A DNA stretch of 39,996 bases. It comes from a virus (lineage: Duplodnaviria; Caudoviricetes). Below, piece after piece: positions 1 to 39,996 of the stretch (position 1 is the stretch's first letter; the number at the start of each line of letters is the position of its first letter). Under the pieces are notes generated by a model. That model searched no databases, had not been told where the DNA came from, and worked only from the letters and a program-made list of their open reading frames with translations. The stretch is from the IMG/VR virus record IMGVR_UViG_3300038393_003168, positions 1 to 39,996 of that record. The stretch is one strand, 5' to 3'. The translations under genes were made by a program, and so were the position numbers.

Positions 1-1590
1 TTATGCCGCCCATTTTTTTAAAATTGCAACGTTTTTACTCGTCCACTTAACAGGGGAAATCTGAGTATCCCTAGGGGACGCCACGTTATCCCCTGTAGTG
101 GGAGCGGCGATTCGATAATGAATCGTGCAGTTCTCAGCTACAGGATCCAGGACAACACGATCAACAAGGCCGCTTAATGCGGCCTTGATCGTTTTTACGT
201 CGCCAGATTCAAGACTTTCCTGCAGTTGATCGGCCAGCAAGCGTAGTAGGCGGCGCACGTCATCTGCCGTGAATGCCTGTACGGATTCATGTTGCTGGGC
301 TCGTGTTCTCATTTCGGAGAGTTTTTCGATCAGTGCGCCCCGCTCCGTCTCCGCTTGAGCGACAGCACGGCGGTAGGCGTCCATTGTGGAATCTTCAGCG
401 TCGGCCAGTAAGTCGATCAGCCTGCCGATTTTCCGTGTCATGCCTTCAAGCTGGCGTTCCAATCCGGAAATCTTCCTGCCATCAACAGGATCGTCTATTT
501 CCTTTCGCATGGCGGCGAGGATCTGAGCCACTACCTCATCGGCCTGCAGATCTGTCACCAATCGATCAAGTACAACTCCGTCAACACGTCGGGCTGAAAT
601 CTTTTTCCCCTTCCCGAGTCGGTATAAAGCCGCATCCATGCGCGAATCCCATTCCCCATGCCATGCCTGCTCATCAGGTGAAACAAGCATTCCGGTGAGC
701 AAGTAAGGGCGACTGGTATCTTTCGCGCGCCGATGGCGTTGTTTTTCGATCTGCGCCAGCACTGCCTCTGCATCATCGTCGCTGACGATGGCTTGGTGTG
801 TGTTGCGGTTGATGACCCACTCGCTACGCGGGCGGCGCTTCTCCCCGCTCCGGTAGCCATCCGCCGTGCGTTCGTTATGCACGTTCCAGACCGTATGCCC
901 GGCATAAGTAAGGGCTTGCCATTCGAGGGAATTCAGGCTATCGACTGGCCAGGTAATCCCAAGACGTTCGACCAGTCGGCCACGGGCCTCGCCAGCTGCT
1001 CGCCCTTGCAGGTATTGCGCCACTTGTGGCGCATCTTCGTTTGGTACAAGTCTCGACTTGAGAACCGGTGCGCCGTCACGAATGGCCCCGGTACCTTGGT
1101 ATTCGAGCCGATAACCTCGTGGGGCGCGGCCACCGGCACGCCAACCTTGCCGCACGTTCTCTGCCATGCCGGCCAATCCCTTCGCCTTACTGGTGAGGCT
1201 GTGCCATTCGTCCATCGCCTGGAGAATGGATTTCAGCAGCATGCCGGTAATGGGGTCTGAATCGGGTACGTTCCGATAATGAATGACGATACCGGCCTTG
1301 TCGCATTCGTGTTCGAAAATCAGGGCGATATGTCGGCGCCTGGCAATGCGGGATGTGTCCAGCACCAGCACGTTTTCCCAAGCGCGTTCTGGTTGCCTCA
1401 ATGCGCGGATCATTTGCTGGAATCCTGGCCTGTCTTCATCCTTTCCGGATTCCACGGCATCGGCAAATTCCTGCGCTACGACAAGCCCCTTGGATGTTGC
1501 TAATTCATGGAGTGCGCGTCGCTGGGCGTCAATGGAGATGTCGCTGCGGTCTTTACTGCTCCGGAGGTACAGGGCGGCTCGATTGCTCAT
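1..1590 (-). CDS. int: Large serine recombinase (phage integrase)
   Basis: N-terminal resolvase motifs YLRSS..SIDAQ, ESGKDEDRPGFQQM, DTSRIAR; recombinase domain (GGRAPRGY, THQAIVS); C-terminal coiled coil; 529 aa. Confidence 0.95.
   Translation of the reverse strand: MSNRAALYLRSSKDRSDISIDAQRRALHELATSKGLVVAQEFADAVESGKDEDRPGFQQMIRALRQPERAWENVLVLDTSRIARRRHIALIFEHECDKAGIVIHYRNVPDSDPITGMLLKSILQAMDEWHSLTSKAKGLAGMAENVRQGWRAGGRAPRGYRLEYQGTGAIRDGAPVLKSRLVPNEDAPQVAQYLQGRAAGEARGRLVERLGITWPVDSLNSLEWQALTYAGHTVWNVHNERTADGYRSGEKRRPRSEWVINRNTHQAIVSDDDAEAVLAQIEKQRHRRAKDTSRPYLLTGMLVSPDEQAWHGEWDSRMDAALYRLGKGKKISARRVDGVVLDRLVTDLQADEVVAQILAAMRKEIDDPVDGRKISGLERQLEGMTRKIGRLIDLLADAEDSTMDAYRRAVAQAETERGALIEKLSEMRTRAQQHESVQAFTADDVRRLLRLLADQLQESLESGDVKTIKAALSGLVDRVVLDPVAENCTIHYRIAAPTTGDNVASPRDTQISPVKWTSKNVAILKKWAA
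43..101. other. Putative attP site, core CCCTAGGGGACGCCA (69-83) matching the tRNA-Glu 3' end
   Basis: 69-83 matches the 3' end of proteobacterial tRNA-Glu(UUC) (...CCCCTAGGGGACGCCA). Palindrome CCCTAGGG at 69-76 is flanked by inverted arms ACAGGGGA (50-57)/TCCCCTGT (89-96) and CCACT (43-47)/AGTGG (97-101). Confidence 0.8.
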
Positions 1591-1726
1591 TTTTGACGAC
1601 TTTGAGGTCAGTTTGTTGATTCAAGCGCAATAATAACCGAGCCAAACCGGTGAAATCTGCGCACGCAAGATCGCCGGCGGTTTCGACATGAACCGGCGGT
1701 TTTTTCTTGCTGATGACTGCGCTCAT
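1553..1726 (-). CDS. 57-aa small protein overlapping the integrase start; candidate recombination directionality factor
   Basis: Not in the ORF track. Translates as MSAVISKKKPPVHVETAGDLACADFTGLARLLLRLNQQTDLKVVKNEQSSRPVPPEQ, with a GGAG RBS, and fills the gap directly upstream of int. Function is inferred from position only. Confidence 0.5.
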   Translation of the reverse strand: MSAVISKKKPPVHVETAGDLACADFTGLARLLLRLNQQTDLKVVKNEQSSRPVPPEQ

Positions 1727-1729
1727 GTC

Positions 1730-2020
1730 CTACTCCAAATCAACCGGCTTGCTCAGATCAATGGCAAACACCTCGACCTCATCCGGCCCGAAATGCGAGT
1801 GCATCAGCTTGGTTTTGCGGTAGCCGTTCCATTCAAATATCAGGGTTCGATCAGGATCTCCCGCCTTCGGATAGCCGAGCGTGATGTAAATATTGTCGTA
1901 GTCTCGACCGACCAGACGCTTCGTCCAATAGTCGTTCGCCAGTCGGTATTCCTCTCCCTTGCAGCCAGCCTTGATGCTGTCGAAATACACGCGTTTTACC
2001 GATAAATGCAGATCGCTCAT
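1730..2020 (-). CDS. ASCH-domain protein
   Basis: LHLSVKRVYFDSIKAGCKGEEYR matches the ASCH GxKxxExR motif; YWTKRL and LGYPK are typical of phage ASCH proteins. Confidence 0.8.
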   Translation of the reverse strand: MSDLHLSVKRVYFDSIKAGCKGEEYRLANDYWTKRLVGRDYDNIYITLGYPKAGDPDRTLIFEWNGYRKTKLMHSHFGPDEVEVFAIDLSKPVDLE

Positions 2021-2022
2021 CT

Positions 2023-2109
2023 TCAATGTCCTTCCATATCCCTATCCATACCCCAAGCGATATAACCAATCACCAGTCCTATTACTATTCCGATGAGGAT
2101 GCAGGTCAT
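2023..2109 (-). CDS. 28-aa single-TM membrane peptide
   Basis: MTCILIGIVIGLVIGYIAWGMDRDMEGH with an AGGAG RBS; fits the operon gap. Confidence 0.5.
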   Translation of the reverse strand: MTCILIGIVIGLVIGYIAWGMDRDMEGH

Positions 2110-2131
2110 CTCTTCTCCTGATTAGGCGGCT

Positions 2132-2398
2132 TCACTTGATACGGTGCTGATGGACGCCAGTAATGCCTTTTGGGAGATCCGGAGTTTTGTCTTCGGTCGC
2201 CACTGTTGCGCCGCTTTCAAGGAACTTGCTCTGCTTCCCGCCTACGGCGCGTAGGTATTCCACCTCAACTTTGGCGCTGTTTATCACCGTCTGCGCGATG
2301 TCCGACATGGCCCTGGCATCTTCCACGTCCATATCTCCGTCTTTGAGCGCCTGCATCGTGTCGAAAAGATGCTCTCTCAGTTTGTCGATTGTGTTCAT
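2132..2398 (-). CDS. Hypothetical phage protein (helical), coupled to the HNH gene
   Basis: 88-aa ORF (LREHLFDTMQAL...IAQTVINSAKVEVEY); ATGA overlap with the upstream HNH gene. Confidence 0.75.
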   Translation of the reverse strand: MNTIDKLREHLFDTMQALKDGDMDVEDARAMSDIAQTVINSAKVEVEYLRAVGGKQSKFLESGATVATEDKTPDLPKGITGVHQHRIK

Positions 2399-2895
2399 GC
2401 TTGGCTCCGTTTGTTGATCATCCTATTGAGGACGGATTTCAGTTGGCAGGCGTATTGCACTTCCGGTGGGTAGCGGTGAATAGAGTTCCGGCGCATCAGC
2501 TCTTGTCGATCAATGCACTCAAGATTCTCGATGGCGATGTTTTCTCGGTCGCCGTCCTTGAAGACAACGGCGTGTCCAGGCGCGACCGGGCCGCAAGTTT
2601 CTTCCCACAGAAGGCGATGCGCTGCCACAAAATCAACATTCGGATTTCCAGTGTCCGATACTTTACGCTCAAGGTATCCCGAGGCGGAGATACGCTCCGT
2701 GCCGATTGGCTGCCAGTGTGGAGGCTTGTGGCCGGTCTTAAATCTTCCCGCACCCGGTTTTTTCAGGCCAAGCCTCGATGCCTTATGGTCGCAGGAGGTT
2801 TCCGAGCGCCCAAGCACCTGCGCAATGCTTCGATTCGACTCGATTGCATAGCGGCTCGTCAAAATAGCAATGTCTTCAGCGGTCCAGGCTTTCAT
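2395..2895 (-). CDS. HNH_3-type endonuclease-like protein with N-terminal HTH
   Basis: HRLLWEE..GP..GHAVVFKDGDRENIAIENL; N-terminal WTAEDIAIL...IAQVLGRS..KASRLGL. The usual catalytic His position is Phe. Confidence 0.8.
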   Translation of the reverse strand: MKAWTAEDIAILTSRYAIESNRSIAQVLGRSETSCDHKASRLGLKKPGAGRFKTGHKPPHWQPIGTERISASGYLERKVSDTGNPNVDFVAAHRLLWEETCGPVAPGHAVVFKDGDRENIAIENLECIDRQELMRRNSIHRYPPEVQYACQLKSVLNRMINKRSQA

Positions 2896-3005
2896 CTTTC
2901 CCCCTGCTTGCCGATAGCTGCTGCAGCGCGGACGATGGCACCGGCTACCTTGCTCAGTCCATGCTCAATGATTAAAGCGGCAAATAGTATGGAGAGTCCT
3001 ATCAT
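2892..3005 (-). CDS. 37-aa hydrophobic small protein
   Basis: MIGLSILFAALIIEHGLSKVAGAIVRAAAAIGKQGER; ATGA overlaps with both neighbours. Confidence 0.5.
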   Translation of the reverse strand: MIGLSILFAALIIEHGLSKVAGAIVRAAAAIGKQGER

Positions 3006-3280
3006 TTCTTTGCCTCGCTATCTACGGAATCATCATCTTCAGCGAGATAGGCGAAGCGGCATTCCGTTTCGCAGAAATGATGCCCGGGCCCTCCGCGATA
3101 GCCGTAATCAGTAGCGCCACAGTTGACGCATTCATAGACCGGCTGGCTGCACGGCGCTGGCAAATCCTTCGGGCATGGTCGGCCGCCATTCGATTCCCAG
3201 CGATGAAATCCCTTGGAGCATTGGCTCCCGCCAGCGTCGAATACAGCATCTGCGACCAGTCTTTGAAGTATCGACGTCAT
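3002..3280 (-). CDS. Cys-rich putative zinc-binding phage protein
   Basis: C...H, CP...CSQPVYECVNCG...C...C pattern; 92 aa. Confidence 0.65.
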   Translation of the reverse strand: MTSILQRLVADAVFDAGGSQCSKGFHRWESNGGRPCPKDLPAPCSQPVYECVNCGATDYGYRGGPGHHFCETECRFAYLAEDDDSVDSEAKK

Positions 3281-3331
3281 CTCAACCCTCCACGTTTTCC
3301 CCGTCGTTGGAGACGGTAGGGCGGCTATCTT

Positions 3332-3709
3332 TCATGCTGCACGTCTGTAGTTTTCGCTGTTGCGCCCGAAATAGATTGCTGCTGGTTTCATCTTGTAGGC
3401 TGGCGGCTGGATCACTGCTGCCATCAGCTTGCGCCAATTCGCCGGGGTGTTCAGCACCACAGGCCCAGCATCGCCGTCGATGTCACCTGGGGTCGGTGCT
3501 ACGGTGAGCACATCCACCACATCGCACGGCACCGCGATGTTGCCGCAACCGTCGTTGTAGTAGCCGAGGTGCGCCATCACGTTGTCGCGCTCATACCTTC
3601 CAGCCCATTCAAGTGCCCAGCAATAGCCTTTGTCGTCTGGACGCCAGAATGTGATGTAGCGATGCCGCTTATGCGAATGCTTCAGGCTGACGATGTAGAA
3701 GTAGCTCAC
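3332..3709 (-). CDS. Hypothetical phage protein
   Basis: 125-aa ORF in operon orientation (YITFWRPDDKGYCW..AGRY); overlaps the upstream gene stop. Confidence 0.75.
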   Translation of the reverse strand: MSYFYIVSLKHSHKRHRYITFWRPDDKGYCWALEWAGRYERDNVMAHLGYYNDGCGNIAVPCDVVDVLTVAPTPGDIDGDAGPVVLNTPANWRKLMAAVIQPPAYKMKPAAIYFGRNSENYRRAA

Positions 3710-5424
3710 GATCCCTCCTTATCGGCGGACGGGGCGGCGAGCATCGGCCTCCAGTGCGATGCGAATGTTTGATGGCTAACATGGAAGAAATCCCATCGCT
3801 GCCTTTTCTCATTCCATCGAATTGGCGTGGCGATGTCATACCAAGTCGGGTCCCAGCCAAGAACCACAGTCCCATCCTTCGGCGCTGTCTCGATTGGTTG
3901 CCACCCTTCCGCCACTCCCGGAGCAGTGCGAGATAGGGCGCGGGCAGCGGCGATCATCTTCTGGACGTAGCCTTCATGGTGCATCGGCAGGCCGTATTCT
4001 TCTGAGTCGTAATCCATTGCGATGTTGTGTAACTCGGTAAGCATCTTCTCGATGTCTTCATCGCTCACCGCCACTGGAGAATCGAGGGCGGCGCGGGCGG
4101 CATCAATACGGCGCTGTGCCTCTGCGTTTGGTTTGAATGCGCCTGAGGCGATGCGTGCCTCTTCGATTTCGAGCAGTCCTTTCAGCGCCTCCCGCTCCAT
4201 CGGCGCTGCTGCCTGTGGGGCTGCTTTGTCGTTTGTCGGCTTCTTCAATGCGCGAACCGCCGTTGCGCAGGAGTTGCAGACAAATTTGCTCTTGGGGTCG
4301 AGGTCTTCCTGCGACTCAAGTTCTTTGGCGCATGCCTCTATAGCCGCATTCCAGTTTGAAGCGGCAACGAAATTGAGTGCAGCGCTCCATCCTTCCGAGC
4401 GCAATTTCTCCGCATGCTCTTTGGGCTGTAGTGGTGCTGGTGAGGGAATGGAGGCGGCTAACATTTCCCACGTAAGTGGCTCGATCTGCTCGCCCATTTC
4501 GACGCAGTCGCAGCATGGCCCGCAAGTTTTGGAGCGCAGATTCCAAGAGTCGCCCCAGCCGGTATCGCGATTGGGGATAAATCGCCACAAGGCAGAGCAG
4601 ACGTTGCAGCGATGAGTCGGCAGTGCGCCTTTCATATTGTCCGGATGGTAGATTCCAGTACGCATTTGTGGATCGCCAAGATGCTCACGCTCTAATTCTT
4701 CGTAATCTGGCGCGGATGATGCAATTGGGCACATCGGATTTCCATGCTCGTCACCGATTACACCTTTCGGATGTACGCACTGCCCCGCAGCCATCGCGAA
4801 GCTGTCCTTTGCCATGCTTGATAGCACTTCCATGCGCGTCACGAGGAGTCGAAGCGGCAGCCCCTTCTTTATGGTTCCGCAGCCAACAGTGATGTCGCAC
4901 GGCAGCGGCCAATCGAGCGGGTCTACCGGCTCTTGCGCCTGTGCTGGCTCCGACATTTCGACTGCATACTGAGGGCTGCAAGTATGGATGCCGCCAGTGT
5001 TCCGCTTCCCGCATGCGGGGCAGAAATTCCGGGCTGGCTCATCCTGCGGCTTGCTGGCTGCATTGGGGGAGGATTGCAGTGCAAACTTTACGCCCGCATA
5101 GAAAGCGTTCATCACATCAGTTTTGATGTCCTGGCGGTCGTCACCATCGTAAAGCGCCGCCTTTGCCTCTGCGGCTGCAATCATGTGCTCGTCCGTCATC
5201 TCCCCTCTGGATTCCGAGGGGGATGATGGGGACATGCGAGCGCCAATAAGCTGATAGGCATCAGCGAGCAATTGGCCGGCAGCCTCCACCTTTTCCTTGG
5301 CTTCCGGCGTGGCCTGTATGGCCGGATGGGCTTCGATGTGTTCTTCGAGGTTGCATAATGCGACGTGAATTCGATCCGTGGCCTCGTGAAAATATCCGTC
5401 GCCGTCTTTCAGTTGATCAGCCAT
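3706..5424 (-). CDS. Mosaic Ea/Ead-like early protein with C-terminal DUF551-like module
   Basis: 572 aa; C-terminal GWQPIETAPKDGT...SHWRPML; internal CPACG, CNVC and CGPCC modules joined by Ala/Pro linkers. Confidence 0.75.
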   Translation of the reverse strand: MADQLKDGDGYFHEATDRIHVALCNLEEHIEAHPAIQATPEAKEKVEAAGQLLADAYQLIGARMSPSSPSESRGEMTDEHMIAAAEAKAALYDGDDRQDIKTDVMNAFYAGVKFALQSSPNAASKPQDEPARNFCPACGKRNTGGIHTCSPQYAVEMSEPAQAQEPVDPLDWPLPCDITVGCGTIKKGLPLRLLVTRMEVLSSMAKDSFAMAAGQCVHPKGVIGDEHGNPMCPIASSAPDYEELEREHLGDPQMRTGIYHPDNMKGALPTHRCNVCSALWRFIPNRDTGWGDSWNLRSKTCGPCCDCVEMGEQIEPLTWEMLAASIPSPAPLQPKEHAEKLRSEGWSAALNFVAASNWNAAIEACAKELESQEDLDPKSKFVCNSCATAVRALKKPTNDKAAPQAAAPMEREALKGLLEIEEARIASGAFKPNAEAQRRIDAARAALDSPVAVSDEDIEKMLTELHNIAMDYDSEEYGLPMHHEGYVQKMIAAARALSRTAPGVAEGWQPIETAPKDGTVVLGWDPTWYDIATPIRWNEKRQRWDFFHVSHQTFASHWRPMLAAPSADKEGS

Positions 5425-5981
5425 TATTTATGCTCCTCTGCGGCATTGTGCTTTTCGAGCCAGTTATCCAGCCGTTCCTTGATATAGGGAGCCACCGGCT
5501 TATCTCGTTCATATAGGGAAACGTGCGTGTAGTCGACGCCAGCCTCCTTCGCGACCTGAGCCTGAGTCATCCCAAACGCAGTCCGCAGCGTTTTCAACGT
5601 GCGAATGCTTGAGTAATCCGGATGCTCAGAGCGCATGTGCTGCATCAGGTTTTGGAAGGTGCGATTACAGCAGGGGCAAACGCCGTTCATTACGCGCTCG
5701 CGCATCTTCTTGTGAGCGCTCGTGATCTGTTTCCGCTCGTTCTCCGCAGTGGCGGCGCGGGCTTGGGCAGCGGCTAACATCTGTTCCTTGCGTTCAAGTT
5801 CCTGTTTCAGCTTTTGTGCTTCGCTGGGGCCGTTGTAGTGAAGCGCATGCCCGGCTGGGCAATAAAAGGTCTTGTGATCATTTCGGCGGCGCTTTTCAAA
5901 ATCTGCCGTCATGGCAAAGGCGATGCCGCAAGCGCTACAATGCTCGACTTCGAACCAAATATTTTCAGAGAACGTTGCCAT
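5424..5981 (-). CDS. Zn-finger / coiled-coil / C2H2 / Cro-C1 HTH protein
   Basis: CSACG...CPAGH; coiled coil; CPCCNRTFQNLMQHMRSEH; LKTLRTAFGMTQAQVAKEAGVDYTHVSLYER (XRE HTH). Confidence 0.8.
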   Translation of the reverse strand: MATFSENIWFEVEHCSACGIAFAMTADFEKRRRNDHKTFYCPAGHALHYNGPSEAQKLKQELERKEQMLAAAQARAATAENERKQITSAHKKMRERVMNGVCPCCNRTFQNLMQHMRSEHPDYSSIRTLKTLRTAFGMTQAQVAKEAGVDYTHVSLYERDKPVAPYIKERLDNWLEKHNAAEEHK

Positions 5982-6513
5982 TTTTCTGCTCCTTCAGTTG
6001 GGCGAGGACGGCAGCGCGGAATTGTGTATAGAAGATTCTGCAAATCTCGTTCGAGTTATATTCGACAGTGGAGACTCGCTTAATCTCTTGTTCAAATGCC
6101 GCATCCATCGCCCGCTCTATATCGGCATCGACGGATGAGCGGAGGTCGTGAATCGTGCGCTCCTGATCGTTGACTGCCGCAATCGTGTTTCTCAAGATGA
6201 CGCCTTGTGCAACGATTTCGTCCTGCATCTGAAGGCATTGGCGGGCATTGAAATCTCGCGCCGTCTTCGCCTCTTCCAGTTGCTTGCGAAGAGATTCCGC
6301 CTCATTCGCTTCCGACTTTGCAATATCCATGTAGGTATGCAAATCGACCTTGAGGGATTCAATCTCGGCGATTACTGCCTTAAGAGAGGAAATGCGGATA
6401 GACGCCTCACCTCCGAGCGCGTTGATAGTGGTCACAATTTCCGGATCAAGCCCTCCTACTTGACCGCGAATCTTCACATATCGCTTCAGCTCGTCCAGAT
6501 TCAGTTCTGACAT
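5965..6513 (-). CDS. Hypothetical coiled-coil protein
   Basis: 182 aa from MSELNL, with GGAG RBS and TAATG overlap. Confidence 0.7.
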   Translation of the reverse strand: MSELNLDELKRYVKIRGQVGGLDPEIVTTINALGGEASIRISSLKAVIAEIESLKVDLHTYMDIAKSEANEAESLRKQLEEAKTARDFNARQCLQMQDEIVAQGVILRNTIAAVNDQERTIHDLRSSVDADIERAMDAAFEQEIKRVSTVEYNSNEICRIFYTQFRAAVLAQLKEQKNGNVL

Positions 6514-6815
6514 TACTGCTCCCTCCACGCTTTCTGTTTTAACGCTGCTCGCTGCATCGCCAATGACTCAATGTTCAACGTGCATGCCTCGATCTTTTGC
6601 AATAGTTGCCTACCTGATGAAATAAGCTCCTCCACGCCTTCCGGTATTTCGTCGTTATCCGGTTGCATCCTGCGCAGGATCTGCGACGCAGTAGCGGATA
6701 GCTGACCGCATAGAATCGCAAGTTCCTTCTTGGCGTCTTCATGGGCAGCACGGACGGTTGAGTACTCGCCGCGAGCTTGGATGACATCAGTAGGGATGGA
6801 GGAGAGATCAAGCAT
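6513..6815 (-). CDS. Hypothetical helical protein
   Basis: 100-aa ORF tightly packed in the operon. Confidence 0.7.
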   Translation of the reverse strand: MLDLSSIPTDVIQARGEYSTVRAAHEDAKKELAILCGQLSATASQILRRMQPDNDEIPEGVEELISSGRQLLQKIEACTLNIESLAMQRAALKQKAWREQ

Positions 6816-6817
6816 GA

Positions 6818-7426
6818 TTAAGCAGGAATGTAATCACCGAAAGCGTCTTGATATTCCTCGGTCTCGGATGAGGCATTTTCTTTCTTCTCGCCTTTCCATT
6901 CTGGCGCAGCCATGATGGTGGCCTTCAGCTTGTCGCCGAAGCGCTCAAAAATTTCCATGTCTGGATTGTCCAAGTCGAAAACGTAGGCTTCATTCGGGCT
7001 TGGCGGCTTGGGCATACCTTTGGGGAGCGGCATGATGCTGGCAATGTTGGCGTAGGTCTTGCCGTTCGTCGTTTCATGTACGATATTGAGCATGCAGTAC
7101 GCGCCGAGCACTTTGGTTACATCAAATTGCGCCTCTTCCTCGGGAGAAAATGCGCGACCGCGCCATGCTTCCAGATCACCGCGCAATTGGGCTTTTTCGT
7201 GAAGTGAAAGCGTGTAGCGCTTACTGATGGTGAAGGTGTTCCCATCTGCCATACGATCTTCGCCAAGCAGCTCCCAAGAGATCATGATCTTGTGCGCTTT
7301 TTTCTTCGTTCCTTGCCATTCCGATTCTTGAGTTCCCAAGTCAACCATCCGATAGCATCGTGCAATGTGTACGCCTTCCGGTGTCATCTCGAAATTTCCG
7401 CCTTCGTTCTTTGCAATCAGTCCCAT
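6818..7426 (-). CDS. Putative ssDNA-binding/replication protein (NGO0469-like family)
   Basis: PEGVHIARCYRMVDLGTQ...SKRYTLSLHEKAQLRGDLEAWRG...GKTYANI and an acidic C-terminal tail ending DYIPA, as in phage SSB-like proteins. Confidence 0.7.
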   Translation of the reverse strand: MGLIAKNEGGNFEMTPEGVHIARCYRMVDLGTQESEWQGTKKKAHKIMISWELLGEDRMADGNTFTISKRYTLSLHEKAQLRGDLEAWRGRAFSPEEEAQFDVTKVLGAYCMLNIVHETTNGKTYANIASIMPLPKGMPKPPSPNEAYVFDLDNPDMEIFERFGDKLKATIMAAPEWKGEKKENASSETEEYQDAFGDYIPA

Positions 7427-7438
7427 GTAAATCTCCGT

Positions 7439-7633
7439 TCAAAAAGGTAACGTTTCTTCAGCCTGTTTATCGGGCTGGCTGATTGCCCGTTGAATGCTTT
7501 CCCTTCGCCGTATTTCGCCTTCCCATGCTTGGAGCGCATCCTCCGCGTCTTGCGATTCGTTCCAGGGGCAGCCGAAGTAATCGGCTTGCTCGGCAGCGTC
7601 TTGCACTTCGATCATGTGGTTGCCGTTACACAT
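7439..7633 (-). CDS. Hypothetical protein
   Basis: 64 aa; AGGAGG RBS; acidic tail ending LPF. Confidence 0.55.
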   Translation of the reverse strand: MCNGNHMIEVQDAAEQADYFGCPWNESQDAEDALQAWEGEIRRRESIQRAISQPDKQAEETLPF

Positions 7634-7699
7634 AGCGCCTCCTGAATATCCGCCGCAGTAGAGCTAGTAATCGACCGGTGGTGCAGGTGTGATGGCGAG

Positions 7700-7858
7700 T
7701 CATCTGATCCGCCTCACTTTCTCCTTGGGAGGGTTCTTCATCTCCGCACGGATGCGCTCGAACGTGGCTCGAATGTCCGTCTGCGAGGAATGCACATATC
7801 GTTTCGCAGGATTCATTAGATGCGTCTCCGGATACTCGCGACTGCGCAGTGGCTTCAT
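7700..7858 (-). CDS. Small hypothetical phage protein
   Basis: 52 aa from MKPLRS, with YVHSSQTDIRATFERIR; GGGAG RBS. Confidence 0.55.
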   Translation of the reverse strand: MKPLRSREYPETHLMNPAKRYVHSSQTDIRATFERIRAEMKNPPKEKVRRIR

Positions 7859-7940
7859 ATCGCCGCTCCCAATACACACACCATCAACAGCGCAAAGCAA
7901 ACTAGCGCCTGGTGGTTATTCGTCCATTCCATGGCCCAAG

Positions 7941-8747
7941 TCATGCGGCACACTCCACAAATTCGCCCTGTTCGCTGATCGAGTACCAAGTGTCTGCCTT
8001 GATGTTTTCGCCAACGTAGCCAACAGCAAAGCGAATGCGGTTCCCGTCATGCCAGGGGGCGGCAATGCATCCGTTTTCAGATGCGCGGAATTTCGTTACC
8101 GATCCGGCGCAAGCAATGACGGCGTTCTTTCCGGTTGAATCGATCCGGGCGGAGTCACCACTGGAGCCGATCCGGGCGGAGTCACCACTGGAGCCGATCC
8201 GGGCGGAGTAACCACTGGAGCCGATCTGGGCGGAGTCACCACTGGAGCCGATCTGGGCGTAGTAACCACTGGAGCCGATCCGGGCGTAGTAACCACTGGA
8301 GCCGATCTGGGCGGAGTAACCACTGGAGCCGATCAGGGCGGAGTCACCACTGGAGCCGATCCGGGCGTCTCTCTTATCCGTGGTCAGCGGGTCATCGCCA
8401 GCGTTCGCATAAGACTTAGGAATCTGAGCCAGCCACGCCTTGGCAACCATATTCAGCGCAACAGCGAAATCGCCGCTGTAGATCACTTCGCCGCGAGGAA
8501 ACTTGACCTTGCCGCCGATCTTGACCAGTGTTGATTCCTCGACCTCGACAACCTGCCAGAGCGGTTCGTCATAGTTCTTGATGTCGGACCAATCGCCTTC
8601 AGGCCAAAGAATGCCGTGCAGACCATTGCCGCACTCAGCCTTGCTATTCCAATCGCTGCACTCGACGGGGCCAGACGAAGGCCACTGAAAGCCGCCATGT
8701 GCTTTGCCGTCTTTATCGCTTGTTCTAAGTACTAGCACCTTCGACAT
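7941..8747 (-). CDS. Phage protein with nonapeptide repeat solenoid (SARIGSSGD)
   Basis: N-terminal GGFQWP...ECGNGLHG domain, about 8.4 nine-residue repeats, C-terminal VGENIKADTWYSI...GEFVE. Confidence 0.85.
   Translation of the reverse strand: MSKVLVLRTSDKDGKAHGGFQWPSSGPVECSDWNSKAECGNGLHGILWPEGDWSDIKNYDEPLWQVVEVEESTLVKIGGKVKFPRGEVIYSGDFAVALNMVAKAWLAQIPKSYANAGDDPLTTDKRDARIGSSGDSALIGSSGYSAQIGSSGYYARIGSSGYYAQIGSSGDSAQIGSSGYSARIGSSGDSARIGSSGDSARIDSTGKNAVIACAGSVTKFRASENGCIAAPWHDGNRIRFAVGYVGENIKADTWYSISEQGEFVECAA
8141..8367. repeat. 27-bp coding tandem repeat, about 8.4 copies
   Basis: Unit cgatc(c/t/a)gggcg(g/t)agt(c/a)accactggagc repeats contiguously from 8141. Confidence 0.95.
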
Positions 8748-8769
8748 GAAATCCCCTTTTATGTATTCG

Positions 8770-9150
8770 GTAGTGAATCCCGCGCTTCAACATCTACAGG
8801 GGCGGGAACCTGCCGGACTCTTCGCTTTCGCGCTCATGTTCCGCATGAGTGTTGAGGATGAGTTTTTGCTTCCAGCTTTCGGCCCGAAGGCGTACTTTTT
8901 CCACTACTCACCCATCCCCAACAGAAAAGCCGGCCGCCTAGCTAGAAACCTCACCAGTGACGGCGGGTGACAACCGGCTTATCTCTTGGGGCCGGTCTCT
9001 CCCGGCTGTCACGCAACCTAACCCTAAGCAGTGGGCGCGTTCCCCTTCTGCGTAGCCGACGCGTCGGCGGTTCCTGTGTATTCATGCCAGTTGCACTTTT
9101 CGGGACTGGCAGCTCCGTTCGCATGACATCGCAGTGCTGATGCGGGAGAC
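8770..9150 (-). ncRNA. Putative cluster of structured non-coding RNA modules
   Basis: About 400-nt gap in an otherwise tightly packed operon. Many stems have G-U pairs and C(UUCG)G / C(GAAA)G tetraloops on the minus strand, and several loop-distal pairings could form pseudoknots. Folded by eye only. Confidence 0.6.
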
Positions 9151-9408
9151 TCAATCCAATTGTTCAACTACGACCGTTCCTGTAACGCGCACCAGCTTGT
9201 TCGTTGCTGAATCATTGAAATACCATCCATCGCTATGTTCTTCAGTGGCGACCTTGCCGCTTGACTTCCATTCGCGAATCACAGCACCGCTTGCTCCATA
9301 CAGCGTTACCTTGAACTTGCTGCCAAATCCTCCGATCTGCGCCTTTTGTGCATCAGTGCAGCCAGCGCATGAAAGAATAAGAATCAGTGCCAATAAATTG
9401 CGTTTCAT
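9151..9408 (-). CDS. Small lipoprotein
   Basis: MKRNLLALILILSCAGC signal peptide and lipobox; AGGAGG RBS; 85 aa. Confidence 0.8.
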   Translation of the reverse strand: MKRNLLALILILSCAGCTDAQKAQIGGFGSKFKVTLYGASGAVIREWKSSGKVATEEHSDGWYFNDSATNKLVRVTGTVVVEQLD

Positions 9409-9467
9409 GTTTTCCTCCTTGATTAACTTGCTTCGATTGGGCGTACGGACTATTACGGAAGCGCGGC

Positions 9468-9674
9468 TCATTGCGCACCCGCCCTGTTGAGACCACGACG
9501 CAGAACATCCGCATTCATCTCAAGCGTTTGAGCACGGTCTTGATACCGAACCGCTGCATTCCAGTTATTGAGAAGCACGGCGCAGCGTGCCTTGTGGCGT
9601 AGTAAGCGGCTTTCCCTCTGCATGTCTTCTACAAGGGAAGGGGTGTAAGCCTGCTTTTGCATGATGTTGCTCAT
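9468..9674 (-). CDS. Hypothetical protein
   Basis: 68 aa from MSNIMQ; GGAGG RBS; ATGA overlap. Confidence 0.6.
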   Translation of the reverse strand: MSNIMQKQAYTPSLVEDMQRESRLLRHKARCAVLLNNWNAAVRYQDRAQTLEMNADVLRRGLNRAGAQ

Positions 9675-9931
9675 GCGGACGCCTCCGCTTTGGCGTTCAA
9701 TACTCTCTTGCAGTAGCGGCATTGAACGAAGTTCAAGACGCCATGAGCATCAATAAACGCGTGCTTACCGTGATGCTGCCGCCCAAATTCGCTTTCAGGA
9801 TGTGCGCGGAATACTTCGACCTGGTTGTGGCGACAAGCACGTACATCGCACAAGATCGTGGATACCAATGCGATCAGCGAAACGACTCCGAAGAAGATGC
9901 CGAATAAAAGGGATGCGAAGAGGCCGTTCAT
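9671..9931 (-). CDS. Hypothetical membrane-anchored protein with C..H / CRYC motif
   Basis: N-terminal hydrophobic helix; ATGA overlaps at both ends. Confidence 0.6.
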   Translation of the reverse strand: MNGLFASLLFGIFFGVVSLIALVSTILCDVRACRHNQVEVFRAHPESEFGRQHHGKHAFIDAHGVLNFVQCRYCKRVLNAKAEASA

Positions 9932-10152
9932 GCCGCTCCCCCTTTCTGCGCTTCGGATTTGACGTCCTCATCGTAGTAAGCGAAGCCGCGCATCCAATCG
10001 GCACGCGCCTTGATATGAAAGGGCAAATCTGCGGCTGTAAGCGCTTTGCTCATCCCATAGGGACAATCATCCTTTGACTCGCCGTTACGCCTTGCTGCAA
10101 TGCCTTCCATTTCGTAGCAAGAGGGCTCGGGCGCTGTTTTTTTAGTTTTCAT
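9928..10152 (-). CDS. Rmf/CrpP-fold small protein
   Basis: 74 aa: YEMEGIAARRNGESKDDCPY...RADWMRGF, matching the G..A...G.....CPY...W..G(W/F) pattern of ribosome modulation factor-like proteins. Confidence 0.6.
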   Translation of the reverse strand: MKTKKTAPEPSCYEMEGIAARRNGESKDDCPYGMSKALTAADLPFHIKARADWMRGFAYYDEDVKSEAQKGGAA

Positions 10153-10163
10153 GGCGTCTACCC

Positions 10164-10469
10164 TCAGTTGAAATAGAAGCCGATGCATCCGGGGTTTTCC
10201 CACTCCCAGAAACCGCCATGTTGCTTGGCGAACTCTTCCAGCTTCGGATTGATCCATGGATAGCCGCCGCGATATTCGCCGTAATAGTCGGCCCAAGGCT
10301 GACCATCTTCTGCGGAGACGCGCAGCACACCGTCGCGGATAAACGAGGTCGGATGCACGTCCATCTCTTCGTATTTCGGGTGCGTTCCGCCAAAACCCTT
10401 TGTGGTCAGCGTTGCGAGTGCGGCCTGCAATTGCTCTAGCGTTGCTGTATGTGCTTTCTTCGCTTCCAT
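10164..10469 (-). CDS. Hypothetical phage protein
   Basis: 101 aa with SAEDG...ADYYG...GFWEWENPG; TGATG overlap. Confidence 0.7.
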   Translation of the reverse strand: MEAKKAHTATLEQLQAALATLTTKGFGGTHPKYEEMDVHPTSFIRDGVLRVSAEDGQPWADYYGEYRGGYPWINPKLEEFAKQHGGFWEWENPGCIGFYFN

Positions 10470-10795
10470 CACGCACCCCTCAAAGCAAAGTTGCAAGCAG
10501 CCGTAGCCCAGCGCTCGAAGGCCAGATACGTCGTGCCGGGGATCTTCATCTTGTCGTCAACCCAGTCGATGGCAAGGGCGTGATAGACCGGGCCAGCCTG
10601 CTTCGAATTGCCGAACTCATCTTCGTAGTGACCGGTCAGGGCCAAGTCTTCGATGAACTGCTGGACCTGTGCAGTCGTGGCACGAGGTCGGTTGATCGGC
10701 TCCCACGGTTCCCAGGCTTGCGGCTCGGACGGTTCTTGTCTGTCGTAGCTCCGCTGCGCTCTAGCGAGAACAGTTTGGTTGATCAGTGCGGACAT
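10469..10795 (-). CDS. First gene of the leftward early (pL) operon, hypothetical
   Basis: 108 aa from MSALIN; AAGGAG RBS just downstream of pL. Confidence 0.65.
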   Translation of the reverse strand: MSALINQTVLARAQRSYDRQEPSEPQAWEPWEPINRPRATTAQVQQFIEDLALTGHYEDEFGNSKQAGPVYHALAIDWVDDKMKIPGTTYLAFERWATAACNFALRGA

Positions 10796-10842
10796 TCTTG
10801 GCTCCTTCGGTGGTGCAGCGGGTTTGCTGCGTCGATGGAGGT

Positions 10843-10885
10843 ACTTTAGCAAACACTAAACTCAAAGTAAAGTAAAAACTAAACT
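10843..10885 (-). promoter_or_regulatory. pL promoter with two repressor operators (oL)
   Basis: Minus-strand TTTACT-17 bp-TAAAGT. Operators TTTAG-CAAACA-CTAAA (10845-10860) and TAAAG-TAAAAA-CTAAA (10868-10883) use the same palindrome as oR. Confidence 0.8.
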
Positions 10886-11006
10886 TTCAGGGAAAATAAT
10901 TTGTAACAGCCCAACTGAACGGGCGTTCTAAATATTGAGAAACGAGGGGAGAGGGTGTAAAAAATCCGGCTCAGGTTTGCTATGCTGCCGAGGAGGAGGT
11001 GGTGCT

Positions 11007-11255
11007 ATGACAGAAGAACAAATACTCAAGATGATTGCAAACCCGGATCTGCCGCCGTATCAGGGCACATGGGCGGATCTAGTGAGGGAATACGTGATTG
11101 CCCTTGCTGGCATCTCGAAGAAGATCAATCGGGAGGATATGGCGGCGCTGGTGGCGTTTGGCGCAGTGGTCTACCAGCGAGGACTGGCGGATTTCCGGTC
11201 AGGTATCGATGAGGAGGCGCTGTTTAAGGCGCTGCAGGAAAAGAAAACGCATTGA
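11007..11255 (+). CDS. Hypothetical 82-aa moron protein in the immunity region
   Basis: AGGAGG RBS; extended -10 TGC-TATGCT at 10978-10986; convergent with hicA. Confidence 0.65.
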   Translation: MTEEQILKMIANPDLPPYQGTWADLVREYVIALAGISKKINREDMAALVAFGAVVYQRGLADFRSGIDEEALFKALQEKKTH

Positions 11256-11290
11256 AAGGCCGGCTGGAGTTTTATGGGCATAAAGGAGAT

Positions 11291-11539
11291 TTAATCGAGG
11301 GCTTTCAGGAAATCCAATTTCGAGACGCCTGCCTGCGAGACTATGCTTTTTATATTCTTCGCGCTGACTTGCCCGTTATGACAATCCACCGTTACCTTGT
11401 ACTTGTGACCGTTGAGAATTTTTTCGTATTGTTCGTGGGATGTGCCCTTTTGCGGCTGTTTGACAAAGCCGAGACGTTCGACGGCCCGCCGCACCTTATG
11501 GCATGGCTGCGGCTTGTGCGGCAGGAAAAGCTTGATCAC
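11291..11539 (-). CDS. hicA: HicA-family mRNA interferase toxin
   Basis: VRRAVERLGF...KGTSHEQY...VTVDCH...KSIVSQAG; dsRBD-like HicA with G-x-S-H catalytic His. Confidence 0.85.
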   Translation of the reverse strand: MIKLFLPHKPQPCHKVRRAVERLGFVKQPQKGTSHEQYEKILNGHKYKVTVDCHNGQVSAKNIKSIVSQAGVSKLDFLKALD

Positions 11540-11886
11540 GCCAGGACGACTGGCAGATGCTCTTTAAATGTGCGCTTGGCGGGATCGCCATGATGCTTCA
11601 TCCCGCGAATGGCGCAGGCAATACGGGCGAGATGATAGCGAATGCGGAAAGATAGAGGAGCACGACGCGGCATCAGATCGTCAATATATTGACGATCCAC
11701 GGTCAGCGCCTCTCTCACATATTGTTCGATTTGGGCGTGCAGCTTAGCCTTAACCTCTTTGGCGCTTCCTGCTTGGGCGGCCAGATTCAGGTCAATGCAA
11801 ATCGCAAACCACGAGCCGTCTCGCTCGCGTTCTGCGTAACAACGCAATACGATGTCGCTAGGTGTCATTCTCTTCCGTTGCAACAT
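11536..11886 (-). CDS. hicB: HicB-like antitoxin without DNA-binding domain
   Basis: WFAICIDLNLAAQAGSAKEVKAKLHAQIEQY is the partial RNase H fold of HicB; upstream of and overlapping hicA (GTGA). Confidence 0.8.
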   Translation of the reverse strand: MLQRKRMTPSDIVLRCYAERERDGSWFAICIDLNLAAQAGSAKEVKAKLHAQIEQYVREALTVDRQYIDDLMPRRAPLSFRIRYHLARIACAIRGMKHHGDPAKRTFKEHLPVVLA

Positions 11887-12095
11887 GACAACTCCCAAAT
11901 TTTCTTGTTATATGCTGTATGAAAAGCCACTACAACTGTGATCATAGCATACCGCCCAGGCGTAGGTAGTCTAGACCGGTCTGCTGTGGTTTGAGGAAAA
12001 CCAAGCCTTATTCTTGCTTTAACGGCGGGCCCGCATGGGCACTTTAGCGCTGCCGCCCACATCCCTTCCATTCCCACCTATCCCAGGGAAGAGGA

Positions 12096-12371
12096 TTATT
12101 TAGCTACGCATCTGAAATCAACGACAACCGTTGTTGCTGCAGGAAAAGCCCACGAAGATTGGGTGTTTATTACATCAATTTGCTTGCCCAACGAATTGCA
12201 TTTTTCGTTCGCTCTTGTCAGAACAATTTTTCGTGCGCCTGTTGCTCCGCCCCGCGCAGGAGATGCGGTTGCAGATACCTGATATGTATCAACTCCTGTT
12301 TGAAGTACGCCAGATTGAGAAGCGCACGCTGTAAGCATTAAAGTGAGTGTAATTAATGAAAATCTGTTCAT
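12096..12371 (-). CDS. Lipoprotein; candidate superinfection-exclusion moron
   Basis: MNRFSLITLTLMLTAC lipobox; AT-rich gene; GAGGA RBS; located downstream of cI in the same orientation. Function inferred. Confidence 0.75.
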   Translation of the reverse strand: MNRFSLITLTLMLTACASQSGVLQTGVDTYQVSATASPARGGATGARKIVLTRANEKCNSLGKQIDVINTQSSWAFPAATTVVVDFRCVAK

Positions 12372-12423
12372 TATTTCCTCTTTTGTTATTAACCTAAAAT
12401 CCAATATTTTCACTGAAAGTATT

Positions 12424-12449
12424 TGGTAGACTGCTGTTCATACGTACAG
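12424..12449 (+). promoter_or_regulatory. LexA (SOS) box overlapping an extended -10 promoter
   Basis: CTGT-TCATACGT-ACAG at 12434-12449 matches CTGT-N8-ACAG; TGG-TAGACT at 12424-12432 lies immediately upstream. Confidence 0.8.
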
Positions 12450-12527
12450 TGTTTTACGTTCCCCGCAGGTAGTACCAGAACCACGTAACACGCTGATTTT
12501 TCAACATCCATCCCGAAAGGCGGGGGT

Positions 12528-12716
12528 ATGCAAAATCAGTTTGAAGCTCGACTCATCCAAGCTTTCCGCGCAATGCACCCAGAAGAGAGAGAAATGCTTC
12601 TGAATCTCGCATGTGCGCGAGCGTCCGAATACCGACAGGAAAAACCGGACCTACGTCTCGTCATTGGTGGCGCGAATCCACCGAGCTTGACTGGCCTTAG
12701 CAGCGCCACGGGCTGA
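12528..12716 (+). CDS. Putative SOS-inducible antirepressor resembling the repressor C-terminal domain
   Basis: 62 aa downstream of the LexA box. LIQAFRAMHPEEREMLLNLACARA aligns without gaps to cI LISLYQQASDRGRKFILDSARGAA. Overlaps the cI 3' end in antisense. Confidence 0.65.
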   Translation: MQNQFEARLIQAFRAMHPEEREMLLNLACARASEYRQEKPDLRLVIGGANPPSLTGLSSATG

Positions 12717-13040
12717 GTCAAGAATAAATTTCCGGCCTCGGTCGCTTGCCTGCTGGTAAAGCGAAATCAATTCGATAATCTCGTCGGCAATAACGGCGGG
12801 ATCGGCGCTGGGCACCTCCGGTTTCTTCTTGAGGCTTAGAACCTGGGCAGTATCGTCTACGCGGTCTAAATAGCCGGTGCCCATACCATAATCGTCTTCT
12901 AGCCTCCGGGCCGCCTTTTCCCCAAAGGAAGCGTCACCGCTTAGAAGCTGAGAGAAATAGCTTTTCTCGGCTGGCGGGACTCCATTCTTGGCAACCCATT
13001 TCGATAGCTGGGCGCGGCGTACTTCATGCGCAGGTTTCAT
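12651..13040 (-). CDS. cI: Prophage repressor (CI-like, no S24 autopeptidase domain)
   Basis: RRAQL...SYFSQLLSGDASFGEKAARRLEDDYGMGTGYLD is a lambdoid repressor N-terminal domain; divergent from cro; 129 aa. Confidence 0.8.
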   Translation of the reverse strand: MKPAHEVRRAQLSKWVAKNGVPPAEKSYFSQLLSGDASFGEKAARRLEDDYGMGTGYLDRVDDTAQVLSLKKKPEVPSADPAVIADEIIELISLYQQASDRGRKFILDSARGAAKASQARWIRATNDET

Positions 13041-13050
13041 GATGCGCAGA

Positions 13051-13108
13051 AGTTTAGTCTTTTCTAAATTAGTATTCACTTGACTTTGGGTTTAGTAATA
13101 ACTAAACT
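13051..13108. promoter_or_regulatory. oR: three operators, pR and pRM
   Basis: TTTAG-TCTTTT-CTAAA (13053-13068), ATTAG-TATTCA-CTTGA (13068-13083), TTTAG-TAATAA-CTAAA (13091-13106). pR is TTGACT(13080)-17 bp-TAAACT(13103). Minus-strand -10 TAAACT at 13051-13056. Confidence 0.85.
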
Positions 13109-13115
13109 CGGGGTT

Positions 13116-13379
13116 ATGGACCTCAAAACCTACATTTCCGACAGCCCGAGGGGCACGGCGACAAAGCTTGCCGAAAAGCTCGACGTGTCGACTTCCTACC
13201 TTTCTCAGATGGCGAGCGGCGATGCGCCGATCTCGCCGCAGCGGGCGGTAGAAATCGAGAACGAGACCGAAGGTAAGGTCACGCGCAAAGACCTTTTCCC
13301 TAATAACTGGCACTTGGTATGGCCGGAACTGGCGAATGCCGCAAAGCGTCGCCGCTCCACAGATAAGGAGGCGACGTGA
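13116..13379 (+). CDS. cro: Cro-like (YdaS family) regulator
   Basis: ATKLAEKLDVSTSYLSQMASG...AVEIENETEGKVTRKDLFP..WHLVWPELA; divergent from cI. Confidence 0.88.
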   Translation: MDLKTYISDSPRGTATKLAEKLDVSTSYLSQMASGDAPISPQRAVEIENETEGKVTRKDLFPNNWHLVWPELANAAKRRRSTDKEAT

Positions 13380-13528
13380 GCCTGTACACCCGATTCGTTC
13401 TCTTGCTTCTCCGTCCCGTTCTCGACGCATATCACGAAGAGAAGGTAAATGCGCGGGAGAAGGCCAAGGTGGTATCGATCACGGACGACATCCGGCGTCG
13501 CGTGAAGAGTGGTGAGTTGCATCTGTAG
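13376..13528 (+). CDS. 50-aa hypothetical protein
   Basis: GTG start overlapping the cro stop; AAGGAGG RBS; MSLYTRFVLLLLRPVLDAYHEEK...ELHL. Confidence 0.55.
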   Translation: MSLYTRFVLLLLRPVLDAYHEEKVNAREKAKVVSITDDIRRRVKSGELHL

Positions 13529-13593
13529 TCCTCCCGTTTTTTGTTTTGCTGATGTAGGTAGTTTCGTTTTTTTTGTCCAAATAGGGTACTCAA

Positions 13594-14022
13594 ATGGCCT
13601 CAAATAATAAGAACGCAGTTGAGCAGGGTTCGCTTCCGTTGGCGCGTGCGGTCGAGTGGGTTGATCTTCCGGTTGAAACCGTCATGAAGCAAAAGACCTT
13701 CATGGGCGCGGTCAATCTCTGTATCACCGAGTCCGGACTTGAAGACAAAGAAATCTATCTCGCGCTGGGCATCGATTCCGGGCACTTCTCGAACATCCGC
13801 AAGGGCGTGGGCCACTTCCCGCCAAACAAGCTAGATGACCTCTGCAACCTGTGCGGCAACGATGCGCCGCTGATCTGGTGGGCGACGAAGCGCGGGTTTG
13901 GTCTTGTTCTCCTGAAATCCGAGGCAGAGCGCCGCGCAGAGGAGGCAGAGCGCCGCGCGAAAGAGGCGGAAGAAAAACTGCGCTTCTTGACCCAGGTAAT
14001 GCAAGGCAAGGTCGCAGCTTAA
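13594..14022 (+). CDS. CII-like HTH regulator
   Basis: DKEIYLALGIDSGHFSNIRKG HTH, CGNDAPLIW, C-terminal coiled coil; located after cro. Confidence 0.65.
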   Translation: MASNNKNAVEQGSLPLARAVEWVDLPVETVMKQKTFMGAVNLCITESGLEDKEIYLALGIDSGHFSNIRKGVGHFPPNKLDDLCNLCGNDAPLIWWATKRGFGLVLLKSEAERRAEEAERRAKEAEEKLRFLTQVMQGKVAA

Positions 14023-14117
14023 TTTTTTCCTCTCTGAAATCGAGAGGGCAAGCACCCAGCCTCACACGGTAAAGCAGCACAGAAAAGCAGTACTGAGATG
14101 TATCAAAGGAGACGGCC

Positions 14118-14393
14118 ATGAAAACCAATGTCCAGATCACGTCAATCATGTCCTTCTATGGGAAGGTTCAGGCGATCAAGAACGAGCAGCACCGGAAAAT
14201 CCTCAAGGCAATGAAGCCGGGTCGGAACTATACCGGTCAAGAGCTCTGCCGTCTCACCGGGTACACGCCGAACGTCATCAGTGCGCGGTTGTTTGAATTG
14301 CGCGAGGAATTGAAAGTAGTTGAGCGCAGTGAAGATAAGCGCATCTGCCGCTATTCCAAGTGCCTCGTATTCACACATTCGAGGGCTTCATGA
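14118..14393 (+). CDS. Winged-helix DNA-binding protein
   Basis: YTGQELCRLTGYTPNVISARLFELRE; AAGGAG RBS. Confidence 0.7.
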   Translation: MKTNVQITSIMSFYGKVQAIKNEQHRKILKAMKPGRNYTGQELCRLTGYTPNVISARLFELREELKVVERSEDKRICRYSKCLVFTHSRAS

Positions 14394-14626
14394 GTCGTTT
14401 GCATTCGCATCGTGTAACCGAAACGCAGATGGAAGTTTTCACCTGGGTCGTCACCTTCATCGGGATGCACGGCTACCCGCCATCGCGTAAAGAGATTTCC
14501 GCTCGTTTCGGTTGGTCATCACCGAACGCAGCACAAGGGCACCTTGAACAACTCCAGTCGCATGGCCTTCTGAAGCTCAATTCGAAGGTCGCACGCGGCA
14601 TTCAGGTATTGCAGGTGGTCGCGTGA
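14390..14626 (+). CDS. Stand-alone LexA-type DNA-binding domain protein
   Basis: TETQMEVF...GYPPSRKEISARFGWSSPNAAQGHLEQLQSHGLL...ARGIQVL resembles E. coli LexA NTD ([25 protein letters not shown]...SRGIRLL); 78 aa, no peptidase domain. Confidence 0.85.
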   Translation: MSRLHSHRVTETQMEVFTWVVTFIGMHGYPPSRKEISARFGWSSPNAAQGHLEQLQSHGLLKLNSKVARGIQVLQVVA

Positions 14627-14738
14627 GCAAATCCCTTTACTCCGAATTCCCCACCAATGCCCATGCCTATGCATACGGCCAATGGAAGGTTCGTTTGCTG
14701 ATCGAAGCGTGCATTCAAGCCATTAAGACGGGGAAGGT

Positions 14739-15173
14739 ATGAGCGCGCTCGTCATCAACAGCACCGAATCTCTCCAGCGCGTCATCGGCGAACTGCGCGA
14801 GGCCTTCGGCAAACACAAATTCCTGCGCTTGAACCTCAAGACAGGCAAGGATCGCAGCCTGGATCAGAACGCGTTAAGCCATGCGTGGTATCAGCAGCTC
14901 GCAAGGGAGATGCCGCAACACGACGCTTTGGGATGGAAATGCGAATGCAAGCTTTTGCATGGTGTACCAATTCTCCGCGCGGAAGACGGTGAGTTTAGGA
15001 CGTTTTACGACGCGGCAATCAAGAAAAGCCTCTCTTATGAGGAAAAGCTCGCGGCAATGCGTTTCGTCCCAGTGACGAGTCTTATGACTTCCGTCCAGCT
15101 TTCTAAATATCTCGAAGCAATGCAGCACCACTTCGCAAAGCAAGGTGTTGTTCTGGAATTTCCGGAGGCCTGA
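14739..15173 (+). CDS. ninB: NinB-like recombination protein
   Basis: RSLDQNALSHAWYQQLA...WK...TSLMTSVQLSKYLEAM...GV NinB/YbcN pattern. Confidence 0.75.
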   Translation: MSALVINSTESLQRVIGELREAFGKHKFLRLNLKTGKDRSLDQNALSHAWYQQLAREMPQHDALGWKCECKLLHGVPILRAEDGEFRTFYDAAIKKSLSYEEKLAAMRFVPVTSLMTSVQLSKYLEAMQHHFAKQGVVLEFPEA

Positions 15174-15175
15174 TT

Positions 15176-15736
15176 GTGCTGACAAAAGAAAAACTGAAAG
15201 CGCATCTCCACTACGATCCAGAGACAGGGCTATTCACATGGATTAAGCCAACTGGCGATCGAGTTCGTGTGGGATACGTAGCCGGCTGCAAACGCAGCGA
15301 TAACGGATATGTGATCCTCAAATTCGAACGGTGTTATCTGGCACACCGGCTCGCATTTTTATACATGACAGGCTCGATCCCCAAGTTCGTCGACCATATA
15401 AATGGCAAAAGAGACGATAACCGCTGGTGCAATTTGCGCAGCGTGAGCCGCTCCCAAAACGGCCAAAACATGGCCCTGCCAAATACCAACAAGAGCGGCG
15501 TAATCGGTGTCTTTTGGAACAAAGGCAAAAACAAATGGACGGCGAGGATCAAGGTCGAGCAGCGCGACTTCCATCTCGGCCATTTCGTAGATTTTGATGA
15601 TGCAGTAAAAGCCCGCAGGGCCGCAGAAGTGGTGCATGGCTTCCATCAAAACCACGGCAAAAGACTCGTGCGCGGTGTGATGCTCGAATACCCGCCTGAG
15701 CCTAACTCGGAAAACACAAAGCGGAGGCGCGCGTGA
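15176..15736 (+). CDS. HNH homing endonuclease with AP2-type DNA-binding domain
   Basis: LHYDPETGLFTW, AHRLAFLYMTG, VDHINGKRDDNRWCNLR, NKSGVIGV..WTARI...LGHF..AVKARRAAE. Confidence 0.9.
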   Translation: MLTKEKLKAHLHYDPETGLFTWIKPTGDRVRVGYVAGCKRSDNGYVILKFERCYLAHRLAFLYMTGSIPKFVDHINGKRDDNRWCNLRSVSRSQNGQNMALPNTNKSGVIGVFWNKGKNKWTARIKVEQRDFHLGHFVDFDDAVKARRAAEVVHGFHQNHGKRLVRGVMLEYPPEPNSENTKRRRA

Positions 15737-16457
15737 AAAGCAAGTTCGACACGGAAGCTGAACTGTGCGCGGCATTCATTAAATGGGCTGAGAAGCAGGG
15801 GTGGAAATCGTATGCAGAGACGGCCGGATGGGACATTCTATTGGTGGCGGCTGATGGCACACAGATCGGGGTCCAGGCCAAACTGCGTTTCAATATGAAG
15901 GTGCTTCAGCAAGCCGTTGATTATGGCTTATGGGGAAGAGGAATCGGGCCGGATTTTCGGGCAGTGCTCGTTCCCGATTCGGGGGGGAAGGATATATGTG
16001 CGGCACTTGGCATGACCATGATTTATTGCGGCGGCTCATGGTATGACCATTGCGAATTTTCCCGAGGCTCCCTACTTCTTCTCCTCATTGTGTAGGTGAT
16101 TGGCATTGGCTAAATCCAGAAAAGCGCCATCCTGTCCCGGCCTATGTTCCAGATGTTATTGCTGGCTCATCTTCTCCAGTGCAACTAACGCAGTGGAAGA
16201 TCGGCGCGTTGAAGTTGACGGCGTTATTGGAGATTCGCGGATTCGTTACCAGAGCTGACTTTAAGACCGTAGGCATCGACCATCGGCGCTGGGTCAATGA
16301 CCCGAATTGGCTTGTCCCAACTGACCGACCAGGGCAATTTGCGCGTGGCCCGGAGCTGCGGTTTGACCAGCAGCACCCGATGGTTTATGCAGAAATCCGC
16401 GCCGAGATCGAGAAGCAGCAGAAAGGCTCCGATATGTTTTCGGCGGAGGTCGCATGA
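15733..16457 (+). pseudogene. Probable single PD-(D/E)xK-like phage gene split by a frameshift near 16057-16063
   Basis: ORF 15733-16095 (ETAGWDILLV...IGVQAK) ends in an unnatural tail (RGSLLLLLIV), while the -1 frame continues PRLP...VPDVIAGSSSPVQLTQWKIGA to 16457 with no good start of its own. Confidence 0.6.
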
Positions 16458-16912
16458 CGCTAAAAGACCAGACCATCGCCCGCTGTATGCGCCGGCCACC
16501 GGATTTCATCATCGGCACCAAGAATGATCCGTACCTCTTGCGTTGGTTCGTCGTTCCGTGCAACCCCATTTTCAACATCTACCGCCACATCTTCAAGCGA
16601 AGTGACGACGACCGCGCACGCCATACGCATCCGTGGCTATTCAATATCAGCCTGCTTTACCGAGGCGGATACCGGGAATGGTTCGGTGATGGTCCGACCG
16701 ATTATGTCGATCGTCGGGCGCCGCATATCAAATTCCGTTGGGGTGGCGCACCGCATCGTATCGAACTCACGCACGGTGACTGCGAAACCATCTTCATCAC
16801 TGGTCCTCGCGTGAGGCAATGGGGTTTCCTGTGCCCTCAGGGATTTGTGCACTGGAAGAAATTCACCAAGAGCGACAACCCTGGCGAAGTCGGGAAAGGA
16901 TGCGACGCATGA
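16454..16912 (+). CDS. Cupin-fold (cysteine dioxygenase-like) phage protein
   Basis: YLLRW...H.FKRSDDDRARHTHPW...GGYRE...HRIEL...TIFITGPRVRQWGF. Confidence 0.7.
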   Translation: MTLKDQTIARCMRRPPDFIIGTKNDPYLLRWFVVPCNPIFNIYRHIFKRSDDDRARHTHPWLFNISLLYRGGYREWFGDGPTDYVDRRAPHIKFRWGGAPHRIELTHGDCETIFITGPRVRQWGFLCPQGFVHWKKFTKSDNPGEVGKGCDA

Positions 16913-17544
16913 CCCTCACCCGCAAATCCCCCATGAGCCGGCAGAAAGCCTCCCTGAAGTCAGGCGAGAAGAAGCTGCGCGCTCGCAAGTGCTCCGTCAA
17001 AGGCTGCAAGGAGCCTGCGGTGACGTTCACTGGATTGAAAGGCTGGTGCTCGGTGGAGCATGGCGCGGTGCTGGCTGAAGCAGCGTTGATGAAGAAGCGG
17101 GCTGAGAAAGAACAGGCGGAGCGGGCGCAAGCCAGAGTGTGTAAGGAAGCGCTCAAGTCACGTTCCGATCATCTGAAGGACGCGCAAACTGCTTTCAATG
17201 CCTTCATTCGTGCGCGGGACGCGCATCTGCCATGCATTTCCTGTGGCCGCGATAACGGCAGCAAGGTCAACGCCGGCCATTATCTTTCGGTCGGATCGCA
17301 TCCAGAACTGCGCTTCAACGAAGACAACTGCCACAAGCAATGCGAGCACTGCAATACCTACAAATCAGGAAACCAGGCCGAATACAGGCCGCGCCTGATA
17401 GATCGTATCGGCCTTGCCCGCGTTGAGACCCTGGAAGGCCCGCAATCGCCCGCGAAATACACGATAGACGATCTCAAGGCGCTGAAAGCAACCTATAAGG
17501 CCAAGCTTAAAGAGCTTCGGTCCAGACAACAAAGGGCGGATTGA
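16909..17544 (+). CDS. ninG: NinG/Rap-family recombination endonuclease
   Basis: AQTAFNAFIRARD..LPCISCG...AGHYLSVGSHPELRFNEDNCHKQCEHCN..SGN..EYR..LI.RIG. Confidence 0.92.
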   Translation: MTLTRKSPMSRQKASLKSGEKKLRARKCSVKGCKEPAVTFTGLKGWCSVEHGAVLAEAALMKKRAEKEQAERAQARVCKEALKSRSDHLKDAQTAFNAFIRARDAHLPCISCGRDNGSKVNAGHYLSVGSHPELRFNEDNCHKQCEHCNTYKSGNQAEYRPRLIDRIGLARVETLEGPQSPAKYTIDDLKALKATYKAKLKELRSRQQRAD

Positions 17545-17548
17545 CTGG

Positions 17549-18328
17549 ATGAGCACTTCGATCATGGCTCTCTGCTGGCCCCTTCATATGCCGCCGACCT
17601 CCAAGGCGGTATTGATCTCGCTCGCCGACAATGCGAACGATCAGGGCTATTGCTGGCCATCGATCCCGACCATTGCAAACCGGACTTGCTTCAGCGAAAG
17701 AGCGGTTCAAGGTGCTATCAAATGGCTCGAGCAGCATGGGGCAGTGAGGGCAGACCGCTCGAACGGACGCCATACGACCTATCAGGTGACACCCCAGACC
17801 TACATCCAACCCCCGCAGGAGCTGCGCCGGTTGAGTGTCGAGGATAGCGTCGATACCCCCGCAGGAAATGCACCCCAGCAGAATATGCCCCCCGCAGCAA
17901 ATGCACCAACCCCCGCAGGAGCTGCACCGGCACCCCCGCAGGAGGTGCGCCAACCCCCGCAGGAGGTGCCGTCTAACCGTAAAGAACCGTCATTAGAACC
18001 ATCAAAGAACCGTCAAAAGGGTTCGGCCTCGAGTTTCGTTTTGCCGGATTGGATTCCTGAAGACGTGTGGCAAGCCTACCTCGAGATGCGGAAAAAGATT
18101 CGCAAAGTTCCGACCGACTATGCCTGCAAGTTGGTTGTGAAAGAACTGGCTCGGCTGCGAGACGCCGGACATGACGTGGTGGCTTCGCTTGACCAATCCA
18201 TCCGCAGCAATTGGACCGACGTGTACGCGCCGAAAGCGAAAGATAGCCAGTCTCGAGGCTCACCGGGGCGACAGCCATCGCCAGAAAACTTTGCCGCCGT
18301 TGATTACGGGACATCGGGGAAATTATGA
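17549..18328 (+). CDS. Replication initiator (lambda O-like, N-terminal HTH)
   Basis: KAVLISLADNANDQGYCWPSIPTIANRTCFSERAVQGAIKWLE; internal iterons; C-terminal LPDWIPEDVWQAYLEMRKK domain. Confidence 0.88.
   Translation: MSTSIMALCWPLHMPPTSKAVLISLADNANDQGYCWPSIPTIANRTCFSERAVQGAIKWLEQHGAVRADRSNGRHTTYQVTPQTYIQPPQELRRLSVEDSVDTPAGNAPQQNMPPAANAPTPAGAAPAPPQEVRQPPQEVPSNRKEPSLEPSKNRQKGSASSFVLPDWIPEDVWQAYLEMRKKIRKVPTDYACKLVVKELARLRDAGHDVVASLDQSIRSNWTDVYAPKAKDSQSRGSPGRQPSPENFAAVDYGTSGKL
17809..17969 (+). repeat. Replication-origin iterons (7 copies of CCCCCGCAGGAnnTGC)
   Basis: Copies begin near 17809, 17855, 17872, 17888, 17909, 17932 and 17953, inside the initiator gene and in different reading frames, as for the lambdoid ori. 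Confidence 0.8.
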
Positions 18329-19095
18329 GCCATGTAACCGACTACACCGCCAGCCAGAACCCAAATATTGAGCACTGCCAGAAGCATGGCCGATATGAAA
18401 GTCGCCACATCATCGGAAAGATTTGGTCGGGCTGCCCTGACTGCATCAAGGAGAGCTATGCCGCTGAGCAGACGAGGCTCGAGCTCGAGCAGATGGAAGA
18501 GCGATCTAGGGCATGGGGAAGGCGTATAGGCCAGGCTGGTATCCCGGAGAGGTTCCGAGACCGCTCGCTGGATACATTCATCGCGACCGGAGAAGGCCAA
18601 AAGCACGCGCTCGAGGTATGCAAGCGATATGCAGAGCATTTCCAGGATGTGTCGCGCCGTGGTAGCTGCATTCTCATGTGCGGAAAGCCCGGAACCGGCA
18701 AGACGCACCTTGCCGTTGGAATTGGCGTGCATGTGCTTGAGAAGCTGAGAAAAACAGTGCTGTTCACCACAGTCATGCGTGCCGTCAGGATGGTCAAGGA
18801 AACCTACAACAAGAATAGCGAGAGAACCGAAGCCCAAGCCATTGCCGAACTCGTTTATCCAGATCTTTTAATTCTGGATGAGGTGGGCGTTCAGTTTGGA
18901 AGCGATACGGAAAAGCTCATTCTTTTTGAAGTCTTGAACGAGCGCTACGAAAAACGTAAGCCAACAATCTTCTTGTCAAACAAAGACCTTGACGGCATCA
19001 AAGCTTTCCTTGGGGAGCGCGTCTACGACCGTCTGCGCGAGGATGGCAGCGAGTACATCTCCTTCACCTGGGACAGCTACAGGGGTCGCGCATGA
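18325..19095 (+). CDS. DnaC/IstB-like helicase loader ATPase
   Basis: Walker A GKPGTGKTHLA, Walker B LLILDEVG, RYEKRKPTIFLSN, LGERVYDRL; N-terminal C..HG...CPDC. Confidence 0.92.
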   Translation: MSHVTDYTASQNPNIEHCQKHGRYESRHIIGKIWSGCPDCIKESYAAEQTRLELEQMEERSRAWGRRIGQAGIPERFRDRSLDTFIATGEGQKHALEVCKRYAEHFQDVSRRGSCILMCGKPGTGKTHLAVGIGVHVLEKLRKTVLFTTVMRAVRMVKETYNKNSERTEAQAIAELVYPDLLILDEVGVQFGSDTEKLILFEVLNERYEKRKPTIFLSNKDLDGIKAFLGERVYDRLREDGSEYISFTWDSYRGRA

Positions 19096-19244
19096 AATTC
19101 CAAGCCAAGACTGGCCACCTATCCCACGGAAGCCTGCACTTAAAGCAATCGGAGCAAGGCAGAAAGAAGATGGGCAAAGGTAACAAGGTCAAGTTTCATT
19201 TGCAGCAGTTAAAACCAGCAGCACTCAATTGGAAGGGGAAATGA

Positions 19245-19364
19245 ATGGAAGATCACGACGATTTTTACAACGGCGAAGACTCATTCGGCCTGATTGCTTG
19301 GATGATGATTGCATTCATCATTCTTCTGTTGGTCGGCGGATGGGCATGGAACCTGTTTATGTGA
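19245..19364 (+). CDS. 39-aa single-TM peptide
   Basis: MEDHDDFYNGEDSFGLIAWMMIAFIILLLVGGWAWNLFM; GTGA overlap with the next gene. Confidence 0.45.
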   Translation: MEDHDDFYNGEDSFGLIAWMMIAFIILLLVGGWAWNLFM

Positions 19365-19525
19365 AATGCGAGAACTGCGCCTATCTCGACAAGGAGAAAT
19401 TTCCGAGGCATGCAGAAACGGGATTCGGGCAATGCAAGCTAAATCGGGAGCCAGGGAAGTTCTACAGCATGGTTTTTGAACATCAGTGTGAGCATTACAA
19501 AGGGAAGGAGACACAAGAAAAATGA
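19361..19525 (+). CDS. Small Cys-rich protein
   Basis: 54 aa, KCENC...GQC...QCEHY; overlaps both neighbours. Confidence 0.55.
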   Translation: MKCENCAYLDKEKFPRHAETGFGQCKLNREPGKFYSMVFEHQCEHYKGKETQEK

Positions 19526-19827
19526 GCGTACTAGCCAACGAAGTCTACGAGTTCCTGAAGAAAACAGGCCGGCAGATCGACAAATACCAGCTCCAGCAAA
19601 AGTTCATGGTGAATAACCAGGTCATGACCGACGCGATTATTGAGTTGGGAACGAAGCTGAGCAGTACACGGCTGGGGTCGCATCGCATGTACTGGGTTCC
19701 GAAGCCTACAACGGTGGAGCCTGTAGCGAAATCCATATTCAAGCCCTACAAGCAGCCTGACGAGCACACGAGGCGGCTGGGAGAGGCGAAGGCGCATCGG
19801 ATGGCTGAGCCGAGCAAGCATATTTAA
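19522..19827 (+). CDS. Hypothetical protein (possible winged helix)
   Basis: 101 aa; ATGA overlap; in operon orientation. Confidence 0.6.
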   Translation: MSVLANEVYEFLKKTGRQIDKYQLQQKFMVNNQVMTDAIIELGTKLSSTRLGSHRMYWVPKPTTVEPVAKSIFKPYKQPDEHTRRLGEAKAHRMAEPSKHI

Positions 19828-19840
19828 CTAGGGGAAGAAG

Positions 19841-20041
19841 ATGGTGGCGATTCGATGGCTTTGTGCGTGGGCGCTGTACGTTCTGGGAGACGCGATTAGC
19901 TACATGCTCAAGGTTCCTGACTCATGGCCTATGTGGTGGTTTGACATTTTTTATGCGCCATACAACCGCCTCATGTGTACGTCGAGTCGCATCCAGGGAG
20001 ATGGACCGGGTCCGTGGCACAAGGTAATTTGGCATGACTGA
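19841..20041 (+). CDS. Hypothetical small hydrophobic protein
   Basis: 66 aa; purine-rich RBS; overlaps the next gene. Confidence 0.55.
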   Translation: MVAIRWLCAWALYVLGDAISYMLKVPDSWPMWWFDIFYAPYNRLMCTSSRIQGDGPGPWHKVIWHD

Positions 20042-20582
20042 AGAACTAAAAGACCATATGAGCCTGTATTTTGTGGGAGGCAGGCTAACAAATCAGCCCA
20101 GCTCCGCACTTGAGTCGAAGTATTACCAAGATCCTGCTCGACATGTCAAATTTGAAAATGAAAGGAGGGAGCGCATGGAAGGGGAACGTCTGCACCAGTT
20201 ATGCGAGGATTGGAGGGATTGGTGCATAACGCGGAAATATTTCATTGCGCCCGGAAATAAGAACATTCTGGCCCGCATGCAACCCAGCAAAGTGCGGCCA
20301 CCGCCCGATGCTTCACTTTCAGACGAGATGAGCTTTTTCAACATGGCGATTCATGCTCTTGCCGACATGCCCGGTTCTGAACCTGAATGCTTTGTTAAAT
20401 ACTACTGGCATCGCTGTAAGAACATAAAGAAGGTCGCGGCAGAGATGAAAATCCACCGTGACACATTCTACGAAAGGAAGATGCGATTTGCGAGAAAGGC
20501 GTATTCAATGGCATTAAGTTTTAGAAGGGCATATCAAGAGATGAATGAGCAGCAGAAAATAGCTTTACCGGAAGTGGATTGA
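20034..20582 (+). CDS. Late-gene regulator (Q-like antiterminator)
   Basis: Last early gene before a promoter-terminator pair; LCEDWRDW motif and C-terminal HTH IKKVAAEMKIHRDTFYER. Confidence 0.65.
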   Translation: MTEELKDHMSLYFVGGRLTNQPSSALESKYYQDPARHVKFENERRERMEGERLHQLCEDWRDWCITRKYFIAPGNKNILARMQPSKVRPPPDASLSDEMSFFNMAIHALADMPGSEPECFVKYYWHRCKNIKKVAAEMKIHRDTFYERKMRFARKAYSMALSFRRAYQEMNEQQKIALPEVD

Positions 20583-20583
20583 G

Positions 20584-20644
20584 AGTGTCGGAGATTTTTA
20601 CTACAAAATAGTGGTTGGAAGTCTCCGACACTTTCGCCTAAAAT
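20584..20644 (+). promoter_or_regulatory. Late promoter (pR'-like) with an 11-bp inverted repeat
   Basis: AGTGTCGGAGA (20584-20594) / TCTCCGACACT (20622-20632); TTGGAA(20615)-18 bp-TAAAAT(20639). Confidence 0.6.
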
Positions 20645-20678
20645 CAGGGCTAATTAGATAGTCTCAATAACTGTCACG

Positions 20679-20708
20679 AAGCCCTGCAAACGCGGGGCTT
20701 TTTCGTTT
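20679..20708 (+). terminator. Intrinsic terminator (tR'-like)
   Basis: GCCCTGC-AAAC-GCGGGGC followed by TTTTTCGTTT. Confidence 0.8.
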
Positions 20709-20717
20709 GGAGGCCGC

Positions 20718-20834
20718 ATGTGCATAGAACCATGGAAGTTCTACCTTGCATGTTCAGGCTGGCCCGTAGCGATATTGCTTCTGTCATTCATCATCTGGGC
20801 GTTCTGGCCATTTCTCGCAGGTAGATACGAATGA
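20718..20834 (+). CDS. 38-aa single-TM peptide
   Basis: GGAGG RBS; MCIEPWKFYLACSGWPVAILLLSFIIWAFWPFLAGRYE. Confidence 0.5.
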   Translation: MCIEPWKFYLACSGWPVAILLLSFIIWAFWPFLAGRYE

Positions 20835-20925
20835 CCGCTAACGAAAAGATACGAAGGCAGCTGGGATGGCATTTAATTCCGCGCCCCATTAAGTAAGTCT
20901 CCCCTCACGTAAAAACACGTGACTT

Positions 20926-20951
20926 GCCGCCTCTAGGCGGCTTTTTTATTT
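20926..20951 (+). terminator. Intrinsic terminator
   Basis: GCCGCC-TCTA-GGCGGC-TTTTTTATTT. Confidence 0.8.
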
Positions 20952-20963
20952 CTAGGATCGCAA

Positions 20964-21167
20964 ATGATCACTCAAGAGCAACTGGATGCAGACAAGGCCG
21001 CAATAGAGGCAGCGCAAGCAAAGTTGGCTCAGGATCAAGCCGAGTTCGACAAGGTGCAGCCGCATCTGTCCGTACTAGCTGAGATTGGAGCATATATCGA
21101 GCATCTTCCTGCGGAGGTTACTGAGGGATTTGCTGCTCTGATTGCCAAGGCCAAGAGCCTGTTCTAG
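20964..21167 (+). CDS. Hypothetical coiled-coil protein
   Basis: 67 aa; AGGA RBS. Confidence 0.65.
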   Translation: MITQEQLDADKAAIEAAQAKLAQDQAEFDKVQPHLSVLAEIGAYIEHLPAEVTEGFAALIAKAKSLF

Positions 21168-21197
21168 CCCCCAAAAATCTAAAGTAGATAAAAGTAG

Positions 21198-21473
21198 ATG
21201 GCCAAAGGGCAAAAGACTGGCGGACGCGCCAAAGGCACGCCTAACAAGACTACTCAGGACGCCAAGCAGGCTATTGAGATGGTTGCCGAAGGCCTTGGTG
21301 GTGCTGAAGGCATGTTGATATGGGCACGCAAGGATGATGCAAACGAACGCATATTCTGGTCAACGATCTATCCGCGCATTCTGCCGAAGGAAGTGAAGGC
21401 TGAGCACAGCGGTGAAATTGGTCTGACGGTGGAGATCGTGAAATTTTCCGATGCGAGTCCAGTTACCGAATAG
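21198..21473 (+). CDS. terS: Terminase small subunit (putative)
   Basis: GQKTGGRAKGTPNKTT motif and EHSGEI tail; directly upstream of terL. Confidence 0.7.
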   Translation: MAKGQKTGGRAKGTPNKTTQDAKQAIEMVAEGLGGAEGMLIWARKDDANERIFWSTIYPRILPKEVKAEHSGEIGLTVEIVKFSDASPVTE

Positions 21474-22833
21474 GTGGAAGCCTCGCAAATACCAGATGCC
21501 GGCCTGGTCATTCTGGGAGCGCGGCGGGAAATACGCCAATCTGATATGGCATAGGCGCAGCGGCAAGGATGAAATTAGCCTGCATAGAACGGCAGTAGCG
21601 GCATTTGAACGTGTCGGAACGTACTGGCATCTCCTACCCGAAGCCGCTCATGCACGCAAAGCCATTTGGACGGCAGTTAATCCGCATACTGGCAGGCGGC
21701 GCATAGACGAGGCATTCCCGCTTGAGATCAGGAAAACGACGCGTGAACAGGAAATGTTCATCGAATTCCTGAATGGTTCAACATGGCAAGTTGGCGGCAG
21801 CGACCGATACAACACGTTGGTGGGATCTTCTCCGGCGGGCGTGACGTTTTCGGAATGGGCACTGGCGAATCCAGCAGCATGGGCATATGTCAGACCAATT
21901 CTGTTGGAGAACAACGGCTGGAGCACGTTTATTACCACGCCACGTGGTCATAACCATGCAGAGCGCATGTTCAAGGCCGCTCAGAAGATTCCAGACGCTT
22001 TTACGCAGATCCTAACGGCTGGCGAAACGGGTGTATTTACAGCGGCGCAGCTTGAGCAAGAACGGATAGCGCTGATTGGGGAATATGGTGACGACTTCGG
22101 TCAATCCATGTTTGACCAGGAATATTTCTGCTCATTTGATGCCGCGATTCTGGGAAGTTATTACGGAGCTTGGGTTACAAAGGTCAGGGCGGAAGGTCGA
22201 ATTCGGCATGTGCCGATTAATCCGGATCTTCCAGTGCATACCGCGTGGGATCTTGGTAGAAGTGATGACACCGCAATCTGGTTCTTCCAGGTGCCGCTTG
22301 GCGAGATTCATATCCTAGATCATCACAGCAGCAACGGGCATGACGCCGAGTACTACATCGACCACGTAAAGCAATGGGTGAAGTTAAGAAGTGCTAAGCA
22401 AGGCAATTTTTATCTTCCGCATGATGCTAAGGCCAAAACGTTTAGGTCAGATAAATCGGTGCAGGAGTTATTTGCCAAGGCGTTTGGCTGGGACAAGGTG
22501 AATATTGTTCCAAGTCTCTCGATTCAGGACGGCATCCAAGCCGCTAGGCGAATGTTCGGTCGCTGCTATTTCGATGATTCTGAGGATGTACAGGAAGGAA
22601 TCGAGGCCCTTGCGCAATACCAGCGTGAATGGGACGACAAAAAGAAAGTATTTGTCGAGCAGCCGCGGCGCGATTGGACGTCCCACACTGCAGATGCTTT
22701 TCGCATGCTGGCAGTGGCATATGAGGCAGAGAAGTCGACGCAGCCGAAGCCAGAAGCCAAATTCCCGCTCGACATGAGCATTGACCAGTTGATTGCGCGT
22801 CAGCGCAGGAAAAGACTCGCCGAGGAGGCATGA
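21451..22833 (+). CDS. terL: Terminase large subunit
   Basis: PRKYQ, WHRRSGKD Walker A, FSEWA Walker B variant, ITTPRG, FDQEYFCSF, AWDLGRSDDTAIWF, SHTADAFR. Confidence 0.95.
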   Translation: MRVQLPNRWKPRKYQMPAWSFWERGGKYANLIWHRRSGKDEISLHRTAVAAFERVGTYWHLLPEAAHARKAIWTAVNPHTGRRRIDEAFPLEIRKTTREQEMFIEFLNGSTWQVGGSDRYNTLVGSSPAGVTFSEWALANPAAWAYVRPILLENNGWSTFITTPRGHNHAERMFKAAQKIPDAFTQILTAGETGVFTAAQLEQERIALIGEYGDDFGQSMFDQEYFCSFDAAILGSYYGAWVTKVRAEGRIRHVPINPDLPVHTAWDLGRSDDTAIWFFQVPLGEIHILDHHSSNGHDAEYYIDHVKQWVKLRSAKQGNFYLPHDAKAKTFRSDKSVQELFAKAFGWDKVNIVPSLSIQDGIQAARRMFGRCYFDDSEDVQEGIEALAQYQREWDDKKKVFVEQPRRDWTSHTADAFRMLAVAYEAEKSTQPKPEAKFPLDMSIDQLIARQRRKRLAEEA

Positions 22834-23066
22834 TGCAACTTAATTTCGCAACCTACCAGACCGCTGCGACTGTCACTCCGTCCGATACTTCAGGGAATTC
22901 CTATCGCGCTATTTATGTTGGCGGTACAGGCGACATCGCGGTTGTAACGGTAGGTGGTAACTCGGTCACATTCAAGTCCGTACCGGTTGGGACCATTCTG
23001 CCTATTGAGGTCAATCTCATTAAATCGACCGGCACTACTGCAACTCTCTTGCTAGGTCTTGCGTAA
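22830..23066 (+). CDS. Small virion protein (head spike-base-like)
   Basis: RAIYVGGTGDIAV...VTFKSVPVGTILPI..IKSTGTTAT resembles the RcGTA Rcc01079-type spike base. Confidence 0.55.
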   Translation: MMQLNFATYQTAATVTPSDTSGNSYRAIYVGGTGDIAVVTVGGNSVTFKSVPVGTILPIEVNLIKSTGTTATLLLGLA

Positions 23067-25324
23067 TGTCCGACATGGATAGCACGGCGCTTACCAGCGT
23101 CGATTCTCCTGCCGATTTCGGTAAAGGGCAGCAAGCGCAATTTCGTCGCTGGATGGTCGAGATTTCGCTTGCCAAGAAACGGATGAAGGATTGGCACGAA
23201 AACTGTAAAAAGTTATGGAGCTTGTATCAGGGGAAGGGACGAAAAAAGAATAGTTACAACGCTTTATTCTCGAACACCGAGATTCTTGGTCCTTCTGTAT
23301 ATAACACGCTCCCCACCCCTGATACTCGGCGCAGGTTCGCGCAGGCCGATCCAGTTGGGAAATCCGTTTCCGAGGTCATCAATCGTTCATTGACATTCAA
23401 CGCGGAGACAACCGGTTTCGATACTGAAATCAGGGCGGATGTGCTTGATATGCTGATCGTTGGACGCGGCATATCTCGTGTGCGTTATGTGCCGGATTTG
23501 GTGCAAGTGGGAGACACGGCTTTAACTGGCGAGCCGGCGCAGGAAACCAATCTTTCCCATGAGGCCCAGCAAGGCGAGCAAAATGAAGAATTGGCATGGG
23601 AATCGGCTCCCATCGAGCATGTGAAATGGGACATGTATCTTTGCGGTCCCGGTCGGTCATTTAAAGAGATTCCATGGTGGGCATTCAAACACAAACTCAC
23701 CCGCGAGGAGCTTTGCAGGCGGTTTGGCGATGAAATCGGCAATCAGATTGAGTTAAATGGTGGCGTGGATGACTCGGAAATTGCCCGATCCACGGACGAA
23801 GAGACTGCCGCATTGTTCAAAACTGCCGATGTGTGGGAAATCTGGGACATGGATAGCCGAACCGTTATCTGGGTATGTGAGTCCTATCGCAAAGGCCCGG
23901 TTCTGGTCGAGCCCGATCCTCTGGAGCTTGAAAAATTCTTTCCGGTAGTTGACCCCCTTCGCGCCATTGAGGATTCAGACTCATTTGATGCTGTCCCGCT
24001 CTATGAGCAATATAGAGAGCAGGCTGAGGAACTGGACCGCATTTCAACGCGAATCAATAAGCTGGTTGTGGCGGTCAAGGCGCGTGCCATTTATGACCCT
24101 TCGCTTGGCCCTCAAGTCGCAGAATTATTCCGTGGTGACGACAATGATTTGATCCCAGCGGATTTAGACATTAAGAAATTGTACGAAGCCGGCGGCATCG
24201 AAAAAGCCATCTGGTTTGCACCAATTGAGCAGATCGTCAATGTCATTCAAGCGCTATATGAGCAGCGTGAACAGTGCAAACAGGTTATTTACGAGTTGAC
24301 CGGGATTGCGGACATCATGCGAGGTTCAACTGATGCTCAGGAAACCAAGGGCGCTCAGGATCTCAAGGTTGCTTTTGGCATGACGCGCCTTTCGCGCATG
24401 CAAAGAGCCGTCCAACGGTATATCCGCGACATGTTTGCATTGCAAGCGGAAGTCATTTGCCAAAAATTCAGTCTCGACACACTGAAACAGATGACTCAAG
24501 TGAATTTGCCGACTGACGCAGAAGTCATGCCGCAGCGCATGCAAATGATGCAGAAAGCAGTGATGGCAAAAATGGCGGGCCAAAACGTTCCTCCTTTGCC
24601 GCCAAAGCCCACCACCTGGGAGGATGTGCACAAAGCGCTGCAAAGCGATCTGCAACGCACCTTCCGCGTTGATATTGAGACGGATTCCACGATTGCAGCC
24701 GCTCAACAGGAAGATGCGACAGACCTCGCCGCCGTAATGACTGCGGTGGTCGAGATGATCAAGGAAATCGGCCCTCTGGTTGCGGAAGGCGTCATGCCAC
24801 CGGCTGCATTCAAGGAATTGCTGTTGATGGTCTGCCGCAAATTCCGCATGGGATCGGCCATTGAAGACGCGTTCGAGCAGATGCAGCCGCCTCCTCCGAA
24901 GACAGATCCAAAAATTCAGGCTCAACTGCAAGTCGAACAAATTCGCCAGCAAGGCAAGCAGCAGGAGGTTGCTGCCCAAGTTCAGGTCGAGCGCGAAAAA
25001 GCCCAGATCCAGATGCAGGTCGAACAGCAAAAAGCGCAATTGGACGCTCAAGTCGCTCAAGCTCAGCAGCAGGCGCAGGCCCAGCAAGCAGCACAAGAGA
25101 ACCAACTGGAAGCCCAACGAGATCAGCAGAAGCTCCATAACGATATGCAGTTGGAACAGATGCGTTTACATGTGGATAGTCAGCTTCAGGCAATGAATCA
25201 GCAACTACAACTGCTTATCGCTCAGTTGAACAACAAGGCGAAAGTGGAAGTCGCTGAGATTGCAGCGCAAACCACATTGGATGCAGCGCAGATTTCGGCT
25301 GCTAGCCAAGGAGCTGAGGACTAA
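23066..25324 (+). CDS. Portal protein with Gln-rich C-terminal barrel
   Basis: 752 aa after terL; IYELTGIADIMRG...ETKGAQ, FRVDIETDSTI; long Q/A coiled coil as in P22-type portals. Confidence 0.88.
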   Translation: MSDMDSTALTSVDSPADFGKGQQAQFRRWMVEISLAKKRMKDWHENCKKLWSLYQGKGRKKNSYNALFSNTEILGPSVYNTLPTPDTRRRFAQADPVGKSVSEVINRSLTFNAETTGFDTEIRADVLDMLIVGRGISRVRYVPDLVQVGDTALTGEPAQETNLSHEAQQGEQNEELAWESAPIEHVKWDMYLCGPGRSFKEIPWWAFKHKLTREELCRRFGDEIGNQIELNGGVDDSEIARSTDEETAALFKTADVWEIWDMDSRTVIWVCESYRKGPVLVEPDPLELEKFFPVVDPLRAIEDSDSFDAVPLYEQYREQAEELDRISTRINKLVVAVKARAIYDPSLGPQVAELFRGDDNDLIPADLDIKKLYEAGGIEKAIWFAPIEQIVNVIQALYEQREQCKQVIYELTGIADIMRGSTDAQETKGAQDLKVAFGMTRLSRMQRAVQRYIRDMFALQAEVICQKFSLDTLKQMTQVNLPTDAEVMPQRMQMMQKAVMAKMAGQNVPPLPPKPTTWEDVHKALQSDLQRTFRVDIETDSTIAAAQQEDATDLAAVMTAVVEMIKEIGPLVAEGVMPPAAFKELLLMVCRKFRMGSAIEDAFEQMQPPPPKTDPKIQAQLQVEQIRQQGKQQEVAAQVQVEREKAQIQMQVEQQKAQLDAQVAQAQQQAQAQQAAQENQLEAQRDQQKLHNDMQLEQMRLHVDSQLQAMNQQLQLLIAQLNNKAKVEVAEIAAQTTLDAAQISAASQGAED

Positions 25325-25701
25325 TGCCGCTCTATACCTTCCGTTGCGAGTGCGGTCATAAAGATGCTGTTTTTCGCAAGATTGATGAGCGTAACCAAGC
25401 GCCTGATCACTGCGGGAAGCCCATGCAGCGAGTGATTGAGGCACCTACTGTGCAGGCCGATCTGCCCGGCTATCAGTCGCCAATAGACGGCCGATGGGTG
25501 GAGGGTAAGCGTGCTCGTATCGAGGATCTCAAACGAAGCGGCTGCCGCCCATGGGAAGGCATGGAAACCGAACGCAGAGAAGCCGTTAAGCGTGCAGAAG
25601 AGGCAGATAGAGACTTCGAGAAAAAAACCGAAGCAGCACTTTATGACACCTATAACAATATGAGCGTCGAGAAGCAGAAGATTTTGAGCGAAGCACTGTA
25701 A
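25324..25701 (+). CDS. FmdB-family zinc-ribbon protein
   Basis: MPLYTFRCECGH...HCGKPMQRVI, YQSPIDG. Confidence 0.8.
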   Translation: MPLYTFRCECGHKDAVFRKIDERNQAPDHCGKPMQRVIEAPTVQADLPGYQSPIDGRWVEGKRARIEDLKRSGCRPWEGMETERREAVKRAEEADRDFEKKTEAALYDTYNNMSVEKQKILSEAL

Positions 25702-25720
25702 CAACATCACATACAACACA

Positions 25721-25748
25721 AGCCGCCCTATGAGGCGGCTTTTTTATT
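25721..25748 (+). terminator. Intrinsic terminator
   Basis: AGCCGCC-CTATGA-GGCGGCT-TTTTTATT. Confidence 0.75.
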
Positions 25749-25766
25749 GCCCAAAAGGAGCTAGCA

Positions 25767-26795
25767 ATGCCGGAAATGGACATCGATGAAACCTTGCGCG
25801 AGACGTATGCCAATTTGAAAGGCGCTTTTGAGGGTGATTTTACCCCTCAAGAGTCCAAAGCAGAAGTTTCCGAGGATGAGCCGCAAGAGGTAATCGAGCC
25901 AGATCCAGCAGAGGCAGCCGATCCGGAAGATGTCGCAGAACCCGAGGCAAAGTCAATCGAGCAAAAGTCTGAAGAAGCGCCGGCATTCAAGCCGCCGTGG
26001 AAAAAGGCCGCTATTGCTGAATGGGAAAAGCTTCCTGAGCTTGTACGCAACGAGATCAAGCGCCGTGAGGACGATTTTCATAAGGGGATCGAACAATACA
26101 AGGAACGTGCGAGCGCCTCCCAAGAGTGGGAGCGCACCATTTCTCCATATATGGCGACGATTCAGAGCTTTGGTGTTACTCCTCAACAGGCAGCACAACA
26201 GCTATTTGCAGCTGATCATGCATTGCGCGTCAGCCCGACACCGCAAAAGGTGCAAATGCTGCTAAAGATCGCGAATGATTACGGCATCGACTTGAACACG
26301 ATGGCCGCAGGCATTCAGCAAATCGCAGGTGACAAAGTTTGGCAGCAGCAGAATCCCACGCCTCCAGAAGTTCAACAACTTCAGGCTCGGATTCAACAAA
26401 TGGAGCAGCAACAGCAGCAAGCATTGCAACAGGCAAAGGCGCAGGAAGCCTCCGCGATCCAAGCCGAGATTGCAGCATTCGCCGCAGACCCAGATCACGA
26501 GCATTTTCCAGTCCTTCAAAAGCAGATGGGAGTTCTTCTCCAATCCGGCGAAGCGAAGAACTTGGAAGAGGCTTATGAGATGGCAATGCGCGCAAATCCG
26601 CAGACGTACCAGATTTGGTTCGCTCAACAGCAACAAGCGTTGGACGCACAGCGGAAAGCAAAGGTCGCAGCAGCGAAGAAGTCAGGAGCAAACGTAGTCA
26701 GGCCCAACGGCCGCACAACCGTTCCGACGACTCAGCCCATGCGATCCATGGAAGAGGACATCGAGGCCAAAGCTCGTGAGCTAGGCCTTCTCTAA
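25767..26795 (+). CDS. Capsid scaffolding protein
   Basis: Acidic N-terminus, helical and Gln-rich body, located between portal and capsid; AAGGAG RBS. Confidence 0.75.
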   Translation: MPEMDIDETLRETYANLKGAFEGDFTPQESKAEVSEDEPQEVIEPDPAEAADPEDVAEPEAKSIEQKSEEAPAFKPPWKKAAIAEWEKLPELVRNEIKRREDDFHKGIEQYKERASASQEWERTISPYMATIQSFGVTPQQAAQQLFAADHALRVSPTPQKVQMLLKIANDYGIDLNTMAAGIQQIAGDKVWQQQNPTPPEVQQLQARIQQMEQQQQQALQQAKAQEASAIQAEIAAFAADPDHEHFPVLQKQMGVLLQSGEAKNLEEAYEMAMRANPQTYQIWFAQQQQALDAQRKAKVAAAKKSGANVVRPNGRTTVPTTQPMRSMEEDIEAKARELGLL

Positions 26796-26812
26796 ACTGA
26801 TAGGAGCAAATC

Positions 26813-27799
26813 ATGGCATCTCCCGGTCAGTCGAGCTTGTTCAATGCTTTCACCGAACTGGTATCGACAACTTATCGTAACCACCGCAAAGAGGTGGCAG
26901 ACAACGTTTCGAAACACAATGCGCTATTCCGTCGACTGACGAGCAAAGGCCGTATTCGTGTTGAAGATGGTGGTCTGTCCATCGTCACTCCGCTTGATTA
27001 TCAAGCCAACTCCACCTACCAACGTTATTCCGGCTATGACGTGCTGAACATCAACGCGGTTGACGTGTTGACTGCAGCCGAATTTCCATGGCGTCAGGTA
27101 GCTGTAAACGTTGCTGCTTCTGGTTTGGAGCTTCGCACCAACTCGGGCGCTCAACGCATCATCAATTTCACCAAAGCCAAGATCAAGAACGCCCAACGTT
27201 CGATGGCAAACGGCCTTTCCGTCGATATTTACTCTGATGGCACGGCTTCTAACCAGATCGGCGGCTTGCAATCCATCGTTGCCGATTCCGGTGCCGGCAC
27301 GGTTGGTGGCATTAACGCTGCCACCTGGGCGTTTTGGCAAAACCTCGTCCAATCTGCGGCTGCTCCGATTCAAGGCGGAGGCGCAATCACTCCTGCGGCA
27401 AGCACAATTGAGTCATTGATGCTTCCGACATGGATCAAGCTGACTCGCGGCACGGATATGCCAGACATGATCGTAATGTCTGACGACTACTTCAGCTTCT
27501 ACGAGCAATCGCAGACCAGCCTGAAACGTTATGCGCCGGATGACAACGGGCAGGGCGGCATGGTCTCAATGAAGTACAAAACAGCAGATGTGTTCTTCGA
27601 CTCGTCAGGTGGAATTCCAAGTTCGCATGCGTACTTCCTGAACACCGACTACTTGGAGTTGGTGGTTCACCGCGATGCGAACATGACCATGATGGATGAG
27701 CTGCGCAGCGTCAACCAAGACGCCGTTGTAATCCCCATCCTGTTCCAAGGCAACCTAGTCTGCTCTGCGCGATTCCTGCAGGGCGTGATGAAGGCTTAA
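26813..27799 (+). CDS. Major capsid protein
   Basis: 328 aa following scaffold; ADNVSKHNAL, YSGYDVLNI, YFLNTDYL, NQDAVVIPILFQGNL. Confidence 0.88.
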   Translation: MASPGQSSLFNAFTELVSTTYRNHRKEVADNVSKHNALFRRLTSKGRIRVEDGGLSIVTPLDYQANSTYQRYSGYDVLNINAVDVLTAAEFPWRQVAVNVAASGLELRTNSGAQRIINFTKAKIKNAQRSMANGLSVDIYSDGTASNQIGGLQSIVADSGAGTVGGINAATWAFWQNLVQSAAAPIQGGGAITPAASTIESLMLPTWIKLTRGTDMPDMIVMSDDYFSFYEQSQTSLKRYAPDDNGQGGMVSMKYKTADVFFDSSGGIPSSHAYFLNTDYLELVVHRDANMTMMDELRSVNQDAVVIPILFQGNLVCSARFLQGVMKA

Positions 27800-27809
27800 G
27801 GAGAATGAC

Positions 27810-28541
27810 ATGACTGTTGCAGCTACTACCCTGCCTTTCATCGGTTCGCAGCCGATTGGCAATTACTTCGCTCCCGATACGACTCAGCGCCACGCCCTTG
27901 GCGCTTTCATGTCAGGAAATGACCCATTTTGGGGTTCGGGTGAGTTTTTATATTTGAAAGCTAATGCTACCCTTAACCAAGGGCAATCCGTTGTTTGGGA
28001 TGCGTCCTTTCAGGCGACATCACTTCCGAACATTGCAAACCAGGGACGTTCGATTGCATTCGCAACATATCCGATGACAGCGGGCCAATTTGGCTGGTTC
28101 AAGATTTCTGGCCGTTGCGTCGCAAACTCAACCGCATCTGTCGCTGCTGGTACAACTACCGGCATCACGGCAGCGGGTCAATTAGGAGCCAATTCGGCGG
28201 GCAAGCAGATTTTGAATGCGGTTGTTGATCAAGCAGCGACCGCAACGATAACCAAGGCGAATACCGTTACCACTAACGGCTCTCCTCTGTTGCGCGTGTC
28301 GAATTCCGATGGCCTGTTCGTAGGTCTGCCGATCTCCGGCACTGGCATTCCTGCCACTACTTACATCGGTGCGATCAGCTCGGATGGGCGGACTATTACG
28401 ATGACCCAATCCGATTTGGCTACCGTGCAGAACGCGACCGCATCCGGCTCCATCACGTTGACAGGAACGATGAACGACGGCACGACGTATTACAACGTCG
28501 TCCAATGTGATCGTCCTTTCGCGCAAGGTGCTATTACCTAA
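27810..28541 (+). CDS. Capsid decoration/cement protein (putative)
   Basis: Follows the capsid gene; WGSGEFLYLKA, GQFGWFKISG; T/A/G-rich. Confidence 0.6.
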   Translation: MTVAATTLPFIGSQPIGNYFAPDTTQRHALGAFMSGNDPFWGSGEFLYLKANATLNQGQSVVWDASFQATSLPNIANQGRSIAFATYPMTAGQFGWFKISGRCVANSTASVAAGTTTGITAAGQLGANSAGKQILNAVVDQAATATITKANTVTTNGSPLLRVSNSDGLFVGLPISGTGIPATTYIGAISSDGRTITMTQSDLATVQNATASGSITLTGTMNDGTTYYNVVQCDRPFAQGAIT

Positions 28542-28572
28542 TTTCCCCTCTCGTCTCCTGAGGGGCTTTCCA

Positions 28573-28602
28573 ACAGGGCATCTTCGGGTGCCCTGTCTTT
28601 TT
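28573..28602 (+). terminator. Intrinsic terminator with UUCG loop after the head genes
   Basis: ACAGGGCATC-TTCG-GGTGCCCTGT-CTTTTT. Confidence 0.8.
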
Positions 28603-28613
28603 GGAGGAAGTAA

Positions 28614-28973
28614 ATGCCAAATTCTTCGACATTCCAAGGGCTCGGCCCAGTTACACGACAAGCCATTGGCGGAACAATCGCAAAATCGCTATCTGCAAGC
28701 GGTAGCACTCAATCAACGGCAACTAAGATCGGGGCCGACCACAATTCGTTTTCAACCGTGGGCGCTAGCCAAGGAGCGGTTCTTCAAGCTCCCAATGCGG
28801 GTGAATGGGTATCCGTATTCAACGGCGGCGCAAATGCGCTGTCTGTGTACCCGAACTTGGGCGCAACCATTAATGGAGGTTCTGCTAACGCTGCGGTTTC
28901 TGTGGCTGCCGGCAAAGGCGCGATCTTCATTCCGTTGGATGCATTGACATGGTTCGCTGTGATTTCAGCTTAA
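28614..28973 (+). CDS. Small virion structural protein (putative)
   Basis: 119 aa, A/G/S-rich; GGAGG RBS. Confidence 0.65.
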   Translation: MPNSSTFQGLGPVTRQAIGGTIAKSLSASGSTQSTATKIGADHNSFSTVGASQGAVLQAPNAGEWVSVFNGGANALSVYPNLGATINGGSANAAVSVAAGKGAIFIPLDALTWFAVISA

Positions 28974-28987
28974 TTCACTAAGGAGAC

Positions 28988-29602
28988 ATGATGGAACTAC
29001 AAAAAGGCGTTAGACCGCATATCCGCTTCGAGACTCGTGTTGCAGAAGACCGTGCTAAGTCCATCGAGCAAGGCAAGAAAGTTTATAAAGATGTTGATTG
29101 GGTCATCATCACACCGGCAGGTGGCCGGGATGAATATACGAATGAAGCCGCGCAATGGTTGACGAATATTCGTGACCGTTCGCATGCGGGTCAATACGAT
29201 CCGGATTGGGTTGCGCATTTTGAAAAGATGTATGCGCTGTACAAAGACGGAAAGGAATTGCCTGAGGACGGAACGTCCCTTCGCATGTGTACAACGATGT
29301 TTACCCCGTCTGAAATTCAAACGTGCCTGGACGCCAATATCCGAACGTTAGAAGCGCTCGCAAATTGTAACGAAGAAGCCATGGGCCGCATGAATATGAT
29401 GGGTCGTGCCCTTAAGGCGCGTGCTCAGGAAGCTTTGCGAATAGGTGAGGGAAAGGGTGATGCAATGAAGCTCGAAGCGCTCCAATTGGAAAACACTGAT
29501 CTCAAAGCCAAAGTCAAAGATTTGACCGACATTGTCATGGAACTGCGGGAGCAAGTCGCTCAAGATGCCCCCCGTCGCGGCAGGCCTGCTAAACAGGGGT
29601 AA
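28988..29602 (+). CDS. Hypothetical phage protein (assembly region)
   Basis: 204 aa; NIRTLEALA motif, coiled coil, C-terminal RRGRP. Confidence 0.75.
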   Translation: MMELQKGVRPHIRFETRVAEDRAKSIEQGKKVYKDVDWVIITPAGGRDEYTNEAAQWLTNIRDRSHAGQYDPDWVAHFEKMYALYKDGKELPEDGTSLRMCTTMFTPSEIQTCLDANIRTLEALANCNEEAMGRMNMMGRALKARAQEALRIGEGKGDAMKLEALQLENTDLKAKVKDLTDIVMELREQVAQDAPRRGRPAKQG

Positions 29603-29605
29603 TTC

Positions 29606-30310
29606 ATGACCTGCCTGTCGATTATCCAGGATGTGGCGCAACGGTTAAATATACCGAATCCTACGTCGGCTGCTCAATCTACCGATCCTGCGGTGTTGCA
29701 ATTGGTGGCTCTCTCTACAAAGGAGGGCGAGTGGCTTTCGGATCAATACGACTGGCAAGTTCTGACGCAAGAAGCGACTTTTACGACGCTTGCAACGGAA
29801 ATACAAGGGGATGTATCGGTAATTTGCCCTGGTTTGAAGAACATCATTAACGACACGATGTGGAACCGGGATTTGCGTCGCCCTGTTTTCGGCCCAATGA
29901 CTCCCCAACGATGGGAACAGCTCAAAGCCATGGTGATGCAAGGGCCATGGAATCAGTACGAGATTCGAGGGAATAAGATCCGCTTTATTCCGAATCCGAC
30001 TGCGGGGCAGAATATTTATTTTCAGTACACCACTCAATATTGGTGTCAGTCATCGGGGGGTGTCAATCAATCTCGCTTTTTGACCGATACCGATGCTCTG
30101 TTGCTTCGCGAAGATCTGTTCAAGCTTGGCATGGAGTGGCGCTGGAAGAAAGCAAAGGGATTGGATTACGCCCAAGACTTCGCAGATTACGAAACGATGC
30201 TGGAAAGTGCCAAGGCGAGGGATGGCACGAAAGACGTGATCAATATGGGCGATGTGAAATATGACATCTACCCTGGAATTCTCGTTCCGTCTGGAAGCTG
30301 GGGATCATGA
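29606..30310 (+). CDS. Head-tail adaptor (tail tubular A / P22 gp4-like)
   Basis: MTCLSIIQDV, YDWQVL, WRWKKAKGLDYA; position before the nozzle gene. Confidence 0.7.
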   Translation: MTCLSIIQDVAQRLNIPNPTSAAQSTDPAVLQLVALSTKEGEWLSDQYDWQVLTQEATFTTLATEIQGDVSVICPGLKNIINDTMWNRDLRRPVFGPMTPQRWEQLKAMVMQGPWNQYEIRGNKIRFIPNPTAGQNIYFQYTTQYWCQSSGGVNQSRFLTDTDALLLREDLFKLGMEWRWKKAKGLDYAQDFADYETMLESAKARDGTKDVINMGDVKYDIYPGILVPSGSWGS

Positions 30311-31863
30311 TCAGAGCACCAGTAACGGGCACGCAACGCGCCCAGAAGGCCAGAGTTAAATCCGTTCCGGCCCCCACAGGGGGATGGAATGCAAGGGACT
30401 CCATCGCCAATATGCCGCCTTCTGATGCGGTGATTTTGACGAACTGGTTTCCTACTGCGAGTGACACTGAATTACGAAATGGGTTTACCAATTTGGCGAC
30501 GGGATTAGGTAATCAAGTCCAGTCTCTCATGGGATATAACCCTGCCTCCGGGACTCCCAAACTATTCGCTGCTGCCGGCGGATCGGTTTATGACGTTACA
30601 AGTGGGGGTGCTGTTGGTAGCCCTGCGATTACTTCATTGAGTAACGCGAAATGGAAGCATACGAATTTTGCCACCTCGGCCGGGCCATTTCTGTTGATGG
30701 TAAATGGGCAGGATGGATATTACGTATATAACGGGTCCACGTGGCAAAGTGTTACGTCTGGATCGTCTCCAATTTCCATCACGGGAATTGACCCTACCAC
30801 TTTATCGGATGTGTCGATATTCGCCTCTAGGGTTTGGTTTATTCAGAAAAGCAGTTTAAAGGCTTGGTATCTCCCTGTTGGTCAAGTAGGAGGAGCGGCA
30901 ACATCGTTCGACTTCAGTCCAATATTTTTCAGAGGCGGATCGTTGGTCGCGATGGGTGTCTGGACAGTGGATGGCGGATATGGAATGCAAGACTATTTTT
31001 GTCTTGTGACCTCAGAAGGCGAAATAGCGGTTTACCAAGGCACAGATCCATCCTCTTCGTCCACATGGTCAAAGGTCGGTGTTTATCGTGTCGGAACGCC
31101 GATGGGGAATCGCTGCTTTATGAAATTTGGAGGCGACTTGCTCTATTTGAGCAAGGATGGCGCTGGTCCAATTTCAAAGCTGCTTGCAAGTTCTCGAGTC
31201 AATACGCAGGTAAATATCACTGACAAAATCCAAACGGCAATTTCACAGGCAACCACGCTGTATTCAACCAATTTCGGATGGCAAATGCAGCTTTTCCCGT
31301 CTGAGAATATTTTGATTATTAATGTCCCCGTATCGCTTGGAGGGCAACAACAATATGTGATGAACACCATCACAGGGGCATGGTGCAATTTCACAGGATG
31401 GAGCGCAAACTGTTGGGAGCTATTTCAAGACAAGCTTTATTTCGGCGGCAATGGCGTGGTGTGCCAAGCATGGAATGGATTGGATGATAATGGAGTGCAG
31501 ATTGTTGGAGAAATGCTGCCCGCATTCCAATATTTTGATTCTCCTCAGTTGAAGCAATTCACCATGGTAAGGCCCATCTTCCTCACCAATGGATTCCCAT
31601 CGGTCCTTCTCGGGATAAATACCGACTTTGAAAGCGCAGTTCCGATTGGGGTTCCTACGTTTTCTCCACAACAGGCGGCCGTATGGGATCAGGGCTTATG
31701 GGATGTTGCGATTTGGGGGCAAGATCCTCAGATTGTGAAGAATTGGGAATATGTTAGCGGAATTGGATATACCGGTGCTCTACATCTCAAAGTGGCCGCA
31801 CAGGATATATCCGTCAGGCTGGCTTCAATTGACTACGCAATGATCGATGGCGGGGTGATGTGA
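30307..31863 (+). CDS. Tail nozzle / DNA stabilization protein (P22 gp10-like)
   Basis: 518 aa; PAPTGGWNARD N-terminus; beta-propeller-like composition; position. Confidence 0.75.
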   Translation: MIRAPVTGTQRAQKARVKSVPAPTGGWNARDSIANMPPSDAVILTNWFPTASDTELRNGFTNLATGLGNQVQSLMGYNPASGTPKLFAAAGGSVYDVTSGGAVGSPAITSLSNAKWKHTNFATSAGPFLLMVNGQDGYYVYNGSTWQSVTSGSSPISITGIDPTTLSDVSIFASRVWFIQKSSLKAWYLPVGQVGGAATSFDFSPIFFRGGSLVAMGVWTVDGGYGMQDYFCLVTSEGEIAVYQGTDPSSSSTWSKVGVYRVGTPMGNRCFMKFGGDLLYLSKDGAGPISKLLASSRVNTQVNITDKIQTAISQATTLYSTNFGWQMQLFPSENILIINVPVSLGGQQQYVMNTITGAWCNFTGWSANCWELFQDKLYFGGNGVVCQAWNGLDDNGVQIVGEMLPAFQYFDSPQLKQFTMVRPIFLTNGFPSVLLGINTDFESAVPIGVPTFSPQQAAVWDQGLWDVAIWGQDPQIVKNWEYVSGIGYTGALHLKVAAQDISVRLASIDYAMIDGGVM

Positions 31864-32327
31864 AGCGCATCATCTGGGATGATCCCGAAAGGGTGATGCA
31901 GTTTGTGGCAAATCGGACGGGAGAGAAGGAATATTTCCTTTATACCGCTATTGGCCTCGTGAGCGATGGAAAGTTGGTAGCTGGAGTTGTCTACAACATG
32001 AAAACAGCAACCAGCGTCATGATGCACGTTGCATCTGATGAGTCTAGTCATTGGATGACACCCTATTATTTGAGTGCATGTTTCAGATACCCCTTCATTC
32101 AAGAAGGATGCACGCGTATCACCGGCCTTGTGCGTGCCGACAATTACCACGCACAGAAGTTTGACGAGCACCTTGGCTTCAAGCGCGAAGGACAACTCCG
32201 CGCCGCTTGCGCCGATGGAACGGACTTAATTGTCTACGGCATGCTGAAAAGCGAATGCCGATTCATCGAAGGCAAATATTATGCGGCGTTACTTAGATAT
32301 ACCCAATCTACCAATCAACGCATTTAA
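31860..32327 (+). CDS. GNAT-family acetyltransferase in the tail module
   Basis: FRYPFIQEGCTRITGLVRADNYHAQKFDEHLGFKREGQLR...YGMLKSECRF. Confidence 0.85.
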   Translation: MKRIIWDDPERVMQFVANRTGEKEYFLYTAIGLVSDGKLVAGVVYNMKTATSVMMHVASDESSHWMTPYYLSACFRYPFIQEGCTRITGLVRADNYHAQKFDEHLGFKREGQLRAACADGTDLIVYGMLKSECRFIEGKYYAALLRYTQSTNQRI

Positions 32328-33333
32328 AAAGCGCGGATTCGGCCAAAACCTAGCAACTCTCGAAGGCGGTGGCGGATCAATCGGAGATGTGTTTGGGCTG
32401 ACCAACACAAAAATCGGTGACCCGCTGGGCCTCACTCACACAAAAATCGGCGACCCTCTTGGGTTAGTCCATCCTGAGAATGGCAATTCATTGACGGGCG
32501 GTCCCGGAAAAGGCGGGAAATCGAGCGGCGCCCCCGCATATCCGGACCCCTACAAAATTGCGGATGCTCAAACTCAAGCAAATGAGCAGTCTGCAGCCTA
32601 TAACAAGGCGCTCAATACCAATAACTACACAAATCCATTCGGGTCACAACAATCCAGAGTAGTTGGAACTGATCCGAAGACGGGTGCACCGATCTATCAG
32701 ACGGATATTACTGCCAATCCAGAACTGCAAAGCCAAATGAGTTCCCTATTAGGGGAGCTGGGTGGCGCAAACAAGAGTTCGCAAAATGCCATGAATGGCT
32801 TATTCGGCATTTCCAGCGGATTAACGGACAAAGACGCGAACGGAATGACGCAGGCCCAAAACGCCTATTACAACAGCGCAAAATCCTATCTTGATCCGCA
32901 ATATAGCCAACAGGAAGAACAGTTAAAGAGTTCCTTGGCAAATCAAGGACTCACTCCTGGGTCTGAAGCCTATAACAATGCGATGGGCAATTTTAGCCGC
33001 GACAAGGACTTTGCGTATAGCCAAGCAATGAACTCTGCGATTACGCAAGGGCAGCAGCTTGGTTTGAACACGGCAAATACCCAAGGTGCTTTGTTGGGTC
33101 AAGCTGCTGGTCTATCCCAAATCCCATATTCCAATCTACAGACAATAGCTCAGATGATTCCTGGATATTCCGGCACGTCTTCACCAACTTCTCAGCCGGC
33201 CAATATTGGGCAGTACATGAATAATCAGTATCAAAGCCAGCTGGCTGGATATAACGCGCAACAGCAAACCAATAACCAAATGATGAATGGCCTATTTAGC
33301 CTCGGCTCTGCGGCCATGATGGCTATGGCATAG
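32281..33333 (+). CDS. Internal virion / DNA ejection protein 1
   Basis: Q/N/G/A-rich; TNPFGSQ, LANQGLTPGSEAYNNAM; hydrophobic C-terminus; follows GNAT. Confidence 0.7.
   Translation: MRRYLDIPNLPINAFKKRGFGQNLATLEGGGGSIGDVFGLTNTKIGDPLGLTHTKIGDPLGLVHPENGNSLTGGPGKGGKSSGAPAYPDPYKIADAQTQANEQSAAYNKALNTNNYTNPFGSQQSRVVGTDPKTGAPIYQTDITANPELQSQMSSLLGELGGANKSSQNAMNGLFGISSGLTDKDANGMTQAQNAYYNSAKSYLDPQYSQQEEQLKSSLANQGLTPGSEAYNNAMGNFSRDKDFAYSQAMNSAITQGQQLGLNTANTQGALLGQAAGLSQIPYSNLQTIAQMIPGYSGTSSPTSQPANIGQYMNNQYQSQLAGYNAQQQTNNQMMNGLFSLGSAAMMAMA
32380..32478 (+). repeat. Three 33-bp (11-aa) coding repeats
   Basis: IGDVFGLTNTK / IGDPLGLTHTK / IGDPLGLVHPE. Confidence 0.8.
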
Positions 33334-33341
33334 GAGCAGAT

Positions 33342-35033
33342 ATGGCAGATCCCGTTATTCTTCCCCAATATCAAGGGGACTATTACTCCCTGCAACGTAA
33401 ACAGGCGTTGGCGCAAGCGTTGATGCAAAAGGCCATTCAAGGGCAAGCGCAACCGCAAATGGTTGGATCAGGAGATTTCAATGTCATGCCTAAGGTGTCT
33501 CCCTTATCTGGAATAGCTCAATTAGGCGAGGCATTACTTGCATCAAAAATGAACAAGGATTCTGCCCAAGGCATGAGGCAATTGGGGCAGCAACAATGGG
33601 GCACGCTCTTCCCCATGATGGGAGGGAGCCAATCCCCACAGCCCAGCGCCGGCACCTCGGCAGGAGGTGCCGGCGCTCCCACAGCCAATTCCGGGGTTGT
33701 CGACCCCGCAGGAAACGATGCAACCGCAGGTCAGCCGAGCGGCGCGGGCATGGCTCCTCAACAGTATGGGGCTGGACCCGTAACTGGCTCCATGAATCCG
33801 TTGGGGATGGACCCGCGCATGGCAACCATGATGTATTTGTCGAGCCCTGATGAATACTACAAAGCCCAAGCGGCTGCCTATGCTCCCACCGATTTGCAAA
33901 AGTCACTTCGCGCAGCAGGGATTGACCCGAATAGTGCACTTGGCCATCAAATCATCCAGCAGAATATTGCAAAGCAAAATTATGTTGAGCCAGTGACATC
34001 GCGTCCGGGTACAATTTTGCGCGATCCTTACACCATGAAGCCCGTTGCCTTCAATCCAAATGTTCCAGAGGGCACAAATCCGTTATTCGATGCGTCTGGA
34101 AACGTGGTTGGTGTTCAGGGAATAAATGGAGTGGGGGATGCGATTCGCAACATAAAGCGTGCGCAAACTGCAGGCGAGGGCGACGCGCTTCCTTATTCTG
34201 GCGTGGATGCAAACGGCAACCCACTGCCTGTTACTACGCGCACGAATGCCGTGACGCAGGGCCAAGATACAAGCGATACTCTCCGCATACTCCAGGGCGA
34301 AAAACAGGACATTCTTGCTCGTCCTGACAGTGACCCGCGAAAAGCTGTTGATCTTGCCGCTATCAACAATGAAATTTCGAGATGGGAAAAGCGCGGCGCT
34401 GGGAAGATTTATGCAGAAGCCCCAATGGGAGCAAAGGTTGCTACCGATGTTGCACAAGGCGCGCCAAGTAAGAATATGGCTGATTCCTATCAGTCTATGT
34501 CTACAGCGGACGCAAATTATCAGCAGTCCAGAGAATCGCTGAATGAAATGCTAAGTCTTGCTAACAATAAGGGCTTATCTGGCGGAGCTATCGGCGCTCT
34601 TCCTGAAGGGGTGGCAACTCGCATCAGTCCAGATGCCGCCAAATACCAGAAATTGCATGCAACGTATGTTGCCCTTCAAGGCAAAGCATTAGGAGGCGGA
34701 GGAACTGACGCTGCTCGTGCCACAATTAATGATGCTGTCCCGACATACGATAAGCCTCAATCAGCAATGGTTAGCGGTCTCAAGACGCAACTGAATAATC
34801 TTGACCTTGCGCACATGAAAACGCAATTCCTTTCGCCTATCTACCAGAGGGGAGATGAGAAGACATTTACGCAGCAATCGGCCGCATTTGATCAGAATAT
34901 AACGCCATCAATGATTTCTGCGCTTGGATTGTCAGGGGAGCAACAGCGATCCGCAATCAAGGCCGCAATTCAAGAAAATCCATCGCTGCGGCCTAAGTTC
35001 GAATGGGCGTTTAATAATGGACTTATTAAATGA
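33342..35033 (+). CDS. Internal virion / DNA ejection protein 2
   Basis: 563 aa; LQRKQALAQALM N-terminus; low complexity; position. Confidence 0.65.
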   Translation: MADPVILPQYQGDYYSLQRKQALAQALMQKAIQGQAQPQMVGSGDFNVMPKVSPLSGIAQLGEALLASKMNKDSAQGMRQLGQQQWGTLFPMMGGSQSPQPSAGTSAGGAGAPTANSGVVDPAGNDATAGQPSGAGMAPQQYGAGPVTGSMNPLGMDPRMATMMYLSSPDEYYKAQAAAYAPTDLQKSLRAAGIDPNSALGHQIIQQNIAKQNYVEPVTSRPGTILRDPYTMKPVAFNPNVPEGTNPLFDASGNVVGVQGINGVGDAIRNIKRAQTAGEGDALPYSGVDANGNPLPVTTRTNAVTQGQDTSDTLRILQGEKQDILARPDSDPRKAVDLAAINNEISRWEKRGAGKIYAEAPMGAKVATDVAQGAPSKNMADSYQSMSTADANYQQSRESLNEMLSLANNKGLSGGAIGALPEGVATRISPDAAKYQKLHATYVALQGKALGGGGTDAARATINDAVPTYDKPQSAMVSGLKTQLNNLDLAHMKTQFLSPIYQRGDEKTFTQQSAAFDQNITPSMISALGLSGEQQRSAIKAAIQENPSLRPKFEWAFNNGLIK

Positions 35034-36994
35034 GTAAATTTGATGATTATTTGAGCGCTTCACCGGCACCCTCGACCGCTCCATCGTTTGACGCTTATTT
35101 AAATTCGACTCCAGCAGCAGCCATTGTTACGACACGTCCGCTTCCAGCAAAGCAATCTTTGTCACAAGAAAAGTTGAATGACGATGCAATGTGGGATAGG
35201 TTGGGCGCATTCGTGTACGGTGGAGCGAAATCCGCTGCTGATGTGGTGCAGGCTCCTGTGCAGCTTGTCATGAATGGCGCGTCCAAGATATTGCAATCTG
35301 GAGTGCTTGGGCAGCCTGGGCCAGCATCTAAAGCACTTATTCAAAAAACGAACGAATACAACCAGTACCTAAAGGATCAAGAGGACCAATATCAGGCCGA
35401 AACGCAAGGCGATAAATCATTTGCGGCTGGATTGGGAAGGGCAGTTACTGGAGCGCTTCCTTTTGTTGCTAGCGGAGGAACCGATGCCGCAGCGGTTGCG
35501 CCTGGCGTTGTCAATTCACTGAAAAATGCAGGGTCTTTGGCGGCGAAGGGAGGCGCTATTGGGGCGCTTACTTCTCCCGTAACCAATGTCACCACAAATG
35601 ACGATGGTTCCAATAACTTTTTCGGGCAAAAGGCCAAGCAGGCTGCGGTCTCAGGAGCAATATCAGGTGGACTCCCTTTGGCATATGATTCGGCAAAAGC
35701 CATCAGTACTGGCATTTATGGCGCAGCGACTCCTATTATTAACCCCAAAGAGTATGTGGGGAATCAGTTTGCAGAAGCGTTGGGAGATGATGCACCAAAT
35801 ATTGCGCAAAACATCAAGGGCGCTCAGCAGTTTGTTCAGGGGTCTTACCCCACCACTGCTCAGGTTGGACAAACACCTAAGTTAGTTGCAACAGAAAAGG
35901 CACTCGCGAATGCCAATCCTGATTTTAAAATTGCGTTGGCATCGCGAGAAGCAGAAAACAATGCTGCCAGATGGCAGGTTCTAAATTCTGTAGCGCAAAC
36001 GCCTGATGCGTTGACGGCGGCAGACGCAACAAGAAAAGCAGCATCCGCGCCGCTTTACGCATCTGCGCATGCGAATACGGCCAATGTCGGTCCGGCTTTT
36101 ATGCGATACGCACAAATCCCCGAAATGCAGGCAGCAATGGAGCGAGCTAATAGGTTGGCTTCGCTTGATGCCGCCGTAGGAAGAGGTGTCCAGCCTGTTT
36201 GGCCTACTCCAGATTCCAAGACCATCAATGGAGCAGCACTTGATTATACGTCTCGCGCTTTAAGTGACATGATTGATGAGGCGCAAGGGAAATCGCAAAA
36301 AACAGCGCTCTCTGCCTTGAAAGACCAGATAGATAGTTGGACTCAACGATACATCCCCGGCGTAAATCAAGCGGCTCAAACCTATGCTCAGCATAGTGTT
36401 CCAATTAATACGATGGAAGCAGGGCAGCAAATTGCAAACACATTGGGGACACGGGCATTGGATTCATCTGGATTGCCGCAGCTTCAGTTGAACCCTTATA
36501 GAACAGCATTAGTGCAAGCCCTGAAGTCACAGAAGTACGGTATTGATCAGGATGCCTTAACTTCATTGCAGGGTATTGGACAGGATTTGCAGCGGTCTAC
36601 TGTTTCCAATTCATTGCGCTCTCCGGGAAGTGATACTGCTTACAACATCTCTTCAAAGGGCTGGCTAGCAAATCAACTCTATGGCCCCACTTTTAATGGG
36701 ACAGGTAATGCATCGAAACTGGCTGCGGCTGGAGCAGCATTGGCGACAGGGCACCCCGTGATAGCGGGTGGGGTTATTGCTGGTGGTAATAAAGCAGCTC
36801 AGTACGTGGGCGGAAGATTAAATAATGCGCTGTCAGATTTTCTTCTCAACCCTAGCGAGTTCCTTCCTTATTTGGAGCGTGGAAGCACCTCTTCCTCCAG
36901 ACAAAAGGCGCTTGCCGATGCTGTCGAGCGGTATTTCGTCCCATTCTCGGGGGCGGTGGGAAGCCGTGTGGGCCTCGTAAATGCCAACAATTAA
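35030..36994 (+). CDS. Internal virion / DNA ejection protein 3
   Basis: 654 aa, Ala/Gly-rich helical with hydrophobic segments; last of the three-gene block. Confidence 0.65.
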   Translation: MSKFDDYLSASPAPSTAPSFDAYLNSTPAAAIVTTRPLPAKQSLSQEKLNDDAMWDRLGAFVYGGAKSAADVVQAPVQLVMNGASKILQSGVLGQPGPASKALIQKTNEYNQYLKDQEDQYQAETQGDKSFAAGLGRAVTGALPFVASGGTDAAAVAPGVVNSLKNAGSLAAKGGAIGALTSPVTNVTTNDDGSNNFFGQKAKQAAVSGAISGGLPLAYDSAKAISTGIYGAATPIINPKEYVGNQFAEALGDDAPNIAQNIKGAQQFVQGSYPTTAQVGQTPKLVATEKALANANPDFKIALASREAENNAARWQVLNSVAQTPDALTAADATRKAASAPLYASAHANTANVGPAFMRYAQIPEMQAAMERANRLASLDAAVGRGVQPVWPTPDSKTINGAALDYTSRALSDMIDEAQGKSQKTALSALKDQIDSWTQRYIPGVNQAAQTYAQHSVPINTMEAGQQIANTLGTRALDSSGLPQLQLNPYRTALVQALKSQKYGIDQDALTSLQGIGQDLQRSTVSNSLRSPGSDTAYNISSKGWLANQLYGPTFNGTGNASKLAAAGAALATGHPVIAGGVIAGGNKAAQYVGGRLNNALSDFLLNPSEFLPYLERGSTSSSRQKALADAVERYFVPFSGAVGSRVGLVNANN

Positions 36995-37054
36995 ACCCCA
37001 GATGAACACTCCGCCAAAGACTAGTACCCAGTGATCAGCAATTAGATTCAACAT
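36833..37054 (-). CDS. Small membrane protein, antisense-overlapping ejection gene 3
   Basis: AGGAG RBS; N-terminal TM HWVLVFGGVFIWGLIVGIY; 73 aa. Confidence 0.5.
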   Translation of the reverse strand: MLNLIADHWVLVFGGVFIWGLIVGIYEAHTASHRPREWDEIPLDSIGKRLLSGGRGASTLQIRKELARVEKKI

Positions 37055-37067
37055 CCGATTCTCCTAG

Positions 37068-37125
37068 AAGCCGCCCAATACGGCTTTTTTTCATTTTAGC
37101 CCGCTCAATGGCGGGCTTTTTTATT
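37068..37125 (+). terminator. Two tandem intrinsic terminators before the tail fibre gene
   Basis: AAGCCG-CCCAATA-CGGCTTTTTTT and AGCCCGC-TCAATG-GCGGGCTTTTTT. Confidence 0.75.
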
Positions 37126-37137
37126 GCAGGTGAAATT

Positions 37138-38646
37138 ATGCCAAGAAATGGAAGTGGTAGTTACTCTCTGCCCTCAGGAAATCCTGTCACGCCCAATACT
37201 ACCATTTCGTCTAATGGGTGGGCTAATCCAACCTTAACAGATATAGCTGCCGCACTTACCGCATCCATCGCAATAGATGGGCAAACCGTTCCGACCGCCA
37301 ATCTACCGATGGGAAATTTTCGCCATACAGGTGCGGCAGACGGTGTGAACCCTGGTGATTATTCCACATTAAGACAGCTTGCCGCATCTAGCGGCACCTC
37401 TCTCATCGGCACCATAGGAACACTTTCTGGCGCGGTGTCTCGAACTGAGCAGAGCAAAAATAACGATCTGGTAGATGCCCGAGATGTCGGGGTTATTGTA
37501 GACGGTTCTACTGACCAGACAGGTGCACTAACAACTGTCTTTTCGAACAATTCTAGTTATCGGGGTGTTTTCCGTATCCCCTATAACACTAAATTCACCG
37601 CCTCGACAGTCTACGCAGCACTCCCTGTTGGGTACATGCTATGGGATGAATCCAGTATTAACACAGGTCAACCACCAGGATACAAAAACAAGCGTATTCG
37701 TCTGGTCACGAATGACACTGCATCGGACGATTCAGCACAGGAAATTTTTAGCTCTCACAACCCAGCGCTTCGTCTCAACAATCTTGCGACGGCTGGCACT
37801 TCATCCGCGAACGGCAGGTATAACTCCATCATTCGTGGGTCAGGAATCCGCTGGAATAACGATCCAATCGATGGGATGCAGCTCCTCACTTTTAAATCTC
37901 CTCGCGGCAATCTATGGCGCACGGCGGATCTGCTGAACACGTCATACAACTACGCCGTAAATGGTAAGGCTCAGTGGCAAGCCACTACGGCATATACGCT
38001 AAACACCATCGTCAACACCTCTGCCGGTAATGTATACCAGTGCACTGTAGCCGGCACTTCTGGCTCTGTCGCCCCATCCGTAACAAGCGGCACGCAAACC
38101 GATGGAACTGTGACGTGGACCTATCTCGGCCCATGGTCTGCAAGCAGCACCATTCATTACTACGATGAAGACGGATATGGCGGGATCATCGGGACATCAA
38201 CAGCAAGATTTGGCGCTGAAACCGCGAACCGCAAGGGCTTGTCGATCAACTCCAATGATTCGACACACGATGTTTTCCTGCGCGATGATCAGCGAAATGT
38301 GGACTTGCTTCGTCTGAGCGATTCGCTAGGCCTTCAGCACGGAACTGTTGTTCCATCCAAGAACTTCGGCGGCAACATCACAGGAGCAACGCCTACTCTC
38401 TCGTCTGAGTTCCACACGATGACGCAGACCGGCGCAACGACCGTCACCAATTTTGTATTGCCTGGCACTCAAACGGATGGCTTCGTGACTATCCTTTTCT
38501 TGGACGGTAACTCTACGCTGGATCATACCGGTTCATTCAATCTCAAGGGAAATGTAAATGTCACTCCGGTAAGCGGGAACATCATGGTTTTCCTGAAACG
38601 CGCATCTATTTCTAGCGGCTGGTTCGAAGTCAGCCGCAATTTCTAA
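37138..38646 (+). CDS. Tail fibre/spike receptor-binding protein
   Basis: MPRNGSGSYSLP...DIAAALTASIAIDGQT podoviral fibre N-terminus; internal WQATTAYTLNTIV...VYQCTVAGTSG...DGTVTWTY carbohydrate-binding-like module. Confidence 0.8.
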   Translation: MPRNGSGSYSLPSGNPVTPNTTISSNGWANPTLTDIAAALTASIAIDGQTVPTANLPMGNFRHTGAADGVNPGDYSTLRQLAASSGTSLIGTIGTLSGAVSRTEQSKNNDLVDARDVGVIVDGSTDQTGALTTVFSNNSSYRGVFRIPYNTKFTASTVYAALPVGYMLWDESSINTGQPPGYKNKRIRLVTNDTASDDSAQEIFSSHNPALRLNNLATAGTSSANGRYNSIIRGSGIRWNNDPIDGMQLLTFKSPRGNLWRTADLLNTSYNYAVNGKAQWQATTAYTLNTIVNTSAGNVYQCTVAGTSGSVAPSVTSGTQTDGTVTWTYLGPWSASSTIHYYDEDGYGGIIGTSTARFGAETANRKGLSINSNDSTHDVFLRDDQRNVDLLRLSDSLGLQHGTVVPSKNFGGNITGATPTLSSEFHTMTQTGATTVTNFVLPGTQTDGFVTILFLDGNSTLDHTGSFNLKGNVNVTPVSGNIMVFLKRASISSGWFEVSRNF

Positions 38647-38648
38647 GG

Positions 38649-38897
38649 GTGACCATGCAAAGCCACGATCAAATTTCCCAAGAAGCCGCCGACAGGGCTG
38701 TAAAAAAGGTATTTGCAATTCTCGGCGTTGACATAGACAAGCCGGAATCGGTTGAAGAGTTTAGAGAGGATCTGCGATTCGGAAAGCGGATGCGTAAGGC
38801 GGCAGACCACGGAATGATTGCGCTAATCGGCGTGACGTTTGTTGGCTTTGGCTATGCGGTATGGGCAGGCATCGTTTCCAAAATTGGGGGGCATTGA
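38649..38897 (+). CDS. Single-TM protein, putative holin/antiholin
   Basis: C-terminal TM GMIALIGVTFVGFGYAVWAGIV; directly upstream of the endolysin. Confidence 0.55.
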   Translation: MTMQSHDQISQEAADRAVKKVFAILGVDIDKPESVEEFREDLRFGKRMRKAADHGMIALIGVTFVGFGYAVWAGIVSKIGGH

Positions 38898-39412
38898 TGA
38901 ACAGCTTCGATGAAGCATTCACGGCGCTGATAGGAAATGAGGGCGGCTATAGCGATAACCCGAAAGACCCTGGCAACTGGTCGAGTGGCAAGGTAGGCGA
39001 GGGAAGTCTTGACGGCACGATGTATGGGATCTCTGCGCCTGTGGCACGCCGCAATGGCTATGTCGGGCCGATGAAGAATCTATCCCTAGAAGTCGCCAAG
39101 GCGATTGCGAAGCGCGAATACTGGGACAAATACCAATGCGATCAATTCGACGGCCGCATTGCATTTCAGGTTTTCGACGCAGCTTACAACGGTGGTCGTC
39201 CGGCGCAGTGGCTACAACAAGCGGCCGGCGTCACGGCTGACGGCGTGATCGGTGCGCAGACCATCGGTGCGGTTCGATCCGCAGACCCTTACAAGATCGT
39301 GGCCCTGTTCAATTCCTATCGTCTGGATTATCTGGCAAACCTGCCGATGGATACGTTTGACCATGGGTTCATGCACCGCGTTGCAAATAACCTCAGGATA
39401 GGAGCAGCATGA
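38897..39412 (+). CDS. Endolysin, glycosyl hydrolase family 108 with peptidoglycan-binding C-terminus
   Basis: NEGGYSDNPKDPG...TMYGIS, FDAAYNGG, LQQAAGVTADGVIGAQT, F.HGFMHRVA; start at the TGATG overlap. Confidence 0.9.
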   Translation: MNSFDEAFTALIGNEGGYSDNPKDPGNWSSGKVGEGSLDGTMYGISAPVARRNGYVGPMKNLSLEVAKAIAKREYWDKYQCDQFDGRIAFQVFDAAYNGGRPAQWLQQAAGVTADGVIGAQTIGAVRSADPYKIVALFNSYRLDYLANLPMDTFDHGFMHRVANNLRIGAA

Positions 39413-39996
39413 TGGAATGGAAAGACGTTGCAAAAACAATCGCTGGCTATGCACCTATGCTGTCTACTGTGCTCGCCGCAACTGGCGTCGGCGCTCCGGT
39501 GGCTGCTGGAGTTTCTGCGGCCGGTGCTCTGATCTCCAGTGCTCTAGGCGTGCCGAATACGCCGGATGATGTAGCCCAAGCGCTAGTCACAAATCCGGAT
39601 GCCGCCGTGAAGATCAAGCAGATTGAAGCGGATCATGGCGAGCATCTTGCGCAGATCGCGCAGGTAAGGGAAGCGAATCAGCTTACCGCCCAAGTGCAGC
39701 AGCTACAAACCGTCAACGAGACAATGCGGAAGGAAGACGATACCCGAAAGTTCTCGTGGCGTGATTATTGGGGATACATCAGCGGGACCGTTTTTGCATT
39801 CGTAGCCGGCATTATCGGTTATCTCGTCGTCTCGGCGGTCTACCTGAACCATCAAGAATTTCTTACGGCCGTCCCTGCAATTGTCGGCAGCTTCAGCGTA
39901 TTGTTCGGTATCGCGGCAACCGTGCTTGGTGTGCAGTCTAGTATTGAAACGCATCATGCCGGGATGGCTGATCGGATTGCGGCAGAGCAACAATAA
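39409..39996 (+). CDS. Holin-like membrane protein (3TM/GTA-holin-like)
   Basis: MEWKDVAKTI..APML...GVPNTPDDV..NPDAAVKIKQIE; WRDYWGY followed by two TM helices. Confidence 0.65.
   Translation: MMEWKDVAKTIAGYAPMLSTVLAATGVGAPVAAGVSAAGALISSALGVPNTPDDVAQALVTNPDAAVKIKQIEADHGEHLAQIAQVREANQLTAQVQQLQTVNETMRKEDDTRKFSWRDYWGYISGTVFAFVAGIIGYLVVSAVYLNHQEFLTAVPAIVGSFSVLFGIAATVLGVQSSIETHHAGMADRIAAEQQ

Follow-up and report, generated by a model that had tools for sequence, protein, structure and literature searches.

A phage large serine integrase gene that runs through its own attP, and the likely degron tail that integration at tRNA-Glu would replace

Attachment sites within integrase genes are established for tyrosine integrases, including those of Mx8, Mx9 and SSV (PMC6070905, PMC4383910). 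In Mx8 and Mx9, attP lies inside int and integration gives the enzyme a new C-terminus and altered specificity; the effect reported is on activity and specificity, not on proteolysis (PMC6070905, PMC4383910). In phage BPs, a C-terminal protease tag that is encoded across attP is lost on integration, and ClpXP-type turnover sets the outcome (PMC3694055). There it is the repressor gene that is split, and Int retains its own tag whether or not the phage is integrated. DsiB, the ssrA-specific serine integrase of Dehalococcoides islands, is encoded by a gene whose 3' end overlaps attL in every case, and its authors speculated that the protein has full function only on the circle or in a stack (PMC3146451). 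The recombinase of phiRSM acts at the 3' end of a tRNA gene in a betaproteobacterium, but it is a small serine recombinase directed to tRNA-Ser, and the sections of that report describing the site place attP between ORFs, with no C-terminal swap (PMC3816273). According to Islander 2014, no serine integrase was known to use a tRNA gene as its target, and the main text of Durrant et al. makes no mention of tRNA. Our literature search, with supplements and most subscription papers outside its scope, found neither a tRNA-Glu serine integrase family nor an integrase that sheds its own degron; tables of TIGER/IOD or Durrant et al. may list members of the family without comment.

Like DsiB, the integrase described here is a large serine recombinase. 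In both, the 3' end of the gene overlaps attL, and the reading frame continues antisense through a target of the tDNA type. Our integrase differs in that the target is tRNA-Glu rather than tmRNA, so that the ssrA targeting of DsiB/CcrB-type enzymes is absent, and in that the element is a phage rather than an IME with a second recombinase, DsiA. The C-terminal region of DsiB is divergent, and the available text of that report describes no conserved tail or degron (PMC3146451). With the canonical integrases of LI/A118, SPbeta, Bxb1 and phiC31 our enzyme shares the CAT-RD-ZD-CC fold, sites of about 50 bp, a central dinucleotide and a 5-bp shift, as far as these are covered in the parts of the two reports used (PMC3783163, PMC11722253). 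It departs from them in its tRNA target, its att site within the gene, the lack of zinc-ligand cysteines in the ZD and an extra C-terminal strand. From BPs it differs in that the integrase itself loses the candidate tag.

The DNA analyzed (hereafter the window) is a whole virus record of 39,996 bp found in soil metagenome runs. Its gene content is that of a lambdoid-style temperate phage (terminase, portal, major head protein, NinB/NinG, DnaC-like ATPase and GH108 endolysin). The host is probably a betaproteobacterium, since the closest integrated relatives point there (L032, a Burkholderiaceae MAG, 66%). In an annotated phage collection the related integrases were all distant (35 records, each <60% identical and none covering 80%), and no cultured close phage was therefore identified. 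No tRNA gene was present within the 39,996 bp, an Rfam scan of positions 1-2000 returned a chance match only, a sigma-70-like promoter was not found at 1-2200, and none of the RNA data sets listed carried the record. An ORF at 12651-13079, about 12 kb from attP, is regulator-like (phrog_5736, E 1e-7), and together with a divergent small ORF opposite it appears to form a cI/cro arrangement. The original prediction likened the locus to the integration-dependent immunity of BPs. The likeness holds insofar as a tail is removed on integration, but attP lies in int and the phage has a repressor-like gene apart from it, which makes integration-dependent immunity improbable. Beside the immunity region, two overlapping ORFs of 82 and 120 aa (11291-11898, minus strand) resemble, as judged by eye, a HicA/HicB toxin-antitoxin pair. 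The window also has two HNH_3 endonuclease genes (2395-2895, minus strand, and 15176-15736, plus strand), the first of which, together with 2132-2398, was found again upstream of int in related phages. A PHROG match at 16454-16912 (plus strand) is annotated as cysteine dioxygenase (E 2e-45), and positions 3869-3915, within an unannotated 572-aa ORF (3706-5424), are matched by many unrelated soil contigs.

The features of the locus are collected in Table 1. The integrase has an N-terminal resolvase-type catalytic domain (PF00239, E 4.6e-20) in which Y8, R10 and S12 are invariant in the family alignment, and S12 is the presumed nucleophile. This is followed by a Recombinase domain (PF07508), comprising the ZD/DBD2 with an inserted coiled coil. 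The best Foldseek matches were the integrases of SPbeta, phiC31 and Bxb1 (E to 7e-16), and a VIA alignment to 9dxh covered 451 residues with a Z of 15.9; the high rmsd of 31.3 comes from domain positions. No cysteine occurs in residues 290-335 of either the window integrase or the consensus, and the predicted structure indicates a degenerate ZD that retains its fold. Among the window ORFs scanned (26 and 30 ORFs), neither an RDF nor a DsiA-type partner small serine recombinase was identified.

Table 1. Coordinates of the integrase gene, the attachment site and neighboring features in the window
Feature	Position	Strand	Basis or remark
Large serine integrase gene running through its own attP	1-1590	-	529 aa; Pfam Resolvase + Recombinase; fold match SPbeta, Bxb1, phiC31
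P-arm-encoded swappable tail, DTQISPVKWTSKNVAILKKWAA and stop, 22 aa	1-68	-	Predicted strand 514-522 and basic-AA end (likely ClpX degron)
P-side inverted-repeat arm (putative ZD/DBD2 motif; resembles tRNA T-stem 5' strand)	43-57		Inverted repeat
15-nt identity to tRNA-Glu(TTC) 3' end	69-83	+	Sequence match
Putative crossover dinucleotide TA	72-73		tRNA positions 65/66, T-stem/acceptor junction
Acceptor stem and CCA restored; antisense encodes (V)ASP	74-83	+	Part of 69-83
P'-side inverted-repeat arm, within int coding sequence	89-101		Inverted repeat
Intrinsic-terminator-like hairpin and T run, tRNA-sense strand, inside int CDS	157-197	+	z -6.3

As predicted, the int ORF reads straight through attP, ending in VASPR followed by the tail, and its last 27 codons occupy and pass the 15-nt copy of the tRNA-Glu 3' end. 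That copy, CCCTAGGGGACGCCA, is identical to the last 15 nt of those tRNA-Glu(TTC) genes in which TA occupies the corresponding position, for example those beside relatives L039 and L042; identity was judged on genes beside relatives and not on the E. coli gene. The 10-mer GGGGACGCCA occurs once in the window. The imperfect inverted repeat that had been proposed to flank the core is present as 13 bp with a 2-nt bulge, and 8 bp of it (50-57/89-96) are perfect. In the family, arm pairing across 66 free sites is strongest around an axis that lies 10.5 nt inside the CCA end (S=21), and in 109 attL sites the symmetry peak is displaced by 5 (S=16). Because the axis sits 10.5 nt from CCA and moves by 5 in attL, we place the crossover at the TA dinucleotide. 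The far arms of the window pair one base off the family axis, as do those of about a third of sites, and the central dinucleotide varies with the host tRNA (AC, TA, AA or AG). Short att sites, a central dinucleotide and a ZD motif that lies 5 bp closer in attB than in attP are all features of serine integrases, for which a 5-bp shift of the ZD motif between attP and attB has been described (PMC3783163); SPbeta uses a 4-bp shift (PMC11722253). The additional match of TAACAGGGG to the tRNA just before the T-loop was borne out, but it is best read as a binding motif of the zinc-ribbon domain that lies 5 bp further out in attP than in the tRNA: the T-stem strand of the tRNA is the attB motif, which explains the match.

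Six elements (L142, L147, L148, L152, L154 and L158) have the central ~22 bp of attP flipped relative to int, with intact arms. They read S-N/K/Q-P-R-G-D-A, out of frame in L152, and lie within one 28-tip clade with Lysobacter-type elements, in which they are not monophyletic. In L142, L147 and L154, a tRNA-Asp(GTC) gene is found just beyond the int stop. Such elements would integrate in the opposite orientation and might supply a replacement tRNA-Asp, although they might also be a hairpin-inversion artefact.

To compare C-termini we gathered 271 loci from collections of viruses, genomes and metagenomes. After removal of 40 partial or distant loci, 24 of the remaining 231 were excluded for lack of a stop or of an in-frame core, and 207 were classified. 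Among these, 128 were of the attL type (ending GFEPxxxP and stop) and 79 were long-tailed; 109 attL junctions and 66 long-tailed sequences (the window included) were unique. ARAGORN called a tRNA-Glu(TTC) antisense to int in 110 of the 128 attL loci and in 0 of the 79 long-tailed ones, and the target was tRNA-Glu(TTC) in all 110 called cases. The 18 attL loci without a called tRNA were mostly cut by contig ends, and a few were broken near the anticodon loop. A scripted classification of 121 proteins (the best 120 matches and the query) gave 94 long ends, 19 tRNA-derived ends and 8 unclassified. Hence relatives do not keep one C-terminus, and integrated members carry the expected ASPRGFEP beside tRNA-Glu, with a TGA in the int frame that comes from the anticodon arm; three end earlier, at GFEPL. 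The particular ending anticipated from the E. coli tRNA, GFEPLLPP, is the commonest in the family, but the closest integrated relatives (66-70% identical) end in GFEPLYSP, as the integrated ending depends on the host tRNA. Comparative genomics thus bears out tRNA-Glu as the target, attP inside int and the exchange of the C-terminus, and the arrangement as read from these loci corresponds to that of Mx8. The family is found in phages and islands and is spread over Beta- and Gammaproteobacteria.

The two endings might instead mark two separate lineages. This was rejected on a 285-tip tree, on which the state changes 54 times (shuffled mean 91, minimum 78), and by bodies 95% identical that occur in both states (L194/L033 and L034/L193). 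That the labels are more clustered than shuffled ones is expected from the sampling, which is viral versus genome. The 10-tip clade of the window holds six long and four short forms. Two further groups of loci were observed. In L063, L159, L219, L220 and L269 the core is out of frame with int (for example, ending RYRERVMS), as in frameshifted members. In L056, L067, L252 and L266 Int has a tRNA-derived end and the copy of the tRNA breaks off close to the anticodon loop; in L056 an intact tRNA-Glu is found 9 kb further on. This suggests a second island inserted at an anticodon-loop site of the same tRNA.

If integration detaches the tail, it should lie orphaned at the far end of the element. 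Thirty integrated genomes were walked for up to about 50 kb. A second core was found at the distal junction in 18 of the 30, and within 10 kb in 4 small elements; it was not found in 12 of the 30 walked genomes, several of which were limited by contig ends. The identity of this core with attL begins at CCA and spans 12-19 nt, never fewer than 12. An orphan tail, in frame or near frame, was present at the distal junction of those 22 elements, and in the int frame reads, for example, FRAPRNRRAA (L071) or RSRYRPAA (L105) before the stop. Five of the 22 end in AA and 10 in A, and some have decayed, with the stop or frame lost. Seven elements have a nearest free relative with at least 60% identity in the body; in five of these, the tail of that relative came within the top 5 of 157 when ranked by similarity to the orphan tail. 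Overall the median rank was 64 of 157, as distant relatives give no signal, and across all 93 free matches tail similarity did not correlate with body identity (Spearman -0.02), so that the relation is confined to close relatives. An empty attB for L105, in which the sequence from beyond the junction directly follows tRNA-Glu, was found in 2 of 19 same-genus genomes searched; none was found for L098, whose genus has two genomes. A 10-nt pattern search across five genomes was too unspecific. In L092 a tRNA-Asp adjoins the distal junction, and a host Ala-Glu-Asp cluster was therefore probably split. A P'-like left arm was seen at the distal junctions of L052 (L284:3118), L082, L084 and L096. In L052, an int remnant (residues 420-506) reads into the distal junction, which identifies stacked elements. 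As judged from the DNA of the family, then, the target is tRNA-Glu, the tRNA is restored, the C-terminus has two states and the tail is left orphaned at the far junction.

The tail that is lost has a marked ending. Among 155 unique long tails, 85 end in AA. Of 839 control ORFs in those loci, 36 do so (Fisher p about 1e-50, with kinship uncorrected); the controls are all open frames of at least 150 aa, not curated genes, and the sequences are not phylogenetically independent. AA ended 0 of 57 and 1 of 44 stretches in other reading frames and 0 of 52 attL tails. The remaining 70 of 155 long tails lack AA, 93 end in [AV]A and 111 in A, and R or K dominates positions -3 and -4. The window's own ending, KWAA, is a minority form (4 of 155). 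Translational coupling was considered as a source of the ending and rejected: a coupled downstream ORF was present in only 2 of 33 cases, and the AA tails use all four Ala codons and all three stops. Such a pattern indicates selection on the ending at the level of protein. ClpX C-motif 1 (xAA) and C-motif 2 (basic residues and VA) are listed in a published table (PMC9775585), and the long-tail ends fit both, having either xAA-COOH or basic residues with a small hydrophobic end. Because AA is enriched with all Ala codons in use, the ending is likely a ClpXP-type degron. Pro precedes the tRNA-derived stop in 120 of 128 integrated forms. A Pro before the stop can itself provoke tmRNA tagging, and this context could offset the stability of the integrated form.

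The reading we lean towards is that attP occupies the 3' end of int so that integration replaces a likely degron tail and converts a short-lived enzyme into a stable one. Integration would swap a conserved 22-residue tail for about 8 residues encoded antisense to the tRNA. The free form of Int would be a ClpXP substrate and the prophage form would not, so that Int from infecting or excised copies would be transient and the prophage would make lasting Int for excision. Degradation of the free form and stability of the prophage form are what we infer from the ending, and the switch is well supported at the level of DNA, its protein side being drawn from the motif.

The tail is not merely a floppy tag, since a strand at 514-522 is confidently predicted by AlphaFold in the free form (pLDDT about 89). 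For an integrated relative, the predicted structure has an intact ZD hairpin but a disordered end where the sequence comes from the tRNA. These models, and a conserved P-V-x-W, would also suit the main alternative, a switch of activity like that of Mx8, in which the strand docks on ZD/DBD2 and tunes activity or directionality, with the AA end secondary. The strand might, for example, favor attP x attB synapsis or occupy the RDF surface, leaving the prophage form excision-biased or weak. The absence of an RDF among the scanned ORFs agrees with this, as do the altered specificity that follows the swap in Mx8 (PMC6070905) and, in the portion of the SPbeta study used here, the binding of the RDF to DBD2 and an effect on directionality of Int F532, near the C-terminus (PMC11722253). 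Yet strong selection on the last two residues would be left unexplained, the P of PV is partly forced by a CCCC motif in the DNA, and the tails vary widely in sequence and in length (8-36 aa past the ASPR motif across loci). We consider such a switch rather unlikely, but it can coexist with the degron model.

A trivial explanation is that the gene grew through attP, that the tail merely reaches a stop and that the isoforms are alike. McMurdie et al. offered this kind of reading for the divergent post-attL region of DsiB, in the part of the report that treats it (PMC3146451). The canonical fold of our integrase also ends before the core: the alignment with most solved large serine integrase chains stops at about residue 493-497, and with some it reaches 512-518, and the prophage form therefore keeps that fold. 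An incidental overlap does not account for an AA ending in 55% of tails when 4% of control ORFs and 0-2% of the other frames have one and the choice of codons is free, or for the enrichment of R/K at -3 and -4 and the ordered strand in the prediction. We regard it as very improbable.

Integration at the 3' end of a tRNA gene would also bring a new sequence downstream of it. The terminator-like hairpin lies about 75-110 nt past CCA, and hairpins of this kind occur in the first ~200 nt of 38 of 174 loci, where synonymous resampling predicts 8.4 ± 2.6. In the case of the window itself, 29 of 500 synonymous resamples pass, and its own case is therefore only suggestive. After integration the hairpin would stop read-through from the tRNA. 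In L105 the element displaces a host hairpin that follows the tRNA, which makes a replacement terminator plausible. A more speculative proposal, which we hold to be doubtful as a whole, is that recombination into tRNA-Glu strips both the degron and the extra DBD2 strand and so acts as a self-contained integration memory, with the tail serving as stability control and built-in directionality factor while the same gene supplies a terminator for the tRNA.

The joining of P and P' in the record had been taken to mean that it is the free form. This is likely, but stacked elements also give P-P' junctions, as L052 shows. We are fairly confident that the record is a free or excised circle. It could instead be a prophage stacked behind a family member at the tRNA, with positions 1-68 a borrowed P arm. 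The record begins exactly at the integrase stop codon and ends exactly at another stop codon, like trimmed proviruses; the int stop coincides with the record end in 11 of 26 attL viral loci and in 0 of 46 long-tailed ones; and stacks are real in relatives. In addition, the X1 contig that covers the region begins at 54, the first 31-mer past CCA, and is continuous across 69. This fits a branch on the P side only and is a hint, but X1 may be the source sample (61% of X1 was covered). No attL or attR contig, including a second junction on the P side, was seen among X1-X3 contigs matching window 1-4000. Pairing of the arms speaks for the circle: a complementarity score of 10 is reached in 17% of cognate and 2.2% of non-cognate pairs, and 0 of 65 other right arms reach it with the window's left arm. 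Similarly, the three bodies most like that of the window carry the three tails most like its own, and the free phage L002 has a homolog of the right-end ORF (38655-38897) 2.7 kb past its int stop and convergent with it, an order as expected from a circle. A stacked origin thus seems to us unlikely, and the question is independent of the tail-swap mechanism.

A parallel exists in lambda, where sib, an mRNA element beyond the crossover, destabilizes int in the free phage and is detached in the prophage. The tail likewise lies beyond the crossover and would be destabilizing, but it is a peptide, and its exchange may be viewed by analogy as a protein-level version of sib retroregulation. If so, the logics of Mx8 (tail swap), BPs (tag loss) and lambda sib would join in one gene, adding a compact means of linking the level or direction of the integrase to the state of integration. 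In this family the T-arm of a tRNA acts as an attB half-site for large serine integrases, which runs counter to the earlier view that only tyrosine integrases have tRNA targets, and the question left by DsiB of what role the overlap of gene and att site plays becomes directly testable. Integrases mined from prophages of the tRNA-Glu family are in the truncated form, and in non-model proteobacteria a serine integrase whose native landing site at tRNA-Glu is restored could be a tool.
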